The notes beneath the pieces are model-generated. The model saw nothing but the letters and a program-made list of their open reading frames with translations. It had not been told where the DNA came from and did not search any database. Below, one piece after another: positions 1 through 59,038 of a DNA stretch of 59,038 nucleotides (within the stretch, counting starts at the first letter, position 1; each line of letters starts with the position of its first letter). The position numbers and the translations under genes were made by a program. The DNA comes from Candidatus Saccharimonadales bacterium (GTDB taxonomy: Bacteria > Patescibacteriota > Saccharimonadia > Saccharimonadales > DASWIF01): positions 1 through 59,038 of the forward strand of contig DASWIF010000040.1 of assembly GCA_036397795.1 (NCBI GenBank), in the 5' to 3' direction.

Positions 1-2060
1 TCTAATAACTTATGGTAAATCGGCGGCAATGAGCCTGCAGTTTCATTATTATTGAGGCTGGCAACAAAATCGACAGTCGACTGGCCCCAGTAAGTTTCAT
101 TAGGCAATGGGATCTGGGCATCCTGTGGGCAAACTTTGACGGCCGATTCGACGCAAACATTAAATAGTGCCGGATTGTTGTCTGTCAGCGCCATAATTGA
201 TTGCTTTAGTAACTGGTGGCCATTAGGGTTGGGGTGATAACTTTCACTAAAACCCGGTAAAACAAACTTGGCCCGGCCGCCAAAACTCAGCCAGCCGTTA
301 TTAAGTCTAAAAGCCGGTGTGTTGGTAATAGATAAACCGTTGACAACCATGTCTTGATCATCCACCCCGCTACATAGGTTAAATCCACCAAAAGCACTTT
401 CTGTGTCCAGATAGTAAACACCTGCTCTTGCAGCGGCGAATTTAATGATTTGATTAAGATATTTAGCGGTTTGGTAAGCAAACTCTCTTTCAGCTGAATC
501 TAGGTGGACATTAAGTCCACAAGCACCCGCGGGCTGAATAATTTGGGGATAGCCAACTACGTAGATTTTAGTTTGGGCGTCGGTTTTAACCACCAATTGT
601 TTGTAGGCGTTGGTTAAAGTCTTAAACAAATTGGCGATTTCTTTAGCAACGTTAGCCCGTTTTTCTGGGTTGTCGGCGTAATCGCAAGTTGTTGGTAGTA
701 GGCAATTAATGAGTTTGTCTTTAAAGCCTAGGTCGTTGCCGCCGATTGATATAGTTACAAATTGTGGGGAGAATTTTAATAGTTCTAGCTGAGGAACAAC
801 ACCTGGTAGCCATTCTCCTAAAGAATTAACGGGTGGTAATTCATTATTTTGTCTTATATTAAGCACGTGTACAGTTTCTGCTCCACTACAGGCCACTGAG
901 TGGAATTCTTCAAAACCTAAGGCTAGGTCCAGTAGGTACGGGTAACTCCGGCGGCTAAGGTGGCACTTGTTCTCCGGCTCATCGGTGCCTAGTTCGTACC
1001 AACTGTCGTCTAAGTCTCCTTCGCCCGAGGCAAATGAATCGCCCATAGCGATATAAGTTGAGCTGTTATCGATTATTTGATGACCATTTAAAGTCAGTTG
1101 CACCTTTCTAAAATAGATCTCGTTGTTGGCGTTGGTCTGTTTTACGTAAAGCTCCAAATGATAGTCATCGAGAAACTTGATCCGCTCAACACCATTATTT
1201 GGTCCGAATTGATCAATCAGATACTGGCTGATGTCTCTTTCGTCGCAATCTACCGGTCCATTAATCGTCGATGGCACTGAGCCACATATAGACAGATCGT
1301 AAATCAGCGTAGCTTCATTAATGTAATGCGCGGCGACAAATTGGCCACTATTACTCACAGCGCCAGTCAGTGGTTTGGTCGAAAGACCAAACGGCAAAGG
1401 CTCGGTCGAATCCAAATTGACTCTAATTAAGCTTTTGTTTGGCGAGAACGCTATTGCCCATAAACTGTTGGTTGAGGTTTTGAGGAAGTTCGAATCGATA
1501 TTAACGAGGTTGCCAGCTTGATCTTGGACAATCTGTGAACCGGAGGGCGCATAGGTCATAAACCAGTTGTTCTCAGTCCGAACCAGTGATTGGTTAATAA
1601 AATCTCGATAAACGTGCAGGTGCTTTTTGGGGAAGAAGCCGCCTTTAATCTCTAGCAACTTGTTAGAGTTTGGCACCGGAAGATAAACCGTGTTGCCGCG
1701 CGACATCCGGCCGGCGTATTTTTCTCCGTTCTCGTGAAGGTAGCGGCCGGCGGCTATACCGTAGTTCGTGATTACGGCGCAGGCCTCGGGTTGCTCGTTA
1801 TACTGGACGGCTTGGCCGATCGGCTTGACTTTAAAGTTAAAGGTATAGTCCAGGCAATGGCCGCCGGTTGGGCTGGCAGCGGGCGCGCTCTGGCCAGCCG
1901 GCAATACTTCATCATGGTGGACTAACAAGCCAGTAATCCAAGACGGGGAAGTGGCGGTGTCGGCCTTGGTTTGAGCCGGCGCCCTTAATAGCGAGGCTAG
2001 AAAGCCGATCGTCACTAGCAAACAGACGAACATTCTGAGTAGTTGCTGTAATCCGGACAT
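1..2060 (-). CDS. Secreted SGNH/GDSL-family hydrolase (C-terminal end runs off the window)
   Basis: Absent from the ORF track because no stop lies inside the window. My translation of the minus strand from ATG 2060-2058 stays open to position 1. Signal-like N-terminus MSGLQQLLRMFVCLLVTIGFLASLL. SGNH blocks lie in one frame: IAMGDSFASGEG (GDS codons 1035-1043), ISIGGNDLG, SYHPNPNGH. Confidence 0.7.
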   Translation of the reverse strand, partial: MSGLQQLLRMFVCLLVTIGFLASLLRAPAQTKADTATSPSWITGLLVHHDEVLPAGQSAPAASPTGGHCLDYTFNFKVKPIGQAVQYNEQPEACAVITNYGIAAGRYLHENGEKYAGRMSRGNTVYLPVPNSNKLLEIKGGFFPKKHLHVYRDFINQSLVRTENNWFMTYAPSGSQIVQDQAGNLVNIDSNFLKTSTNSLWAIAFSPNKSLIRVNLDSTEPLPFGLSTKPLTGAVSNSGQFVAAHYINEATLIYDLSICGSVPSTINGPVDCDERDISQYLIDQFGPNNGVERIKFLDDYHLELYVKQTNANNEIYFRKVQLTLNGHQIIDNSSTYIAMGDSFASGEGDLDDSWYELGTDEPENKCHLSRRSYPYLLDLALGFEEFHSVACSGAETVHVLNIRQNNELPPVNSLGEWLPGVVPQLELLKFSPQFVTISIGGNDLGFKDKLINCLLPTTCDYADNPEKRANVAKEIANLFKTLTNAYKQLVVKTDAQTKIYVVGYPQIIQPAGACGLNVHLDSAEREFAYQTAKYLNQIIKFAAARAGVYYLDTESAFGGFNLCSGVDDQDMVVNGLSITNTPAFRLNNGWLSFGGRAKFVLPGFSESYHPNPNGHQLLKQSIMALTDNNPALFNVCVESAVKVCPQDAQIPLPNETYWGQSTVDFVASLNNNETAGSLPPIYHKLL

Positions 2061-2164
2061 GGCGAAAAAAAATATTTAAATTAACGCATAACGTATCAGT
2101 TATTTGACTAACTTTCAAGTAAATAATTATTAATATAAGCGTTTTATTAAACACTAGTGTTATT

Positions 2165-2202
2165 AACCCATAGACAAGTTCTGCAGAACTTGTCTATGGG
2201 TT
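2165..2202. promoter_or_regulatory. Perfect 38-bp palindrome, candidate operator between divergent genes
   Basis: AACCCATAGACAAGTTCTG|CAGAACTTGTCTATGGGTT read directly. It lies between the hydrolase start (2060, minus) and the ArsR-like gene start (2226, plus). No T-tract follows and no gene ends here, so it is not a terminator. Confidence 0.5.
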
Positions 2203-2225
2203 TTAAATGAGTTAGATTGTGGTCT

Positions 2226-2498
2226 ATGAATAAACTCAACCTAGACTGGCTAACTGTCGTTGTAAAAGGCGGCGCTAATCGACACCGCCTGCGAATTATG
2301 CTCAGTCTAATTGAAAACCCCGATCAGTCAGTTACCGATTTAGCTGACGAGCTCAAAATTAACTTTAGAACGGCCAGCGAACACACCCGAAAGCTCAGCC
2401 AGGCTGGCCTAATCTCTAAAAAATATCAATCAAGCTTTATGACCCATCATATAACGCCGCTAGGCCGTAAGTTCATTAAGACCCTATCGGCCCTATAG
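2226..2498 (+). CDS. ArsR/SmtB-like winged-helix transcriptional regulator
   Basis: ORF track 2217..2498 (TTG); ATG at 2226. Motif LRIMLSLIENPDQSVTDLADELKINFRTASEHTRKLSQAGLISKK matches the ArsR-type HTH pattern. Confidence 0.6.
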   Translation: MNKLNLDWLTVVVKGGANRHRLRIMLSLIENPDQSVTDLADELKINFRTASEHTRKLSQAGLISKKYQSSFMTHHITPLGRKFIKTLSAL

Positions 2499-2507
2499 AT
2501 ATAGGGC

Positions 2508-3011
2508 TCAGTCTTCGGATTTTTCCGTTGCGTCGGGTCCCGCGGTAGAGTCGTTACTGGTTGGCTTGATGACTACATGACGGTCGCGGCCTTCGCCGTC
2601 AGACTCGCTTTCTACCCCGCCGTAATCTGATACGGTTTTATGCACCACCCGCCGATCAGCTGCGTTCATCGGGCTTAAGGGCATGGCCTGCCCGCTAGTC
2701 TTAACTTCCTCGATCCACTGCTCCGCTTGGCGAGCCAGTCGTTCACGACGGTGGCGTTTGTAATCGGCCACGTCAACGTTAACCCGATTTAAATCAAACT
2801 CCTGGTTCTTGAGCGCCGAAGACACCAAGAACTGGATCGAGCGCAGGGTCTCGCCTCGTTGTCCGATCAAAAAACCGTTGAGGTGGGTTGAGGGTATGGA
2901 CAACTCAATCACCTCGTCCTCATGGCTAGCTTGGACGTCGACATTCAATCCAAAAAAGGTGAGTAAGTCCTCTAGATACTGTTTGGCGTAGGTTATTGGA
3001 TCACCCATCAT
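2508..3011 (-). CDS. khpB: KhpB/Jag-like RNA-binding protein (KH + R3H)
   Basis: ORF track. GFLIGQRGETLRSIQ (KH GxxG-type) and a C-terminal R3H-like segment NAADRRVVHKTV. Canonical position downstream of yidC with an overlapping ATGA junction. Confidence 0.75.
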   Translation of the reverse strand: MMGDPITYAKQYLEDLLTFFGLNVDVQASHEDEVIELSIPSTHLNGFLIGQRGETLRSIQFLVSSALKNQEFDLNRVNVDVADYKRHRRERLARQAEQWIEEVKTSGQAMPLSPMNAADRRVVHKTVSDYGGVESESDGEGRDRHVVIKPTSNDSTAGPDATEKSED

Positions 3012-3862
3012 TTTTTAGACCTTTTTGACTTTGGTTTGGCCACCACCTGCTGTTCCATTTCCTCGACGTCGGTCGATAAGACCCGACGCTGTTGAATTAA
3101 AGCCACGGCACTGCCGCTGGCCCAATACAGCGCCAGGGCGCCGGGCACCGAACTAGCAAAGATAAAAGTCAACAACGGGAATAGATAGCGAGCGTTACGG
3201 CCGACAGCGGCATTTATCTCCGCTTGATCGGCTCGCTGGCCGCCAGCTTCAGATTTGAGTATCTGCCGCAAGCTGCGGGCATCGTCTGATTTGGGCATCA
3301 ACTGGCGGGACTGGTAAAACTGCAGAAGCCCAGCTAGGGCAGCCAGTGATAAAACGGGCCAGTAAGTACCGAGCTCGCCGAAGCCGCTGCGAGTAAGATC
3401 AACCAAGCTAAACAGCCGCTCATCGAAGTTTGAGATATCCAGTTTGACATCTTTCAGCCAACCGATGTTTTGCACCCAGCCGTAGGTCAGATCGATTATG
3501 GTGTCCTTGTTCTCCGCCAGCCGTCGCAGCCCCTGGAAGAGCCCAATCAGTATGGGCAGTTGGACAAACAAAATGCCGATCGAGCCAAATGGATTGACAC
3601 CTCGCTCTTTATACAACTCCATTAAAAGCTGGGCTTCGCGCTGCTTGTCACCCTTGGTTTTGCTCTTGATTTTTTTTATGTCGGGCTGGAGGCCGCGCAT
3701 GATGCGGGTCTGGTGCAGCTGCTTTTTTAGCAACGGCCAAAGCGCTAGGCGAATTACAATCGTAAAAATAATGACGCTCAGGCCAAAATCATGGCCAGGA
3801 ATAATGGCGTAAATAAACGCCAATAGATTAAATATCGGTTGTACGATTAGCGTTTCAAACAT
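3008..3862 (-). CDS. yidC: Membrane protein insertase YidC (short, Gram-positive type)
   Basis: ORF track, 284 aa, multi-TM. Typical motifs LALWPLLKKQ, MRGLQPDIKKIK, KERGVNPFGS. Synteny rnpA-yidC-jag. Confidence 0.9.
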   Translation of the reverse strand: MFETLIVQPIFNLLAFIYAIIPGHDFGLSVIIFTIVIRLALWPLLKKQLHQTRIMRGLQPDIKKIKSKTKGDKQREAQLLMELYKERGVNPFGSIGILFVQLPILIGLFQGLRRLAENKDTIIDLTYGWVQNIGWLKDVKLDISNFDERLFSLVDLTRSGFGELGTYWPVLSLAALAGLLQFYQSRQLMPKSDDARSLRQILKSEAGGQRADQAEINAAVGRNARYLFPLLTFIFASSVPGALALYWASGSAVALIQQRRVLSTDVEEMEQQVVAKPKSKRSKK

Positions 3863-3896
3863 AGCTCACATAATCATAACACGCTAAACACCCCTG

Positions 3897-4256
3897 TCAG
3901 TCGGCATTTTTGGCGGGTTTTAGACCAGCTTTAGCGAGCGAGTCTGCCACTAAGCGCTCCAGCTCGGCTTGCTCGACTTTAGCTAGGTCAGACGAGAAGA
4001 CCGAAACGATTAGATCGTGGCCATTGGTGGGTTCAGGCCAGAGTTTTGCCATGGTAGAAAATAGCCGGCGCCGGATACGATTGCGGGCCGGAGCGGATTT
4101 GGCCGTTTTCTTGCTGACGATTACCGCCAGTCGATTGTGCTTAGTGTCATTTGGTAGGAACCGGACAGACAGCGGACCCGCGCGGACACTGCGGCCGCGG
4201 CGATAGACGACTGCCAGATCACGCCTGTCACTCAAGCGATGGCGGCGGTTGATCAT
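3897..4256 (-). CDS. rnpA: Ribonuclease P protein component
   Basis: ORF track, 119 aa, basic. RLSDRRDLAVVYRRG ... NRLAVIVSKK ... ARNRIRRRL. Located directly downstream of rpmH. Confidence 0.8.
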   Translation of the reverse strand: MINRRHRLSDRRDLAVVYRRGRSVRAGPLSVRFLPNDTKHNRLAVIVSKKTAKSAPARNRIRRRLFSTMAKLWPEPTNGHDLIVSVFSSDLAKVEQAELERLVADSLAKAGLKPAKNAD

Positions 4257-4262
4257 AGTTGT

Positions 4263-4400
4263 TCAAGCGCTCAGCTTTGAGCGTTGCTTGAGCCGCCGCG
4301 ACTTGATAACTTTTCGGCCGGTACCCGACAACATCCTAGCCCGCCAGCCGTGCACACGCTGTCGTTTTCTGGTCTTGGGTTGATGGGTCCTTTTGGGCAT
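4263..4400 (-). CDS. rpmH: 50S ribosomal protein L34
   Basis: Below the ORF-track size cutoff; found by hand. Translation is [45 protein letters not shown] (45 aa) with a TGA stop at 4263-4265. Confidence 0.9.
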
Positions 4401-4527
4401 AACTTGGCAATCCTACCCTAATTATAGATAAATGTAAAAACCTCCCGGCCGACTGGTTTGCATCTTCAGCCGTTCTAGTAGCTGGTCGCCTTGCTGCTAA
4501 GCCGGACTAATTGTTTATTAACGTTAA

Positions 4528-4644
4528 TTTTCCACAAAGAGTTTTGTCGTGTCCACAACTTTCCAGATGGGCCAACGAACTGTGCACAACTATCAATCTG
4601 AAGGAGCGGCTTTTTGTGACAATCCCGGTTGCGGTTGTGGAAAA
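4528..4644. other. DnaA-box cluster in rpmH-dnaA spacer (oriC candidate, part 1)
   Basis: 9-mers versus TTATCCACA: TTTTCCACA 4528-4536 (8/9), GTGTCCACA 4549-4557 (7/9), TGTGCACAA 4581-4589 (reverse orientation, 7/9), TGTGGAAAA 4636-4644 (reverse orientation, 8/9). An AT-rich stretch lies at 4509-4530. Confidence 0.6.
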
Positions 4645-4702
4645 ACCTAAATCTCGTTATGGTAGTTAGGTAGCTTTTAACTCAAGGGGTGTTAGGTAGA
4701 CC

Positions 4703-6055
4703 ATGGACGAACGCCTATGGCAGTCGGTGCTGGGTGAAATTGAGATCAGTGTTTCACGAGCTAGTTTTGCCACGTGGTTTAAGAACACCGCCCTAATAGA
4801 AAACGATGCGGGTAAGCTGACTATCGGTGTCCCTAACATCTTTGCTAAACAACAGTTGGAGTCCAAATTTAAGGACCTGGTGGTTGACAGTTTAAAAACC
4901 AAGTTGCCAGAGTTTAAGGCCATTGAATTTACAATCCACTCAAGTGCGAATGGCGGGGGAAACAACCGCCAACAACCGACCGCCCAACTCGACATCCGTC
5001 CGCGATCCAGCCCAGCAAGTTCTGGACCGGCTGGACAGCCCCCCAGCGGCATGAATACCCGGTATACGTTTGACAGTTTCATCGTCGGGTCGAACAACGA
5101 GCTGGCTTATGCGGCTTGTCAGGCAATAGTCCAAAACCCTGGTGTCAAGTACAACCCTTTGTTTGTTTATGGTGGTGTCGGACTGGGTAAGACCCACCTT
5201 ATCCAAGCAGTCGGTAATGCCTTGCTTGAGAAAAACCCTAAAGCTGCGGTGGTATATATTACATCCGAGACCTTTGTTAATGAATTCCTCGACAGCATCC
5301 GGTTTAAGAAAAAGGGATTCGCCGACCGGTACCGCTCAGTCGACGTACTGATAGTGGACGATATGCAGTTCATCGCCGGTAAAGAAAAAACCCAAGAAGA
5401 GTTTTTCCATACGTTTAACGCGCTGCACCAAAGTAACAAGCAAATTATCATCAGCAGCGACAAGCCACCAAAGAGCGTTCCGACCCTAACCGACCGGCTG
5501 CGCTCACGGTTTGAATGGGGTATGACGGTCGATATCCAGCAGCCGGATTTTGAAACCCGCTGCGCAATTTTGCAAATCAAGGCATCCCATCACGGCTTTG
5601 ATTTGCCACGAGACACCGTCGAATATTTGGCGACCCACGTCCAAACTAACGTCCGGGAGCTAGAGGGCGCGCTTAATCAGCTTATTGCCTACTGCGAGAT
5701 GCGCGGACTAGAACCCGACACCGATACCGCGGTGGCTCTGCTCAACAGCACTAAACTACGGCCAAAACACATTACCGCCAAAGGCGTAGTGGAACGTACG
5801 GCCAAACACTTCCAGCTGCCGATTGAGGAAATCACCGGGCCCAAGCGTGACAAAGACATCGTGGTACCGCGGCAAGTGGCAATGTATTTGCTTAGAAGCG
5901 AGTTACACCTAAGCTTCCCAAAAATCGCGCATGAGTTGGGCCGAAAAGACCATACCACTGCTATTCACTCGATCGATAAAATTGAAAAAGCTATTCGCTT
6001 CGACCCGTTGATTCGCGATCATGTTAATAATATTAAGGAGCGGCTTTATGCGTAA
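4703..6055 (+). CDS. dnaA: Chromosomal replication initiator DnaA
   Basis: ORF track, 450 aa. Walker A GGVGLGKTHL, DDMQFIAGKEKTQEEFFHTFN, and the C-terminal DNA-binding helix DHTTAIHSIDKI. Confidence 0.97.
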   Translation: MDERLWQSVLGEIEISVSRASFATWFKNTALIENDAGKLTIGVPNIFAKQQLESKFKDLVVDSLKTKLPEFKAIEFTIHSSANGGGNNRQQPTAQLDIRPRSSPASSGPAGQPPSGMNTRYTFDSFIVGSNNELAYAACQAIVQNPGVKYNPLFVYGGVGLGKTHLIQAVGNALLEKNPKAAVVYITSETFVNEFLDSIRFKKKGFADRYRSVDVLIVDDMQFIAGKEKTQEEFFHTFNALHQSNKQIIISSDKPPKSVPTLTDRLRSRFEWGMTVDIQQPDFETRCAILQIKASHHGFDLPRDTVEYLATHVQTNVRELEGALNQLIAYCEMRGLEPDTDTAVALLNSTKLRPKHITAKGVVERTAKHFQLPIEEITGPKRDKDIVVPRQVAMYLLRSELHLSFPKIAHELGRKDHTTAIHSIDKIEKAIRFDPLIRDHVNNIKERLYA

Positions 6056-6110
6056 AAGTTGTGCGTTTGGCGCGCCTTCTAGGTGGACAGGCCTGGGATT
6101 AGTTGGGTTC

Positions 6111-6119
6111 TTATCCACA
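6111..6119 (+). promoter_or_regulatory. Perfect consensus DnaA box in dnaA-dnaN spacer (oriC candidate, part 2)
   Basis: TTATCCACA read at 6111-6119. Confidence 0.6.
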
Positions 6120-6316
6120 ACGGCAGGCCACACTGTTATAAAAACGCAACTCCGCTCGCCGATTAACAACAGGCTGGTGTTGTTTTTGGGCGCGTTTTGC
6201 ATCGGTTTTAAACAGTTTGGCGGCCTTAGTCCGTTACTGTTGCGCCGGCTTATTTACACAGTTTCCCCAGCGTCTACTACGACTTATACGAAGTTATTAA
6301 ATAAGGAGGTATTAGT

Positions 6317-7405
6317 ATGAAGGTTGCGCTGAAGCAAGAAAAGCTGGCACAAGCATTGTTGTTAGTAGGCCGAGTCGCAACCAGCCGAGCCGCTCTGCCG
6401 GTGCTGGCAAACGTTTTAATCAAGGTTGACTCAAAGCAGACTGTCCTAACGACTACTAATTTGGAGATTGCAATAACGCAAACAATCGGTGGCAAAGTCG
6501 GCCAACCCGGAGCGATTACAGTCCCCGCCCGCCTGTTTAATGACTACATTAACTCTTTGCCGGAGGAGCTAGTAGAGTTAGCCGGTGAAAACCAGAAGCT
6601 ACATGTTAAAAGCGGTGAATATACGTCAACCATAAACGGGATGCCAGCCGAGGAGTTTCCGGAGTTACCAAGCATGGGTAAAAGCCAAAAGTTCAGCGTT
6701 GATGCGCAAGAGCTAAAAAACGCCATCCAGCAAACCATCTTCAGCGCCTCAAGCGACGAAACCCGACCAGTGTTGACCGGCGGTTATATTCACACCCACG
6801 AGAATAAAATTTATATGGTTTCAACCGACAGCTATCGATTGGCACAAAAACAGCTTAGTGGCAAGCCCAGCGGAGAGTTCAGGTTAATTATTCCGGCAAA
6901 TGCGCTCGGCGACGTAGTGCGAATTATTGGCGACGGCCAGGGTACGGTAATGGTTATCTACGATGATACCCAAATCCAGTTTGACTACGACCAAAGCACG
7001 CTAATAACCAAGCAAATCGAAGGCCAGTTTCCAGAGTACCGACAGTTGATCAGCCCAGACAGCGAAGCGAGCTTTACGATTAAAAAAGCTGAATTTCTAA
7101 ACCTCGCAAAAGTAGCCAGCTTGTTCGCCCGGGAGAGCGCTGGTAGTGTTACGCTGGAAGTTAGCCAAGGGGAGATAAGTATTAATTCCGTGGCGTCCCA
7201 AGTTGGAGAGAATACATCCAAGGCTAAGGCCAAGACAGAGGGTGAAGGCAAGGTGACACTTAACTCAAGATATCTAATTGAAGCACTCAACGCGACCGAA
7301 GGCGAGGCGGTAAGGTTCCGCTTTAGCGGCAAGGTCAGCCCGTGTGTATTAACACCGGCAGAAAATGACGAAACTACCCATATCATCATGCCGCTTAAGA
7401 GCTAG
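6317..7405 (+). CDS. dnaN: DNA polymerase III beta sliding clamp
   Basis: ORF track, 362 aa. Typical N-terminus ...LAQALLLVGRVATSRAALPVLANVLI and synteny dnaA-dnaN-recF. Confidence 0.95.
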   Translation: MKVALKQEKLAQALLLVGRVATSRAALPVLANVLIKVDSKQTVLTTTNLEIAITQTIGGKVGQPGAITVPARLFNDYINSLPEELVELAGENQKLHVKSGEYTSTINGMPAEEFPELPSMGKSQKFSVDAQELKNAIQQTIFSASSDETRPVLTGGYIHTHENKIYMVSTDSYRLAQKQLSGKPSGEFRLIIPANALGDVVRIIGDGQGTVMVIYDDTQIQFDYDQSTLITKQIEGQFPEYRQLISPDSEASFTIKKAEFLNLAKVASLFARESAGSVTLEVSQGEISINSVASQVGENTSKAKAKTEGEGKVTLNSRYLIEALNATEGEAVRFRFSGKVSPCVLTPAENDETTHIIMPLKS

Positions 7406-7422
7406 GGCTTATACTAGGCGCC

Positions 7423-8484
7423 ATGATAATAACTGGGGTTGGGCTTAATAACTTCCGGTCCTATAAGGAGCAAGTATTCGAACTGGAAGCAGGGGTAAAC
7501 ATTGTGGTTGGCCCCAATGCTAGCGGCAAAACCAACCTCCTTGAGAGCATCTATCTCGGCTGCCAGGGCAAGTCATTTCGCGGGACGACCGACAAACTAA
7601 TCCAGCACAAAAAGCCGTGGTCCCGAGTTGAGCTGACAACCGATAAAGGCAGCCGGGTAATCAAGCTGCGACGAGACCAACCGCCCAAAAAAGAATTCGT
7701 GCTTGATGGTCTGACCAAGCGCCGTCTTACCCTAGACGACAAAATACCAGTCGTTTTGTTTACTCCCGACGATTTACGTCTGGTTAACGGATCGCCGGAG
7801 CGAAGGCGCCGGTTTTTAGACGATCTGGTGTCTAAATTAGAGCCAGAAGCGACCTCGGTACTATCGCAGTACCAACGAGCGTTGCTGCAGCGGAATAACC
7901 TGCTTAAGTACCCTAATCCTGACCCGGACGAACTGTTTGTTTGGGCCGTACGATTGAGCGAGTTAGGGGGCAAGATTGTCGAGTGGCGCCTGCAGCTTAT
8001 ACAAAAACTGAACCAAAAAGCCGGTAAGATATACTCGCTCATAGCTGGCGCTAAGCAGACAGTTAAATTCAGTTACGACAGTAATCTAAGTCCGCCTAAG
8101 TCCTACCAAACTAAACTTAGTTCGCACCTCCAAGGCCAGCGTGATATTCATCTGGGGTTTACTTCCTGTGGGCCTCACCGGGACGACTTAAGAATCGAAC
8201 TTGGTAACAGTCTTAGCAGCGACAGTTCCTCGCGGGGCGAAGTTAGGAGCTTGGTGCTAGTTAGCAAGCTGATTGAAATCCAGCTGCTGGAAAGCCGCAG
8301 CGGACAAAAGCCAATATTATTATTCGACGATGTTTTTAGCGAGCTCGACGGTGCCCGGCGTAGGCGGTTGTCGGAACAGGTCTTGGAACATCAAACAATA
8401 ATAACTACAACTGACGCTGATGCAGTTGTAGCACATTTTTTGAAAAGAGCTAATGTGATTCCGATAACTTACTATTCAAAGTGA
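7423..8484 (+). CDS. recF: DNA replication and repair protein RecF
   Basis: ORF track, 353 aa. NFRSY..., Walker A GPNASGKTNLLESI, and a signature/Walker B region LLFDDVFSELD. Confidence 0.93.
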   Translation: MIITGVGLNNFRSYKEQVFELEAGVNIVVGPNASGKTNLLESIYLGCQGKSFRGTTDKLIQHKKPWSRVELTTDKGSRVIKLRRDQPPKKEFVLDGLTKRRLTLDDKIPVVLFTPDDLRLVNGSPERRRRFLDDLVSKLEPEATSVLSQYQRALLQRNNLLKYPNPDPDELFVWAVRLSELGGKIVEWRLQLIQKLNQKAGKIYSLIAGAKQTVKFSYDSNLSPPKSYQTKLSSHLQGQRDIHLGFTSCGPHRDDLRIELGNSLSSDSSSRGEVRSLVLVSKLIEIQLLESRSGQKPILLFDDVFSELDGARRRRLSEQVLEHQTIITTTDADAVVAHFLKRANVIPITYYSK

Positions 8485-9143
8485 CGTATTAGGTTGCTAT
8501 CATCTTCAAACTCTTGTTCGCTGGGTAGATTGACGTCGATATTAAACTTAGTCGAGTCTATACCATTTTCTTCCAGCAGAGCTAACGCGGCGGCTTCAAC
8601 CTTTCCTTCGGGTTTTTTAGTAATGTTAACGAGTAGACTACTATCAGATATTTTGATAATACTAAAGCCGTTTCCGGAATATGGTAAATCTGACAGGAAA
8701 TCACTGGTAGCTGGTAATAGGTTGACGGTAAATTCTTTAGTCAATTCATTAATCAGCTCATCCGATCTGCTGGTCAGATTGCTAATCGTTATCGTATAAG
8801 TCTGCTCATCATTGAGCAGCAAGTTACTCAAGTTGATAGTCAATTTGTTTTCTAAAATACCGTAAATATATTTCACATTTTGGTCAACAACAACGCTGAA
8901 CACATCGCTTTGGACCAACGGCATTTCGCGATTAAACTCAAAAGTAAAAGTTGTAGCGAACTGATTAGTTGAAACTTCAGCTTGAGGGCTCACCGAAATG
9001 AGCTGGAAAGGCTCCTCGCGTGTACTGGAAGAGATTATGAGGATTATTAGCGGGATGACTACCACAATGATAGCAAGAGCAAAGGCCAAAGCGCGATTGC
9101 GCAAAATCAATTCTAGTAGTTGGTTATTGTTAGGTTCCATCAA
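8472..9143 (-). CDS. N-terminally membrane-anchored protein, last gene of the T4SS operon (VirB8/PrgL-like in size and topology only)
   Basis: ORF track, 223 aa. Single TM ALAFALAIIVVVIPLIILII followed by an extracytoplasmic domain of about 185 aa. Its start overlaps the upstream hydrolase gene by 14 nt. Confidence 0.6.
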   Translation of the reverse strand: MMEPNNNQLLELILRNRALAFALAIIVVVIPLIILIISSSTREEPFQLISVSPQAEVSTNQFATTFTFEFNREMPLVQSDVFSVVVDQNVKYIYGILENKLTINLSNLLLNDEQTYTITISNLTSRSDELINELTKEFTVNLLPATSDFLSDLPYSGNGFSIIKISDSSLLVNITKKPEGKVEAAALALLEENGIDSTKFNIDVNLPSEQEFEDDSNLIRHFE

Positions 9144-10398
9144 TTGACCAGTGCCAGATCTCGGTTCTTAGTTGATATAAGCCGTACCGGCCAGCGTTGG
9201 CCGTTAGCCATTCCCACGTTGCGTTGCCCGGTGCCTGACAAAAGCTTCGTCCGTCAATTATTATCTCATGCGGGCAAGAGACTGGGATACTGCTCATATC
9301 GACCGCAAAACCCATTTGGTGGTTAGAATAACCCGGTCGTGCGGTGGGTATTCGGCAAGAACTGGCCGGTGCATTATAAATATCCGGGCAGCCGTTTCTT
9401 ATGCGCGCATCTATCTGGCCCTGCATGGTCCTGAAACCCCCACCACGCAATGAAATTCCACTAGCCGACGCTGACTGGGCCATCTGATAATAAACTCCGG
9501 AAATTTGCGAATTCACCCAAGGGCCGGCACTGCCGTCGGGCAGTGCAATTTGGCATATCCTAATCCTGTATCTGGACCCATCATCATAACCATCAACGAG
9601 CTGCTCTCCAAGTATCTGCCCCTGGCATGGTACCTCTGTTGTATCTCCTTTAATTATTTCAAGATCGAGATCACCCCCACCGCAAGTTACACCGGTGCTG
9701 CCGCTAGTCCCTGCCAGATCCTCATACACATCTTCAGCTGGGCTTATGCGATAGCGGAAGGCTTGTTCGTAACTAATCTTACCCTCCGCGTAGTCAATTG
9801 AGAGTTGGTTAGCTTCATAGTAACGAGCAAACGCAACAGCCGCATCTTCCACGGTTTGCGTGGCTGTAAGCATCTCAAAAGCATTTGCTCGTGAACCACC
9901 TGTTACTCCTGGTGCAGGTGGCTGACCTGTCATCTCAAACATAATAAAATCCAGCTGTAAATCTAATGTCAGAGGGTCCTTATTCAGGGCCTCGGCATAA
10001 CGAAGCAGAGTTTGCCACCGTTCACTAAAGGTCCACTGGGCAATACCCCTACCCTTTTGGCCGGACGGATCGTTAGGATCTTCAACAAAATCGCCGCCTT
10101 GCCTGATACGCGGGTCTAAAGTACCAGCCGATTCAACGAGTAGGTTGCCAATAATACCTGCAGCTTGCTCTTGGGAGAAACCGTGAGTTATGAAATAATT
10201 CCAGACAACTTCTAGATTATTACCGCCAGCTACAATACCGTCGACGCCGCAAATCTCATCATCGGCGTCATAAAATACATGATTTCTTAATATCGCCTCT
10301 CTGTCATTGTCGTTGATCGCTATCACGTTGGTCGGTATAAAAAAACTAAACCAAATGATCATAATGATGGACAGGTATCGATATAAGCGGCCGATCAA
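9130..10398 (-). CDS. Bifunctional cell-wall hydrolase: lysozyme-like (phage tail lysozyme type) N-domain + peptidase M15 (VanY-like) C-domain
   Basis: ORF track, 422 aa, with signal/TM. AAGIIGNLLVESAGTLDP ... GRGIAQWT is lysozyme-like. YSNHQMGFAVDM (about 9297-9334) and EIWHWS are the M15 zinc-peptidase motifs. Confidence 0.75.
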   Translation of the reverse strand: MIGRLYRYLSIIMIIWFSFFIPTNVIAINDNDREAILRNHVFYDADDEICGVDGIVAGGNNLEVVWNYFITHGFSQEQAAGIIGNLLVESAGTLDPRIRQGGDFVEDPNDPSGQKGRGIAQWTFSERWQTLLRYAEALNKDPLTLDLQLDFIMFEMTGQPPAPGVTGGSRANAFEMLTATQTVEDAAVAFARYYEANQLSIDYAEGKISYEQAFRYRISPAEDVYEDLAGTSGSTGVTCGGGDLDLEIIKGDTTEVPCQGQILGEQLVDGYDDGSRYRIRICQIALPDGSAGPWVNSQISGVYYQMAQSASASGISLRGGGFRTMQGQIDARIRNGCPDIYNAPASSCRIPTARPGYSNHQMGFAVDMSSIPVSCPHEIIIDGRSFCQAPGNATWEWLTANAGRYGLYQLRTEIWHWSIDGT

Positions 10399-10400
10399 AG

Positions 10401-13028
10401 TTAAAGTCCCCCATCATCGGCATCGGTGAAGAGCGAGGCCATAGAATTCATTACCTGAGCGTCGAGCAAACAGAGGTTATAGATTGACTGCGCGTAGTCG
10501 TCGTACTCCTTTAATTCGGTTTCGGTCGTAAGCAGCTTTTCTAGCGCGCTGTGGGTGGCATTCCAAAAAGCGTCTTGATCCGTCAGCAGCTCCCAGCTTA
10601 ACGGAACAAGTTGACCTGCTTCGGCAACAGAGGCACCAGCGGCTCTTAATACCTGGTGGACGTTGGAACAATTTTGCGGAGTAACGTCGGCCGGATCCAT
10701 TTCCAAAACGCTTTCAGGAAAGGCATATTGGGTTGTACCGGCAAATTCGGTCGGCGTTTCGACCGACTGGGCATAAACCGGCCGCCAAACAGAGGCGGCG
10801 ACATTGCCGTAGGCGGAGGCTATTAGCTTAGCCGGGCTAAGCAGTGAAGCGATTCCACTTAGCGTGCTTTGATAAGAAGTTGGAGAAATGGCGATAAGCC
10901 TGGCGATTAGTGAGCGCGGGTTATCCAGGGCAAAAATCCGTCCCGTTAGATCGGAGGAGTCTTGACGTTCTTGATCAAACCGAGTGGCCAACTGCTCAAC
11001 GTATGCCCGATCTTCTTCGGTAGCGGCCCTTGCACCGGCAAAGCGGAGAGTGTTTTCCGCCGTGATGATCGAGCCAGCCGCCAGGATGTTTGTTAATTCG
11101 CCGCCCTGTTGAGTACCGTCAACTATCGGCGAACCGCCAAAGAACGCTAGTACGCGTTCCGTTATCCAGCCAACTGCCCACTCTATGCCAGCTTGGGCGC
11201 CAGGTATAAGACTTAAGACAAAGTTAATCACACCGCCGGCGATAGTATTAAAAAGGTCTATCACTGCTTCTACTAAGTCTCCAAAAATGGGAATACTTAT
11301 TATGAAGCCATACGTTGACGCAATAGGTTGTATTAATATGCCAACACTGTTGTTGTAGGTGGCCTCGATGGTTTTTGCATACTTTGTGGCATCGGCCTTT
11401 TGATCGTCGCAAAAGTACTGGTAGGTTGGCTTGTTCTTGATTTTTTCCTCGGCTTCTATTCTGGCTTGATCGAGCTCGCACCAATCGGCTTTTTTGGCTT
11501 GGTCAATCGGCCTTTTTTCTATCAGGACTTGATGAGCCTCACTGGCCTCAAAACCCTCCAAGGATTCATAGGCGGCCGTCAGTTCCTCGCCGCTGACGTC
11601 CTCACCGGATATAATTTGATCCGACATGATTTTAAACTGAGTATAAACAGCGGTGTATTGGGCGGCCCGAGCGACAGTTATCATCTTGCTAAAAGTACCT
11701 TTTAAGAAATTGTTATGTATTGACACCAAGACATCGAGCGTGTCAGCTAGATTGATTACACCGAGTAGTTTAGAAGCTATTTTGGCTACAAGAACTTTAC
11801 GCGGGCTGCTTGGTGTATCAGGACTAGTGCCAGCATTTTTGGCAGCATTATCGATTTCTTCCTGGATTTCTTTTTGTAAGGGGCGGTTGTCCGAGTCACC
11901 ACCTGGCACACAGTTGGTGGTCCGAGTATCGCTGCAGGCCTGATCGCCGAAGTCTTCACCCACAACTGATCCGTCAAGGTTGAGGTTGAGGCTGTCATTC
12001 TTAGGGTTAACGGGGTCGGACGAATTAGAGCACCTTGAGTTGCTGAATAAGCAGCCAATAAACAGACCGCTGCGCAAGCTAGTCTTGATACCTTCCCAGA
12101 GTTTTATCCGGAAATTGCGTCGATGAACTTCCAGTTTCTCCCGGGTTCCCTCAAAGAATCGCCAACGTCTGACACCGTTCATATTTTGGAGATTGCGCCT
12201 GACATTGTGGCGTTTAATAACCTGAAACCACCGGGTATTGTCGTTGACAGTTTCCTTAATTGCTCGACGGGCGGCTTTGTCGCTGTCAAACAATTCGTCT
12301 GTAAAACCCTCAATGTTATTGGCGGTAATCTCTCCCGCTCGGAACTCTCTTGCCGTGATTTCGCCAAAATCATCGCCGACGGTAATCCGGGCTAGTTGAG
12401 GCCGGCCGTCGGGCCCCGCCCGCGTTTCAAAAAAAGTGCCGTGATCATTGAACACTCTGGCCTCGAAGTCGCTAGTCCTAAGAGTCCGGTACCAATCAGT
12501 CAGGGGCCGGTCGGTATCAACGCTCCTTGCCCGGAACCATTCACTTGTACCTGGTTTATCAAACTCCATCAAACGAGCTCGCAAGTAAGCGATTTTATAT
12601 TTGTCCGACCGACGGTCAAAAATCGAGTTCATGTTCACGTTGGTTACGTCGTCAAGGTTCTCAAAAATAAAGCTAAATTTCAGCGGCAACAGCGAGGTAA
12701 TAATGAGTCCAAATCCCCCGACTACCAGTCCGACCACAGAGCTTATCAGGGCATAGCGCTTCCAACTCTTCCGAAGGCTCAAGCGCTTTTTGGCCTTTGG
12801 CTGGGGGGACTGGCTGTAGAAACCTTGTTCTAACCCGGCTAGGCCGGACGATGCAGTTTTGCCGCTGGTAGTCTGGTCTGCCGCGGCGTCTTCTTTATTT
12901 TGCAGATCCGGTTCCTTCGCCGTGTTGGCATAATTTTCCGGCGCGGTCTTGTCATTGAACTTCTGGTCGTAGTCGTCCTGGATGGGGTTGGGGTCGGTGT
13001 CGGGCGGCTGATCAGTCTTGGTTGCCAT
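10401..13028 (-). CDS. Large T4SS-associated membrane protein, function unknown
   Basis: ORF track, 875 aa. Disordered acidic N-terminus, TM YALISSVVGLVVGGFGLIITSLLPL, further hydrophobic helices around aa 590-650. I saw no P-loop. It sits in the operon between VirB4 and the hydrolase. Confidence 0.7.
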   Translation of the reverse strand: MATKTDQPPDTDPNPIQDDYDQKFNDKTAPENYANTAKEPDLQNKEDAAADQTTSGKTASSGLAGLEQGFYSQSPQPKAKKRLSLRKSWKRYALISSVVGLVVGGFGLIITSLLPLKFSFIFENLDDVTNVNMNSIFDRRSDKYKIAYLRARLMEFDKPGTSEWFRARSVDTDRPLTDWYRTLRTSDFEARVFNDHGTFFETRAGPDGRPQLARITVGDDFGEITAREFRAGEITANNIEGFTDELFDSDKAARRAIKETVNDNTRWFQVIKRHNVRRNLQNMNGVRRWRFFEGTREKLEVHRRNFRIKLWEGIKTSLRSGLFIGCLFSNSRCSNSSDPVNPKNDSLNLNLDGSVVGEDFGDQACSDTRTTNCVPGGDSDNRPLQKEIQEEIDNAAKNAGTSPDTPSSPRKVLVAKIASKLLGVINLADTLDVLVSIHNNFLKGTFSKMITVARAAQYTAVYTQFKIMSDQIISGEDVSGEELTAAYESLEGFEASEAHQVLIEKRPIDQAKKADWCELDQARIEAEEKIKNKPTYQYFCDDQKADATKYAKTIEATYNNSVGILIQPIASTYGFIISIPIFGDLVEAVIDLFNTIAGGVINFVLSLIPGAQAGIEWAVGWITERVLAFFGGSPIVDGTQQGGELTNILAAGSIITAENTLRFAGARAATEEDRAYVEQLATRFDQERQDSSDLTGRIFALDNPRSLIARLIAISPTSYQSTLSGIASLLSPAKLIASAYGNVAASVWRPVYAQSVETPTEFAGTTQYAFPESVLEMDPADVTPQNCSNVHQVLRAAGASVAEAGQLVPLSWELLTDQDAFWNATHSALEKLLTTETELKEYDDYAQSIYNLCLLDAQVMNSMASLFTDADDGGL

Positions 13029-13031
13029 TTA

Positions 13032-14966
13032 TTAAATCTCCATCACTTGCGGCTGGTCGGTTTGATTCGGCTGTGTTACTGCCGTTTCAGGCTCATTTAT
13101 TTGCGACAGTTGCTCAATAGCTTTTAATTGCTTCGGGTCGGTTGAGATAAGCGAGGTCTCGGTGGCGCTGGCGATAACCTGGATATGGACATGATTTTGA
13201 CCGGCAAACAGTAGCCCCTGTCCGACCGGAAACTGCGCCAGGCGCTTCTTTTCTTCGCTGGTCAGTTTGAAGGTATCGGCCAGAACGTCGACGGCTGAAG
13301 TCGATTGTTTGAGCAGGATTTGCATCGAGCTGTTGGCCACCACCGCCCGGCCCATCTTGGAGCTCATGAAGTCTTCGACGTCTTGGCTAATAGCGGTTAA
13401 CCCCAAATTATATTTTCTGGCCCGTTTGGCTAAGGAGAATAAGAAATTGGCCGAATCCTCATATTTCATCAGCTGCCAGGCCTCGTCAACCACCAGCATG
13501 CGTTTTTGGCGGTCGGTCTTGGTTTTGTTCCAAATGTAATTAAGCACGATATACATGGCTACCGGTCTGAGCTCGTCCTCCAGATCGCGGATATTAAACA
13601 CTACTAAGCTGTTGTTGATGTCAACGTTGCTTTGCTGCGAAAAGACACCGGCAAACGTACCGCTGGTGTATTTTCTCAGGCGTTGGGCTAGTTGCGGGCC
13701 GGTGCCGCCCATGTGCAGCAGGGTTTCATACAAGTCGTTGATCGTCGGCGGCGGAGTGCGGTGGGTCAACGGGTCATTGGTGATACCGGCTTTAGCGTAC
13801 GTTTCGATTAAGGCTTGGTCTAGATCGGCTTCCTCGACCGGACTGAGCGCCGGCATGGCCACGCCGCCGCTGGCGGCCGCGGCCGCTTGAGCTTGGGCGC
13901 CGCCCATCATCAATCTGAGCAAGCCGTGCAAACTGATCAAATTGGCGCGAAGCGCGTTGTCGGCGTCTTCCTTTTCAACTACTTGGGGCAGATCGAATGG
14001 GTTAATCCGGGTGGGTGAGCTAAGACTCAGCCGGACGTAAGAGCCGCCGACGGCGTCCGACATCCGTTGATACTCGTTTTCCGGATCGATAATAATAACC
14101 TCGGTGCCAAACATCATGGAGCGCAGAGCCTCCAGCTTGACCGCAAACGATTTACCGGCACCCGATTTGGCAAAAACCACCAAGTTGGCGTTTTCCAGCC
14201 GAAAACGGTCAAATATGACCAAGCCGGAATTGTGCATATTGACACCATAAAGAATACCGTCCTCGTCCGTTAAGTCGGCCGAGGTAAAAGGAAAGCTGGT
14301 AGACAGCGCGCCGGTCGACATATTGCGACGAATTTGCAATTGATCCAAGGCCTGAGGGATAGTGGAATTAAAACCTTGCTCCATTTGGACTGTGGCCGGT
14401 TTGGAATAAACCAACTGCTGGCCCAGGATGGTTTCAATCTTGTGTTCGACAAAATCAAGCTCCTCTAGGCTGCCGGCATAAATCGTAAAGTAAAAACCGA
14501 ACCTAAAGAAACGTTCCTCGCCAATTTGCAACTTGTCCCTTAGCTCTTCGGCATCCTGAATAGCGGCCTGCAGACCGACATCTCTAACCCGGCCCTTTTC
14601 GGCGTTAATCTGGATACCGGCTTCCAGCTGCCCGACCTTTTTCTTGAGGTTTTGGAGCACGACTTGGCTTTCCACCGGGTAGACAAACATGGAAATATCT
14701 ATTTCTTCATCGACATTGATAATCGGTGACAGCCAGCCGGTGTAAATTTGCCGGGGGTAACCATAGACGTAGAATGTTCGGGCGTAGCGCGTACCGATTC
14801 TAAAATGGCCGGATTCGAGCTCGATTGAACTCGGCGCGATGAAGTCTCTAAGAGCCGTAACGCCTTTTCTAAACTCTTGTTCGACCTCAGTTTGCTCTCG
14901 GGCACGCTGATATGCGGCCAAATCAATCGGATCATGTTGAGGTTGTTTATTACCAAAAAGGGCCAC
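13032..14966 (-). CDS. virB4: Type IV secretion ATPase VirB4/TrbE/PrgJ family
   Basis: ORF track, 644 aa, GTG start. Walker A VFAKSGAGKSFA (about 14145-14179), Walker B MLVVDEAWQLM, and a Gram-positive VirB4 N-domain pattern APSSIELESGHFRIGTRYARTFYVYGYPRQIYTGWL. Confidence 0.9.
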   Translation of the reverse strand: MALFGNKQPQHDPIDLAAYQRAREQTEVEQEFRKGVTALRDFIAPSSIELESGHFRIGTRYARTFYVYGYPRQIYTGWLSPIINVDEEIDISMFVYPVESQVVLQNLKKKVGQLEAGIQINAEKGRVRDVGLQAAIQDAEELRDKLQIGEERFFRFGFYFTIYAGSLEELDFVEHKIETILGQQLVYSKPATVQMEQGFNSTIPQALDQLQIRRNMSTGALSTSFPFTSADLTDEDGILYGVNMHNSGLVIFDRFRLENANLVVFAKSGAGKSFAVKLEALRSMMFGTEVIIIDPENEYQRMSDAVGGSYVRLSLSSPTRINPFDLPQVVEKEDADNALRANLISLHGLLRLMMGGAQAQAAAAASGGVAMPALSPVEEADLDQALIETYAKAGITNDPLTHRTPPPTINDLYETLLHMGGTGPQLAQRLRKYTSGTFAGVFSQQSNVDINNSLVVFNIRDLEDELRPVAMYIVLNYIWNKTKTDRQKRMLVVDEAWQLMKYEDSANFLFSLAKRARKYNLGLTAISQDVEDFMSSKMGRAVVANSSMQILLKQSTSAVDVLADTFKLTSEEKKRLAQFPVGQGLLFAGQNHVHIQVIASATETSLISTDPKQLKAIEQLSQINEPETAVTQPNQTDQPQVMEI

Positions 14967-14979
14967 TAGACAACCTCAA

Positions 14980-15445
14980 CAGTATTTAGGAAATAGTATT
15001 TGGGAATAAGGAAAGAAGTCATTTTTTATCGCCCCAGCTTCTGGCTGTTTTAATTAAACCGGATATCAACTTTTGGGTATCTTCAACTTGTTTAACTAAC
15101 TTTGTAAAATCCGAAGTGTTAATGTATCCTACATCTCTCGCGATGACTAACTGGTTCTCAACTTCGGTCAATGAACTAATAGCTATAGTGTAAAACTGAA
15201 CCTTATCTCCACGTGTATTGCGCGAAAAACCCTCGGCGACATTCGATGTAACTGATACGATGGCGCGTCTCAATTGACTTGTCAGGCCGTAATCTTCTGA
15301 CCTCGGAAAGCTGGATGTTACTTTGTAAATATCTAGTAACAATTGATGGCCTGCTTGCCAGGCTCGCAGGTCGGTGAACTTCTTGATCTTGCTAATTGTT
15401 GGACTTTCCATTTCCATATTCCTAAATACTACTTCCCGTATACTG
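14980..15445 (-). mobile_element. IVS-like cassette: four-helix-bundle gene bounded by 29-nt imperfect inverted repeats (candidate insertion / RNA processing element)
   Basis: Left arm 14980-15008 is CAGTATTTAGGAAATAGTATTTGGGAATA. The reverse complement of right arm 15417-15445 is CAGTATACGGGAAGTAGTATTTAGGAATA. 24/29 positions are identical. Confidence 0.45.
15019..15417 (-). CDS. Four-helix-bundle protein (23S rRNA intervening-sequence protein / Avd-like family)
   Basis: ORF track 15019..15498, trimmed to internal ATG 15417 so it does not overlap the upstream gene. Family pattern DLRAWQAGHQLLLDIYKVTSSFP ... LTSQLRRAIVSVTSNVAEGFSR ... FYTIAISSLTEVENQL. Confidence 0.8.
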   Translation of the reverse strand: MEMESPTISKIKKFTDLRAWQAGHQLLLDIYKVTSSFPRSEDYGLTSQLRRAIVSVTSNVAEGFSRNTRGDKVQFYTIAISSLTEVENQLVIARDVGYINTSDFTKLVKQVEDTQKLISGLIKTARSWGDKK

Positions 15446-16288
15446 CTCTGGCTGTGCCGGCGACTCGCCTTTCTCAACGATGGGGGCTTCCAAATCACTT
15501 ACGTTTCTTAGATTTTGCCTAGTGGCTGTGTCGGGGTTATAAACATCATAATACAGCTCGATCAACTCCTGTGTGTCCAGCGGGATAGCCTGGACGCTCA
15601 TTTGGTTCAGCCCGCCGACAACGCTCTGGACACGATTTTTGAGTTCTTGTTTGGCCTTACCAAGCTCGCCCTCGTTAATCGTTATAACCTCATTGCCGGC
15701 CGACTTGTTAATTTTAAACAGTTCAAAGAATCCGCTAAATACCTTCTTGCCGGCCTCGACCGGCTTGCTGATATCGATAGTTGGAAAGTAAGGTACCACC
15801 ACATAAAATTGCTTATCCATAATATTGGTTTGTTGCACCAAAGCGTCAATATAAGCGACATAGTCTTCCATTAGCAGCCCGAGTAGCATATTTTCCTGCT
15901 CGGAGCGCAACTGGACTAATTTTTCCAAATAAGGACGCATATCAATCTTTTTTGATCGGATAAAAATTTGAATGGGAAAATACAGTGAGTTTAAAAATCC
16001 TTGGTAGCCATACTCGACCGCCTCTCGTTCTTGCGGGCTCATAAGATCAAAGTTGATTGATTGGGCCATTACCACCGAACGGTACGAACCGTCACGCATG
16101 ATGACAATCCCGTCCCTTATCTCGGCAATGTGGAGGGTATTTTGTGTGCTGTTGGGGTTGGTGCTCTTGGCCGCTACCATCCCGGCCGGCGGTGTGCCTT
16201 GAACCGGGGCCCCTGGGGTGGGTGGAACATTGGTTGGTTGGGGGCCCACCTGACCTTGATTGGGTTGAACTTGATTATCCGGCTGCAT
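15422..16288 (-). CDS. T4SS accessory protein resembling a VirB4 N-terminal domain without the ATPase
   Basis: ORF track 15422..16300 (TTG); ATG at 16288 is more likely. Pro/Gln-rich N-terminus, then IAEIRDGIVIMRDGSYRSVVMAQSINFDLMSPQEREAVEYGYQGFLNSLYFPIQIFIRSKKIDMRPYLEKL. By eye this parallels the VirB4 N-domain. No P-loop. Confidence 0.55.
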   Translation of the reverse strand: MQPDNQVQPNQGQVGPQPTNVPPTPGAPVQGTPPAGMVAAKSTNPNSTQNTLHIAEIRDGIVIMRDGSYRSVVMAQSINFDLMSPQEREAVEYGYQGFLNSLYFPIQIFIRSKKIDMRPYLEKLVQLRSEQENMLLGLLMEDYVAYIDALVQQTNIMDKQFYVVVPYFPTIDISKPVEAGKKVFSGFFELFKINKSAGNEVITINEGELGKAKQELKNRVQSVVGGLNQMSVQAIPLDTQELIELYYDVYNPDTATRQNLRNVSDLEAPIVEKGESPAQPEQYTGSSI

Positions 16289-16348
16289 CTCGCCCACCAA
16301 TTAAATAGGCCATAACCAACAACTGATAACCAACAACTGACAATTCCT

Positions 16349-16723
16349 TCATTTTGATTTCTCCAAAATGCTGCTCAGAATTTTGAGTAACTCATACCCC
16401 TCGACTAGCAGCTCTTGTCTACGTTCAAGCATAGCATTATCTGGGGTGTCAACCAACTTGAGCCAGTAAATGGATTCCTTAGTTTCTTTGCGGGAAATTC
16501 TAAGTCTCATTAGCCGATCTTTGGAACCAAGCGATTCTCTGTGCTCTATATAGTTAGCGCCAACTGAAGCCGAAGAGCGTATGAGTTGTTTTATATATTC
16601 GTGATTGGAAACAGATCGGGGTAGTTTACCGCAAAAATCACGACATAAGCGAGCAAAAAGCAACGTTCGATCCTCTAGATCGAATGGCTTAGTAGCCACT
16701 TTTGTTTGTTGACTCCGATGCAT
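16349..16723 (-). CDS. Four-helix-bundle protein (23S rRNA IVS protein / Avd-like family), second copy
   Basis: ORF track, 124 aa. IKQLIRSSASVGANYIEHRESLGSKDRLMRLRISRKETKESIYWLKL fits the family pattern. Confidence 0.75.
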   Translation of the reverse strand: MHRSQQTKVATKPFDLEDRTLLFARLCRDFCGKLPRSVSNHEYIKQLIRSSASVGANYIEHRESLGSKDRLMRLRISRKETKESIYWLKLVDTPDNAMLERRQELLVEGYELLKILSSILEKSK

Positions 16724-16800
16724 ACAACAAACATTATAACCTCTCTATACCTATTCGTATGCTTGCCAGTTGCAAGTTGATAATTGATAGTTTTTCTCTG

Positions 16801-17757
16801 CTAATGCAGAGAAATTTCATCTCCAGATTCGAGCGACTTCAGCCGCTGCGCTTCGGTGGCCAGGGTCTGAACACTGAGATCGCTGGCGTTGTTGACCAGA
16901 TTGGTAATGGCCGGATCAGGCGCCGACGCAGCCGCGCTGGAATCTTGGAACTGGTATTTGGGAATATGGTTAGCTTCGGTTTTTTTTGGTCTGGTTTTTT
17001 TATTCCCAGCCTTATTCCTAGATACCGATCCCTGGATACTATCGTCGTCTACTGGCTGGATGACGCGCTGCGTCATTTGAGGATAGGGGTTAAAACTCGG
17101 GTCGTTCATGTGTGCGACAGCATCGTCAATCACGTGTTTTTGCTGGTCCTTGATCATCTTGTCAAAATGAGCCGCAATTGGGCTGGCGGATTCGTCCATA
17201 ACGTCGTCTTGGGGGTGGATCTCGAGGGGGGCTAATTGGCCCGGCAGCTGGCTAAGCGAGATAAGTCGATCGCCTTCGATAACAGACTGGGTCGGTATTA
17301 CGATATTAGTTTGGAACCGCGGATCCTTGCTGGACCATCCACGCGAATCCATGGTAGTGGCTAGCTGCTTAAGCCGGCTTCTAACTTCGCCGGTACTAAG
17401 ATTGTCGGACTGATGCAGTTCGACTGATTTTGGAGCAGTAATCCGAACGTTTTCCATAACGCCTTCCTGATTCCAAATGCGCTTATGGGGCTTAAAGTAA
17501 AATCTAACCAACGAGGCCAAGTAGCTCTCAGCTGGCTGGGCCGAATTTTTAACGCCCAAGACAACTAATAGTCCAAAGAACAGGGCGGGTGTGATAGTTA
17601 ACGGCAAGAACACCAACGTGATAGAATTGCGCGCCAAAAGAAAACTGAGCCAACCGGATATAAAAACAATAATTATGTAAATGAACTGTCTGAGGGTAAA
17701 TGGGCCAAGCAGCTTGTCTTCAGCCTCGACGTCCTGGGGGATTTTATAGGTTGCCAT
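16801..17757 (-). CDS. PrgI-family (VirB3-like) T4SS membrane protein
   Basis: ORF track, 318 aa. Diagnostic N-terminus MATYKIPQDVEAEDKLLGPFTLRQFIYIIIVFISGWLSFLL followed by a second TM. Confidence 0.75.
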   Translation of the reverse strand: MATYKIPQDVEAEDKLLGPFTLRQFIYIIIVFISGWLSFLLARNSITLVFLPLTITPALFFGLLVVLGVKNSAQPAESYLASLVRFYFKPHKRIWNQEGVMENVRITAPKSVELHQSDNLSTGEVRSRLKQLATTMDSRGWSSKDPRFQTNIVIPTQSVIEGDRLISLSQLPGQLAPLEIHPQDDVMDESASPIAAHFDKMIKDQQKHVIDDAVAHMNDPSFNPYPQMTQRVIQPVDDDSIQGSVSRNKAGNKKTRPKKTEANHIPKYQFQDSSAAASAPDPAITNLVNNASDLSVQTLATEAQRLKSLESGDEISLH

Positions 17758-17810
17758 ATTAGCTTAAGTATTAAGGATAAAGATTGAAGTATCAAGTCTG
17801 GCCGGCAAGC

Positions 17811-20318
17811 TTACGGTGATGATGGCGGAGAACCTGGTGGGGGCGGCAAATCGCCCGGACCGGGCGGGGTATAACCGGGTGAGCCAGGTGTGAAAATCGT
17901 AGGACCGCCACCAGCGGGTGGCGGCGGAGGAGGTGGTGGAGCAGCGCCACCAGCGGGTGGCGGCGGAGGGCGTGTACCATCAAGATATCTTTTTGTCAGA
18001 TTGTCATAGTAGGTGTCAAAATCTCTAGATATGTTAATAGTCTCTCTTATATTTTCCTCAAAATCAGCTCTTTGTGCCGGGTCGGATATTGAAGCAGGAA
18101 CATTAACCGTATTAGTTGTCACGTCATAATACTCGCTGATGTATCTGTTAACTTGATTGTAGAACGCATCTGCTGTATCGATGGTCATTTTACTTCGTGC
18201 TTGCGGATTAGAGAGAGCTTCCACATATGTTGCCGCCATTTTTTGCATTCCAGACGCTGCTTTATTAGGAGCTTCTTGATAGATAGCCTTAGTGGTTATA
18301 TTTCGGACAGATTCAGGTTTATATTGGGTCAACTGCTCTGGTATAGCTGACATTGAGGCGAGCGTGCCCTTCAATACTTGTGGTCCGATAGTGGCAAGAA
18401 CCGGTGCGTTGAGTGTAACCATCCTATTCAGGTCGCTCTGTTCTGCGGAACTACCAGCTGATTTTATGTGGTCGGCATAGTCTTCAAACGCACCGATTTC
18501 CCTAAAAGTACTAACTAGCTGCTCTGAGGCAGAGATTCTAGCGAAGGCCCCGCTACTTGCGATTCTTCTAATTGCGGCCGTTGCTTGACTATCACCTTGT
18601 ACTTTTTTAATATCCCCAAGCTCACCTTGAGCACTCTTTATGCCCTCGCGATCACCTATAGATGATGCATAAGCTAATCTTGAATTAGCAGCTTGTTTCC
18701 AGCTTTCCGTACTTCCATAAGTAGAAGCTGTTAACACTTGCTTTTGCAAGTCAGAACTAACCGTCGGTAGCGCTTCCGCTACTGCTTGGTCAGCTAACTC
18801 CTTGCCTTCTTTAGCGGCACCAGACAGTTTGGCGCTTTCAAGTGCACGTCCATACTTGGTGGCTCCCCAAACATTTGTTCTTGATCTTAGATATCCTCTT
18901 TTCAACGTATTTTTTACGCCGCCCTCAGGGGTATTGGCCAGTTTACGAAGCCTTCCTCTGTTGCTGAATGCTTTTCTGGCTTCATCTGAAGCCTTGGCTC
19001 GCTCTTTCAATCCACCAGTCAGCCCTCCTCTCATTCGGTCGGCTACCCCGGCCAGCTGGCCGATAGCACCCCCCGCTAGACGGAAAGTATAAGGAATTAA
19101 GAAATACGGTGCAAAATAAGCCAAATAAACAACTATGTCAAAAGTACCTTCCGACACAGCACTATCGTCCGTGCTAACCTCGCTTAGAGTGCGAGCTAGA
19201 ACTTCACCACTTTTAAGAAGAAGTATTATTATCGGGTACATCAAAGCGGCCTTGGAAAACAATTGCCACCAAGCTTTGGCGAGCCCATCGGTTTCTCGAT
19301 GGACCCAGGCTATGGCTGCCAGCGGAGAGAGTACGATTAGCATAATCAATATGACTTTCCGTATGATTAATATAAAGAATACGACCATAAGGATTACACC
19401 GACGCCTACTAAAGAAGCAAGCATGGTAAACAATCCCGCTCCGGCTGCTAAAGGCACGCCCAGTACCAGAAAACCGCCGACAGTGGCATCTTCCCAGAAA
19501 GGCCTGGCGCCATCCCCGCTTTGGACTAAGACTGACGCTATTTCAAAATTCTCGCCCCTAAATACCCAATTGAATATACCCTCCACACCGGCACCTAGAA
19601 CGTTAACAAAGTCTAGAAAGTAAACGGATAAGAAGAATGAAAGCTGGACTAATATCGCGGCCAATCCCAGTCTTGGCAACAAGGATCTGATGGTAAAAGC
19701 ATTGTTACCGCTAGAAAACGCTACTAGGTAAATAGCGTAGAGAAAGGTCAATGCAAAAAATGAATTGGCAATCAGCCGAAAAGCTGTCCAGGTTCGATAA
19801 GCGGTGCTGTCATCATTGCCGGAATCAGCAAAACCGACTTCGTCTACCCGCAAGTTCGCATATTCATCACCTTGCTTGCCAAGTACAAAGTTGACTATGC
19901 TTTTGACGACATCACCCATCCACTCCAGAACACTGCAGATTATATAGCCTAGACCAGCGTTCTCGCTCCGGCAGGTTTGCTCGGCCTCAACCGGAGCATC
20001 GTCTTCAGGCGGATCTCCGGGGTTTGTTGTATCGTCGTGATCATAGGTGGCAACACAGTCGCTGAACTCTTGCCCGCTACTCTGATTTGTAAAAATTTCA
20101 CAGGCTTCTTCAACCGTAAGCCCACTGTTGTCCCGACGGCATCCTTCCTGATCCGCCGGAGAGCCTCTGGCTTCACAATATTCATCAATGTGGTGGTCGG
20201 CGTAGACTGGAGTCACGGTTGGGATAATCTGGAAAAACAAGACCCCAACGAACGACAACAAAAATAGTAGAACAATACTTTTGTTTCTAAGCTTCACAAT
20301 GCCAACATTGTAACCCAA
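17811..20318 (-). CDS. VirB6/TrbL/PrgH-like polytopic T4SS membrane protein with proline-rich C-terminal tail
   Basis: ORF track, 835 aa (TTG start is uncertain; GTG at 20297 is possible). N-terminal signal/TM, Cys-rich ectodomain, at least 6 TM helices at about aa 180-400. Tail is PPPPAGGAAPPPPPPPPAGG...PPPPGSPPSSP. Confidence 0.65.
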   Translation of the reverse strand: MGYNVGIVKLRNKSIVLLFLLSFVGVLFFQIIPTVTPVYADHHIDEYCEARGSPADQEGCRRDNSGLTVEEACEIFTNQSSGQEFSDCVATYDHDDTTNPGDPPEDDAPVEAEQTCRSENAGLGYIICSVLEWMGDVVKSIVNFVLGKQGDEYANLRVDEVGFADSGNDDSTAYRTWTAFRLIANSFFALTFLYAIYLVAFSSGNNAFTIRSLLPRLGLAAILVQLSFFLSVYFLDFVNVLGAGVEGIFNWVFRGENFEIASVLVQSGDGARPFWEDATVGGFLVLGVPLAAGAGLFTMLASLVGVGVILMVVFFILIIRKVILIMLIVLSPLAAIAWVHRETDGLAKAWWQLFSKAALMYPIIILLLKSGEVLARTLSEVSTDDSAVSEGTFDIVVYLAYFAPYFLIPYTFRLAGGAIGQLAGVADRMRGGLTGGLKERAKASDEARKAFSNRGRLRKLANTPEGGVKNTLKRGYLRSRTNVWGATKYGRALESAKLSGAAKEGKELADQAVAEALPTVSSDLQKQVLTASTYGSTESWKQAANSRLAYASSIGDREGIKSAQGELGDIKKVQGDSQATAAIRRIASSGAFARISASEQLVSTFREIGAFEDYADHIKSAGSSAEQSDLNRMVTLNAPVLATIGPQVLKGTLASMSAIPEQLTQYKPESVRNITTKAIYQEAPNKAASGMQKMAATYVEALSNPQARSKMTIDTADAFYNQVNRYISEYYDVTTNTVNVPASISDPAQRADFEENIRETINISRDFDTYYDNLTKRYLDGTRPPPPPAGGAAPPPPPPPPAGGGPTIFTPGSPGYTPPGPGDLPPPPGSPPSSP

Positions 20319-20352
20319 TGACGCTAAGAAGTTCTAGTTAAGCTTAAGGGGT

Positions 20353-21297
20353 TTAATCTGACAGAACCAGCCGCCAAACTTCGATTTGTTCCTGCGACCC
20401 GTCGTCTCTGATTGCATCTATCAGGGCTTTTCTTAGACGTATTTGCCCGGATTCAACCGTAGTTTCCCTTTCCAACAATTGCCATTCACCATCAATCTTT
20501 TCGCCGTCAAAACCATCTACCCGCAAACCGTCTATTAGGATTAGGTCACCTGATTGCATTGACCAGCCGGTATTATCACCACCCAATAACCGCCGGAAGT
20601 GAACGTAGCCCTTGTGGACTTCAAATTCACCGGTCGGGTTTCGGTAGCGTTCGGCGGCCAGCGAGAAGTCAACCATACCTTTTAATTTTGGGTCAATCCG
20701 TCCGTGCGGCTCGTCCACCAGCACATGCCAGAAGGCCAAATCGCCGGCAGAATGCGTATAAGCAAGAGACATACTCAATGAGACGCGTCTTAAGAATAAA
20801 TCAATATCGTCGCCGGGGTTGGGATAATCCTCTGTCTTAATCGCGACGTCATAGGGTGACACGATGGCCTGCTTTTCAATGATTTCCTCAAAGACCGGAT
20901 TCAAATCCTCAGGATAAATTAGAAGTGCCTCGTTTGAGAGCATCTGCGAGATAATCGCCGGGGTTAGTTCATAATCTAAGCCAACCTCCTGCCCGACGGT
21001 TGTCTCGGAAGCCACGGGAGGCGTAGTGGCTGATTCAACCGCAGGTGTTGTAATTGTGATTCCGGCAAGTATGTCTTCAGGCGCTTCTGGATTAGACAAA
21101 GGCCCAGCTGTTGTCGGCGGCGGTTCACTTTCCGGGCTATCTCCGCCCTGGCCTATAGCATATCCGACCCCAACTAAACTACTGGCCGCCAAAATAAGCC
21201 CGCCTAGCTTCACACCAAATCTATGCGGTCGGCCTGAGGGTCTATCGGGTGTGACCCTCGGCAACTGGTCCGTTGATCGTTGAATTGTTCTTGCCAT
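20353..21297 (-). CDS. Membrane-anchored extracytoplasmic protein, first gene of the T4SS operon
   Basis: ORF track, 314 aa. Basic N-terminus, TM LGGLILAASSLVGVGYAIG, and a Pro/Thr linker. Confidence 0.6.
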   Translation of the reverse strand: MARTIQRSTDQLPRVTPDRPSGRPHRFGVKLGGLILAASSLVGVGYAIGQGGDSPESEPPPTTAGPLSNPEAPEDILAGITITTPAVESATTPPVASETTVGQEVGLDYELTPAIISQMLSNEALLIYPEDLNPVFEEIIEKQAIVSPYDVAIKTEDYPNPGDDIDLFLRRVSLSMSLAYTHSAGDLAFWHVLVDEPHGRIDPKLKGMVDFSLAAERYRNPTGEFEVHKGYVHFRRLLGGDNTGWSMQSGDLILIDGLRVDGFDGEKIDGEWQLLERETTVESGQIRLRKALIDAIRDDGSQEQIEVWRLVLSD

Positions 21298-21368
21298 ACT
21301 TCGCTCGCTAAACTTATTGTAACAGAAATACCTGATTTATTCAATTGCTGACCGAAGCTTAGGTTGTT

Positions 21369-21377
21369 TGGTACAAT
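21369..21377 (+). promoter_or_regulatory. Extended -10 promoter element of the pilin operon (TGGTACAAT)
   Basis: Read directly. It ends 8 nt before ATG 21386, which implies a leaderless or near-leaderless mRNA. Confidence 0.4.
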
Positions 21378-21385
21378 CATCTCTG

Positions 21386-21829
21386 ATGTTACTCAGTTTG
21401 AAAAAGTATTCATACCTTTGGCCCCATTTGATTATTGGTGTGCTAATGTTCTCTATTGCTCTGTTGTTAACGACTGCCCAAGAAGTTTACGCCGACCATA
21501 CGATACAACACTGTGCTGATCAGACCGGTTCAGAGAATAACCAAGATTACATTGACTGCGTAAACAATATCGGCGGCGAAGTCGATACGTTAGAAAGTAA
21601 TCCTATATTTAAGCGTCTAGCGGATATTGTTAACTTCCTGGGGCTGGGTGTGGCTATTGCAGTTACCGGCTTATTAGTTGTAGGCGGAATTCAATACATT
21701 ACTTCGGCTGGCAATCCCCAACAGATTAGCTCGGCCAAATCCCGCATCAGAAACGCGTTAATCGCTCTAGTTTTATACATTTTTATGTACGCTATCCTGC
21801 AGTGGGCTGTGCCAGGAGGAATATTCTAG
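21386..21829 (+). CDS. T4SS pilin (TrbC/VirB2-like, CPR T4SS_pilin type), paralog 1
   Basis: ORF track 21368..21829 (TTG). ATG 21386 preferred because of the promoter above. Signal peptide ...LLLTTAQEVYA, then IVNFLGLGVAIAVTGLLVVGGIQYITSAGNPQQISSAKSRIRNALIALVLYI. Confidence 0.75.
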   Translation: MLLSLKKYSYLWPHLIIGVLMFSIALLLTTAQEVYADHTIQHCADQTGSENNQDYIDCVNNIGGEVDTLESNPIFKRLADIVNFLGLGVAIAVTGLLVVGGIQYITSAGNPQQISSAKSRIRNALIALVLYIFMYAILQWAVPGGIF

Positions 21830-21830
21830 T

Positions 21831-22187
21831 ATGGATTTATTGATTTTGTTCGCCGCGGCTTGCCGACCGGGAGCTGGTTTTTCTCTAGGTCTGCCGACCT
21901 GGTACCAGTATTTAGAATGCACCAACAGTGCGCCGCAAATCAATGAACTTAACGACATTCTGCTCATCGGGGCGGCCATAATCGAGATACTTATATTCGT
22001 GGCCGGGGTCTTGACGGTTTTTTGGATGATTTACGGCGGCATCGCCTTTATTACCAGTCAAGGGGCGCCCGATCGGGTAGCCCAGGCCCGGCAGACGCTG
22101 ATTTACGCCGCCGCCGGACTAGTGGTAGCGGTAGTGGCTAAGGGAATTGTCAGCTATATCTTCAGCCAGTTTGGGGTTCAGGGGTGA
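21831..22187 (+). CDS. T4SS pilin paralog 2
   Basis: ORF track, 118 aa. ILIFVAGVLTVFWMIYGGIAFITSQGAPDRVAQARQTLIYAAAGLVVAVV. The ATG lies 1 nt after the previous stop. Confidence 0.75.
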   Translation: MDLLILFAAACRPGAGFSLGLPTWYQYLECTNSAPQINELNDILLIGAAIIEILIFVAGVLTVFWMIYGGIAFITSQGAPDRVAQARQTLIYAAAGLVVAVVAKGIVSYIFSQFGVQG

Positions 22188-22708
22188 AGTGGTTGTTCGC
22201 CCAATTGGGCGGGGTGGATATTCCTAAAGTCGAGGCCAATGAGGCCAGCCTCCGAACAGCTATCAATTTTATGTTCCAGCTGGCCGCGGCATTAGCGCTG
22301 GTATACGTCATTATTAGCGCCATCAGATTTACGATCTCAGCGGGTGATCCGCAGCAGATAGCCAACGCCAGACGAACCCTAATTTATGCGCTGGTGGGCT
22401 TGGGTATCTCGGTTACAGCCTTGGCGATAACTTCCATTGTCCAAGGCGTGGCCAACCGGGCCGCTGGCGAGGCCAACCCGTTTTTTGGCGGGGATGGCGT
22501 GATAACCCAGTTGGTTGATCAATTAAGTTTCGCGGTCGGCGTGGCCTCCGTCATCATGGTTATTATTGGTGCATTCAGGTTTGTCACCTCCGGGGGCCAG
22601 TCACAATCGGCCCAGGGGGCTAGGGATACAATTATCTACGCGCTAATCGGTTTAGGTGTAGCTATTGCCGGGCGTCTTATTGTAACCTTTGTATTAGGAA
22701 GGATTTGA
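22184..22708 (+). CDS. Fused double T4SS pilin (two tandem pilin domains), paralog 3
   Basis: ORF track, 174 aa. Domain 1: ALALVYVIISAIRFTISAGDPQQIANARRTLIYALVGLGISV. Domain 2: VASVIMVIIGAFRFVTSGGQSQSAQGARDTIIYALIGLGVAI. 4-nt start/stop overlaps on both sides. Confidence 0.75.
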   Translation: MKWLFAQLGGVDIPKVEANEASLRTAINFMFQLAAALALVYVIISAIRFTISAGDPQQIANARRTLIYALVGLGISVTALAITSIVQGVANRAAGEANPFFGGDGVITQLVDQLSFAVGVASVIMVIIGAFRFVTSGGQSQSAQGARDTIIYALIGLGVAIAGRLIVTFVLGRI

Positions 22709-23154
22709 CAGTGCGACGCAGCCTGAACTACATCAAGATATTTCCAGTATTAATAATTCTACTGGGCTTGGTTATGGTCTTTACGATGCAGGTTCCTGCC
22801 TACGCCCAGCAATCCGATCCGTCAGACGTGGCCTGCCAAGGAATCGAAGCCACCGGGGCTGATTGTCAAGGCGGAGAACGAGACGTCAGAAACACCATCA
22901 GATCAGTGGTCAACATTCTGTTTTATATCGTTGGAATCGCCGCGGTAGTTACGTTCATTATCGGAGCCATCAGGCTTGTGTTGTCAGGCGGTGACCCGCA
23001 GGCGGTAGCCAGTGCCAGAAACACCATGGTTTACGCCGTCGTCGGGGTAGTCGTGGCGGTACTTGCCATAGTTATAGTTAGGTTTGTTTTTGACGAGGTT
23101 GGCGGTACGACCGGGTCGAACGGCGGTGGCGCCAAATTAAGTGGATTAACGTGA
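22705..23154 (+). CDS. T4SS pilin paralog 4
   Basis: ORF track, 149 aa. Signal peptide ...VPAYA, then VVNILFYIVGIAAVVTFIIGAIRLVLSGGDPQAVASARNTMVYAVVGVVVAV. Confidence 0.75.
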   Translation: MTVRRSLNYIKIFPVLIILLGLVMVFTMQVPAYAQQSDPSDVACQGIEATGADCQGGERDVRNTIRSVVNILFYIVGIAAVVTFIIGAIRLVLSGGDPQAVASARNTMVYAVVGVVVAVLAIVIVRFVFDEVGGTTGSNGGGAKLSGLT

Positions 23155-23210
23155 CAGGCTAAACTTAAGCGTGCTACAATTCCGTCAGGGTATGAAAAGG
23201 AGAATTAACG

Positions 23211-23579
23211 GTGAATCAAAAGTTTCTAAATAAGAAGACAGTAACAGCCGCCACGACGCTGGCTACCGCCGCCTCTTTTTTGGGCGGAACGCGGGTGTTT
23301 GCCCAGATAGATACTGGCATTGATGCGGCCGATCCAGGTCAGAACGAAGGTGAACTGGAAGATATCATTCAAAACGTGATTAATGTTTTGCTATTTGTCG
23401 TCGGTGTGGCTGCTGTTGTCATGCTGATCGTCGGCGGCATTCGCTACGTGGTCTCGGCCGGAGATCAGCAAGCCGTAGCTAACGCTAAAAACACGGTCCT
23501 TTACTCGATCGTTGGCGTGGTAGTAGCTTTTCTGGCGTTCGTCGCCGTTGAATTTGTGTTTAACCAGCTACAAGGCTGA
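23211..23579 (+). CDS. T4SS pilin paralog 5
   Basis: ORF track, 122 aa, GTG start with RBS AAAAGGAG. VINVLLFVVGVAAVVMLIVGGIRYVVSAGDQQAVANAKNTVLYSIVGVVVAF. Confidence 0.8.
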   Translation: MNQKFLNKKTVTAATTLATAASFLGGTRVFAQIDTGIDAADPGQNEGELEDIIQNVINVLLFVVGVAAVVMLIVGGIRYVVSAGDQQAVANAKNTVLYSIVGVVVAFLAFVAVEFVFNQLQG

Positions 23580-23604
23580 GCTTAAGTAAAAAATAAATAT
23601 AAAA

Positions 23605-23629
23605 GCGACCGGGTAATCCGGTCGTTTTT
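23605..23629. terminator. Bidirectional intrinsic terminator between pilin operon and hsp20
   Basis: Stem CGACCGG (23606-23612) / CCGGTCG (23618-23624), loop GTAAT. TTTTT follows downstream and AAAA precedes upstream. Confidence 0.7.
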
Positions 23630-23647
23630 ATATTTCTTAAGCCTAAA

Positions 23648-24115
23648 CTACTTAATCTCGATTTTCTTAACTGTATCTTGCTTGAGTTTAGTAAAGCCGA
23701 TAGTCAACACACCGTCTTTTAAGACCGCGTCAATTTCTTCTTCCTTGACCGCTACCGGCAGAGTAATAGTCCGGGAAAACTCGCCCCAATAGCATTCCTG
23801 CAGATGAAAGTTCTGAGCGTCGGTTTCGTCGCCGGAACTTAAGGTGCCGCGAATCGTCAGCGTATTGTCAGAAATACTAACGTCCAGATCCTCTTTGTTA
23901 ACACCAGCTACGCGAGCCTTAACCACCAGCCGGTCGGTAGTCTCAAACACATCGAGCGCCAGTTGGCCGGGCACTGTATCCTGGGAATCTTCGGACCAAT
24001 CGGACGAGGTGTCGTCAGCGCTCTTGTCGGCTGGCGTGTCCTCATCTAAAAAAGCTGAGGCCAGTTCGTCCTCAATTCCTAATAAATCATCATCTTGTTG
24101 TTGGCCTCTGGCCAT
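23648..24115 (-). CDS. Small heat-shock protein, Hsp20/alpha-crystallin family
   Basis: ORF track, 155 aa. LALDVFETTDRLVVKARVAGVNKEDLDVSISDNTLTIRG ... FSRTITLPVAVKEEEIDAVLKDGVLTI. Confidence 0.9.
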   Translation of the reverse strand: MARGQQQDDDLLGIEDELASAFLDEDTPADKSADDTSSDWSEDSQDTVPGQLALDVFETTDRLVVKARVAGVNKEDLDVSISDNTLTIRGTLSSGDETDAQNFHLQECYWGEFSRTITLPVAVKEEEIDAVLKDGVLTIGFTKLKQDTVKKIEIK

Positions 24116-24156
24116 AATACCTCCCGGGAAACCTGCTTCATGCTTTACTTCTGACC

Positions 24157-24186
24157 ATTATAGCTAATACACTAGACCAGTTGCAA
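24157..24186 (-). promoter_or_regulatory. Sigma70-type promoter of hsp20 (TTGCAA-N18-TATAAT on minus strand)
   Basis: -10 is the reverse complement of 24157-24162; -35 is at 24181-24186; the spacer is 18 nt. Confidence 0.5.
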
Positions 24187-24222
24187 CAAATTGTGTTGTA
24201 AAAAGTGTTCATGGAGATATAA

Positions 24223-24897
24223 ATGTCATTGCTTGAATCATTTATTGGCGTCATCGCGCCTGAGACTTGCATAATCTGCAATGTTGAAGGGTCATCACTA
24301 TGCGATATTTGCGCGGATTCATCTGTTGTTAAATTGCCAGATCGTTGCTTTAGGTGTCAAAGGCTGTCGCCTGATTCAAAAACGTGTTCAAATTGTCGCC
24401 GCTACGCTCCGTTGAGCAAAGTCTGGGTTGTGAGCGAATACGAGGGAGCTATAAAGTCAGCCATCAAGCGGCATAAGTTTGAGCACAAGCGAGGTTTGGC
24501 CCGTCCGCTGGCTTGGTTAATGAAGGGGCGCTTACCATACTTTAAGCAAGCTCCGCTGCTAACTTCAGTAGCCACGACGACTTCGCACGTTAGACAACGA
24601 GGCTATGATCATGCTGGTCGGCTAGCCAAGAACTTGGCGCTTATAACCGGTTACCGGTACGTGCCGCTATTAAGGCGAAGTGACCAGTTAAAACAGGTCG
24701 GTACGAAACGGGCTAGCCGGTTGGTTCAGTTGGAGCAAGCTTTCCGCGCCGTCCGCTCGGAGTATATAAAGGACCGGCAGATATTGCTGGTTGATGACGT
24801 AGTTACGACCGGCGCGACCCTAACGGCTTGCGCCAAGGCGTTAAAAGAATCTGGCGCTAAATCCGTTTCGGCCATCGTCATCGCGCAAAAAAGCTAA
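24223..24897 (+). CDS. comFC: ComF-family protein (ComFC-like amidophosphoribosyltransferase fold)
   Basis: ORF track, 224 aa. N-terminal Cys4 zinc finger (CIICN...CDIC...CFRCQ...CSNC) and PRTase motif [14 protein letters not shown]. Confidence 0.85.
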
Positions 24898-24936
24898 GAG
24901 TCACCTCTTATGTCTGGTGTATAATGCCGGTGTCGT

Positions 24937-25024
24937 GGAAGGGTGACCGAGCGGTTGAAGGTACCGGTCTTGAAAACCGGCGTGGGGAAACTCACCGTGG
25001 GTTCGAATCCCACCCCTTCCGCCA
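24937..25024 (+). tRNA. tRNA-Ser (anticodon UGA), CCA encoded
   Basis: Hand-folded. Acceptor GGAAGGG/CCCTTCC, anticodon stem CCGGT/ACCGG, loop CTTGAAA, long variable arm, T-arm GTGGG-TTCGAAT-CCCAC. Confidence 0.9.
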
Positions 25025-25394
25025 CGTCCCAGCAAGCTCCAAACTGTACGCTTTCAGAATCACTGAAGATTGTTTCTGAAAGCTAGCTAGTTTTCCACTG
25101 CTGCTCCTTAAAATTCATCAAACAGCTTTGCTTGGTTTGATGAATTTAGGAAAACAAAATTGGAAACCAAGCCTTGGCTGCTTACAATTTTTAAGAGGAG
25201 GAATTGCGGGGTGGCTTTTCAAGCTTTGCCCTTAAGCAAAGTGGCTGCCACTATAGCCATTTTCGACTAAGGATAGGTCCAAGTTCATAATTGTTTACGA
25301 AGCAAACATTTTCAAAGGAAAACGTAAAAGTCCACTGGACTTTTACGGGCTTCAGGGGTAAACCCCTCCAGCTCTTGGGAGCATTCTCATCATG

Positions 25395-25441
25395 CCGTAC
25401 AATCTTTGAGACCACTAATGACGGTCTCAAAGATTGTACGG
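25395..25441 (+). repeat. Perfect 19-bp hairpin abutting the 5' end of tRNA-Ser(GCU)
   Basis: CCGTACAATCTTTGAGACC (25395-25413), 9-nt loop, GGTCTCAAAGATTGTACGG (25423-25441). The last 2 nt are nt 1-2 of the tRNA. Confidence 0.8.
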
Positions 25442-25532
25442 AGAGGTACCCAAGAGGCTGAAGGGGACGGTTTGCTAAATCGTTAGAGGGAAGCAATTCC
25501 CTGCGGGAGTTCGAATCTCCCCCTCTCCGCCA
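25440..25532 (+). tRNA. tRNA-Ser (anticodon GCU), CCA encoded
   Basis: Hand-folded. Acceptor GGAGAGG/CCTCTCC, anticodon stem ACGGT/ATCGT, loop TTGCTAA, long variable arm, T-arm GGGAG-TTCGAAT-CTCCC. Confidence 0.9.
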
Positions 25533-25594
25533 CACTTCGCTTAAGCTTCGTGTGGCCCTCGGCCACTCACAGCTGTAAGCGTTGTGTGCGCTTC
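25522..25594 (+). repeat. tRNA-Ser 3' end + 62-nt trailer repeat, copy A
   Basis: CCTCTCCGCCACACTTCGCTTAAGCTTCGTGTGGCCCTCGGCCACTCACAGCTGTAAGCGTTGTGTGCGCTTC. It differs from copy B at 4 positions. Confidence 0.85.
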
Positions 25595-25644
25595 CAGCCA
25601 AGTTTTAGCAAGTGTGTCGTCCGTAACCTTAGTGAAGGAGGACA

Positions 25645-25881
25645 GTGTACTACGTTTACTTATTGCGACTAAGGAATGGGAATGTTTACTCCGGTTCAAC
25701 TCCTGATTTGAAAAAGAGGATCAAAGAACATGAATCAGGAAAAAGCATAGCCACTAAGAACCTGTTACCGGTGAAGTTGATATGGTATTGTGCCTTCCCC
25801 ACGAGAATAGAAGCCAGGAGATTTGAAAAATATTTGAAATCCGGTTCTGGACAGGCCTTTAGAAACAAACACCTAACCTAA
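25645..25881 (+). CDS. GIY-YIG domain nuclease-family protein (stand-alone, 78 aa)
   Basis: ORF track, GTG start. YYVYLLRLRNGNVYSGSTPDLKKRIKEHESG ... IEARRFEKYLKSG is the GIY-YIG pattern. Confidence 0.8.
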   Translation: MYYVYLLRLRNGNVYSGSTPDLKKRIKEHESGKSIATKNLLPVKLIWYCAFPTRIEARRFEKYLKSGSGQAFRNKHLT

Positions 25882-25929
25882 TAAAAACGCCATCCCTCCC
25901 TCTTACGCCACGATATTTCTGCTAAACTT

Positions 25930-26553
25930 ATGGTTATGGCGGGTGGTAACGATAACTTTCAACCAGAGTCCGATGGATCAGACGACTTCTACGCGCATTC
26001 TGAATCCCATGCCAACGCCCCGGTGGGCGAGACCCAGCAAAGTAACTTAGACAAGTCTGGCGGCGTAGTACAAATCGCGCCGGACGCGGCCGAGGACAAA
26101 GTCGTAACCTGGGAGGCTTCAGAGTACATCCACCACCAGAAGAGCAGCAGTTGGTTTCTCATCTTGGCCGGTGGTACGTTGGTTGTTTCGGCGGCGCTTT
26201 ATCTGTTAATTAAAGATATATTTTCCGTCATCGTATTGATTTTAATGGCCGTGGCCCTGGCCGTATTTGGCGCCCGGCGTCCGGAGGTCAGACGATATTC
26301 ATTGAGCCAAAACGGGCTCAGCATCGGCGACCGTGATTTTGCGCTGGACGACTTTCGGTCTTACAGCGTAATGCAGGAAGGGGCGTTACTCAGTATCACT
26401 TTCCAGCCAATTAAGCGTTTCATGATTCCGGTTACAATCTATTTTTCACCCCAAGACGCTGGCAGCATTGGTAGCATCCTGGAATCAATGTTGCCCCACG
26501 AAGACCATGGCCCCGATTTAGTCGACCGCCTGATGCGGATCATCAGGTTTTAG
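25930..26553 (+). CDS. Two-TM membrane protein, function unknown
   Basis: ORF track, 207 aa. Acidic N-terminus and TM pair WFLILAGGTLVVSAALYLLI / FSVIVLILMAVALAVFG. Confidence 0.65.
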   Translation: MVMAGGNDNFQPESDGSDDFYAHSESHANAPVGETQQSNLDKSGGVVQIAPDAAEDKVVTWEASEYIHHQKSSSWFLILAGGTLVVSAALYLLIKDIFSVIVLILMAVALAVFGARRPEVRRYSLSQNGLSIGDRDFALDDFRSYSVMQEGALLSITFQPIKRFMIPVTIYFSPQDAGSIGSILESMLPHEDHGPDLVDRLMRIIRF

Positions 26554-26765
26554 CCCCTATAGGGGTATGAGGCCGGCTGTGCTATAGTGACCCCTGTTCT
26601 GCTTGCTAAAAAGCAGAAAGCACTTTCCTTTATAGGAAACATTCAGCCGTCCGAGCGGGTCTATTTGGCCCCGCCGGATGGATCTGAATGACGCCAGTGA
26701 TGATGTCCTAGTTCTTTAGTCGGATAGAAGCACCCAGGCTTATAGGAGCCACTTTCCTTAAACGA

Positions 26766-26842
26766 GTCCTCATAGCTCAATTGGATAGAGCGTCGGCTTG
26801 CGGAGCCGGAGGTTGGAGGTTCGAGTCCTCCTGAGGACGCCA
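26766..26842 (+). tRNA. tRNA-Arg (anticodon read as GCG), CCA encoded
   Basis: Hand-folded. Acceptor GTCCTCA/TGAGGAC, D-arm GCTC-AATTGGATA-GAGC, anticodon stem TCGGC/GCCGG, loop TTGCGGA, T-arm GGAGG-TTCGAGT-CCTCC. Confidence 0.8.
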
Positions 26843-26862
26843 TTCGACTTACGCCCGGGTTA

Positions 26863-27363
26863 TTATTTTTTTCTGATCAAGGTTAAAAACCGATAATCAT
26901 ATTTATTTTTTTCGTCTTTTTTATAGCTTCTATCCTCGATAATTTGCCATTCAGACTCGTTATAGGCCGGGAAAAATGTATCCGCCACAAATCCCTCATC
27001 GATGATCGTTAGATACATCTTGTCAACGTAGGGCAGCATCAGTTTATAGACCTTACCGCCGCCGGTCACGACTACCTCGGGTTCACCCAGCTGGTTGGCC
27101 AAGCGGGCTGCTTCTTCCGGGCTATGGGCCACCTGGGTGTCTACCGGCAGAGTCAAATCATCTCGGCTCAAAACGATAAAGCGCTTAATTATATCTCTAG
27201 CATGATCGCTGTGTTCATAGGTCTTGCGTCCCAAAATGACACTTTTACCTTTAATGATATTCAAATAATGTTCGATGTCATGCTTCATGGTCTTACCCCA
27301 CGGCAAAGTAGCGCCTAAGCCGATAGCCCGGTTCTTGGCCATGGCGGCTACTAAACTTAGCAT
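26863..27363 (-). CDS. folA: Dihydrofolate reductase
   Basis: ORF track 26863..27366; ATG at 27363 overlaps the upstream stop (TGATG). LVAAMAKNRAIGLGATLPW ... VILGRKTYE ... VTGGGKVY. Confidence 0.88.
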   Translation of the reverse strand: MLSLVAAMAKNRAIGLGATLPWGKTMKHDIEHYLNIIKGKSVILGRKTYEHSDHARDIIKRFIVLSRDDLTLPVDTQVAHSPEEAARLANQLGEPEVVVTGGGKVYKLMLPYVDKMYLTIIDEGFVADTFFPAYNESEWQIIEDRSYKKDEKNKYDYRFLTLIRKK

Positions 27364-28148
27364 CAACCCCGCTCCTTAATGTATGGTTTGGCCGTATCGG
27401 ACAGATTGATCAGCAAATCGACAGTTTCATCCAGTGGCATTGATCGAATATGTTCAAGTTCAAATTTGATACCGGGCACGCTCCACTGGCTTTGCCATTG
27501 GCCGCCGCTAGGTGGCTCCAGCCCGAACAACTCCTCCCTGACCGGCCAGGCATAGTGGTACAGATACGGCTGGTCTTTGAGTTGGCCGGGCGAAAATCCA
27601 AAGTTCATGTGAGGGTCGTGATCTTCTGACTGGCCTTTTAGGAAGTATAAAAATGACAGATCAAAACCATGTGGCCACAACACAACCGGGGTTTTGGTAC
27701 CAGCCAGTTTGTTTCTAGCCTGGTTTAAAACCCGGTTCATCTTGGTTTGAATCTTCAGATAGGCGACAGCGCTGGCTTCGTCCGCTATGAGCCGGCCGTC
27801 GCTGATACTCTCCGGCAGATTAGCAGCGCTAATTTGATCGTGCTGCGAGGCAAGCATCTCCAGTAAGTTCCGCAAAATCGTCTGCTCGCTGGCGCCGCTC
27901 AGAGCGATGTCAAAAGCCCCGCCGCCCGGCTTGGCGTAGCTGACGGATAATGCGGGATAGTCTACAACCAACTCACCGCCAAATGGCAGATCCCCGCTGC
28001 TGGCGCCATACTCGGTCGGGACGATGGCATAATGCAGATAATTCGGGATGGGCCGAGCGACTAATCGTTTCACCCAACCGACAGCTCGCAAACCCGTATG
28101 GAGGGCATCTCGGGTCTTAAACCAAGCGTCATTAACCTCTAATGGCAT
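27363..28148 (-). CDS. Hypothetical protein, co-oriented and overlapping with folA
   Basis: ORF track, 261 aa. I recognised no motif. Confidence 0.6.
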
Positions 28149-28199
28149 GATTTAAAGTATACGGTAAGCCAAAAATTAAGGGTTATAATCTTCCAAGAC

Positions 28200-28289
28200 G
28201 GAGAGGTGCAGGAGCGGCCGATCTGGCACGCTTGGAAAGCGTGTAGACGAGCAATCGTCTCGAGGGTTCGAATCCCTCCCTCTCCGCCA
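28200..28289 (+). tRNA. tRNA-Ser (anticodon GGA), CCA encoded
   Basis: Hand-folded. Acceptor GGAGAGG/CCTCTCC, anticodon stem CACGC/GCGTG, loop TTGGAAA, long variable arm, T-arm GAGGG-TTCGAAT-CCCTC. TATAAT lies at 28184-28189 just upstream. Confidence 0.9.
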
Positions 28290-28351
28290 CACTTCGCTAA
28301 AGCTTCGTGCGGCCCTCGGCCACTCATAGCTGTAAGCGCTGTGTGCGCTTC
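28279..28351 (+). repeat. tRNA-Ser 3' end + 62-nt trailer repeat, copy B
   Basis: CCTCTCCGCCACACTTCGCTAAAGCTTCGTGCGGCCCTCGGCCACTCATAGCTGTAAGCGCTGTGTGCGCTTC. 69/73 identical to copy A. Confidence 0.85.
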
Positions 28352-28567
28352 GGGCCACCCAAACCAAAAAAGGTTATATACCAGTGTATTTCGCCGGTTC
28401 TGATAGTTATTTTTCGACGCCCCGGGTAGTATTATTCGTAAAATGAATGCCGAAAATCGCCGATATTTACGGCTATCCAGCGTCCTACCTTGTCAGCGGC
28501 GTGTTCCAAATCGGTACTTTACCATTTCTATGGCTGGCTAAAAGGACAAGCGCGCGATCAGATCACA

Positions 28568-29125
28568 TTAAGACCGAGCGTCGGTTAGGGCTTTAGCCCA
28601 CCAGCCGAGTTCACCTACGAATTTGTTGATGTCACCCAAGACGTAGTCAGTTTTGGGCTGGCCGTTTTGATCGAGGGCTTCGTGGGCCTTTGTGATGCGC
28701 ACGCTCTCTCTGATTGGCATCATGTTGAGATAACTAATCAGCGGTCTCAGCCCCATGATCGAACTTTCGGCGCCGTAGCTGCCGTAACCGACAAAACCAA
28801 CGACTTTGCGGCTCCATTCATGGAACAGGGTATCCAAAGCGTTTTTGATCGGCGCGGGCGGTGTGTGATTATATTCCGCCAATACGATGACAAAGCCATC
28901 GAAGCCGCTGACAACCTTAGACCAATTCTTGCTCGACTCGTCTTCATATTTTCTCTGGCTCGGCAGATTAGCTTCATCTAACAGTGGTAAATCTATGATA
29001 TCGACTAGCTCAAACGTCAATTCACTTTCGATTTTATTAGCTTGTTCGATAAACCATTTAGCGATTTTCTCACCCGCCCGCTCGCGGCGGGTCGTGCTAG
29101 TTAAGACGCCGATGCGATAAGCCAT
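28568..29125 (-). CDS. NAD(P)H-dependent FMN reductase family oxidoreductase
   Basis: ORF track, 185 aa. IGVLTSTTRRERAGEKIAKW ... FDGFVIVLAEYNHTPPAPIKNALD ... VGFVGYGSYG. Confidence 0.75.
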   Translation of the reverse strand: MAYRIGVLTSTTRRERAGEKIAKWFIEQANKIESELTFELVDIIDLPLLDEANLPSQRKYEDESSKNWSKVVSGFDGFVIVLAEYNHTPPAPIKNALDTLFHEWSRKVVGFVGYGSYGAESSIMGLRPLISYLNMMPIRESVRITKAHEALDQNGQPKTDYVLGDINKFVGELGWWAKALTDARS

Positions 29126-29191
29126 AGCCCTCCAAATGTTTAAGTAGTTACTTAAATATTAATAGTAAATGCCGATTATTTCAAGCTAGGC

Positions 29192-30121
29192 TTAAGGCCT
29201 GGGCAAAACACCCTGACGACTTTTGGCCTCAACTCCGGCCTGGCGGCAAGCGGCGGTGTAGTTTCTGCTTAAGTGATCACCGATGTTAGCGATCAGCTTG
29301 ACGACGCTGGGCGGCAAGTATTTGCCGGATTGATAGGCAGAATAAACCGGCCGGCCGATAATGGTTTTTGCCAATACTAACTGGCCCCGTTTGAGCTCGG
29401 CCGCGACTAGCTGAAATGGCAAAACTGACGCCCCCCGTCCGGCCAGAGCCAGACTTTTTAATAGATAGGGATCGCTAGAACTGACTTGGGGGGCATACTC
29501 CAGACCAAGCCGCCGAAGCTGTCGATCAATTAAATGATGGGTGTTCGATTCCTCGTTATAACTTAGAAACTGTCCCAGTCGTCCCAGCGCCAGCTGCCGA
29601 TTAAGATTGGTTTTAAGCGACAGGCTGGCTACTAGCACCATTGGCTCCACTCCGACTTCGTCCAAAACCAACCGCGAGCTGGGCCGAGGCCGGGGCGATG
29701 TTATAAATGCCATGTCCAGACGATCTAACAGCAAATCCTCCAACAGTCGTCGGGAGTCGGACACGGCGACTTCCAGCTTCTCGGCCGTATCGTCCACACC
29801 GCTTTTAAACAGTAGTTGGCCGACATTATCAATCGTGCCGATTCTAAATCGTTCGGCGGTACGCCCGCTCGACTGGCTTAGAATCTGGCGCATAGCGTCT
29901 AGTTCCAGGCGCAACCGAGCAGCGCTATCGTAGACGATTTTACCGGCCTGGGTCAGACCAAAGTTTTGCTGGTCTCTGATCAGGAGCTTTGCGCCGAGCC
30001 GTTGTTCCAGATTCTTTATGGCTACCGATAGCGCCGGTTGAGAAACACGCAAGTGCTCAGCAGCCTGGGTAAAACTGCCGGCTTCAGCGACGGCCAGGAA
30101 TTTCTTAAATTCGTGATCCAT
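29192..30121 (-). CDS. LysR-family transcriptional regulator
   Basis: ORF track, 309 aa. N-terminal HTH FLAVAEAGSFTQAAEHLRVSQPALSVAIKNLEQRLGAKLLIRD. Confidence 0.9.
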   Translation of the reverse strand: MDHEFKKFLAVAEAGSFTQAAEHLRVSQPALSVAIKNLEQRLGAKLLIRDQQNFGLTQAGKIVYDSAARLRLELDAMRQILSQSSGRTAERFRIGTIDNVGQLLFKSGVDDTAEKLEVAVSDSRRLLEDLLLDRLDMAFITSPRPRPSSRLVLDEVGVEPMVLVASLSLKTNLNRQLALGRLGQFLSYNEESNTHHLIDRQLRRLGLEYAPQVSSSDPYLLKSLALAGRGASVLPFQLVAAELKRGQLVLAKTIIGRPVYSAYQSGKYLPPSVVKLIANIGDHLSRNYTAACRQAGVEAKSRQGVLPRP

Positions 30122-30142
30122 TTATACCTAATTATAAATAAA

Positions 30143-30174
30143 ATCTATAAATATATATACTTTATATATTAGAT
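30143..30174. promoter_or_regulatory. AT-rich dyad ATCTA-N22-TAGAT in the LysR/ino1 divergent spacer (candidate LysR site)
   Basis: Read directly. Only the position between the divergently transcribed regulator and ino1 supports a regulatory role. Confidence 0.3.
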
Positions 30175-30272
30175 TTATGATAGATTTTTCGCTAAATTAA
30201 CGTGGCAAGGTTTATTAATGGCTTGAGCTTAAGGGGAGTACCCGGGCTGGCCTAGAAAAATGATAGGAATAT

Positions 30273-31382
30273 ATGGGTAAGATAAAACTCGCGGTGGTAG
30301 GAGTCGGTAACTGTTTTAGCTCCCTGCTCCAAGGTATTGAATATTATAAAAACGCCCAGGACGATTCGTTCGTGCCGGGAGTGATGCACGTTAATTTCGG
30401 CGGCTATCATATAAAGGATATCGAAATCGTGGCGGCCTTTGACGTTAATGCCAATAAAGTCGGCAAAGACGTGGCCGACGCCATTTATGCCGAACCGAAC
30501 AACACCACGGTGTTTGCTAAGGCGCCTAAAACCGGTGTTAAGGTTCAGATGGGGCCGATACTCGATGGGGTCAATAAATATACCGCCGAGTTAGTGCCGG
30601 TACCCAATAAAAAACCAGTCGACGTTGTCAAAGAGTTAAAAGCCGCTGGCGCCGAGGTGGTTATCAATTATCTACCGGTCGGCAGCCAGGAAGCCACCGA
30701 ATTTTACGCCCAGGCGGCGATTGACGCTGGCTGCGGTTTCGTCAACTGTATTCCGGTTTTCATCGCATCGGACAAGAAGTGGGCCAGGAAATTTGCCGAT
30801 GCCGATCTGCCTGTCATCGGCGACGACATCAAAGCCCAGGTAGGAGCGACCATCACCCACCGCACGCTGGTTAATTTGTTTTTAGACCGCGGCATGAAGA
30901 TCGAGCGGACTTACCAGCTCAACACTGGCGGGAATACCGATTTTCTCAATATGTTGGAGCGCGATCGGTTGGTGTCAAAAAAGACGTCAAAAACCGAGGC
31001 CGTGACATCTATGATCGAAGCGCGGGGTCAGCGTATCGACCCGGACGATATTCATGTTGGCCCCAGCGATTACGTGCCCTGGCAAAAAGACAACAAAATT
31101 TGCTTTCTTCGGATTGAAAGCAAGCATTTTGGCGACGTGCCGATGGATATGGAAGTGCGTTTGAGCGTTGAAGATTCGCCCAACTCGGCCGGCGTAGCCA
31201 TCGATTCGGTCCGATGCCTAAAACTGGCGCTTGATCATGGGCTTAAAGGGGCAATCGTCGAACCGGCGGCGTTTTTCCAAAAACATCCGCCTGTCCAGAT
31301 TGAAGACCGCCGAGCGCGGGAGCTGGTCGAAGAATATATTGTTAAATACGGCCAAAAATCGAAGGCCAGAACAGCGGTCTAG
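30273..31382 (+). CDS. ino1: myo-Inositol-1-phosphate (inositol-3-phosphate) synthase
   Basis: ORF track, 369 aa. KLAVVGVGNCFSSLLQGIEYY, GDDIKAQVGATITHRTL, LVSKKTSKTEAV are typical of the bacterial/archaeal MIPS family. Confidence 0.88.
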   Translation: MGKIKLAVVGVGNCFSSLLQGIEYYKNAQDDSFVPGVMHVNFGGYHIKDIEIVAAFDVNANKVGKDVADAIYAEPNNTTVFAKAPKTGVKVQMGPILDGVNKYTAELVPVPNKKPVDVVKELKAAGAEVVINYLPVGSQEATEFYAQAAIDAGCGFVNCIPVFIASDKKWARKFADADLPVIGDDIKAQVGATITHRTLVNLFLDRGMKIERTYQLNTGGNTDFLNMLERDRLVSKKTSKTEAVTSMIEARGQRIDPDDIHVGPSDYVPWQKDNKICFLRIESKHFGDVPMDMEVRLSVEDSPNSAGVAIDSVRCLKLALDHGLKGAIVEPAAFFQKHPPVQIEDRRARELVEEYIVKYGQKSKARTAV

Positions 31383-31915
31383 GACATTAATTTGTCTAGC
31401 TGTTCCAATACGTCTGGGAGATTATCCTGTCGGTAGATAATTAGCTGATCATACTCAGTTCTAAGCGGCGGTTTTATGGCAGTTTTAGCGTAAGATTGGT
31501 ACCAATCTACTTAGGGTGGTTGCTTCTCGCTCAAGCGTTTAATCAGCTGCGGTTCATCAACTTGGCAGTGAATCATTATGATTGGAACCAAGGGAGATTG
31601 AGTTTTTATGAGATTGCCGTATTTGGCACGGCTTGATAGGGTTGATGCCGCCTTCAACGATAGCACTTTGGCCCCGGCTCAGCAGTTCCTTGAATAGTTC
31701 GACTCGCCACAAGTCCACAACCCGCCTAAATGAGTCATTGACACCCCGCCCCTGCATCGCCGCTGGCCGCTTGTAGTACTTTTTTGATTTAAGAGTTTAC
31801 GGATCTGACCCCCGTCGATTACGTTCAACTGTGGCCACTTGGTGGCGATTTGTTTGCTCAGGGTTGATTTTTTGCTGGCGGGATAACCCACGATGTTGAT
31901 AAACACTTGTTTCAT
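31379..31915 (-). pseudogene. Degraded P-loop kinase/AAA-like gene (at least 2 frameshifts plus an in-frame stop)
   Basis: Three successive minus-strand frames carry pieces of one protein. (1) MKQVFINIVGYPASKKSTLSKQIATKWPQLNVIDGG, a decayed Walker A. (2) RRVVDLWRVELFKELLSRGQSAIVEGGINP. (3) YGNLIKTQSPLVPIIMIHCQVDEPQLIKRLSEKQPP*VDWYQSY...LEQLDKLMS. Confidence 0.6.
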
Positions 31916-31955
31916 ACCCGAATTATATCAACCAAACAGTGGTAAAATAGAAATA

Positions 31956-32693
31956 ATGTCAGTTATTTCGATGTCCGGAATCAGTAAGATTTATGGTTTG
32001 GGCGATGCTACTACTATTGCTTTGGACGATATTGAGATGAGCGTCGATAAGGGCGAATTTGTGGCCATCATGGGTCCCAGCGGTTCGGGCAAATCGACGT
32101 TGCTTAATCTAATCGGACTATTAGATACCCCGACCCATGGTTCTTATATGCTAAACGAGCGTCCGGTAGCCAATTTAGGCAACAACGCCCGAGCCAGAGT
32201 CAGGCGGGAGCAAATCGGCTTTATCTTCCAGTCCTTTAATTTGCTAAGCCGGATGACAGTAATTGATAACGTCGCCCTGCCCTTGATGTACCGCGGAGTG
32301 GGCCATGTGGAGCGGCTGGAACGGGCTTCGACCATCCTGCGGCGGCTCGGCTTGGGCGAGCGTGAGTACTACCTCCCTAATCAATTATCGGGCGGCCAAA
32401 TCCAGCGGGTGGCCATTGCCCGGGCACTAGTCAACAACCCGGCAATCATTCTGGCGGACGAGCCGACCGGCAACCTCGATACCAAAACCGGTCTCAGTAT
32501 CTTAGACACCTTAAAAGACCTTAACGAACAGGGCAACACCGTCATTATGGTGACGCACGACCCGGATCTAGCGAAGTATGCCCAGCGCACCATACACGTG
32601 GTGGACGGACAGATAAAGGCCAGGCACGCTCCGGCGGCGGCCAAACCCAGAAAAAAACCCGCCAAAAAGACTAGCAGAAAGGCCAAAACCTGA
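31956..32693 (+). CDS. ABC transporter ATP-binding protein (MacB/LolD-type)
   Basis: ORF track 31893..32693, trimmed to ATG 31956. Walker A GPSGSGKST, signature LSGGQIQR, Walker B ILADEPTGNLD. Confidence 0.9.
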   Translation: MSVISMSGISKIYGLGDATTIALDDIEMSVDKGEFVAIMGPSGSGKSTLLNLIGLLDTPTHGSYMLNERPVANLGNNARARVRREQIGFIFQSFNLLSRMTVIDNVALPLMYRGVGHVERLERASTILRRLGLGEREYYLPNQLSGGQIQRVAIARALVNNPAIILADEPTGNLDTKTGLSILDTLKDLNEQGNTVIMVTHDPDLAKYAQRTIHVVDGQIKARHAPAAAKPRKKPAKKTSRKAKT

Positions 32694-33919
32694 TGTTTGT
32701 TATGAACCTTAAAATGGCCATAAACGCCTTGCGCGGTTCCAAGCTCAGAACCTTTCTAACCATGCTTGGCATTATTATCGGGGTCATGTCGGTTGTAACT
32801 TTCGTGTCATTTGGCCAAGGGCTAAAAAAGCAAGTGACAGACGAAGTTCGATCATTTGGCAACGACTTTTTACAAGCCAACCCCGGCGAGTCAATTGTCC
32901 GTGACGAGGAAGGCAAGATCGAAAGCTTTGATTTTCTAGCTACCTTCACCGCCCCGCCCTTTACCGAAAAAGACCTCGGCGCGATTAAGAAGCTAGACAA
33001 TGTTCGCATCGCCACCGGCTTTATGCTGGCCGCCAACGAAGTGGTGGTCGGCGATAACGAGCAAAAAGGCTTGTTCGTGATGTCGACCGAGCCAGCCATA
33101 CTGGAAGTTTTGGGCCAGGAGGTAGCCGATGGGACTTTTTTGGATGATAAGATCGAGAATGATTTTGTGGTGGTCTTGGGCAGCACGCTTAAGCAACAGT
33201 TGTTCGGAGAAAGTTCGGCCTTAGGCCGAAAAGTTGAGATTAAAAACCGGGAGTTTACGGTAATCGGCGTACTGGCGGAGTACCAGTCGGTTTTAAGCGG
33301 TGGCTTTGGCTCCGATTTCAACCGCTATGCCTACATCCCAATTGGCGCCGGCAAAGCTTTTAACCAGGGCGTGGCCCAGTTCATTGAATTTGATATCAAG
33401 GTTGAAAATGTCGAACGGATCGATGAGACCATAGGTGACATCAGCCAATCGTTGCTCAAAACCCGCGGCAGCGATGACTTTTCCATCAGTAAACCGGAAG
33501 AGTTTTTAGACACCGTCGACACAATTCTTAATCTGTTGACGACGGCCGTGACGGCGATCGCGTCGATTTCAGTGCTGGTTGGCGGCATCGGCATTATGAA
33601 TATCATGTTCGTCACGGTTTCCGAAAGAACGCGGGAGATCGGTATCAGAAAAGCTATTGGCGCCACTAACGGCCAAATCCTATCCCAGTTTTTAATCGAA
33701 GCCATCGTCATTACTGTCATCGGCGCCGCCATCGGCGTCGGCTTGTCCGCCCTAATTGGCCTAATCGTGGAACTGACGACGGAATTCGAGCCCTCGATTA
33801 CGCTGTCTAGCATCGCCATTGCCGCGGCCGCGGCGGCGCTGTTTGGCATAGTGTTTGGTATTGTGCCCGCGGCCAAGGCGGCCAGGAAAGATCCGATTGA
33901 ATCATTGCGCCACGACTAA
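32693..33919 (+). CDS. ABC transporter permease, MacB/FtsX family
   Basis: ORF track, 408 aa. N-terminal TM, large periplasmic domain, C-terminal FtsX-type TM bundle (ERTREIGIRKAIGAT). Its start overlaps the ATPase stop. Confidence 0.88.
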   Translation: MFVMNLKMAINALRGSKLRTFLTMLGIIIGVMSVVTFVSFGQGLKKQVTDEVRSFGNDFLQANPGESIVRDEEGKIESFDFLATFTAPPFTEKDLGAIKKLDNVRIATGFMLAANEVVVGDNEQKGLFVMSTEPAILEVLGQEVADGTFLDDKIENDFVVVLGSTLKQQLFGESSALGRKVEIKNREFTVIGVLAEYQSVLSGGFGSDFNRYAYIPIGAGKAFNQGVAQFIEFDIKVENVERIDETIGDISQSLLKTRGSDDFSISKPEEFLDTVDTILNLLTTAVTAIASISVLVGGIGIMNIMFVTVSERTREIGIRKAIGATNGQILSQFLIEAIVITVIGAAIGVGLSALIGLIVELTTEFEPSITLSSIAIAAAAAALFGIVFGIVPAAKAARKDPIESLRHD

Positions 33920-33933
33920 GACTAAGTCGTGGC
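33909..33933 (+). terminator. 9-bp hairpin spanning the permease stop codon (weak terminator candidate)
   Basis: GCCACGACT (33909-33917) / AGTCGTGGC (33925-33933), followed only by TTT. Confidence 0.35.
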
Positions 33934-33936
33934 TTT

Positions 33937-34136
33937 AAGGAGGGGGACACCCTCTCCTTAGGTTCGCCTTCGGCTTACGATTCTCCCCCTCAACCAGTAT
34001 TGAAAAACTCGAAATGAATTCGAAGTTTTTCAATTATTTTCTTGAAACTGTTCGCGCCGTTTAGCGGGCGACGGTCCGGCTGGCTGTTAGAGCAAGGCTA
34101 ATCCATTTGTCGACGAATCGAACTAAACGCTGGTGC
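33937..34136 (+). repeat. Structured 200-bp tandem repeat, unit 1
   Basis: Contains AGGAGGGGGA..TCTCCCCCT, an AT-rich hairpin at 33999-34034 (ATTGAAAAACTCGAA / TTCGAAGTTTTTCAAT) and a GC hairpin near 34052-34072. Confidence 0.6.
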
Positions 34137-34296
34137 CGTAGGAGGTAGAACATCTCCCCCTTAGACTCGCTTAGCTCATGATTCCCCTCTGAAGACGTAT
34201 CAATGAAATGGAAATAAATTCCAATTTCATTGATGAATTTCTCTAAATAGTCGGCTCAACTACTATCTGAGCCGACATAGGATTTATACTAGCAGC
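34137..34296 (+). repeat. Structured 200-bp tandem repeat, unit 2 (truncated by the sortase start)
   Basis: The same architecture exactly 200 bp later. Hairpin 34199-34234 (ATCAATGAAATGGAA / TTCCAATTTCATTGAT) and hairpin GTCGGCTCA / TGAGCCGAC at 34250-34276. Confidence 0.6.
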
Positions 34297-34920
34297 ATGA
34301 CACTTACAAAACCGACTCATCGGCAGGTGAATAATTGGCTGTCAGGTGTGGTGATTGCCTTGGGGCTTTATATTACGATTTTGCCTTGGCTGCCCGGTAT
34401 CAAACTTTGGATAACCCAATTACTCGATGACACTAACGGCTATGTTTACCGGGGCGACTTAGCCAGTGGCCAGGTCGATAGCAGCAAGTTATCGGATCCG
34501 CCAGAGGAGAATACATTGCTCGTGCCGTCTATCGCGCTTGATGTGCCGGTAGTCGAGGGCGCGGATATCAGCGTGCTCGGCGTCGGTGGCAGCTGGCGGC
34601 GGCCCAAAACCAGCACGCCGGACAAGGGCGGCAACACAGTCATTATCGGCCATCGATTCAGCTATTCCAGCGAGGCGGCATTTTATAATCTCGACAAGAT
34701 TGACGTCGGCGAGCGGTTTGCGATTTGGTGGAACCGGCAAGAATACATCTACGAGGTATTCGATAAATCCGTCGTACCGGCTTCGGCAATTGAGATTGAG
34801 GCTGATACGGCGGATCCAATAGCTACCCTCTACACCTGTACGCCAATCTGGACCGCTACCAATCGGCTGGTCATAAAAGGCCATTTGGTAAATACTGATA
34901 TTCTGGAGCCAAAGCCATGA
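34297..34920 (+). CDS. Sortase-family transpeptidase
   Basis: ORF track, 207 aa. N-terminal TM, catalytic His VIIGHRF, catalytic Cys TLYTCTP, and Arg in NRLVIKG. Confidence 0.85.
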   Translation: MTLTKPTHRQVNNWLSGVVIALGLYITILPWLPGIKLWITQLLDDTNGYVYRGDLASGQVDSSKLSDPPEENTLLVPSIALDVPVVEGADISVLGVGGSWRRPKTSTPDKGGNTVIIGHRFSYSSEAAFYNLDKIDVGERFAIWWNRQEYIYEVFDKSVVPASAIEIEADTADPIATLYTCTPIWTATNRLVIKGHLVNTDILEPKP

Positions 34921-35027
34921 ACGAGCGTACCCGGACCATTATTCTTGTCGTCTTATTGACTATCGCCGTTGGGTTTATTTGGTGGACGAAAAACGAATAT
35001 CAAACTAATTTCACTGATCAGTTTTAG
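34917..35027 (+). CDS. Possible 36-aa single-TM mini-protein translationally coupled to the sortase gene
   Basis: Found by hand. An ATGA overlap with the sortase stop. MNERTRTIILVVLLTIAVGFIWWTKNEYQTNFTDQF, stop TAG at 35025-35027. Confidence 0.35.
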   Translation: MNERTRTIILVVLLTIAVGFIWWTKNEYQTNFTDQF

Positions 35028-35355
35028 TCCTGCATGTCCGGCTAAGGTCGCCTCCACCACAAAAATGCGCCGGTCGCGGCGCTTGGCGACCGACTTTTTG
35101 AATCACAAAAAGTAGGCAAAAACTCTTCGGGCCAGGCTTGTTCTTGAGGCGTTCATCGTCAAGGTCAACAACAGCTTGCGGAACTCGCTCACTAATCGTT
35201 CGCTCAAACAGTCCTCGCCTGATAGCTGTTGACTTGACACTCACTCTCAGGAACTCGCCAAAGGCCCAGCAAATGAAACGCCTAGTTGTCTATGCCAAAA
35301 ACCAAAATTAAACTCAGACAAGTAAAAAACTATATAACTAAATTATATAATCTTT

Positions 35356-35643
35356 TTACTCCGCCAGTGAGGATTGCCTAGCTTCTCTGCGCTTTGCCAG
35401 GTTTTCAGCTGCTAGTTTAGCTGACCAAGCGTTTTTCCGATTAGTTGGCCAGCCAGCAGCATAGGGCTCGGTGTTGGTTTCGATATCTCCATTTGTAGGA
35501 ATCGGGTTGGGGCCTTCAACTTCAGGCCGGGGGCGTTCTATGTGCCGTTCATCAATCTCAAACCAAACTTCGTTTTCGCTACCCGACTGCATGCCTTCCA
35601 TAAGCCCTTCTGTATTTGCTCTTGGCTTCATTATACCGAACAA
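35356..35643 (-). CDS. Hypothetical small protein
   Basis: ORF track, 95 aa (TTG; ATG at 35631 is possible). No recognisable motif. Confidence 0.45.
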   Translation of the reverse strand: MFGIMKPRANTEGLMEGMQSGSENEVWFEIDERHIERPRPEVEGPNPIPTNGDIETNTEPYAAGWPTNRKNAWSAKLAAENLAKRREARQSSLAE

Positions 35644-35929
35644 CGTCGCTCAACCACTGTCTGAGCCGTAATTTCTGGGGACATCAGCAGCCACTGATGG
35701 ATCAAACCAGGTGAAAAGCGTCTAGGAACGAGAATGTTTGACGAGGGTTTTTCTGTTTGGAATGCCAGTGGCACAAGTTTAGATAAAAACCCGAGGAGTT
35801 TCGCAGTTCAGCTTTGAACCTGGTCTGATTCAATCACCGTGGCGATGCCGTCCCAAGTTTTTACGCCACTTTTACGTTAAAAGTGGCAAAGCCCTCATCG
35901 CTGGCAGCGACACTTCCGGTCTGGAAGGG

Positions 35930-36967
35930 CTAATTTTTCTTCAACTCTTCTTTCAGCTTCTCAATCAAATCGACTGGCGTGGGGTCGACGTTATTAAGCA
36001 AGGCTAAATAAATTGAGACAAAATCTCCTAGCAGTACCGTCCAGAGCATTTGCTCGATAAGATTGTTGCCCTCGGCCTGAATTTCTAGAGGGTGGGGCAT
36101 ACGACCGGACAATAGCCGGTTGCTGACGACGAATCGTTCGGCTATGCGCTCGTCGTCAAAACTGGAGCGCAGCTCAATCGGTTGGAAGGGTTTCTCCACC
36201 GGATGCGAGGTCCAGCCCATAATCTCATTGTGGTTAAACTCTGGCCATTGGTTATAAAAAGCCAGGTTTTTTGCCGTCTCGTTAAAGCTGATCTTCCATT
36301 TATAGGCCGTCGCGCTCAGCCTGGGACCGGCGTAAATAACGGCGCTTTTGCCGGAAATCTCCTCGGCTAGCTCTTTGGCCAGGTTACCAGCGGTGGCGAC
36401 GTCCGGCCGCCAGCTTAGGACGGCTTGTTCAAGATAAATCGAAGCGGTTTCCAGCTGGTCGACGATATCGCTCATAAGACCCAGAGATTCAATCATCTCA
36501 CCCAGTGCCCGTAGGTTATAGTTGACGGCCATTCTGGGCTGCAAGCCGCCTGGCAATACATAAATTGGGTAACTTCTATCAGCCGCAATGGCCGCTAACT
36601 TTCCACCCGAGGCCATGACCACAATCTGGGCCCGGCGCTCAGCTGCCAGATTCAAGGCGGCGACTGTTTCAGCGGTGTTACCTGAGTAGCTGGAAGCCAC
36701 AAACAAGGTCTTAGAACCGACAAATCCGGGAATATCATATTGGCGGTTGATAATGAATGGCCTATCCGGGCTTGTCCAGTTTAGAAACAGGCTGGCCGCT
36801 AAGGCCGAACCGCCCATGCCGGCGACCACGATATTGTCAATCTTATTTAAGGTTTTAAGCTCGACCTTAAATTCATGACGCAGCTGAGCCGGTGATTTCT
36901 CGGCTTCGCCTAGTGCGTCGGACTTGTCGCGGTTATGGATATATTTTAGATCGTCGAGCATGGTCAT
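35930..36967 (-). CDS. Bifunctional phosphoglucose/phosphomannose isomerase (SIS-domain, archaeal-type PGI/PMI)
   Basis: ORF track, 345 aa. IVVAGMGGSALAASL and ASSYSGNTAET SIS motifs. Length and C-terminal region fit PGI/PMI. Confidence 0.8.
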   Translation of the reverse strand: MTMLDDLKYIHNRDKSDALGEAEKSPAQLRHEFKVELKTLNKIDNIVVAGMGGSALAASLFLNWTSPDRPFIINRQYDIPGFVGSKTLFVASSYSGNTAETVAALNLAAERRAQIVVMASGGKLAAIAADRSYPIYVLPGGLQPRMAVNYNLRALGEMIESLGLMSDIVDQLETASIYLEQAVLSWRPDVATAGNLAKELAEEISGKSAVIYAGPRLSATAYKWKISFNETAKNLAFYNQWPEFNHNEIMGWTSHPVEKPFQPIELRSSFDDERIAERFVVSNRLLSGRMPHPLEIQAEGNNLIEQMLWTVLLGDFVSIYLALLNNVDPTPVDLIEKLKEELKKN

Positions 36968-37060
36968 CCCTTTGCTACTAAGTATAGCTTAAGCGCTATC
37001 GAACTAAACCCCTGGTTGTGCTAGCATAAAAGCAACTAATTTAAACAAACAGAGGGTGGA

Positions 37061-37639
37061 GTGGAAGAAGATACCGGTACAAATATCCAGCAGGAAGATT
37101 TAATCAGCGACGATGTGGCGAGCGCTATTACCTCAGCCATGAAAGACGAGCCGCCAATGAGCGGATCAGTCGCTTCGCCGACGGTAATAAAACCGCAGCG
37201 CAATAATTTGCAAATACAAACGGAATCATCTGGCCCGGCGTCTTCGGACTCGCCCGAGCCAGCCCTACCGCCGCCGCCCGCTCAACCTCCGGTGCAGCCA
37301 ACTCCGGCCGTCGAGCCGGACAACCCCCCTGCTGGTAACACCGATGATATCGACAATCGCGGCAGCGGCAATTTCAGCGAGCTGTATGACATTAAACAAG
37401 AAGCCCTGCAGCAATTAGGGCCGTTAGTTAAGCATCTTGACCAGTCACCGGAAGACCGATTCGACACCTTGCTGATGATGCTCAGAGCATCGGACGATCC
37501 GTCTTTGATTAAGCCGGCTTATGACGCCGCCCAAGCGATAAAAGACGACAAAAAGCGGGCAGAAGCCCTGCTCGACGTAGTTAACGAGGTCAATTACCTA
37601 ACTCGGGCGCAGAACCAGAACTCAACCGACCAGAATTAA
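37061..37639 (+). CDS. Hypothetical acidic/proline-rich protein
   Basis: ORF track, 192 aa, GTG start, low-complexity Pro-rich centre. Confidence 0.5.
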   Translation: MEEDTGTNIQQEDLISDDVASAITSAMKDEPPMSGSVASPTVIKPQRNNLQIQTESSGPASSDSPEPALPPPPAQPPVQPTPAVEPDNPPAGNTDDIDNRGSGNFSELYDIKQEALQQLGPLVKHLDQSPEDRFDTLLMMLRASDDPSLIKPAYDAAQAIKDDKKRAEALLDVVNEVNYLTRAQNQNSTDQN

Positions 37640-37677
37640 AGCCTTGAACGCTTTAAAGGGTGCCGGTAAAATAAATT

Positions 37678-37702
37678 CCCGCCCGCCTTTTAGGCGGGCG
37701 GG
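37678..37702. terminator. Bidirectional terminator hairpin (10-bp GC stem)
   Basis: CCCGCCCGCC / GGCGGGCGGG with loop TTTTA. The flank is T-rich in the minus orientation (AATTTATTTTA). It lies between convergent genes. Confidence 0.7.
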
Positions 37703-37833
37703 TCAAACGCATTTTTGTTTGTAGTATTTATTGTAACGTACATTTTATTTGTTCAAAGCCAATAACCAACTTTATTGTAATTAGTACAATTCAATCTCAA
37801 TCTCTAATCTGTTAGACACTTTTACTTGCCAGT

Positions 37834-38973
37834 CTAAACTCGGTGTTTGTGCTTACGCTGATCTAGTTTGTTAAAGGTAATTCGGGCAAATTTTCCTAAT
37901 TCTGCTAGCTGATTGTTGGTCGGTTTAACGTTTGCATCATCTAGTGTCTCCAGCAACTGAAGTTCTGGAATATCGAGCTTTACGGAAAATATTCGCCACG
38001 GGATTAAAAAGCTCTTGCGATTGCCATAAATTAACTGCCCGACCTTTAATTCTACTCGCTGATTAATTATTGACTGGGCATCCTGGGCGTCGCTGGCTGA
38101 GCGTTGAATATCTTCTGCCAGGCCGTCAACGATCCAGTTAGCCCTGGGCTCATCCATCCGCTTGTACCGTCCGATCAGGTCGCGTATATCGTCTAGCTCG
38201 AGTTTTTTATTCAGACCGAAGAGTATCCGCTGGGCTTTTACCCGGGCCTCGTTGACGACACTAAGTAAGACGGCGTTTTGATCGACAGTTTCAGGGGTTT
38301 GGGCGGCCGGTTTCTGACCAGCGGCTGGGCGGATACCGTTATCCGGGTGGGGGGCTTTTTTAGGAACCATTTGCCGTTTGTCTTCGACTGCCCGTTGAAG
38401 GGACACAGCGGGACTCAATGAGTACCAGGCGTGTTCCAGATCATCGTCGGCTAGGTCTCTTAAGTGTTCGATAATACTTATGTCTTTGGTGTTTAGGCGG
38501 TATTTATCTTTGTATTCTTCCAACGTCTGCTGAAATAGCGCCTGATTGATCAAGTGTCTGGATATCCGTCGGTTTTTATCTTGGTTCAGATTGACGCTGG
38601 TCATTTCTATAGTGGCTTCTTGCTTGGCCTGCCACGCCATTTCGATCAAATCCTGAAGCTGCCTGGGCGAGCGTGATAAATATTCGTTTCTAACCGCTAG
38701 ACTCTCGTCTTTAGCGGTGACTGGAATTGACTCCAGCGCGGCTAAATCGGTCTGGGATTTTAGATACTGTTCTATGCCGGTTTTTGTGGCGTCGGTTACG
38801 ACCCCGCCGAGCAATACTTCATCGAGTAGTTCATTTGTCTTGGTATAGGCGTCCTGATGAACAGCGGCGGCATTTTTTAAAATGTTGAGGCCATTGTCAA
38901 AACTATCGCGTTCGATAGCTATGGGCTCGCTAGTAAGAGGGTAATTTTCAAATGAAGCAACAGGGCTAAGCAT
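37834..38973 (-). CDS. Hypothetical protein
   Basis: ORF track, 379 aa. No motif recognised. Confidence 0.6.
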   Translation of the reverse strand: MLSPVASFENYPLTSEPIAIERDSFDNGLNILKNAAAVHQDAYTKTNELLDEVLLGGVVTDATKTGIEQYLKSQTDLAALESIPVTAKDESLAVRNEYLSRSPRQLQDLIEMAWQAKQEATIEMTSVNLNQDKNRRISRHLINQALFQQTLEEYKDKYRLNTKDISIIEHLRDLADDDLEHAWYSLSPAVSLQRAVEDKRQMVPKKAPHPDNGIRPAAGQKPAAQTPETVDQNAVLLSVVNEARVKAQRILFGLNKKLELDDIRDLIGRYKRMDEPRANWIVDGLAEDIQRSASDAQDAQSIINQRVELKVGQLIYGNRKSFLIPWRIFSVKLDIPELQLLETLDDANVKPTNNQLAELGKFARITFNKLDQRKHKHRV

Positions 38974-39074
38974 TGTTAAATATTAACATATTATAGCTAA
39001 TAAATCAAGCCCTATGGCAACGAGATCGTTGCCAGCTTGCGCTTAAAACTGGTATTTGGACACCTTCTTTAAGT

Positions 39075-40715
<1,641 letters not shown>

Positions 40716-40820
40716 TTAGTCTTCTCCTTTCAGCTAATTCTCTTTTAGAAAGCGTTTCGACTTCCCCCGTTTCTTTATCCAAAAAATTTTCAAACTTAGG
40801 CAAACCAGCAACGGACTCCA

Positions 40821-41090
40821 TTATTTACCTACCGTTGCTAAAATATCTTCTTCTTTGACCAGGATATATTCGCTGCCATCCAGTTTCACTTCCGTGGTCG
40901 AATACTCTTTGTATAAAATTTTGTCGCCGGATTTGACGCTTTTAACGTCTTTGCCGACAGAAATGACTTTGGCCATAACGGGCTTTTCTTTGGCGTTGTC
41001 CGGCAGGTAGAGTCCAGAAGCCGTTTTGGCCTCCCGTTCGACCGGCTCGGCTACGACCCACTCAGCCAGGGGGGTAATTTTGGCGCTCAT
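40821..41090 (-). CDS. groES: Co-chaperonin GroES
   Basis: ORF track, 89 aa. ITPLAEWVVAEPVEREAKTASGLYLPDNAKEKP. Confidence 0.95.
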   Translation of the reverse strand: MSAKITPLAEWVVAEPVEREAKTASGLYLPDNAKEKPVMAKVISVGKDVKSVKSGDKILYKEYSTTEVKLDGSEYILVKEEDILATVGK

Positions 41091-41139
41091 AACTTATCTT
41101 CTCCTCCTAAAGTTAAACTCGTGTTCTTCTAAAAATATT

Positions 41140-41166
41140 TTAGCACTTGGTTAATGTGAGTGCTAA
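41140..41166. promoter_or_regulatory. CIRCE operator (HrcA binding site)
   Basis: TTAGCACTT-GGTTAATGT-GAGTGCTAA versus consensus TTAGCACTC-N9-GAGTGCTAA. Located between the groES promoter and its start codon. Confidence 0.9.
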
Positions 41167-41178
41167 TTTCAGTTAAAG

Positions 41179-41207
41179 ATAGTACAAACCACCGGCCGGT
41201 CTGTCAA
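41179..41207 (-). promoter_or_regulatory. groESL promoter TTGACA-N17-TACTAT
   Basis: -35 is the reverse complement of 41202-41207; -10 is the reverse complement of 41179-41184. Confidence 0.7.
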
Positions 41208-41286
41208 GGTTTCGGTCGGTAATCTAGTGTAGTCTAGGGCCGCGATACCCGGCGGTTAAGCCAGCAAGCATAAGGACTATGCGTAG

Positions 41287-41315
41287 TTGACTCTGACCCC
41301 ATATTTTGCTAGTAT
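41287..41315 (+). promoter_or_regulatory. Promoter-like TTGACT-N17-TAGTAT facing the GC-rich structured segment
   Basis: TTGACT at 41287-41292, 17-nt spacer, TAGTAT at 41310-41315. Confidence 0.45.
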
Positions 41316-41321
41316 ATCTAC

Positions 41322-41716
41322 CCCGGAAACGAAGAGCCGTTAAACCACTTCGTCGCACTTTATTTAGAATATCAGCCCCGCCTTCGTCGTTCCGCCGCAA
41401 GCCGGAGTCTCCTCCCACGACTCTAGCATAGGCAATCTCTGTCGCAGAGAGAGCGATGAAGGTATCGACCGGCGAGGCTCTCCCGCGCTGGCGGAGACTC
41501 GCTGATCGAGATCCGGACGCGCCGGTTGAGTTGAGGTCTCCGTTCCTGGCGGGACAGCTCAAGCTGCCTGCAAGAGATTTCCTCAACCGCGCGTTCCGGA
41601 TTAAACCCGGGATTATTACCAATAATCCTCTCTATTAAGCTCAGGTTACCGATAGTTTTGGCCTCACCCGCCACCGCCGCAAATTATCGATAAAAACCTG
41701 AGCTTCTTTCTTTTCT
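41322..41716 (+). ncRNA. Candidate structured ncRNA of about 400 nt, unknown family (strand tentative)
   Basis: No credible ORF. 57-70% GC by my per-line counts, against about 50% background. Long complementary segments: 41472-41483/41493-41502, 41515-41536/41581-41597, 41610-41617/41621-41628. Closing stem 41639-41647/41695-41703 is followed by TTCTTTCTTTTCT. Confidence 0.3.
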
Positions 41717-41720
41717 AAGC

Positions 41721-41750
41721 TTGACAGAGGCAGCACTTAGTGGTTATCTT
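41721..41750 (+). promoter_or_regulatory. Promoter-like TTGACA-N18-TATCTT upstream of the GC-rich ORF pair
   Basis: TTGACA at 41721-41726 and TATCTT at 41745-41750. Confidence 0.35.
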
Positions 41751-42064
41751 TAATGCCATATCGAAGGCGCCTGGTCGGTGCGCAACAAAATCGGCCATTT
41801 TTGGTGCTTTCGAAGGCACTTTTAGAGACTGGAGGTAAGCAAGCAATTTGTCCGCCTACGTGGGAGGAATATCCTTTGGCAGACAGAATTCGGCCTCGTG
41901 ACGCCCGCGTCTTTCGACGTACGTCAAGACGTGATAAGCCACGGAGCACTCGCCGCCAGACGATGCAGGCAGTCCTTGCCACGCGGCGTCTGAGGTGAGA
42001 TCAAACCGCCCAGGGTAGCGACACCCTGGCCGGTTCAGCCAGTGCAAGGAAGGGGAACCTAAAA

Positions 42065-42286
42065 ATGGTTCTGAACGTCCGAAATCGGATCGGAACATCG
42101 TCCGGTTCGGTCCAGATCATGCTCGACGGCTCACTTCTCTCGGGGACGTATCGTCCAGCATGTGGGGGTGACCTAACTCGTCTCGAGATCGGGGGCAAGA
42201 CCATCCTCGGCGTGTTCGAGACGTGGTTCGACGAAGAGGTCTTCAACCAAGCTTCAGGGGGAGCCAAGCGGAGTTCACGCTCGTGA
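42065..42286 (+). CDS. Hypothetical 73-aa protein in the GC-rich patch
   Basis: ORF track. SD-like AAGGAAGGGG upstream. The sequence looks protein-like (VQIMLDGSLLSGTYRPACGGDLTRLEIGGKTILGVFETWFDEEVF). Confidence 0.35.
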   Translation: MVLNVRNRIGTSSGSVQIMLDGSLLSGTYRPACGGDLTRLEIGGKTILGVFETWFDEEVFNQASGGAKRSSRS

Positions 42287-42288
42287 CC

Positions 42289-42717
42289 ATGACCACCCAC
42301 GACGCAGACGTCTACATCGTCGACGTCATAGGTCTCAGCAGTCTCCACATCGGCCGCGAGGTGGAGATCAAGGACGACGGCGGTTTGAGCCTCAGGTTGG
42401 CCATCAACTACCAGGCTCTGAGCAGGACGTGCAACGTCAGACGGCTGAGTCGGCTGATCGGAGAGATCCGGAGCCAGACCATTCAGGACATACCAGTTTG
42501 CTGTGCGGCGCTCGTTCTGCGCGTGCCGTATGGCACAGGTATTCAGGAAGCCGTCGACGAGTTCGTCAAGCTGCTGTGCCAGCGCATCGCTGCGCTCGAC
42601 GAAATCGAGTTCGAGGCCCTGTTCTCGCCTCGGTACTTCGAGGACAGCGGGACCGCAGTCCACGGCCTGCCCTCGACCAACGATTTCGATCAAGAAGTCG
42701 TGGTAGCCCTCACCTGA
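42289..42717 (+). CDS. Hypothetical 142-aa protein in the GC-rich patch (possibly once fused to the upstream ORF)
   Basis: ORF track 42223..42717, trimmed to ATG 42289, which lies 2 nt after the upstream stop. MTTHDADVYIVDVIGLSSLHIGREVEIKDDGG.... Its composition is more protein-like than the 230-aa mirror ORF on the minus strand. Confidence 0.4.
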   Translation: MTTHDADVYIVDVIGLSSLHIGREVEIKDDGGLSLRLAINYQALSRTCNVRRLSRLIGEIRSQTIQDIPVCCAALVLRVPYGTGIQEAVDEFVKLLCQRIAALDEIEFEALFSPRYFEDSGTAVHGLPSTNDFDQEVVVALT

Positions 42718-42946
42718 TCAGAGGCGCGTAAAGGCTATCAATTCGCCTTGGCGAATACGCTCACGTGACCCCCACCTCGGGTCAACGTTGCTTACCTCCA
42801 AGCTCGTCTGGAGCTGCTTAAGTGTAGGTTCTACCCCTGCTTATGCAGCCTTCAGACCAAAACCAGGGCCTAGGCTCTCGGATATAACAGGTTTCAATGG
42901 TTCCTAACGGAACTGTTACCCTGAGATATCACGAGAACCAAGGCCC

Positions 42947-43801
42947 TTAATTTTTTTTAGGACTACTTCCACTCATGAAGGTACTCGTTAAGTGTTCTAT
43001 TTCTTCTCTTAGCTGACGGGATCTTGGATCAGGTGATTCAAATCTCGTACTAAGGAACCATCTGCCTACTCGTTGGGCCTTACTATTTGAGCGGGCTGAA
43101 TTTATGGTGTCTCTATTCCCTACTCCCCGCCCAATAATTGAATCTTCTCTATACCAAACTGGTAGCTCGGCGTTAGCAGTTCCACCGCCGGCAATAGTTA
43201 TATGCTTGGGGATCATCCAGTATTTACCTGATATGTTAGCGCGAGGAAAAGCCCGCCTAAAAATAGCCTTTGCGATATCGAGGGTGTCCCCAGATGTCTT
43301 AACCTCGTCAATTATCACTACATTTTTTTCGTCAAATATAGAAGGTTTAGTCATCACATCTGAGCCAACTTCGCCTGCGCCGTTGTCCTGAACTGGTCTT
43401 TGCAAAAAGAGTGCTCTAAGTTCATTAATTCTATGAAAGTCTATGCGATCGGCGTTGATATGGGACAGATTAGATCCTACCTCATCTCTCCATTGTTCTC
43501 GATCAATGTTTACAAATTTTATATCCGGCCTGGGAGTGTCATTTCTGACGGTATCCCACATTTGATCCATCATCCATGATACCGGGCGGGCTGACTTGTC
43601 TAGAAACACGACATAGTCCGGATGGCTATCCGCCAAGGTGTCTATCAACCTCTCGGTGCGTCTTAGATATTCGGCTCTGAGCTGTTCATCAGATACATCT
43701 TCACCAGCGCGACGTATGCCAGTTAGAATCTGATATTGAAAATTCTCAGAGGATTCTTCTGCATTCGACTGCTCATTGTCTGTAGGAGATTTTAATGACA
43801 T
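42947..43801 (-). CDS. Phosphoribosyltransferase (PRTase)-domain protein with an N-terminal extension
   Basis: ORF track, 284 aa. PRPP-binding-type motif VVIIDEVKTSGDTL (about 43281-43322). Confidence 0.6.
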   Translation of the reverse strand: MSLKSPTDNEQSNAEESSENFQYQILTGIRRAGEDVSDEQLRAEYLRRTERLIDTLADSHPDYVVFLDKSARPVSWMMDQMWDTVRNDTPRPDIKFVNIDREQWRDEVGSNLSHINADRIDFHRINELRALFLQRPVQDNGAGEVGSDVMTKPSIFDEKNVVIIDEVKTSGDTLDIAKAIFRRAFPRANISGKYWMIPKHITIAGGGTANAELPVWYREDSIIGRGVGNRDTINSARSNSKAQRVGRWFLSTRFESPDPRSRQLREEIEHLTSTFMSGSSPKKN

Positions 43802-43828
43802 GTTTGTTTTGGCTGACTTAACCCATAT

Positions 43829-43857
43829 ATAATACCAAATAACTAGTAAAAAGTCAA
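43829..43857 (-). promoter_or_regulatory. Promoter TTGACT-N17-TATTAT for the PRTase-domain gene
   Basis: -35 is the reverse complement of 43852-43857; -10 is the reverse complement of 43829-43834. Confidence 0.5.
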
Positions 43858-43879
43858 TATTTGTATTATAATATTTGCT

Positions 43880-44173
43880 ATGGAACTATCTGGACGACCA
43901 GCCCAAGATGAGACTGTCCCCATTCGGCGGGGCGTACGGGGCATAACCAAACTGTTGATTGGTATGGTGCTGGACAACGCGGCCGATCGTTTGATGAGGA
44001 ATCCCGCCACCGGCGAGCCATGGAATCTTTGGCCAGATTTGGGCGACGGCCCAAAACCAGACCACGAGCCAAACGAAGTTTCACTTGACCCTCAGCGGGT
44101 TATTCCGGAATCTCTTAAGGGCGTGACGGTTAAAAAAACTGATGAAAAGGGTAGTTTAACCGCCGAATTTTAA
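43880..44173 (+). CDS. Hypothetical 97-aa protein, probably leaderless
   Basis: ORF track. TATAAT at 43867-43872 ends 7 nt before the ATG. The gene's 3' end overlaps the convergent 427-aa gene by 4 nt. Confidence 0.4.
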   Translation: MELSGRPAQDETVPIRRGVRGITKLLIGMVLDNAADRLMRNPATGEPWNLWPDLGDGPKPDHEPNEVSLDPQRVIPESLKGVTVKKTDEKGSLTAEF

Positions 44174-45453
44174 GCGGCTAACTTCTTTTCAAACATTGTG
44201 TCGTAGTGGCTTAAGACTGAATCAACAGTTGGTAATTTGAATCTGTTGTTAGCGGTTAATCTCATTTTGACCATTTGAGCATGCTCTGTAAACTTACGTT
44301 TCAAATAAGTATCGATATTTTCATTGGCTTCGCGGTCGTTACTAATAGCCTCTTTGGCACTGATTATTGTTATGGGTCGAGCATACCATCCACTTGTTTT
44401 ACTGAAGCCGTCGATATGTCCAATATCAGTTATTGATTCGGTCCCAGCTCCATCGGTTTTACATTGCAGAAAGTGGCGCCCGCTTCTATCAGCCACTAAG
44501 ATGTCAATCGACTGTTTATTGTCCCATATGCCCCCTGTCATCTCGTGGCGCGGATAATCTTCTCGAGGGTAAGCGCTCCTGACATATGACGATGCGTATA
44601 ACTGGTGGCGCATTATGTAGTCTCTATAGGCTAATGTAACTAACCATTCAAAGGCTATGCCGGGCAAAACCTGATCGGATTTTATCCAGTCTGTGTAAGT
44701 ATTAATGTATCGAATCTGTGCTCGTCTGAAATTATTTTCGATGTCGCTAGCTTTGTGTCCGGCCCTTGCTTCCAAGTGAAGTTTGTAAAACTCAATATCA
44801 AATTGTCGTCTGAGCATTGAAGTCACGGCCTCGGGATTTTCGTGCAATCTATCAACGTCCAGCTTCGACAGGATTTTCGAGGATTCCAGAGCTGATTTGC
44901 CTGCACTCTCATACCCTGATCCCGGTATCATCAAAAAGATGCCGGCTTCTTGCAGCATAGCCGCCATAACATTATTAAACGTGTGTCGTTTTGAAGGTCC
45001 CTCAATGAGGCGGCTAATTTTGATTATTGATTCAGGATCCAGCTCGTTTATAAAGCCGGCAGCGTTTTCAGTGTTGTTAGAATTTCTTCTGCTGCCGACT
45101 AGAGCCGGTACGAGAGCGGTCACATACTCCGCCGTATTAGCCTCAGGTTCCAACACTCCGAGCGACCAATAAGCTTTGTGGGCGACGATTTTGGCTTCGT
45201 GATCGGTTATTGTTGGCAACCGTGAGGGGTGGGCGTTATTAACAATGAAATTATTCTTAAGAAATTTTTGATTTGAACTAAACCTCGTTTTAGGAGCTAA
45301 ACCACTGGCTGGGTCTTGCACCGCAAGTTTACCTAGCGCGGTCACGCGGTCGTTGTTAAGTCTTTCAACTTCAGTCCAAAAATTTAGGGGTGTTATATCC
45401 GGGTTACCGACAAGCTCCTCAAGGTTCATCCTCTGAGGGGCTTGTTGAGTCAT
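44170..45453 (-). CDS. Hypothetical 427-aa protein with a C-terminal PD-(D/E)xK-like nuclease motif
   Basis: ORF track. AFEWLV ... SIDILVADRSGRHFLQCKTDG (about 44455-44512) fits E...D...(E/Q)xK. The gene is about 37-42% GC by my line counts. Confidence 0.55.
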   Translation of the reverse strand: MTQQAPQRMNLEELVGNPDITPLNFWTEVERLNNDRVTALGKLAVQDPASGLAPKTRFSSNQKFLKNNFIVNNAHPSRLPTITDHEAKIVAHKAYWSLGVLEPEANTAEYVTALVPALVGSRRNSNNTENAAGFINELDPESIIKISRLIEGPSKRHTFNNVMAAMLQEAGIFLMIPGSGYESAGKSALESSKILSKLDVDRLHENPEAVTSMLRRQFDIEFYKLHLEARAGHKASDIENNFRRAQIRYINTYTDWIKSDQVLPGIAFEWLVTLAYRDYIMRHQLYASSYVRSAYPREDYPRHEMTGGIWDNKQSIDILVADRSGRHFLQCKTDGAGTESITDIGHIDGFSKTSGWYARPITIISAKEAISNDREANENIDTYLKRKFTEHAQMVKMRLTANNRFKLPTVDSVLSHYDTMFEKKLAA

Positions 45454-45579
45454 CTCAGGCTAGCCTTTTTGTTTTATTCGGCATGTTAGAGTCTAGTGTA
45501 AACAAAAACTTTCGCTTTTGTCAAAACCCTCGTGCTTTACATTAATCGTCAGGCAGTGAAATAATGGTAGCTATCTAAC

Positions 45580-48500
45580 TTGGGGGTAAGCTTGGTGCGC
45601 ACTACATATTTTGTTCGTCCAAATATTCGGCTGTTCAATCTGATAGCAGCGGCAGTTTTACTGTTAACGTTGTTGGTGCCGTTTGCTGGTGTAGTTAAAG
45701 CCGCACCGCCATCGACCACGATTAGCTCGAGCGCCCAAACCTTGGGTAACCTAAATAACTTACTCGGCGTTAACGCCGGGACTTCAGGTATTGTTTATTC
45801 GCGCAAGAATCCGGGCGTGCTGTGGCTGGTGAACGACCAGCGCGATCGGCCGGATGGCGGCAGCCAAACGTTGTACGCTATCGACCCGGCCGCTTGGCGG
45901 GTGCTGGCCCGCTACACCGTTACGACTGCCGCTGGCTCGCCTTATAGCTGGACGGATATGGAAGACATGGCTACCGGCCCCGGCGGTTCGACCGGCTGGT
46001 ATCTTTACTTGTACGAGAATTTACCCGGCGTTGGCACGAATCATTTATTACGGATCGAGGAACCAATCGTCACGCTTTCGCAGCCGACTAATAACACCGC
46101 CACGGTAGCGGTTGATAGAGACGTCAGCTTGAATTTTTCTCTTAGCTCCAATGTGGAAGTTGAGACACTGGCTTATGACAGTACAACCGACACGGCGCTG
46201 TTCGTTGAGCGCCGCCGTTCTAATTCTGGCTGTACGATGTCGGCCGACGATACGCCTAACCGAACGTGGAAGGCCGATAACTTTGCCGCCCAAGTTAGCG
46301 TAGGCTCCACCGTCCAGTTGACTAGTACCAGCGGCGTGGCCGGGCGGCCGCTGGGCGCGCCTAATAACCCGTTTAATATGATTGGCGGGGGTGATATTTC
46401 CGTCGACGGACACGTGTTTGGGGTTAATACCGCTCCCCGGTTTGGCAACTGCACTAACCGCGACGCTTATGCCACTCTTCGCTACCGAGAAGACGGACAG
46501 ACGTGGGATCAAGCCTTGGCCGCTCAGGTCCAGATTGCTTATGGCGATTCTCGGCAGGCTTTAACCTTTAATTCGGAGTCCTTTGCCTTCGCTACCGATA
46601 TGAGCCATATTTTATACGGGCCGGAATTTGGCGGCAGTGGCGGGGTACTGTATCGCAAGAACATAACTTACGTGCCGCCAACTGGCACACCCCCACCTCC
46701 ACCCCCGCCCGACGGTGACCCAGTACCGACGACCGTAGTAGCCCCAGGCTCCAGTTGGCGCTACAACGCCAGCGGAACCGATCTTGGTACGGCCTGGCGC
46801 GGTGTCGGTTACAGCGACGGTTCGTGGCCGGTCGGCAATACCCAGTTTGGCTTTGGCGAAAACGACCAAGCGACCACCATCCCCAACAACGGCATCACTT
46901 CTTACTACCGCACAACCTTTGACGTGGCCGATATCAGCCAGGTGACGGCGCTTGATCTCAATTTAGTCCGCGATGACGGCGCGGTAGTCTACGTCAACGG
47001 CGTGGAAGTTAACCGCCAAAGCATGCCCGGCGGCACGGTTACATTTGGCACTCTGGCCAACTGGACTCCAAACGCAGAAGAAAATGCCTGGCACGCCGCC
47101 AGCCTTAGCCCGGCTAATTTGGTTAATGGCGCCAATACGCTGGCGGTTGAGGTTCATAACTCCAGCGCTTCCAGCTCGGACGTAAGTTTTGATCTTGAAC
47201 TCATCCTGACGGCGACCGACGAAGGTACGCCACCACCGCCACCACCGCCACCTCCTCCGCCCACCGGTTTTAGCGTGGTAGCGGCCGCCGGCGATATTGC
47301 CAGCTGTTCCTCGCCCGGCGACGAACAAACAGCCTCGGTAGTTAGTAGTATATTCGCCAGCGGCAGTGGCAGCGTAGCGACGGTAGGCGACCACGCCTAC
47401 AATGACGGCACGACTGCCGAATTTGCCAATTGCTACGATCCAACCTGGGGCGAATTCAAAGATATTACTTATCCGGCGGTAGGCAACCACGAGTACCACA
47501 CCAGCGGCGCCACGCCGTATTACAACTACTTCGGCGCCCGGGCGGGCGACCCGACTCAAGGCTATTACTCCTATGACATCGACGCCAATTGGCACGCGGT
47601 CGTACTCAACTCAATGTGCGCGGAGGTTGCCGGTGGCGGCTGCGGCGCCAGCAGCGCCCAGACCCAATGGCTCCGAGCTGATTTAGCGGCTAATTCTGAC
47701 AAGAATGTCCTGGCCTATTGGCACCACCCCCGCTTTACCAAGAACAACTATAACGACCACTTAAATGTTCAACCGCTGTGGCAGGCACTGTATGATTTTG
47801 GCGTTGATTTGGCATTAGCTGGCCACGAGCATCACTATGAACGTTACATGCCGCTGGACGCTAACGGTCTACCGGATTCAAACTTTGGCATCCGGGAATT
47901 CATAGTCGGCACTGGCGGAATTGCTCTCCGGCCGCAAATGCAAACGCCGTCGGTTTACTCCGAGACCCGCAACTTCACCGATTGGGGTGTGCTCAAGCTG
48001 ACCCTGACGGCTGACAGCTACGCCTGGGACTTTGTCCACGTGGCCGGTGGTACATATACCGACAGCGGCAGCCAAGCGGTCCATGGCGCTCCGTCAACAC
48101 CTCCGCCCCCGCCTCCGCCGGCCGTGGAGGATTTGCCAATTGATCCCGGCTCGGCCTGGCTCTATAACGACAGTGGAGCTAATTTAGGCACTGCCTGGCG
48201 TGGCGCCGGCTACGATGATAGCTCGTGGTCTAATGGCCCGGCCCAACTGGGCTTTGGTGACGGCGACGAGGCAACGGTAACTATAAAAAATGGCATTACC
48301 ACTTACTTTAGGAAGAAATTCAATGTTAGTGACGTCTCAGCCATCAGCGACCTGACGCTCAATCTTGTCCGCGATGACGGTGCCGTGGTCTACCTAAACG
48401 GCGTTGAAGTTGTTCGGTCCAACATGCCGAGCGGCACCATAAACTTTGACACCAACGCGGCCTCGACGATTGCCGGTGCCGACGAAAGCGCCTGGAACGT

Positions 48501-48993
48501 CTTTACCGTCAGCAAATCTAGCCTGGTAAACGGTACTAACACCATCGCGGTAGAGATTCACAATAACGGCAGTACCAGCTCGGATATCAGTTTTGACCTG
48601 GAGTTGATCGCCAATACGGCTCCAACGCCTCCGCCGCCCGGGCCGGATACGACTCTGCCCGAACCGTTTTCCGGTTTTACGGCTGGCACGGTCTTTAACG
48701 GGCCGAGCGTCACCTTGAGCGGCACGGCCACCGATAACGTCGGCGTCACGCAAGTCAAAGTTGGTGTCAGGCAACGCTTTGGCTCACAACTGTGGTTGCA
48801 AGCCAACGGAACCTTTGCCGCTAGTACTATCAGGCACAACGCCACCGTCACCAACGCCGGCAGCCAGTCGGTCGGCTGGTCTTACTTTATTGCCAACCTG
48901 CCATCCAATGACTATTTGATGTCGGTCTATGCTATCGACGCCGCTAATAACTGGGGACCGATAGCCAGCTGGGTGACTTTCTCAGTTAATTAG
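45580..48993 (+). CDS. Large secreted multidomain protein: calcineurin-like metallophosphoesterase core flanked by two copies of a beta-sandwich domain, poly-Pro linkers, C-terminal Ig-like domain
   Basis: ORF track, 1137 aa. The start is uncertain (TTG 45580, TTG 45592 or GVG-context GTG 45595). TM/signal LFNLIAAAVLLLTLLVPFAGVVKA. Phosphoesterase motifs: GDIASC, VGDHAYNDG, GNHEY, WHHPRF, GHEHHYERY. Repeated domain at about 46741-47215 and 48141-48612. Confidence 0.8.
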   Translation: MGVSLVRTTYFVRPNIRLFNLIAAAVLLLTLLVPFAGVVKAAPPSTTISSSAQTLGNLNNLLGVNAGTSGIVYSRKNPGVLWLVNDQRDRPDGGSQTLYAIDPAAWRVLARYTVTTAAGSPYSWTDMEDMATGPGGSTGWYLYLYENLPGVGTNHLLRIEEPIVTLSQPTNNTATVAVDRDVSLNFSLSSNVEVETLAYDSTTDTALFVERRRSNSGCTMSADDTPNRTWKADNFAAQVSVGSTVQLTSTSGVAGRPLGAPNNPFNMIGGGDISVDGHVFGVNTAPRFGNCTNRDAYATLRYREDGQTWDQALAAQVQIAYGDSRQALTFNSESFAFATDMSHILYGPEFGGSGGVLYRKNITYVPPTGTPPPPPPPDGDPVPTTVVAPGSSWRYNASGTDLGTAWRGVGYSDGSWPVGNTQFGFGENDQATTIPNNGITSYYRTTFDVADISQVTALDLNLVRDDGAVVYVNGVEVNRQSMPGGTVTFGTLANWTPNAEENAWHAASLSPANLVNGANTLAVEVHNSSASSSDVSFDLELILTATDEGTPPPPPPPPPPPTGFSVVAAAGDIASCSSPGDEQTASVVSSIFASGSGSVATVGDHAYNDGTTAEFANCYDPTWGEFKDITYPAVGNHEYHTSGATPYYNYFGARAGDPTQGYYSYDIDANWHAVVLNSMCAEVAGGGCGASSAQTQWLRADLAANSDKNVLAYWHHPRFTKNNYNDHLNVQPLWQALYDFGVDLALAGHEHHYERYMPLDANGLPDSNFGIREFIVGTGGIALRPQMQTPSVYSETRNFTDWGVLKLTLTADSYAWDFVHVAGGTYTDSGSQAVHGAPSTPPPPPPPAVEDLPIDPGSAWLYNDSGANLGTAWRGAGYDDSSWSNGPAQLGFGDGDEATVTIKNGITTYFRKKFNVSDVSAISDLTLNLVRDDGAVVYLNGVEVVRSNMPSGTINFDTNAASTIAGADESAWNVFTVSKSSLVNGTNTIAVEIHNNGSTSSDISFDLELIANTAPTPPPPGPDTTLPEPFSGFTAGTVFNGPSVTLSGTATDNVGVTQVKVGVRQRFGSQLWLQANGTFAASTIRHNATVTNAGSQSVGWSYFIANLPSNDYLMSVYAIDAANNWGPIASWVTFSVN

Positions 48994-50263
48994 ATTTAGC
49001 CAATAATTCTTCGGCGACCGCTCGTTCTGACCATTTGATTTTCTGATCGCCGATTACTCGGTATGTTTGGTGGCCGATGCCGGCCAGTAATATCGTGTCT
49101 CCCCGTTTTGCTAGCTCCATTGCTTTGGCGATAGCACCCCGCCGGTCGCCGACTTCATAAATCTCGGCGCCGTCGACTACGCTGTCAGCCCCTTGCAGTA
49201 CAGCGGCCCGAATCGACAGCGGGTTCTCGCTGTAAGGGTCGTCGTCAGTCACGATCATGACATCGCTAAGACGGGCGGCGATTTTGCCCATGAGGGGACG
49301 CTTGCTGGCATCTCTATCTCCGGTGGCGCCGAACACGGTGATAATTCGTCTCTTAGTTACGCCCTGGAGGGTCTCTAACACGTTCTTGAGCGCGTCGGGC
49401 GTATGAGCATAGTCGATAATGATGTTGAACCCTCGTTTTGTCGGCAAGTTCTCCATCCGGCCCGGTACTTGCTCCAGGTTCTTAAGACCTTGGCTAATAA
49501 CCTCCGGCTCCAAGCCCAAGCCGTGGGCGATGGCCGCGGCGCAGAGCGCGTTATAAGCGTTGAATTTGCCGGTCAGCTTTAGTTTGACCTTGATTAAGGC
49601 TCGTTCCAGCTTGAGTTCTAACACCGAACCGTGCGGGCCCAGCTTGGCGGCGGCTATCCGGCAGTCGGCATCCGGATCGACACCGTAGGTTATTACCCGG
49701 TCTTTTGGCTCGAACTTGTCAAAAAAATGAAACCACTCATCGTCGCGGTTGAGAATATGCAGACGAGCCTTTCTTCTAAAGAGCTTGCCTTTAGCGGCGG
49801 CGTAAGCATCCATCGACCCGTGCCAATCAAGATGGTCCTGCGTTAAGTTGGTAATGGCCGCTACCTCGATCGGGATGCCCCATATGCGGGATTGGCTGAG
49901 CGCGTGCGAGGTAGTCTCCAGTATGACCCAATCAACCTGGGCTTGCTTGAACTGCTTTAGCAGCTTAAATAGGCGGAACGGGTCGGTCACGGTCATGTTG
50001 GTGTCGTTCGGGGTTTGTCGGTCGCCGACCTGGTAAAAAGCGGTCGTACTTATTCCGACCCGCCAGCCTTGTTGTTGCAGGATCTTGCCCAGTAGAGCCG
50101 CCGTTGTAGTCTTGCCGTTGGTGCCGGTAATGGCCACTACTTTAAGCGACCGAGCGGGCAGGCCGTAACGAAGGTTGGCCGCTATCGCTTGCAGCCGATG
50201 ATAGGCGGGCAAAAGGGGTTTTGCCAGCGAAATCGGGACTATCCGTTTTAACCAAGCCATCAT
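48986..50263 (-). CDS. murE: Mur ligase, MurE-like (UDP-MurNAc-L-Ala-D-Glu:diamino acid ligase), short N-terminus
   Basis: ORF track, 425 aa. ITGTNGKTTTA, IDYAHTPDAL, TDDDPYSENP. Confidence 0.8.
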   Translation of the reverse strand: MMAWLKRIVPISLAKPLLPAYHRLQAIAANLRYGLPARSLKVVAITGTNGKTTTAALLGKILQQQGWRVGISTTAFYQVGDRQTPNDTNMTVTDPFRLFKLLKQFKQAQVDWVILETTSHALSQSRIWGIPIEVAAITNLTQDHLDWHGSMDAYAAAKGKLFRRKARLHILNRDDEWFHFFDKFEPKDRVITYGVDPDADCRIAAAKLGPHGSVLELKLERALIKVKLKLTGKFNAYNALCAAAIAHGLGLEPEVISQGLKNLEQVPGRMENLPTKRGFNIIIDYAHTPDALKNVLETLQGVTKRRIITVFGATGDRDASKRPLMGKIAARLSDVMIVTDDDPYSENPLSIRAAVLQGADSVVDGAEIYEVGDRRGAIAKAMELAKRGDTILLAGIGHQTYRVIGDQKIKWSERAVAEELLAKSN

Positions 50264-50365
50264 TGACTACATCATACAATGGCGGCTAATCGCCGCCAAC
50301 CGCCGTAACTAATATTGACTTCATAGAATATTCGTTATATAATATAAGAATGTTAAGGATGTGTT

Positions 50366-51667
50366 ATGTTTAAACGCGTGATTTTCAAAATTCTAGCGGT
50401 GGTGCTATTAGCCGGCTTGTTCTGGCCGCTTAGCCAGACCACGCTGCCTTTAAACGCGACGGTTCGCGACCGGCGCTGCGAGACCATGATTGCCGGCAAC
50501 CGATCGCGCCTTAACGCTTCACAAATCGCTTGGCTGGAAGACCAGTGTGAGCAAAACGCCAGGGCCGAAGCGCGCGCCCTACCACAAGGTGCATTTGAGC
50601 CGTTTTTATTCCCCGATAAAGAACTAGACCGGTATGGCCACCCGCTAGCTTGCATGGATTTGTCGCCTGCTCGGTTTGGCAAGGTTGACAATCCCAACGT
50701 ACCCAATCCGAACGCCGCTGGCGGCCAGGCGCCGATCAACGTTACCGGTCAATTTATCGTCGCGCCCATAAATGGCAAGATTCAAATCTTTCAACATCAG
50801 GTTTTTTGGGATATCCGGGCCGATAGTACTCCGCTCAAGATCAAATATCAGCTTTACAAACGGGCCGGCGCGGCCAATGAAGACGTGGCAACCTTGACAA
50901 ACTTGGTGCCCTATCAGATCAGAAGTATCTGGACGGTCGTGCCGGAGCATACTCTAAGCGACGGTTTTTATGTTAAAAACGGCAACCAGGATTACACCAT
51001 CGGCGGGGTATTGGTCCGAAACCGCAGTTGGTATCCGGACACCTATTGCCATGATAAACGCGCTCCGACCAGGATTCCTAAGCTGCTGATGGATTTTGCC
51101 GAATCCAAGGGCTGGGGCCAGGGTTTCAACGCGTTGAAATCGGCCAAACTTATCCGGTTTGAAAACTCAGGGGCCAAGACTAAAGCCGGTGACTGGTCAA
51201 TTACCAAGCAGACCGTGTCACTACCCTCAGAAATTAACTGGACGGGCAACTACCCCTGGTTTTATGACAACGCTAATGATTACCAGCCGACTAGCGATAA
51301 TCTTGAACCATACGCCAAACCTTACGAGTGCTTAATCGCCGTCAGCGGGGTTTGCCCCCAGCCGGTTTTCCCGGCCGGAGCAGTGACATTTAAAGGCGTG
51401 GCTGGCGACAACCTCAGCCTTAAACGGGTTATGGTTGGTGTCAAAGATATGACTCACGGCGCCTGGCTGAAACCGGACGGCAGTTGGCGGGCCAAACTTA
51501 TCCGGATTCCGGCTAGTTTAAGTTCACCCGCAGCCAACCCGCTGTACGCCGATTGGAGCCTGAACGTAAACCTGCCAGCCGGCGTCTATAAAATGATCGT
51601 TCGTGCCGAGGACAAAGCCGGTAACCGCGGCAATATGTCGCCGGTGATGTACTTTACCGTCGATTAG
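50366..51667 (+). CDS. Secreted hypothetical protein with a C-terminal Ig-like domain
   Basis: ORF track, 433 aa. Signal peptide MFKRVIFKILAVVLLAGLFWPLS. The C-terminus (GVAGDNLSLKRVMVGVKD...MIVRAEDKAGNRGNMSPVMYFTVD) parallels the C-terminus of the 1137-aa protein. Confidence 0.7.
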   Translation: MFKRVIFKILAVVLLAGLFWPLSQTTLPLNATVRDRRCETMIAGNRSRLNASQIAWLEDQCEQNARAEARALPQGAFEPFLFPDKELDRYGHPLACMDLSPARFGKVDNPNVPNPNAAGGQAPINVTGQFIVAPINGKIQIFQHQVFWDIRADSTPLKIKYQLYKRAGAANEDVATLTNLVPYQIRSIWTVVPEHTLSDGFYVKNGNQDYTIGGVLVRNRSWYPDTYCHDKRAPTRIPKLLMDFAESKGWGQGFNALKSAKLIRFENSGAKTKAGDWSITKQTVSLPSEINWTGNYPWFYDNANDYQPTSDNLEPYAKPYECLIAVSGVCPQPVFPAGAVTFKGVAGDNLSLKRVMVGVKDMTHGAWLKPDGSWRAKLIRIPASLSSPAANPLYADWSLNVNLPAGVYKMIVRAEDKAGNRGNMSPVMYFTVD

Positions 51668-51704
51668 GCCCCGCCGCGGGCGCGTGCGGTAAAATTAAGA
51701 TTGC

Positions 51705-52781
51705 GTGAATGTCCTAGGGATCGAGACCAGCTGTGATGAAAACGCCGCGGCCGTCGTCAAAGACGGCCGCCAGCTTTTAAGCAATGTAGTTTTGAGCCAA
51801 GTCGACCTGCACAAGCTCTACGGCGGCGTGGTGCCAGAAGTAGCGGCTCGTAGCCACATTGAAGTTATGACTCCAACGATTGACCAAGCCATCGATCAAT
51901 CAGGCCTGAGTTGGGATGAGATTGACGCCGTCTGCGTGGCTAATGGCCCGGGACTGGGCGGCAGCCTGTTAATCGGTACTTTGGCCGCTCGGACGCTGGC
52001 GTTGATAAAAAATAAGCCGCTTTATGGTGTCCATCACGCTTTGGGGCACGTCTACGCCAATTTTATTGACTGGGACCATTCCGCTAAAGCCAAACTCGAC
52101 TTGTCGACCGCCACCGCCTGGGCCGAGCCGGAATTTGAGTTATTAGCGTTGATTGTCAGCGGCGGGCACAGCCACCTAGTGTTGCTATCAGACCATCAAA
52201 GCTATCGACTTCTGGGACAAACCCAGGACGACGCTGTCGGCGAGGCCTTTGACAAGGTGGCTAAATTGCTAGGCTTAGCCTATCCCGGCGGACCGAGCAT
52301 CGAGGCCGCCGCTAAAGCCGGCCATCCCGACTTCTTAAAATTACCCAAAGCCAGTATGCCGGGGTTTGATTACAGCTTCTCCGGGTTAAAGACGGCCGTG
52401 CTTCGCGCCGTCCAAGCACTGGTTGGTGTCGATTATAATTTTCCTTCAACCGAGCTCGCTAATAAACTCAATAAGACGCAAATAAGTGATATCGCGGCCA
52501 GCTTTCAACGGATTGCGATCGAAACTCTTGTCGACACCGCCGAGTCGGCTTATAGTCAATTTAGACCCAAGACCGTGGTCATCGCCGGTGGCGTGGCGGC
52601 TAATAGCGAACTCAGGCGGCAACTAGCTAAGCGGCTGCCGCTCGATATCCGTTACGCACCAATCTCGCTTTGCACCGACAACGCCGCCATGATCGCGGCT
52701 CTCGGCTTCTACCGCGCGCGGGCTAAAGCTGCGCCGGACAGCCCCTTTAAGCTGGACATAAATCCTAGCCTAGTCCTATAA
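51705..52781 (+). CDS. tsaD: tRNA N6-adenosine threonylcarbamoyltransferase TsaD
   Basis: ORF track, 358 aa, GTG start. VLGIETSCDENAAAVV, GGHSHL, IAGGVAANSELR. Confidence 0.93.
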   Translation: MNVLGIETSCDENAAAVVKDGRQLLSNVVLSQVDLHKLYGGVVPEVAARSHIEVMTPTIDQAIDQSGLSWDEIDAVCVANGPGLGGSLLIGTLAARTLALIKNKPLYGVHHALGHVYANFIDWDHSAKAKLDLSTATAWAEPEFELLALIVSGGHSHLVLLSDHQSYRLLGQTQDDAVGEAFDKVAKLLGLAYPGGPSIEAAAKAGHPDFLKLPKASMPGFDYSFSGLKTAVLRAVQALVGVDYNFPSTELANKLNKTQISDIAASFQRIAIETLVDTAESAYSQFRPKTVVIAGGVAANSELRRQLAKRLPLDIRYAPISLCTDNAAMIAALGFYRARAKAAPDSPFKLDINPSLVL

Positions 52782-52854
52782 ATTAAAACAACAGATACTT
52801 GCTTTTTTATAAAACTTATGCTAATATTTAATTACGATTCAATTCAAAATCAAA

Positions 52855-53379
52855 ATGTCAACCGAACAATCACCTTCTCATCCAATGGAATCTCCCATTG
52901 ACCCCGAAAACGCCGCCCACCGGGCCGCCACCGAGGGCTTAAGGCGGGAGTTGAAGGCTCACGATGAAGACCAGGCTAACAATGCTCACAATCTGGCCAC
53001 CGATGATTTGCTTAGTCTGCTGCGCGGTCACGACAAAGCCGAAGACCAGGCTCAAACTAGAGCCAAAACCATCAACAGTATAGTTTCATTACTAGCCATG
53101 CCCGAGGAGAATTTAATAGCCGCCGTATCCCCTAGCGGTGACTCTAAGGGCAGCTTAGCCGCGGTAATTGCCGGTCGGGTGGAAGATGTTGTAGAGCGAA
53201 TGGTCACTGATGATAACGGGCAAATCGATTACGCTGAAGCTTTCGGGTTAATTGAAGATTGTCTACTCGAAGCCGACCGAAGACTGCACAGCGACGAGTT
53301 CAATCCGGCTGAGCACGAACAATCGGCTGGCATATTGAGTGTCATACTGGACAATTTAAGAGCGGAGTGGCGGGCTTAA
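52855..53379 (+). CDS. Hypothetical acidic protein
   Basis: ORF track, 174 aa. No motif recognised. Confidence 0.5.
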   Translation: MSTEQSPSHPMESPIDPENAAHRAATEGLRRELKAHDEDQANNAHNLATDDLLSLLRGHDKAEDQAQTRAKTINSIVSLLAMPEENLIAAVSPSGDSKGSLAAVIAGRVEDVVERMVTDDNGQIDYAEAFGLIEDCLLEADRRLHSDEFNPAEHEQSAGILSVILDNLRAEWRA

Positions 53380-53402
53380 TCCGCCGCGACTGAAGTGATG
53401 AC

Positions 53403-53424
53403 CCTCCTCCCCTGGAGGTTTTTT
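53403..53424 (+). terminator. Intrinsic terminator candidate
   Basis: CCTCC (53403-53407) / GGAGG (53414-53418) followed by TTTTTT. Confidence 0.5.
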
Positions 53425-53564
53425 ATTGATTTGGTTACACTGGTTGGGTAAACAAACATTAAAACCAAACCCGGTCATAACGGTGGGATTAGGATACTAG
53501 TAAAGTGTTGCTAGTTATGTATTTGTTTGTCTTTCATGTGAAAGAGGATTGACCCAAGACCTAA

Positions 53565-56129
53565 ATGAAACTGTCAAAAACTTATAACCCCAAACTGTAC
53601 GAGGCTGATATTTATCAGTTATGGGAGCAGGCGGGTGCCTTTGCGCCGTCCGGTAGCAGCGATACCTTTACCATCATCATGCCGCCGCCCAACGCCAACG
53701 CGCCGCTGCACATCGGCCACGCCCTGACCAACGCGATTCAAGACGTTATGGTCCGTTACAACCGGTTGAAGGGCAAGGCTACTTTATACTTGCCCGGCGC
53801 GGATCACGCTGGCTTTGAGACCTGGGTAGTCTACGAAAAGCAACTTAATAAAGACGGCAAAACCCGGTTTGATTTTAGCCGCGACCAGTTATTTAAGCAG
53901 GTTTGGGATTTCGTGGCGGCTAATCGAGGGAGGATGGAACAACAGGTCAGAGCCATGGGCGCCAGCGTGGACTGGAGCCGCTACACCTTTACCCTGGACC
54001 AATCGGTGGTGGATACGACTTATAAAACCTTTAAAAAACTGTGGGATGACAACCTGGTTTACCGTGGTGAGCGGATTGTCAATTACTGCACCGTGCACGA
54101 CACCAGTTTTTCCGATATTGAGGTCGAATACCTCGAGCGCGACACCAAATTGACTTATATAAATTACCCGCTGACCGATGGTAGCGGCCAGATCACAGTG
54201 GCCACCACCCGGCCGGAAACCATGCTGGGCGATACCGCCGTAGCGATCCATCCCAAAGATAAAAAATATAAAGAATTTATCGGCAAAACTATCAAATTAC
54301 CGCTGACAAACCGCGAGATCCCAATCGTGGCGGACGAGGCCATCGACGCCAGTTTTGGCACCGGTGCCGTCAAGGTCACGCCGGCCCACGACCCGACCGA
54401 TTTTGACATCGCCCAGCGGCACGACTTGCCGGCTATATCGGTCATCGGCTTCGACGGCAAAATTACTTCGGAAGCGCCGAAAAAATATCGTGGCCTCAGC
54501 GTCGAGGACGCCCGCCAGGCGGTAATTAGCGACCTCAAAAAGCTCAAGGCGCTGGCCAAACAAGAAACTTACCGGCACTCGGTCGGGATCTGTTATAAAT
54601 GTCATAACGTCATCGAGCCGCTCTTAAAAGACCAGTGGTTTATCCGCATGCAACCGCTGGCGGAAACGGCCATCAAGGCCATCAAAGCCGACAAGATTAA
54701 ATTTTACCCGGCGGCCAAAAAAGCCCAAGCGCTGAAGTACTTAAGCGACGTCAAGGATTGGAATATTTCGCGGCAAATAGCCTGGGGTATACCGATTCCG
54801 GCTTTTCGTAATGTCGACAACCCGGATGATTGGCTGTTTGACGAGCGTGTGGTCCAAGAAGTTATCGAGGTCAGTAAGAAGCACTACGTCCGCGATCCGG
54901 ATGTGTTTGACACCTGGTTTTCCTCCGGCCAGTGGCCGTTTACCACACTCGGCTATCCAGACGGCCAGGACTTTAAGCGGTTTTATCCCACCTCTGTCAT
55001 GGAAACTGGCGGCGAGATTTTCAACCAATGGGTGCTAAGAATGATAATGCTCGGGCTTTATGCCACCAGCGATGTGCCCTTCACTACTGTTTATATCCAT
55101 GGCTATGTCCTTGCCGCCGACGGCACCAAGATGAGCAAGTCGTTAGGCAATGTAGTTGACCCGATGGACGTAATTGCCAGCCACGGTTCGGATGCGCTGA
55201 GAATGGGGCTGATCAGCGGACGGGTGGCCGGGGTGGCCAGTGCCTTTGCCGAGGATAAGATTATCGGGGCGCGCAACTTTGCCAACAAACTATGGAATGT
55301 CGCCCGTTATATCGAAGGGGTTTTAGGCGACGACTACGCCTATCTTGAGCCCCAGGCCAAATACCCCGCCGACGACTGGTTCATCCATCGGCTTAGCCTG
55401 GGTGTGAGCGATATCGGCCGGTTGATGGACGAGTACCGCTTCTCGGAAGCCTATGAACGCCTCCACCACCTGTTGTGGGACGATTTGGCCGATTGGTACC
55501 TGGAAGCCAGCAAAATCAATAAAAACGAGCACCTGCTGGCCCATGGGCTAAAGACCTTACTTGCCCTGGCCCATCCGTTTGCGCCGTTCGTGACAGAGAC
55601 CATCTGGCAGACCCTCAGCTGGACCGAAGGCCAGCTCATTAGCGGCCGCTGGCCCAAAGCCGCTAAAGCGGCGGCTAGTGGCGCCGAAGACTTTGAGCTC
55701 GTGAAGAACGTCGTAACCGAGATTAGAGAACTCAAAAGCCAACTTAGGCTAAGGCAGAACACGCTATATCATCAAGGTGATCCAATCATTGCCGAAAACG
55801 CCGAACTGATTGCCAAACTGGCCCGGATAATCGATTGCCGCGAAGTAGAATCGGGTACCGGCCTGCACCTGAGTCAACCGGGCGTCGAGGCCTGGCTGGA
55901 CGTCGAACACGACGTCATCAAGGTATATCTGGAAAACTTGCGCCGGCAGCAAACAGATCTCGAATCCCGTCAAAAGCAAATCAAAACCAGGCTGGACAAC
56001 AAAGCCTATATTAAGAACGCGCCCAAAGCACTCGTCAGCGAGAGTAAAACCGAGCTTGGCGAGATTGAAGCCAGCCGGCAAAGAATTGACGCGCAAATTA
56101 CGGCTGCCGAAGCGACAATCAACAACTAG
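53565..56129 (+). CDS. valS: Valine--tRNA ligase
   Basis: ORF track, 854 aa. PPPNANAPLHIGHAL (HIGH), KMSKSLGN (KMSKS), editing domain, C-terminal coiled coil. Confidence 0.96.
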   Translation: MKLSKTYNPKLYEADIYQLWEQAGAFAPSGSSDTFTIIMPPPNANAPLHIGHALTNAIQDVMVRYNRLKGKATLYLPGADHAGFETWVVYEKQLNKDGKTRFDFSRDQLFKQVWDFVAANRGRMEQQVRAMGASVDWSRYTFTLDQSVVDTTYKTFKKLWDDNLVYRGERIVNYCTVHDTSFSDIEVEYLERDTKLTYINYPLTDGSGQITVATTRPETMLGDTAVAIHPKDKKYKEFIGKTIKLPLTNREIPIVADEAIDASFGTGAVKVTPAHDPTDFDIAQRHDLPAISVIGFDGKITSEAPKKYRGLSVEDARQAVISDLKKLKALAKQETYRHSVGICYKCHNVIEPLLKDQWFIRMQPLAETAIKAIKADKIKFYPAAKKAQALKYLSDVKDWNISRQIAWGIPIPAFRNVDNPDDWLFDERVVQEVIEVSKKHYVRDPDVFDTWFSSGQWPFTTLGYPDGQDFKRFYPTSVMETGGEIFNQWVLRMIMLGLYATSDVPFTTVYIHGYVLAADGTKMSKSLGNVVDPMDVIASHGSDALRMGLISGRVAGVASAFAEDKIIGARNFANKLWNVARYIEGVLGDDYAYLEPQAKYPADDWFIHRLSLGVSDIGRLMDEYRFSEAYERLHHLLWDDLADWYLEASKINKNEHLLAHGLKTLLALAHPFAPFVTETIWQTLSWTEGQLISGRWPKAAKAAASGAEDFELVKNVVTEIRELKSQLRLRQNTLYHQGDPIIAENAELIAKLARIIDCREVESGTGLHLSQPGVEAWLDVEHDVIKVYLENLRRQQTDLESRQKQIKTRLDNKAYIKNAPKALVSESKTELGEIEASRQRIDAQITAAEATINN

Positions 56130-56253
56130 TACCCCTGTGGCCGCTCTTGACTCATTAATCGGTTTATGCTTAGATTACAGTTGATTCTCGTGGTCTTTGT
56201 TCACGGGAATTGCAGGGGCTAAACGGCCTCTTCACAAGCAGAAAGGAACTACC

Positions 56254-56385
56254 GTGTTGACGTTCATTTTGACGTTGTTCGCAATCGTCCTACTGGTGAC
56301 GGTCATCGACCTGATCGAGCAGGCTGCCCGGCGGGGCGACTACGAAGTCGATGACTCCCTGGCCGCAGACTGGCTGGAAACATGA
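56254..56385 (+). CDS. Mini membrane protein (43 aa), module 1
   Basis: ORF track 56197..56385, trimmed to GVG-context GTG 56254 with AAAGGA 7 nt upstream. LTFILTLFAIVLLVTVIDLI TM. ATGA overlap with the next ORF. Confidence 0.4.
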   Translation: MLTFILTLFAIVLLVTVIDLIEQAARRGDYEVDDSLAADWLET

Positions 56386-56609
56386 CCGGCTACGAACGAG
56401 CCAGTCGGCGCGCGTCGCGCAATTTCTCGGCCCTCTTACTACTGCTCGTGGTCCTACTGCTTTGGACCGGCGGCAGTTTTGAGCAGACCGGCTCATTGGG
56501 GAGCACTTTGATACCGGGAGGGCTGTCGGTGGTGGTGTTCGCCTTTCTGTGGCGAGCAACAGCCACGCTCAATGAGTTTCAGCGAGACCGAGACAACCAG
56601 TCTCGTTGA
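56382..56609 (+). CDS. Two-TM small protein (75 aa), module 1
   Basis: ORF track. ALLLLLVVLLLWTG and LSVVVFAFLW helices. Very GC-rich (38/60 at 56401-56460). Confidence 0.45.
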   Translation: MTGYERASRRASRNFSALLLLLVVLLLWTGGSFEQTGSLGSTLIPGGLSVVVFAFLWRATATLNEFQRDRDNQSR

Positions 56610-56719
56610 GACCACAGCCACACTAAAAGGGGGCGGCCAACTCGGGCCGTCACCCTATTGGTCTTTAGGACCAACCTTTCTGCTTGATCTTCAACTTTTC
56701 AAAGACTTTGATCTAAGAC

Positions 56720-57181
56720 TCAAGGGTTTTGAAAAGTGGGAGAACGGCTAAAGACAATTTGGGCTAAGTTTATCATTTCCTCGAGGTGGCTGCCATCCAT
56801 CCTGGCCTGATAAGCTAGTAGTAACTGATTACCGTAAACTCGATCAAAAATTGAAAAAGTGCGATTGGGTCGGCTTTCAAGAGAAAGGTTATAGGCCAGA
56901 CGATAGTTTTTAAAGTCCTGCCTTAATGTAATCGACTTAAGACTGGCCGGCTCAGGTTGCAACGAAGCGCTTATAAGAGCGGGCTCGCCGTCGTCATCGG
57001 ATGTCGACGTGAATTCCAACTCCAGACCTTGGTGGAACAGCTCGTCGTAGATGACGTTGTTTATTTGCCGCGCGCGCAAATCGAGCAGTCCTTCGGAGCC
57101 AGCCTCGTAACCCTCCGGTATCTCTGTTCCCAGCGCAACCGCGGAGAAGTGTAAATGGCGGTCTGGTCCGGTTCGTTCCAT
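56720..57181 (-). CDS. Hypothetical 153-aa protein, distant paralog of 57941..58366
   Basis: ORF track. Shared landmarks with the paralog: FS(A/S)VAL, DLR(A/G)R, (E/Q)LF, (I/V)FDR. Confidence 0.6.
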   Translation of the reverse strand: MERTGPDRHLHFSAVALGTEIPEGYEAGSEGLLDLRARQINNVIYDELFHQGLELEFTSTSDDDGEPALISASLQPEPASLKSITLRQDFKNYRLAYNLSLESRPNRTFSIFDRVYGNQLLLAYQARMDGSHLEEMINLAQIVFSRSPTFQNP

Positions 57182-57275
57182 ATCGATATTATACGCCGCT
57201 TCTATACGTTGAATAATGCCAAAAAAAATGATTTAATAGTGTAAGTTGCGAACTTCGGTGAGCAAGGAGAGTCAC

Positions 57276-57470
57276 GTGCCGTCCCTCAAACAGGTGTTGA
57301 GCTTTGCCCTGATGGTGGGGCTGCTGTTTTTGGTCGTCAGACACCCATGGTTCATGGATTGGATGATCAAGATAGTAAGGGGGAGATGGTTGACTCTGTT
57401 GGGTTTAGCGATCGGTATCGGTATCGGCGTAGGTGTCTGGTTGAACGCCAGAGCCCGCGGGCGCCGCTGA
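57276..57470 (+). CDS. Two-TM small protein (64 aa), module 2
   Basis: ORF track 57246..57470, trimmed to GTG 57276 with AAGGAG 6 nt upstream. FALMVGLLFLVV and LTLLGLAIGIGIGVGVWL helices. Confidence 0.45.
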   Translation: MPSLKQVLSFALMVGLLFLVVRHPWFMDWMIKIVRGRWLTLLGLAIGIGIGVGVWLNARARGRR

Positions 57471-57497
57471 TCGCCCATTGACAGGCAAGGAGAAAAC

Positions 57498-57638
57498 TTG
57501 GAAAAGCTACCACCGTGGCTAGAAATCTGGCTCGAAAAGAACCAGCGAGTCCCGACCGAGGGCGAACGCGAAGCGCTGGGCTGGTGGCTCGACCGGGGTC
57601 GGTTGCGACTCGTCAGGCGGGTGCCCGATGCCCGCTAG
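57498..57638 (+). CDS. 46-aa Trp/Arg-rich mini-protein, module 2
   Basis: Found by hand. TTG start with AAGGAG 5 nt upstream. MEKLPPWLEIWLEKNQRVPTEGEREALGWWLDRGRLRLVRRVPDAR. Overlaps the next ORF by 11 nt. Confidence 0.35.
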   Translation: MEKLPPWLEIWLEKNQRVPTEGEREALGWWLDRGRLRLVRRVPDAR

Positions 57639-57897
57639 GACGTTCAAAGACTGGCGCCGCCAGCTAATCGAGAACCCGTCGGATGTCGACCGGCTCGAAG
57701 TCGAGCTTTTCACGGCCGGGCTGCGAATAGTCCTGCCGCTACTGGCCATCAGCTTCGTCTTGGCTTGGATCGACCAAGCACTGTGGGTCATTTGGCCCGC
57801 CAGCTTAGTGCTGATCGTGATCGGGGTGATTGTCTTGATTGAAGATCAAGTAGTCGCTCCCGTAAGGCGCGACCTGGCTTCACCGCCGGAGGGCTGA
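57628..57897 (+). CDS. Two-TM small protein (89 aa), module 2
   Basis: ORF track. LRIVLPLLAISFVLAWI and ASLVLIVIGVIVLI helices. Region is 44/60 GC at 57541-57600. Confidence 0.45.
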   Translation: MPARTFKDWRRQLIENPSDVDRLEVELFTAGLRIVLPLLAISFVLAWIDQALWVIWPASLVLIVIGVIVLIEDQVVAPVRRDLASPPEG

Positions 57898-57916
57898 CCC
57901 TCTCCGGCGGTGAAGC
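57877..57916. terminator. Strong hairpin between convergent genes with the stop codon in its loop
   Basis: GCTTCACCGCCGGAGGG (57877-57893), loop CTGA, CCCTCTCCGGCGGTGAAGC (57898-57916). 17 bp with a 2-nt bulge. Confidence 0.6.
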
Positions 57917-57940
57917 TGCCCTCTTCTCCTTGCCGATAAT

Positions 57941-58366
57941 TTATTCGATCTCCATCAGCTCCGTAAGGGGCGCGCTGCTCAGCAAACGAACCAGGCGATC
58001 CAGGTCTTCCAGGTTAATTTCAATCTCTTTTATTAGTTGAAATCTATCGTCAGCTTCGCGGTCAAAAACCCTGTACTGATTGCGTTTTCGGCCATCAAAT
58101 CGGTATAACATCATCTGATCCTCAGACCATAAACACAAGACTACTTGTCCGTCGTTTTGAGCCAGCCCGGCCTCCAGCCAACTCTCGCTAAATGGGTCAT
58201 AAAGCCTGCCCTCAAATCGTCTTTGCGAGTTGTTTTTAAATAATTGGGCAACTAATGTATCTTTTAGCTCCTTCGTCCGGCCCCTTAAGTCAGCCACGCC
58301 GCATTCATCATCGGCTAGAGCAACGGAGGAGAAGGCGATACTTTGTTCGTAAGACTGTTCAGACAT
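57941..58366 (-). CDS. Hypothetical 141-aa protein, distant paralog of 56720..57181
   Basis: ORF track. See the paralog landmarks listed for 56720..57181. Confidence 0.6.
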   Translation of the reverse strand: MSEQSYEQSIAFSSVALADDECGVADLRGRTKELKDTLVAQLFKNNSQRRFEGRLYDPFSESWLEAGLAQNDGQVVLCLWSEDQMMLYRFDGRKRNQYRVFDREADDRFQLIKEIEINLEDLDRLVRLLSSAPLTELMEIE

Positions 58367-58427
58367 TTTTGGTTTTTAATTTTAATGGCTTATAGATGTT
58401 AATTATACGACTTTTGTCAAATGTGGT

Positions 58428-59038
58428 TTATCTTTCCAGTGTTTGCTCGATTCGTCTAACGGATTCAGCCGGGTCAAAATCATCAAACCAAAACACCCGC
58501 CAGTTAAATCTTTCGGCTTCTGTTAAATTAGCCCTCGAGTCGTCGATAAAGAAAATCTCCTGCCCTTTACAGCCGGCCATCGCCTCGGCTTTAAGATAAA
58601 TCTTGTCTTCCGGTTTGACCGCGCCAACCTTAGTCGAGTCGACGATAGCGCTGAAATTAAGCTGCGGCAGGACGCCCAGACCGAACATTTCTGCCAAGAA
58701 TCCCGGCATGATATTGGTAAGCAGCCCGATTTTGTACTTGGTCTCCGCCCGGGCTAAAAATTCATGGGTTTCTTTGATCGGCTGAACCGAACCCATGTAA
58801 TGCCGCCGCCAGTCGACTCGTTTTACGCCTAAGTGATGGGCCATCGATTTATTAAAGCCCTCAAGTGTAATTTCTCCTCGGTTACACGCGTCATTGTAGT
58901 GCCAGAAGGTACTCTCGACCTTATCCAGCGGTACGCCGGTTTCTTCCGACAGACTGACAAAGGCGTGGTGGTAAAACCGTACCATCACGCCATTGACGTC
59001 GCAGTAAATGAACTTGACGGCCGTCGGGACGGTCTTAA
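58428..59038 (-). CDS. HAD-superfamily hydrolase (N-terminus probably just beyond the window edge)
   Basis: ORF track 58428..58988. The frame stays open to the window end (..KTVPTAVKFIYCDVNGVMV), giving HAD motif I-like DVNGV. LLTN is motif II and FFIDDS is motif IV. Confidence 0.7.
   Translation of the reverse strand, partial: KTVPTAVKFIYCDVNGVMVRFYHHAFVSLSEETGVPLDKVESTFWHYNDACNRGEITLEGFNKSMAHHLGVKRVDWRRHYMGSVQPIKETHEFLARAETKYKIGLLTNIMPGFLAEMFGLGVLPQLNFSAIVDSTKVGAVKPEDKIYLKAEAMAGCKGQEIFFIDDSRANLTEAERFNWRVFWFDDFDPAESVRRIEQTLER

Follow-up and report, generated by a model that had tools for sequence, protein, structure and literature searches.

A candidate structured RNA gene of about 400 nt beside groES in a Saccharibacteria genome, with possible pairing to the neighbouring operon

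In an uncultured bacterium of the Saccharibacteria (TM7), a segment (41316-41716, plus strand) lies beside the chaperonin genes, with groES in divergent orientation. We read it as the gene of a lineage-specific, highly structured non-coding RNA of about 400 nt that pairs with the neighbouring operon, a reading to which we give a probability of roughly 40%. Coordinates refer to the window, the whole stretch of 59,038 nt that was analysed. The segment is non-coding, it folds exceptionally well and with a strand bias, and its promoter, 5' motif, terminator and position are conserved in six genomes. It is probably transcribed as a discrete RNA, and complementarity lends partial support to the hypothesis that this RNA would regulate the operon by pairing. 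The segment is the opening part of a larger structured module that extends to ~42946, and not a stand-alone gene (Table 1).

Table 1. Predicted features of the RNA segment and of the module that it opens
Feature	Coordinates	Strand	Basis or remark
Upstream box AGCAAGCATAAG	41263-41274	+	~13 nt upstream of the P1 -35 hexamer
Promoter P1 (TTGACT, 17 nt, TAGTAT)	41287-41315	+	promoter scan; TGc extended -10
Candidate non-coding RNA	41316-41716	+	~395-401 nt; hairpin chain ending in terminator
5' motif CCCCGGAAAC	41321-41330	+	family pattern yGCCC(A/G)AAA, directly after the -10
Anti-Shine-Dalgarno hairpin	41404-41424	+	6-bp stem, pyrimidine-rich loop UCCUCCCAC (41410-41418); MFE and centroid
Hairpin GCGAGGCTCTCC (41472-41483) / GGAGACTCGC (41493-41502)	41472-41502	+	
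Long hairpin, ~97 nt	41509-41605	+	arms 41511-41530 / 41582-41601; encloses an inner hairpin; inverted repeat
Small hairpin GGATTATT (41610-41617), ACC, AATAATCC (41621-41628)	41610-41628	+	centroid structure
Terminator-like element	41637-41716	+	11-bp perfect closing stem AAGCTCAGGTT / AACCTGAGCTT, inner hairpin, then UUCUUUCUUUUCU
Promoter P2 (TTGACA, 18 nt, TATCTT)	41721-41750	+	promoter scan; predicted to drive the downstream operon
Purine-rich leader element GAGACTGGAGGTAAGCAA	41825-41842	+	inverted repeat; 5' partner of the long-range pairing
Leader hairpin	41850-41884	+	SD GGGAGG (41862-41867) in loop, TTG start (41876) in 3' arm
ORF1, small and basic	41876-41998	+	40 aa, MADRIRPRD..., net charge +12
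73-aa ORF	42065-42286	+	preceded by GGAAGGGGAA (42048-42057)
142-aa ORF, orphan protein gene	42289-42717	+	starts 3 nt past the previous stop
Structured 3' tail of the operon	42718-42946	+	fold scores
Pyrimidine-rich 3' UTR element TTGCTTACCTCCAAGCTC	42788-42805	+	3' partner of 41825-41842

An initial annotation had proposed that the segment encodes an unclassified non-coding RNA, some 400 nt long and equipped with a promoter and a terminator of its own, and every test it named that could be run agrees with that proposal. The complementary strings it quoted were all located at their positions, and the rise in G+C that it reported was confirmed (34/60 at 41401-41460 and 42/60 at 41461-41520, against 0.501 over the whole window). 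Folding of 41316-41716(+) yielded a minimum free energy (MFE) of -163.9 kcal/mol, compared with -119.4 +/- 6.3 for dinucleotide shuffles (z = -7.0), and none of 100 shuffles folded as well; the minus strand reaches z = -3.2. The folding goes beyond chance. When the whole window was scanned (392 windows of 300 nt; mean z -0.79, sd 1.67), 41401-41700(+) ranked 7th with z = -6.6, placing it in the top 2%. The folding of the segment is exceptional though not unique in the window, since z values of -4 to -7 also occur in the neighbouring coding part and in the 3' UTR. Within the long hairpin the paired strings are GGACGCGCCGGTTGAG (41515-41530) and CCTCAACCGCGCGTTCC (41581-41597), and the loop of the anti-Shine-Dalgarno hairpin is predicted to be almost fully exposed (P(unpaired) ~0.99).

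The promoter TTGACT-N17-TAGTAT described in that annotation was recovered by our scan, together with a TG extended -10; judging from the -10 hexamer, the RNA would start near 41321. The -35/17 nt/-10 arrangement is also present in the relatives L083, L085 and L090, in flanks that cannot be aligned. L085 and L090 have exactly the same upstream box as the window, and L083 has it in the form AGCAAGCGCTAG; across 1.25 Mb of loci, the 12-nt pattern occurs at the syntenic sites only. At the 3' end, the 11-bp closing stem and the U-rich tract of the proposed terminator are present (GCTCAGGTT at 41639-41647 and AACCTGAGC at 41695-41703, then TTCTTTCTTTTCT at 41704-41716), but the element escapes a simple terminator scan because of its 47-nt loop and of a C that interrupts the U-tract. 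The terminators of all five relatives that carry the unit lie in the same place, with 8-12-bp perfect stems followed by 5-6 U. A correctly spaced promoter of its own that is conserved in relatives, a predicted intrinsic terminator and no conserved ORF would together mark the segment as a small RNA gene.

The ten closest GroEL relatives were looked up, and five distinct Saccharibacteria loci (L083, L085, L088, L090 and L092; GroEL identity to the window 85-87%) were found to carry a unit of 367-428 nt in the same position and orientation, in a parallel architecture upstream of groES. The contig of the window itself recurs in the ENA assemblies ERZ27256807 and ERZ27256803. Four loci (the window, L083, L085 and L090) have the upstream box and a correctly spaced P1, and the 5' motif directly follows the -10 in these four and in L092. 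Common to the units are the 5' motif, a CU-rich anti-Shine-Dalgarno motif, the terminator, a second promoter, a leader and hypervariable small ORFs. Each of the six RNAs folds well individually, and in four of five syntenic gaps (L083, L085, L088 and the window) the fold is biased to the RNA strand, with usually lower z and minima of -3.5 to -7.1. The unit is missing or unclear in L087, L089, L094 and L097-L100, and the L096 contig stops inside groES. At the groES-proximal site of the other loci examined, no unit was detected either by two motifs (80 loci) or by the P1 box (~100 loci). A metagenome scan for further family members, made with the alignment of the small proteins, found only its own contig.

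The body of the RNA, on the other hand, is poorly conserved. Searches with 41091-42946 against 80 GTDB Saccharibacteria groEL loci (blastn, nhmmer) matched only CIRCE and the groES promoter region, as did blastn against the loci of the closest relatives, and nhmmer profiles built from L085, L090 and L083 fail to find the window, L088 and L092. MAFFT alignments of the six units are unreliable. Since the six diverged bodies cannot be aligned, no consensus structure or covariation is established for the RNA; for the L085/L090 pair only, 42 pairs survive in RNAalifold, of which 7 show double changes.

Downstream of the terminator, all loci examined have a second promoter with a conserved -35, 17-nt spacing and an extended -10; in the relatives it shares the -35, carries a -10 of the TGC-TTAAGT type and follows the terminator immediately. 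A structured leader of ~160 nt precedes ORF1, and the stem of the leader hairpin covaries over five loci (pair 5 is CG, GC or TA, pair 3 is CG or TA, as counted with a hand-anchored script). The N-terminal pattern M-x-D-(R/P/K)-(V/I/E)-(K/R) of ORF1 is common to the window, L083, L085 and L090. The stop codon of ORF1 overlaps the ORF2 start in L083, L085, L088 and L090; in the window, ORF1 stops at 41998, with 66 nt to the next ATG, and shares its frame with the next ORF, from which only one TGA (at 41996) separates it. The 142-aa ORF has strong codon periodicity (GC1/2/3 = 0.62/0.39/0.79). A word-indexed protein search with it yielded no homolog, and exhaustive HMMER found nothing beyond the protein itself and an artefact, a tandem-repeat protein of 2393 aa. 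Comparison with the small proteins of the relatives by hhalign was not significant (E = 0.19-0.35), and an AlphaFold2 single-sequence model reached a pLDDT of 42. A type I toxin is not predicted among the downstream ORFs: none is small (<~60 aa) and hydrophobic, the Kyte-Doolittle maxima over 19 residues of the downstream ORFs range from -1.08 to 1.25, and ORF1 is highly charged.

The 3' region of the operon is strongly structured in the window (z = -5.1 for 42601-42900(+), z = -6.9 for 42300-42946) and likewise in the relatives. Its pyrimidine-rich element is complementary to the purine-rich leader element through an 18-nt repeat with a 13-nt perfect core, which none of 300 shuffles reaches; a long-range pairing of the 5' leader with the 3' end, of the kind seen in hok/sok, is thus predicted for the window mRNA. 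With G-U pairs allowed, the relatives have equivalents of 10-16 nt, for which L085, L088, L090 and L092 use the same leader motif and L083 a site next to it; the pairing thus recurs with different sequences. Counting Watson-Crick pairs only, the relatives have runs of 8-10 nt (p = 0.03-0.55), and non-cognate pairs have 7-12 nt.

We then consider the complementarity between the RNA and this operon, which was measured by exact-run counts and short-target duplexes, whole-length RNAduplex being uninformative for inputs of this length. A CU-rich motif lies within the first 12-28% of the RNA in six of six RNAs. Whole RNAs have a P(unpaired) of 0.34-0.43, whereas the motif reaches 0.99 in the window and 0.47-0.95 in the relatives; the architecture of the hairpin that bears it varies between loci. 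In the window, the loop and the adjacent G (41410-41419) are perfectly complementary to CGUGGGAGGA (41859-41868) in the ribosome-binding region of ORF1, a stretch (CGTGGGAGGA) that is part of the leader hairpin. This 10-nt match falls on the ORF1 Shine-Dalgarno (SD) sequence, and nowhere else in the 1230-nt module does a Watson-Crick match to the RNA reach 10 nt. Two segments of the L083 RNA are complementary to 22 contiguous nt at the ORF1/ORF2 junction, which is also matched by a 12-mer in L090 and a 9-mer in L092; one position is compensatory between L083 and L090 (CCUUCC/GGAAGG against CUUUC/GAAAG). The motif ACUUCCCC of L083, L085 and L090 is missing from the window RNA; its target GGAAGGGGAA is present there.

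Duplex energies give p values from <= 0.005 to 0.035, yet non-cognate RNA/leader pairs also produce perfect matches of 8-13 nt, and the window 10-mer is significant through its location only, because random 10-11-mers are common in such GC-rich sequences. The pairing statistics are only suggestive. The groES SD of the window has an 8-nt perfect match to the same loop; groES was discarded as a target, since this match occurs in the window alone and is unconserved in the relatives.

Mechanistically, P1 (sigma-70-type, with an extended -10) would transcribe the RNA divergently from groES as far as the intrinsic terminator. The proposed module would continue with P2, the leader, the small basic ORF, the hypervariable small ORFs and a 3' UTR folding back onto the leader. 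The most likely action of the RNA would be that its exposed loop UCCUCCCAC base-pairs with the purine-rich translation-initiation region of the operon. As the target lies in the loop of the leader hairpin, pairing would begin as a loop-loop contact. It would repress the translation of ORF1 and, via coupling, also that of the ORFs behind it.

Several other explanations have to be weighed against this RNA gene. The one we consider most seriously, while judging it rather unlikely, is a long cis-acting leader or attenuator in which P1 drives a single long transcript, 41637-41716 is a conditional terminator and the anti-Shine-Dalgarno motif acts in cis. Structure is unusually strong all along the plus strand between 41316 and 42946, in every case the unit immediately precedes the operon in the same orientation, the U-tract of the window is imperfect, and the complementarity would work equally well in cis; but the terminators of the relatives are canonical, a second promoter follows immediately in all loci examined, and no known riboswitch or leader model matches. 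An RNA unrelated to the operon, be it protein-binding, a sponge or a general SD mimic or competitor, is unlikely. The complementarity would then be incidental, because any CU-rich loop matches any SD; in its favour are the matches between non-cognate pairs, the 8-nt match to the groES SD and the several C-rich loops in the predicted fold. Against it stand the strict linkage to the operon in six genomes with no unit detected at the site in the other loci examined, the lack of conservation of the groES match, and a body that evolves too fast for a typical protein-binding scaffold. We see no better prospects for a non-functional structured spacer, a foreign or mobile GC-rich remnant in a hypervariable island whose signals arose by chance or were left over. 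Relatives differ strongly over the hypervariable region from a murC-like gene to groES, the sequence of the RNA body is unconserved, promoter-like sites are not enriched in the region (4, against 2.1 +/- 1.3 in shuffles), and a 12-nt inverted repeat flanks the segment (41200-41211 / 41717-41728). However, length, strand, strong folding, P1 box, spacing, 5' motif and terminator have been kept though neutral sites are saturated. A MITE or insertion-sequence remnant was rejected on the single copy of the segment in the window and on the lack of a visible target-site duplication, and both arms of the flanking repeat are -35 regions of outward promoters; phage and plasmid collections gave no match (blastn, distant mode), and three pattern scans of viral contigs gave nothing, or nine chance matches without flanking similarity.

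A protein-coding or decayed gene, represented by a 132-aa ORF (41224-41622, minus strand) or a 60-aa ORF (41456-41638, plus strand), is very improbable. ORFs of 60-132 aa do exist in the segment, and the 132-aa ORF occupies the position of a groES-side gene (142-199 aa in some relatives), which in L083, L085, L088 and L090 is called in the orientation of groES and lies between groES and the promoter of the RNA. That gene, however, adjoins the RNA unit and does not replace it, its called start overlapping the first 14 nt of the RNA in L090 only. In agreement with the initial annotation, which saw no credible ORF, the region contains only Arg/Pro-rich ORFs (41-132 aa, both strands); codon periodicity is absent, the GC by codon position of the 132-aa ORF is flat (0.56/0.57/0.54) in contrast to the real neighbouring 142-aa gene, and no ORF is conserved inside the six units. 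Decay from a protein gene is not indicated either: a concatenated six-frame translation of 41200-42070 found nothing at E <= 1 among 5.8 billion proteins, the proteins of the relatives have no tblastn match to the segment, and the local ORFs have no match in Pfam, NCBIfam, PADLOC or PHROGs. A divergent form of a known housekeeping or ornate RNA (RNase P RNA, tmRNA, SRP RNA, 6S, OLE, GOLLD, ROOL, HEARO or raiA) is scarcely credible, even if RNase P RNA and tmRNA are comparable in size and degree of folding. In line with the earlier failure to fit the segment to RNase P RNA, tmRNA, SRP or 6S by eye, cmscan with Rfam 15 on both strands gave no match to it at gathering scores and none relevant at E <= 10, and ARAGORN found no tmRNA in the window and no tRNA-like feature in the segment. 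At gathering scores, the whole window contains four tRNAs, all outside the segment, and the five relatives one tRNA. Over 40900-43200, the only matches at E <= 10 are four at chance level (snoRNA sR17, a CRISPR direct repeat, STnc410 and DUF805b), and neither the models of OLE, GOLLD, ROOL, HEARO and raiA nor those of riboswitches, leaders or type I antitoxin sRNAs match. Identity with an essential RNA does not fit, because the unit is missing from most Saccharibacteria loci examined.

Among known systems, the candidate RNA gene is comparable to Staphylococcus aureus RNAIII (514 nt) and the Rsa sRNAs, whose C-rich (UCCC-type) apical loops bind Shine-Dalgarno sequences. As in those RNAs, several hundred nucleotides of multi-hairpin RNA have their own promoter and terminator (both predicted here) and expose pyrimidine-rich loop motifs complementary to GGAGG-type ribosome-binding sites. 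We know of no requirement for an Hfq-type chaperone, either in the Saccharibacteria lineage or for the RNAIII and Rsa RNAs. Unlike them, the candidate has no sequence or structure similarity and no Rfam match, encodes no peptide, cannot be aligned in its body at 85% GroEL identity, and has as putative target the adjacent operon and not a dispersed regulon. The large ornate RNAs OLE, GOLLD, ROOL, HEARO and raiA are of a similar size class and dense secondary structure; they are defined by strongly conserved nucleotides and covarying helices, whereas the body of the candidate has almost no sequence conservation and none of their models matches it.

The antitoxin sRNAs of IstR-1/tisB, OhsC/shoB, Orz/zor and AgrB/dinQ have 60-140 nt and are encoded beside their targets, not opposite to them. 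The candidate likewise adjoins its putative target, with 10-22 nt of complementarity at the leader or initiation region of a heavily structured mRNA that opens with a small ORF. In contrast to these type I systems, the RNA has ~400 nt, the Rfam antitoxin families do not match, no hydrophobic membrane peptide is present (Kyte-Doolittle <= 1.25) and ORF1 is basic. In hok/sok, inhibition involves a 5'-3' fold-back and a coupled leader ORF, mok, and Sok is a 64-nt cis-antisense RNA. The operon mRNA resembles hok in its leader-3' UTR pairing (41825-41842 / 42788-42805), and hok/mok in that ORF1 of the relatives ends on the ORF2 start codon, with ORF1 of the window stopping short of it; it differs in that the RNA is encoded upstream on the same strand, in that no Hok-like peptide is present and in the unrelated lineage. 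Finally, the c4 antisense RNA of phages P1 and P7 (immI operon; ~77 nt) is processed from the same transcript. Here too, the ribosome-binding site that the RNA would occlude lies downstream of the RNA gene and on its strand, but there is no phage context, searches of phages, viral contigs and PHROGs being negative.

A broader reading, which we offer as a tentative and doubtful extension, is that the RNA is part of an undescribed, fast-evolving, RNA-controlled cassette of Saccharibacteria: an anti-Shine-Dalgarno sRNA together with a polycistronic mRNA locked by a covarying start-codon hairpin and a 5'-3' fold-back, which would encode a basic leader protein and then hypervariable, orphan, acidic small proteins. 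By analogy, the logic of such a cassette would resemble a type I toxin-antitoxin system without the membrane-peptide toxin. Fixed beside groESL, it might serve these epibiotic bacteria as a module for addiction, defence or interaction with the host. The RNA family itself would be new, of an already known sort; the wider module with its predicted mRNA fold-back is more novel.

Saccharibacteria and other CPR bacteria have tiny genomes and few recognisable regulators, and a full-text literature search found no description of regulatory RNAs in Saccharibacteria or other Patescibacteria (CPR). Should the RNA be merely a leader or a spacer, the value of the finding would be that of local annotation. 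If our reading is true, however, a conserved, promoter- and terminator-bounded RNA of ~400 nt would provide an entry point to RNA-based regulation in this lineage, as would the linked mRNA with its start-codon occlusion and fold-back. Genomes whose GroEL is 85% identical have wholly different orphan proteins in this cassette. Conflict systems typically diverge in this way, and the RNA could therefore be the mark of a new class of modules that serve addiction, defence or interaction with the host.

The initial annotation had proposed an unclassified non-coding RNA of about 400 nt beside groES, and its strings, coordinates and G+C counts all matched the sequence on re-checking. The dense self-complementarity that it described is confirmed by folding of 41316-41716(+) (the RNA unit), with a minimum free energy of -163.9 kcal/mol vs -119.4 +/- 6.3 for shuffles (z = -7.0) that none of 100 dinucleotide shuffles equalled. 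The reverse strand reached a z of only -3.2, so the + strand is the one favoured by G-U pairing. When the whole window was scanned (392 windows, z averaging -0.79 with sd 1.67), 41401-41700(+) ranked seventh with z = -6.6. Given these shuffle z-scores and this rank, the folding of the segment is real and exceptional, notwithstanding further structured spots in the window. The strongest signal (24901-25500, z = -9 to -10.7, both strands) lies around two tRNA-Ser genes and may reach beyond them. Four more 300-nt windows in the RNAfold scan have z <= -6 (2101-2400, 23401-23700, 35101-35400 and 37501-37800, at least the last being mostly intergenic spacer, 37640-37833), and could represent terminators or further structured RNAs.

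The segment had also been credited with its own promoter and terminator. The promoter was found again by a promoter scan and has a TG extension, promoter-like sites showing no enrichment as a class (4 observed vs 2.1 expected); the closing stem is present but, as judged by scanning, is not a textbook terminator.

We obtained no evidence that the segment is coding, in agreement with the original view that it holds no credible ORF. GC by codon position is flat in the local ORFs generally (0.56/0.57/0.54 for the 132-aa minus-strand ORF), and strong periodicity in a sliding profile is confined to ~42270-42720. Searches of the local ORFs in Pfam, NCBIfam and PADLOC gave zero matches, as did the concatenated six-frame translation of 41200-42070 against 5.8 billion proteins at E <= 1. 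A known RNA was rejected as well: cmscan at Rfam 15 gathering scores returned nothing for the segment, at E <= 10 it returned only four chance-level matches, and ARAGORN detected no tmRNA.

Features of the groES region and of the RNA units, in window numbering
Feature	Position	Strand	Description
tRNA-Ser genes	24937-25024 and 25440-25532
GroEL gene	39075-40715	-
groES	40821-41090	-
CIRCE-type inverted repeat	41140-41166		TTAGCACTT-N9-GAGTGCTAA, between groES promoter and groES
groES promoter	41207-41179	-
12-nt inverted repeat	41200-41211 and 41717-41728		TCTGTCAAGGTT / AAGCTTGACAGA, exactly brackets RNA unit
Shared feature 1, 12-nt box	41263-41274		AGCAAGCATAAG, identical in L085 and L090; AGCAAGCGCTAG in L083
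Shared feature 2, promoter	41287-41315	+	TTGACT-17-TAGTAT; in general -35 TTGAnn, 17 nt, -10 TAGTAT, TACTAT or TATATT
Shared feature 3, 5' motif	41321-41330		yGCCC(A/G)AAA, here CCCCGGAAAC
Shared feature 4, hairpin chain			367-428 nt in total, no ORF common between loci
Pyrimidine-rich motif	41410-41418		UCCUCCCAC, 9-nt apical loop, P(unpaired) ~0.99
Shared feature 5, closing stem			perfect, 8-12 bp, then U-tract
Shared feature 6, second promoter			directly after terminator
P2, operon promoter	41721-41750	+	leader follows
Leader element	41825-41842		purine-rich
Leader hairpin	41850-41884		Shine-Dalgarno GGGAGG in loop, TTG start sequestered in 3' arm
ORF1 (MADRIRPRD...)	from TTG 41876	+	40 aa, very basic, net charge +12
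73-aa ORF	42065-42286
142-aa orphan gene	42289-42717	+	begins 3 nt past 73-aa ORF
PRTase-like gene	42947-43801	-	284 aa, next solid gene after groES
Remainder of variable island	42947-48993		three genes: 284 aa, 427 aa, 1137 aa

The window belongs to the genome of an uncultured Saccharibacteria (TM7) bacterium, whose GroEL is 85-87% identical to its nearest matches among 5.8 billion proteins and at most 79% identical to the retrieved GTDB species representatives, all of them Saccharibacteria or Patescibacteria MAGs. Over the ~1.85 kb between groES and the PRTase-like gene, G+C is 56-60%, vs 42-48% in the directly flanking windows. The CIRCE repeat, wrongly labelled a terminator by the terminator scan, is the only intergenic part kept across dozens of Saccharibacteria loci (blastn). 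Comparison of 41091-42946 with 80 related groEL loci by blastn and nhmmer matched the CIRCE and promoter region and nothing else, sequence homology ending at the groES -35 box (41207). The arms of the 12-nt flanking repeat are the -35 regions (CTTGACAGA) of outward promoters, that of groES on one side and P2 on the other, and no target-site duplication was found there. A variable island extends from a murC-like gene (48986-50263) to groES. Its PRTase-like protein weakly matches the Shosta defence protein ShosT (E = 5e-4), the 427-aa protein has a homolog in the related locus L088 only, plus a partial weak match in L001, and the GC-rich 1137-aa protein shows weak metallophosphoesterase similarity and no counterpart among related loci.

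The nearest relatives present a parallel layout upstream of groES (loci L083/L084, L085/L086, L088, L090/L091 and L092): two to three small genes of high third-position G+C (0.58-0.84) on the strand opposite groES, followed by a gene-free gap of 830-907 nt, equivalent to 41208-42064 (857 nt) in the window. After the gap, a gene of 142-199 aa adjoins groES in four of five relatives. The groES-proximal part of every gap folds well, and the operon strand usually scores below the opposite strand in L083, L085, L088 and the window, its minima lying between -3.5 and -7.1. Six features recur in order across the gaps (table), and the pattern of the 12-nt box was found, in 1.25 Mb of loci, at these syntenic sites only. 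From this ordered architecture we conclude that the segment belongs, as a putative member, to a small family of syntenic non-coding units, each bounded by a promoter and a terminator. Such comparative evidence supports the interpretation as an unclassified ncRNA, and we place the probability that the segment is a discrete non-coding transcript, as predicted, at about 0.7. In L090 (1689-1702) and L085 (9006-9073), the called start of the groES-adjoining gene, which runs on the strand opposite the RNA unit, lies either inside the 5' end of that unit or a short way upstream of it; these starts may be mis-called, and if they hold, the 5' UTR of that gene would be antisense to the RNA start.

The RNA bodies are non-alignable between loci and MAFFT alignments were unreliable; profiles from L085, L090 and L083 failed to detect the window, L088 and L092. 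RNAalifold on the L085/L090 pair kept 42 pairs, 7 with double substitutions, which is not enough to assert covariation. A metagenome scan for more members returned only the contig itself, additional GroEL relatives had no unit or an incomplete locus, and viral, phage and plasmid searches for the segment were negative.

The downstream region is described for its bearing on the mechanism. Five loci show covariation in the stem of the leader hairpin (CG, GC or TA at pair 5; CG or TA at pair 3), and the ORF1 N-terminus is common to L083, L085 and L090. In relatives the ORF1 stop overlaps the next start within a conserved AAGGGGAAG; in the window ORF1 ends at a single TGA (41996-41998) in frame with the 73-aa ORF, which may mean either read-through of the stop codon or a nonsense mutation of recent origin. 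The orphan gene is strongly periodic (GC by codon position 0.62/0.39/0.79; genome G+C 50%). An exhaustive HMMER search among 1.84 billion cluster representatives gave it no true homolog, the sole other match being a 2393-aa tandem-repeat artefact, and genomes whose GroEL is 85% identical encode small proteins of unrelated sequence at this position.

The operon strand is unusually structured throughout, coding part and 3' end alike. The purine-rich leader element is complementary to the 3' UTR (42788-42805), forming an 18-nt inverted repeat whose 13-nt perfect core exceeds 300 of 300 shuffles. With G-U allowed, the positional counterpart of this leader element pairs with the 3' region over 16 nt in L085, 12 in L088, ~20 (with a slip) in L090 and 10 in L092, and an adjacent leader site over 11 nt in L083, the sequences differing in each case. 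This repeat and the positionally equivalent pairings suggest that the mRNA folds back 5' to 3' in a hok-like manner. Under Watson-Crick pairing only, the runs of the relatives fall to 8-10 nt (p = 0.03-0.05 in L085, L090 and L092, non-significant in L083 and L088), near the level of non-cognate leader/tail pairs (7-12 nt; mean 8.4 vs 10.0 for cognate pairs). On these comparisons, support for the predicted fold-back is good in the window and no more than suggestive in the relatives.

A pyrimidine-rich motif of above-average accessibility lies in the first quarter of each of the six RNAs. In the window, the stretch 41410-41419 is perfectly complementary to the ribosome-binding site CGUGGGAGGA (41859-41868), which lies in the leader-hairpin loop, and this is the sole perfect match of at least 10 nt between the RNA and the 1230-nt module. 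Two RNA segments of L083 pair with an unbroken 22-nt stretch at the ORF1/ORF2 junction, which is matched by a 12-mer in L090 and a 9-mer in L092; at one position, L083 and L090 show a compensatory difference. Accessible CU-rich motifs and matches at the ribosome-binding site or junction favour anti-Shine-Dalgarno pairing: the RNA would contact the Shine-Dalgarno region of the adjacent operon, starting at the loop, and would thereby repress its translation. Non-cognate RNA/leader pairs also give matches of 8-13 nt, and random 10-11-mers are common. The subfamily of L083, L085 and L090 has a ACUUCCCC motif that is missing from the window RNA, and the architecture of the hairpin bearing the pyrimidine-rich motif varies by locus. 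We consider the full mechanism tentative, at somewhat less than even odds. As a target, groES was rejected, not being conserved in that role.

The resemblances to known systems given here are not the outcome of membership tests. The C-rich-loop sRNAs of Gram-positive bacteria (RNAIII, Rsa RNAs) and the type I antitoxin sRNAs beside their targets (IstR-1, OhsC, Orz, AgrB) appear to follow a similar logic, and the putative mRNA fold-back with a coupled leader ORF is reminiscent of hok/sok. There is no support for placing the RNA in any of these families. It has no Rfam match and is several times larger than the type I antitoxin sRNAs, and none of the module ORFs encodes a hydrophobic peptide. 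Full-text literature searches found regulatory RNAs described for neither Saccharibacteria nor Patescibacteria. It seems unlikely that the RNA is the first element of an entirely new kind of hypervariable cassette under RNA control; we rate it as a new family within a known kind, the structured base-pairing sRNAs.
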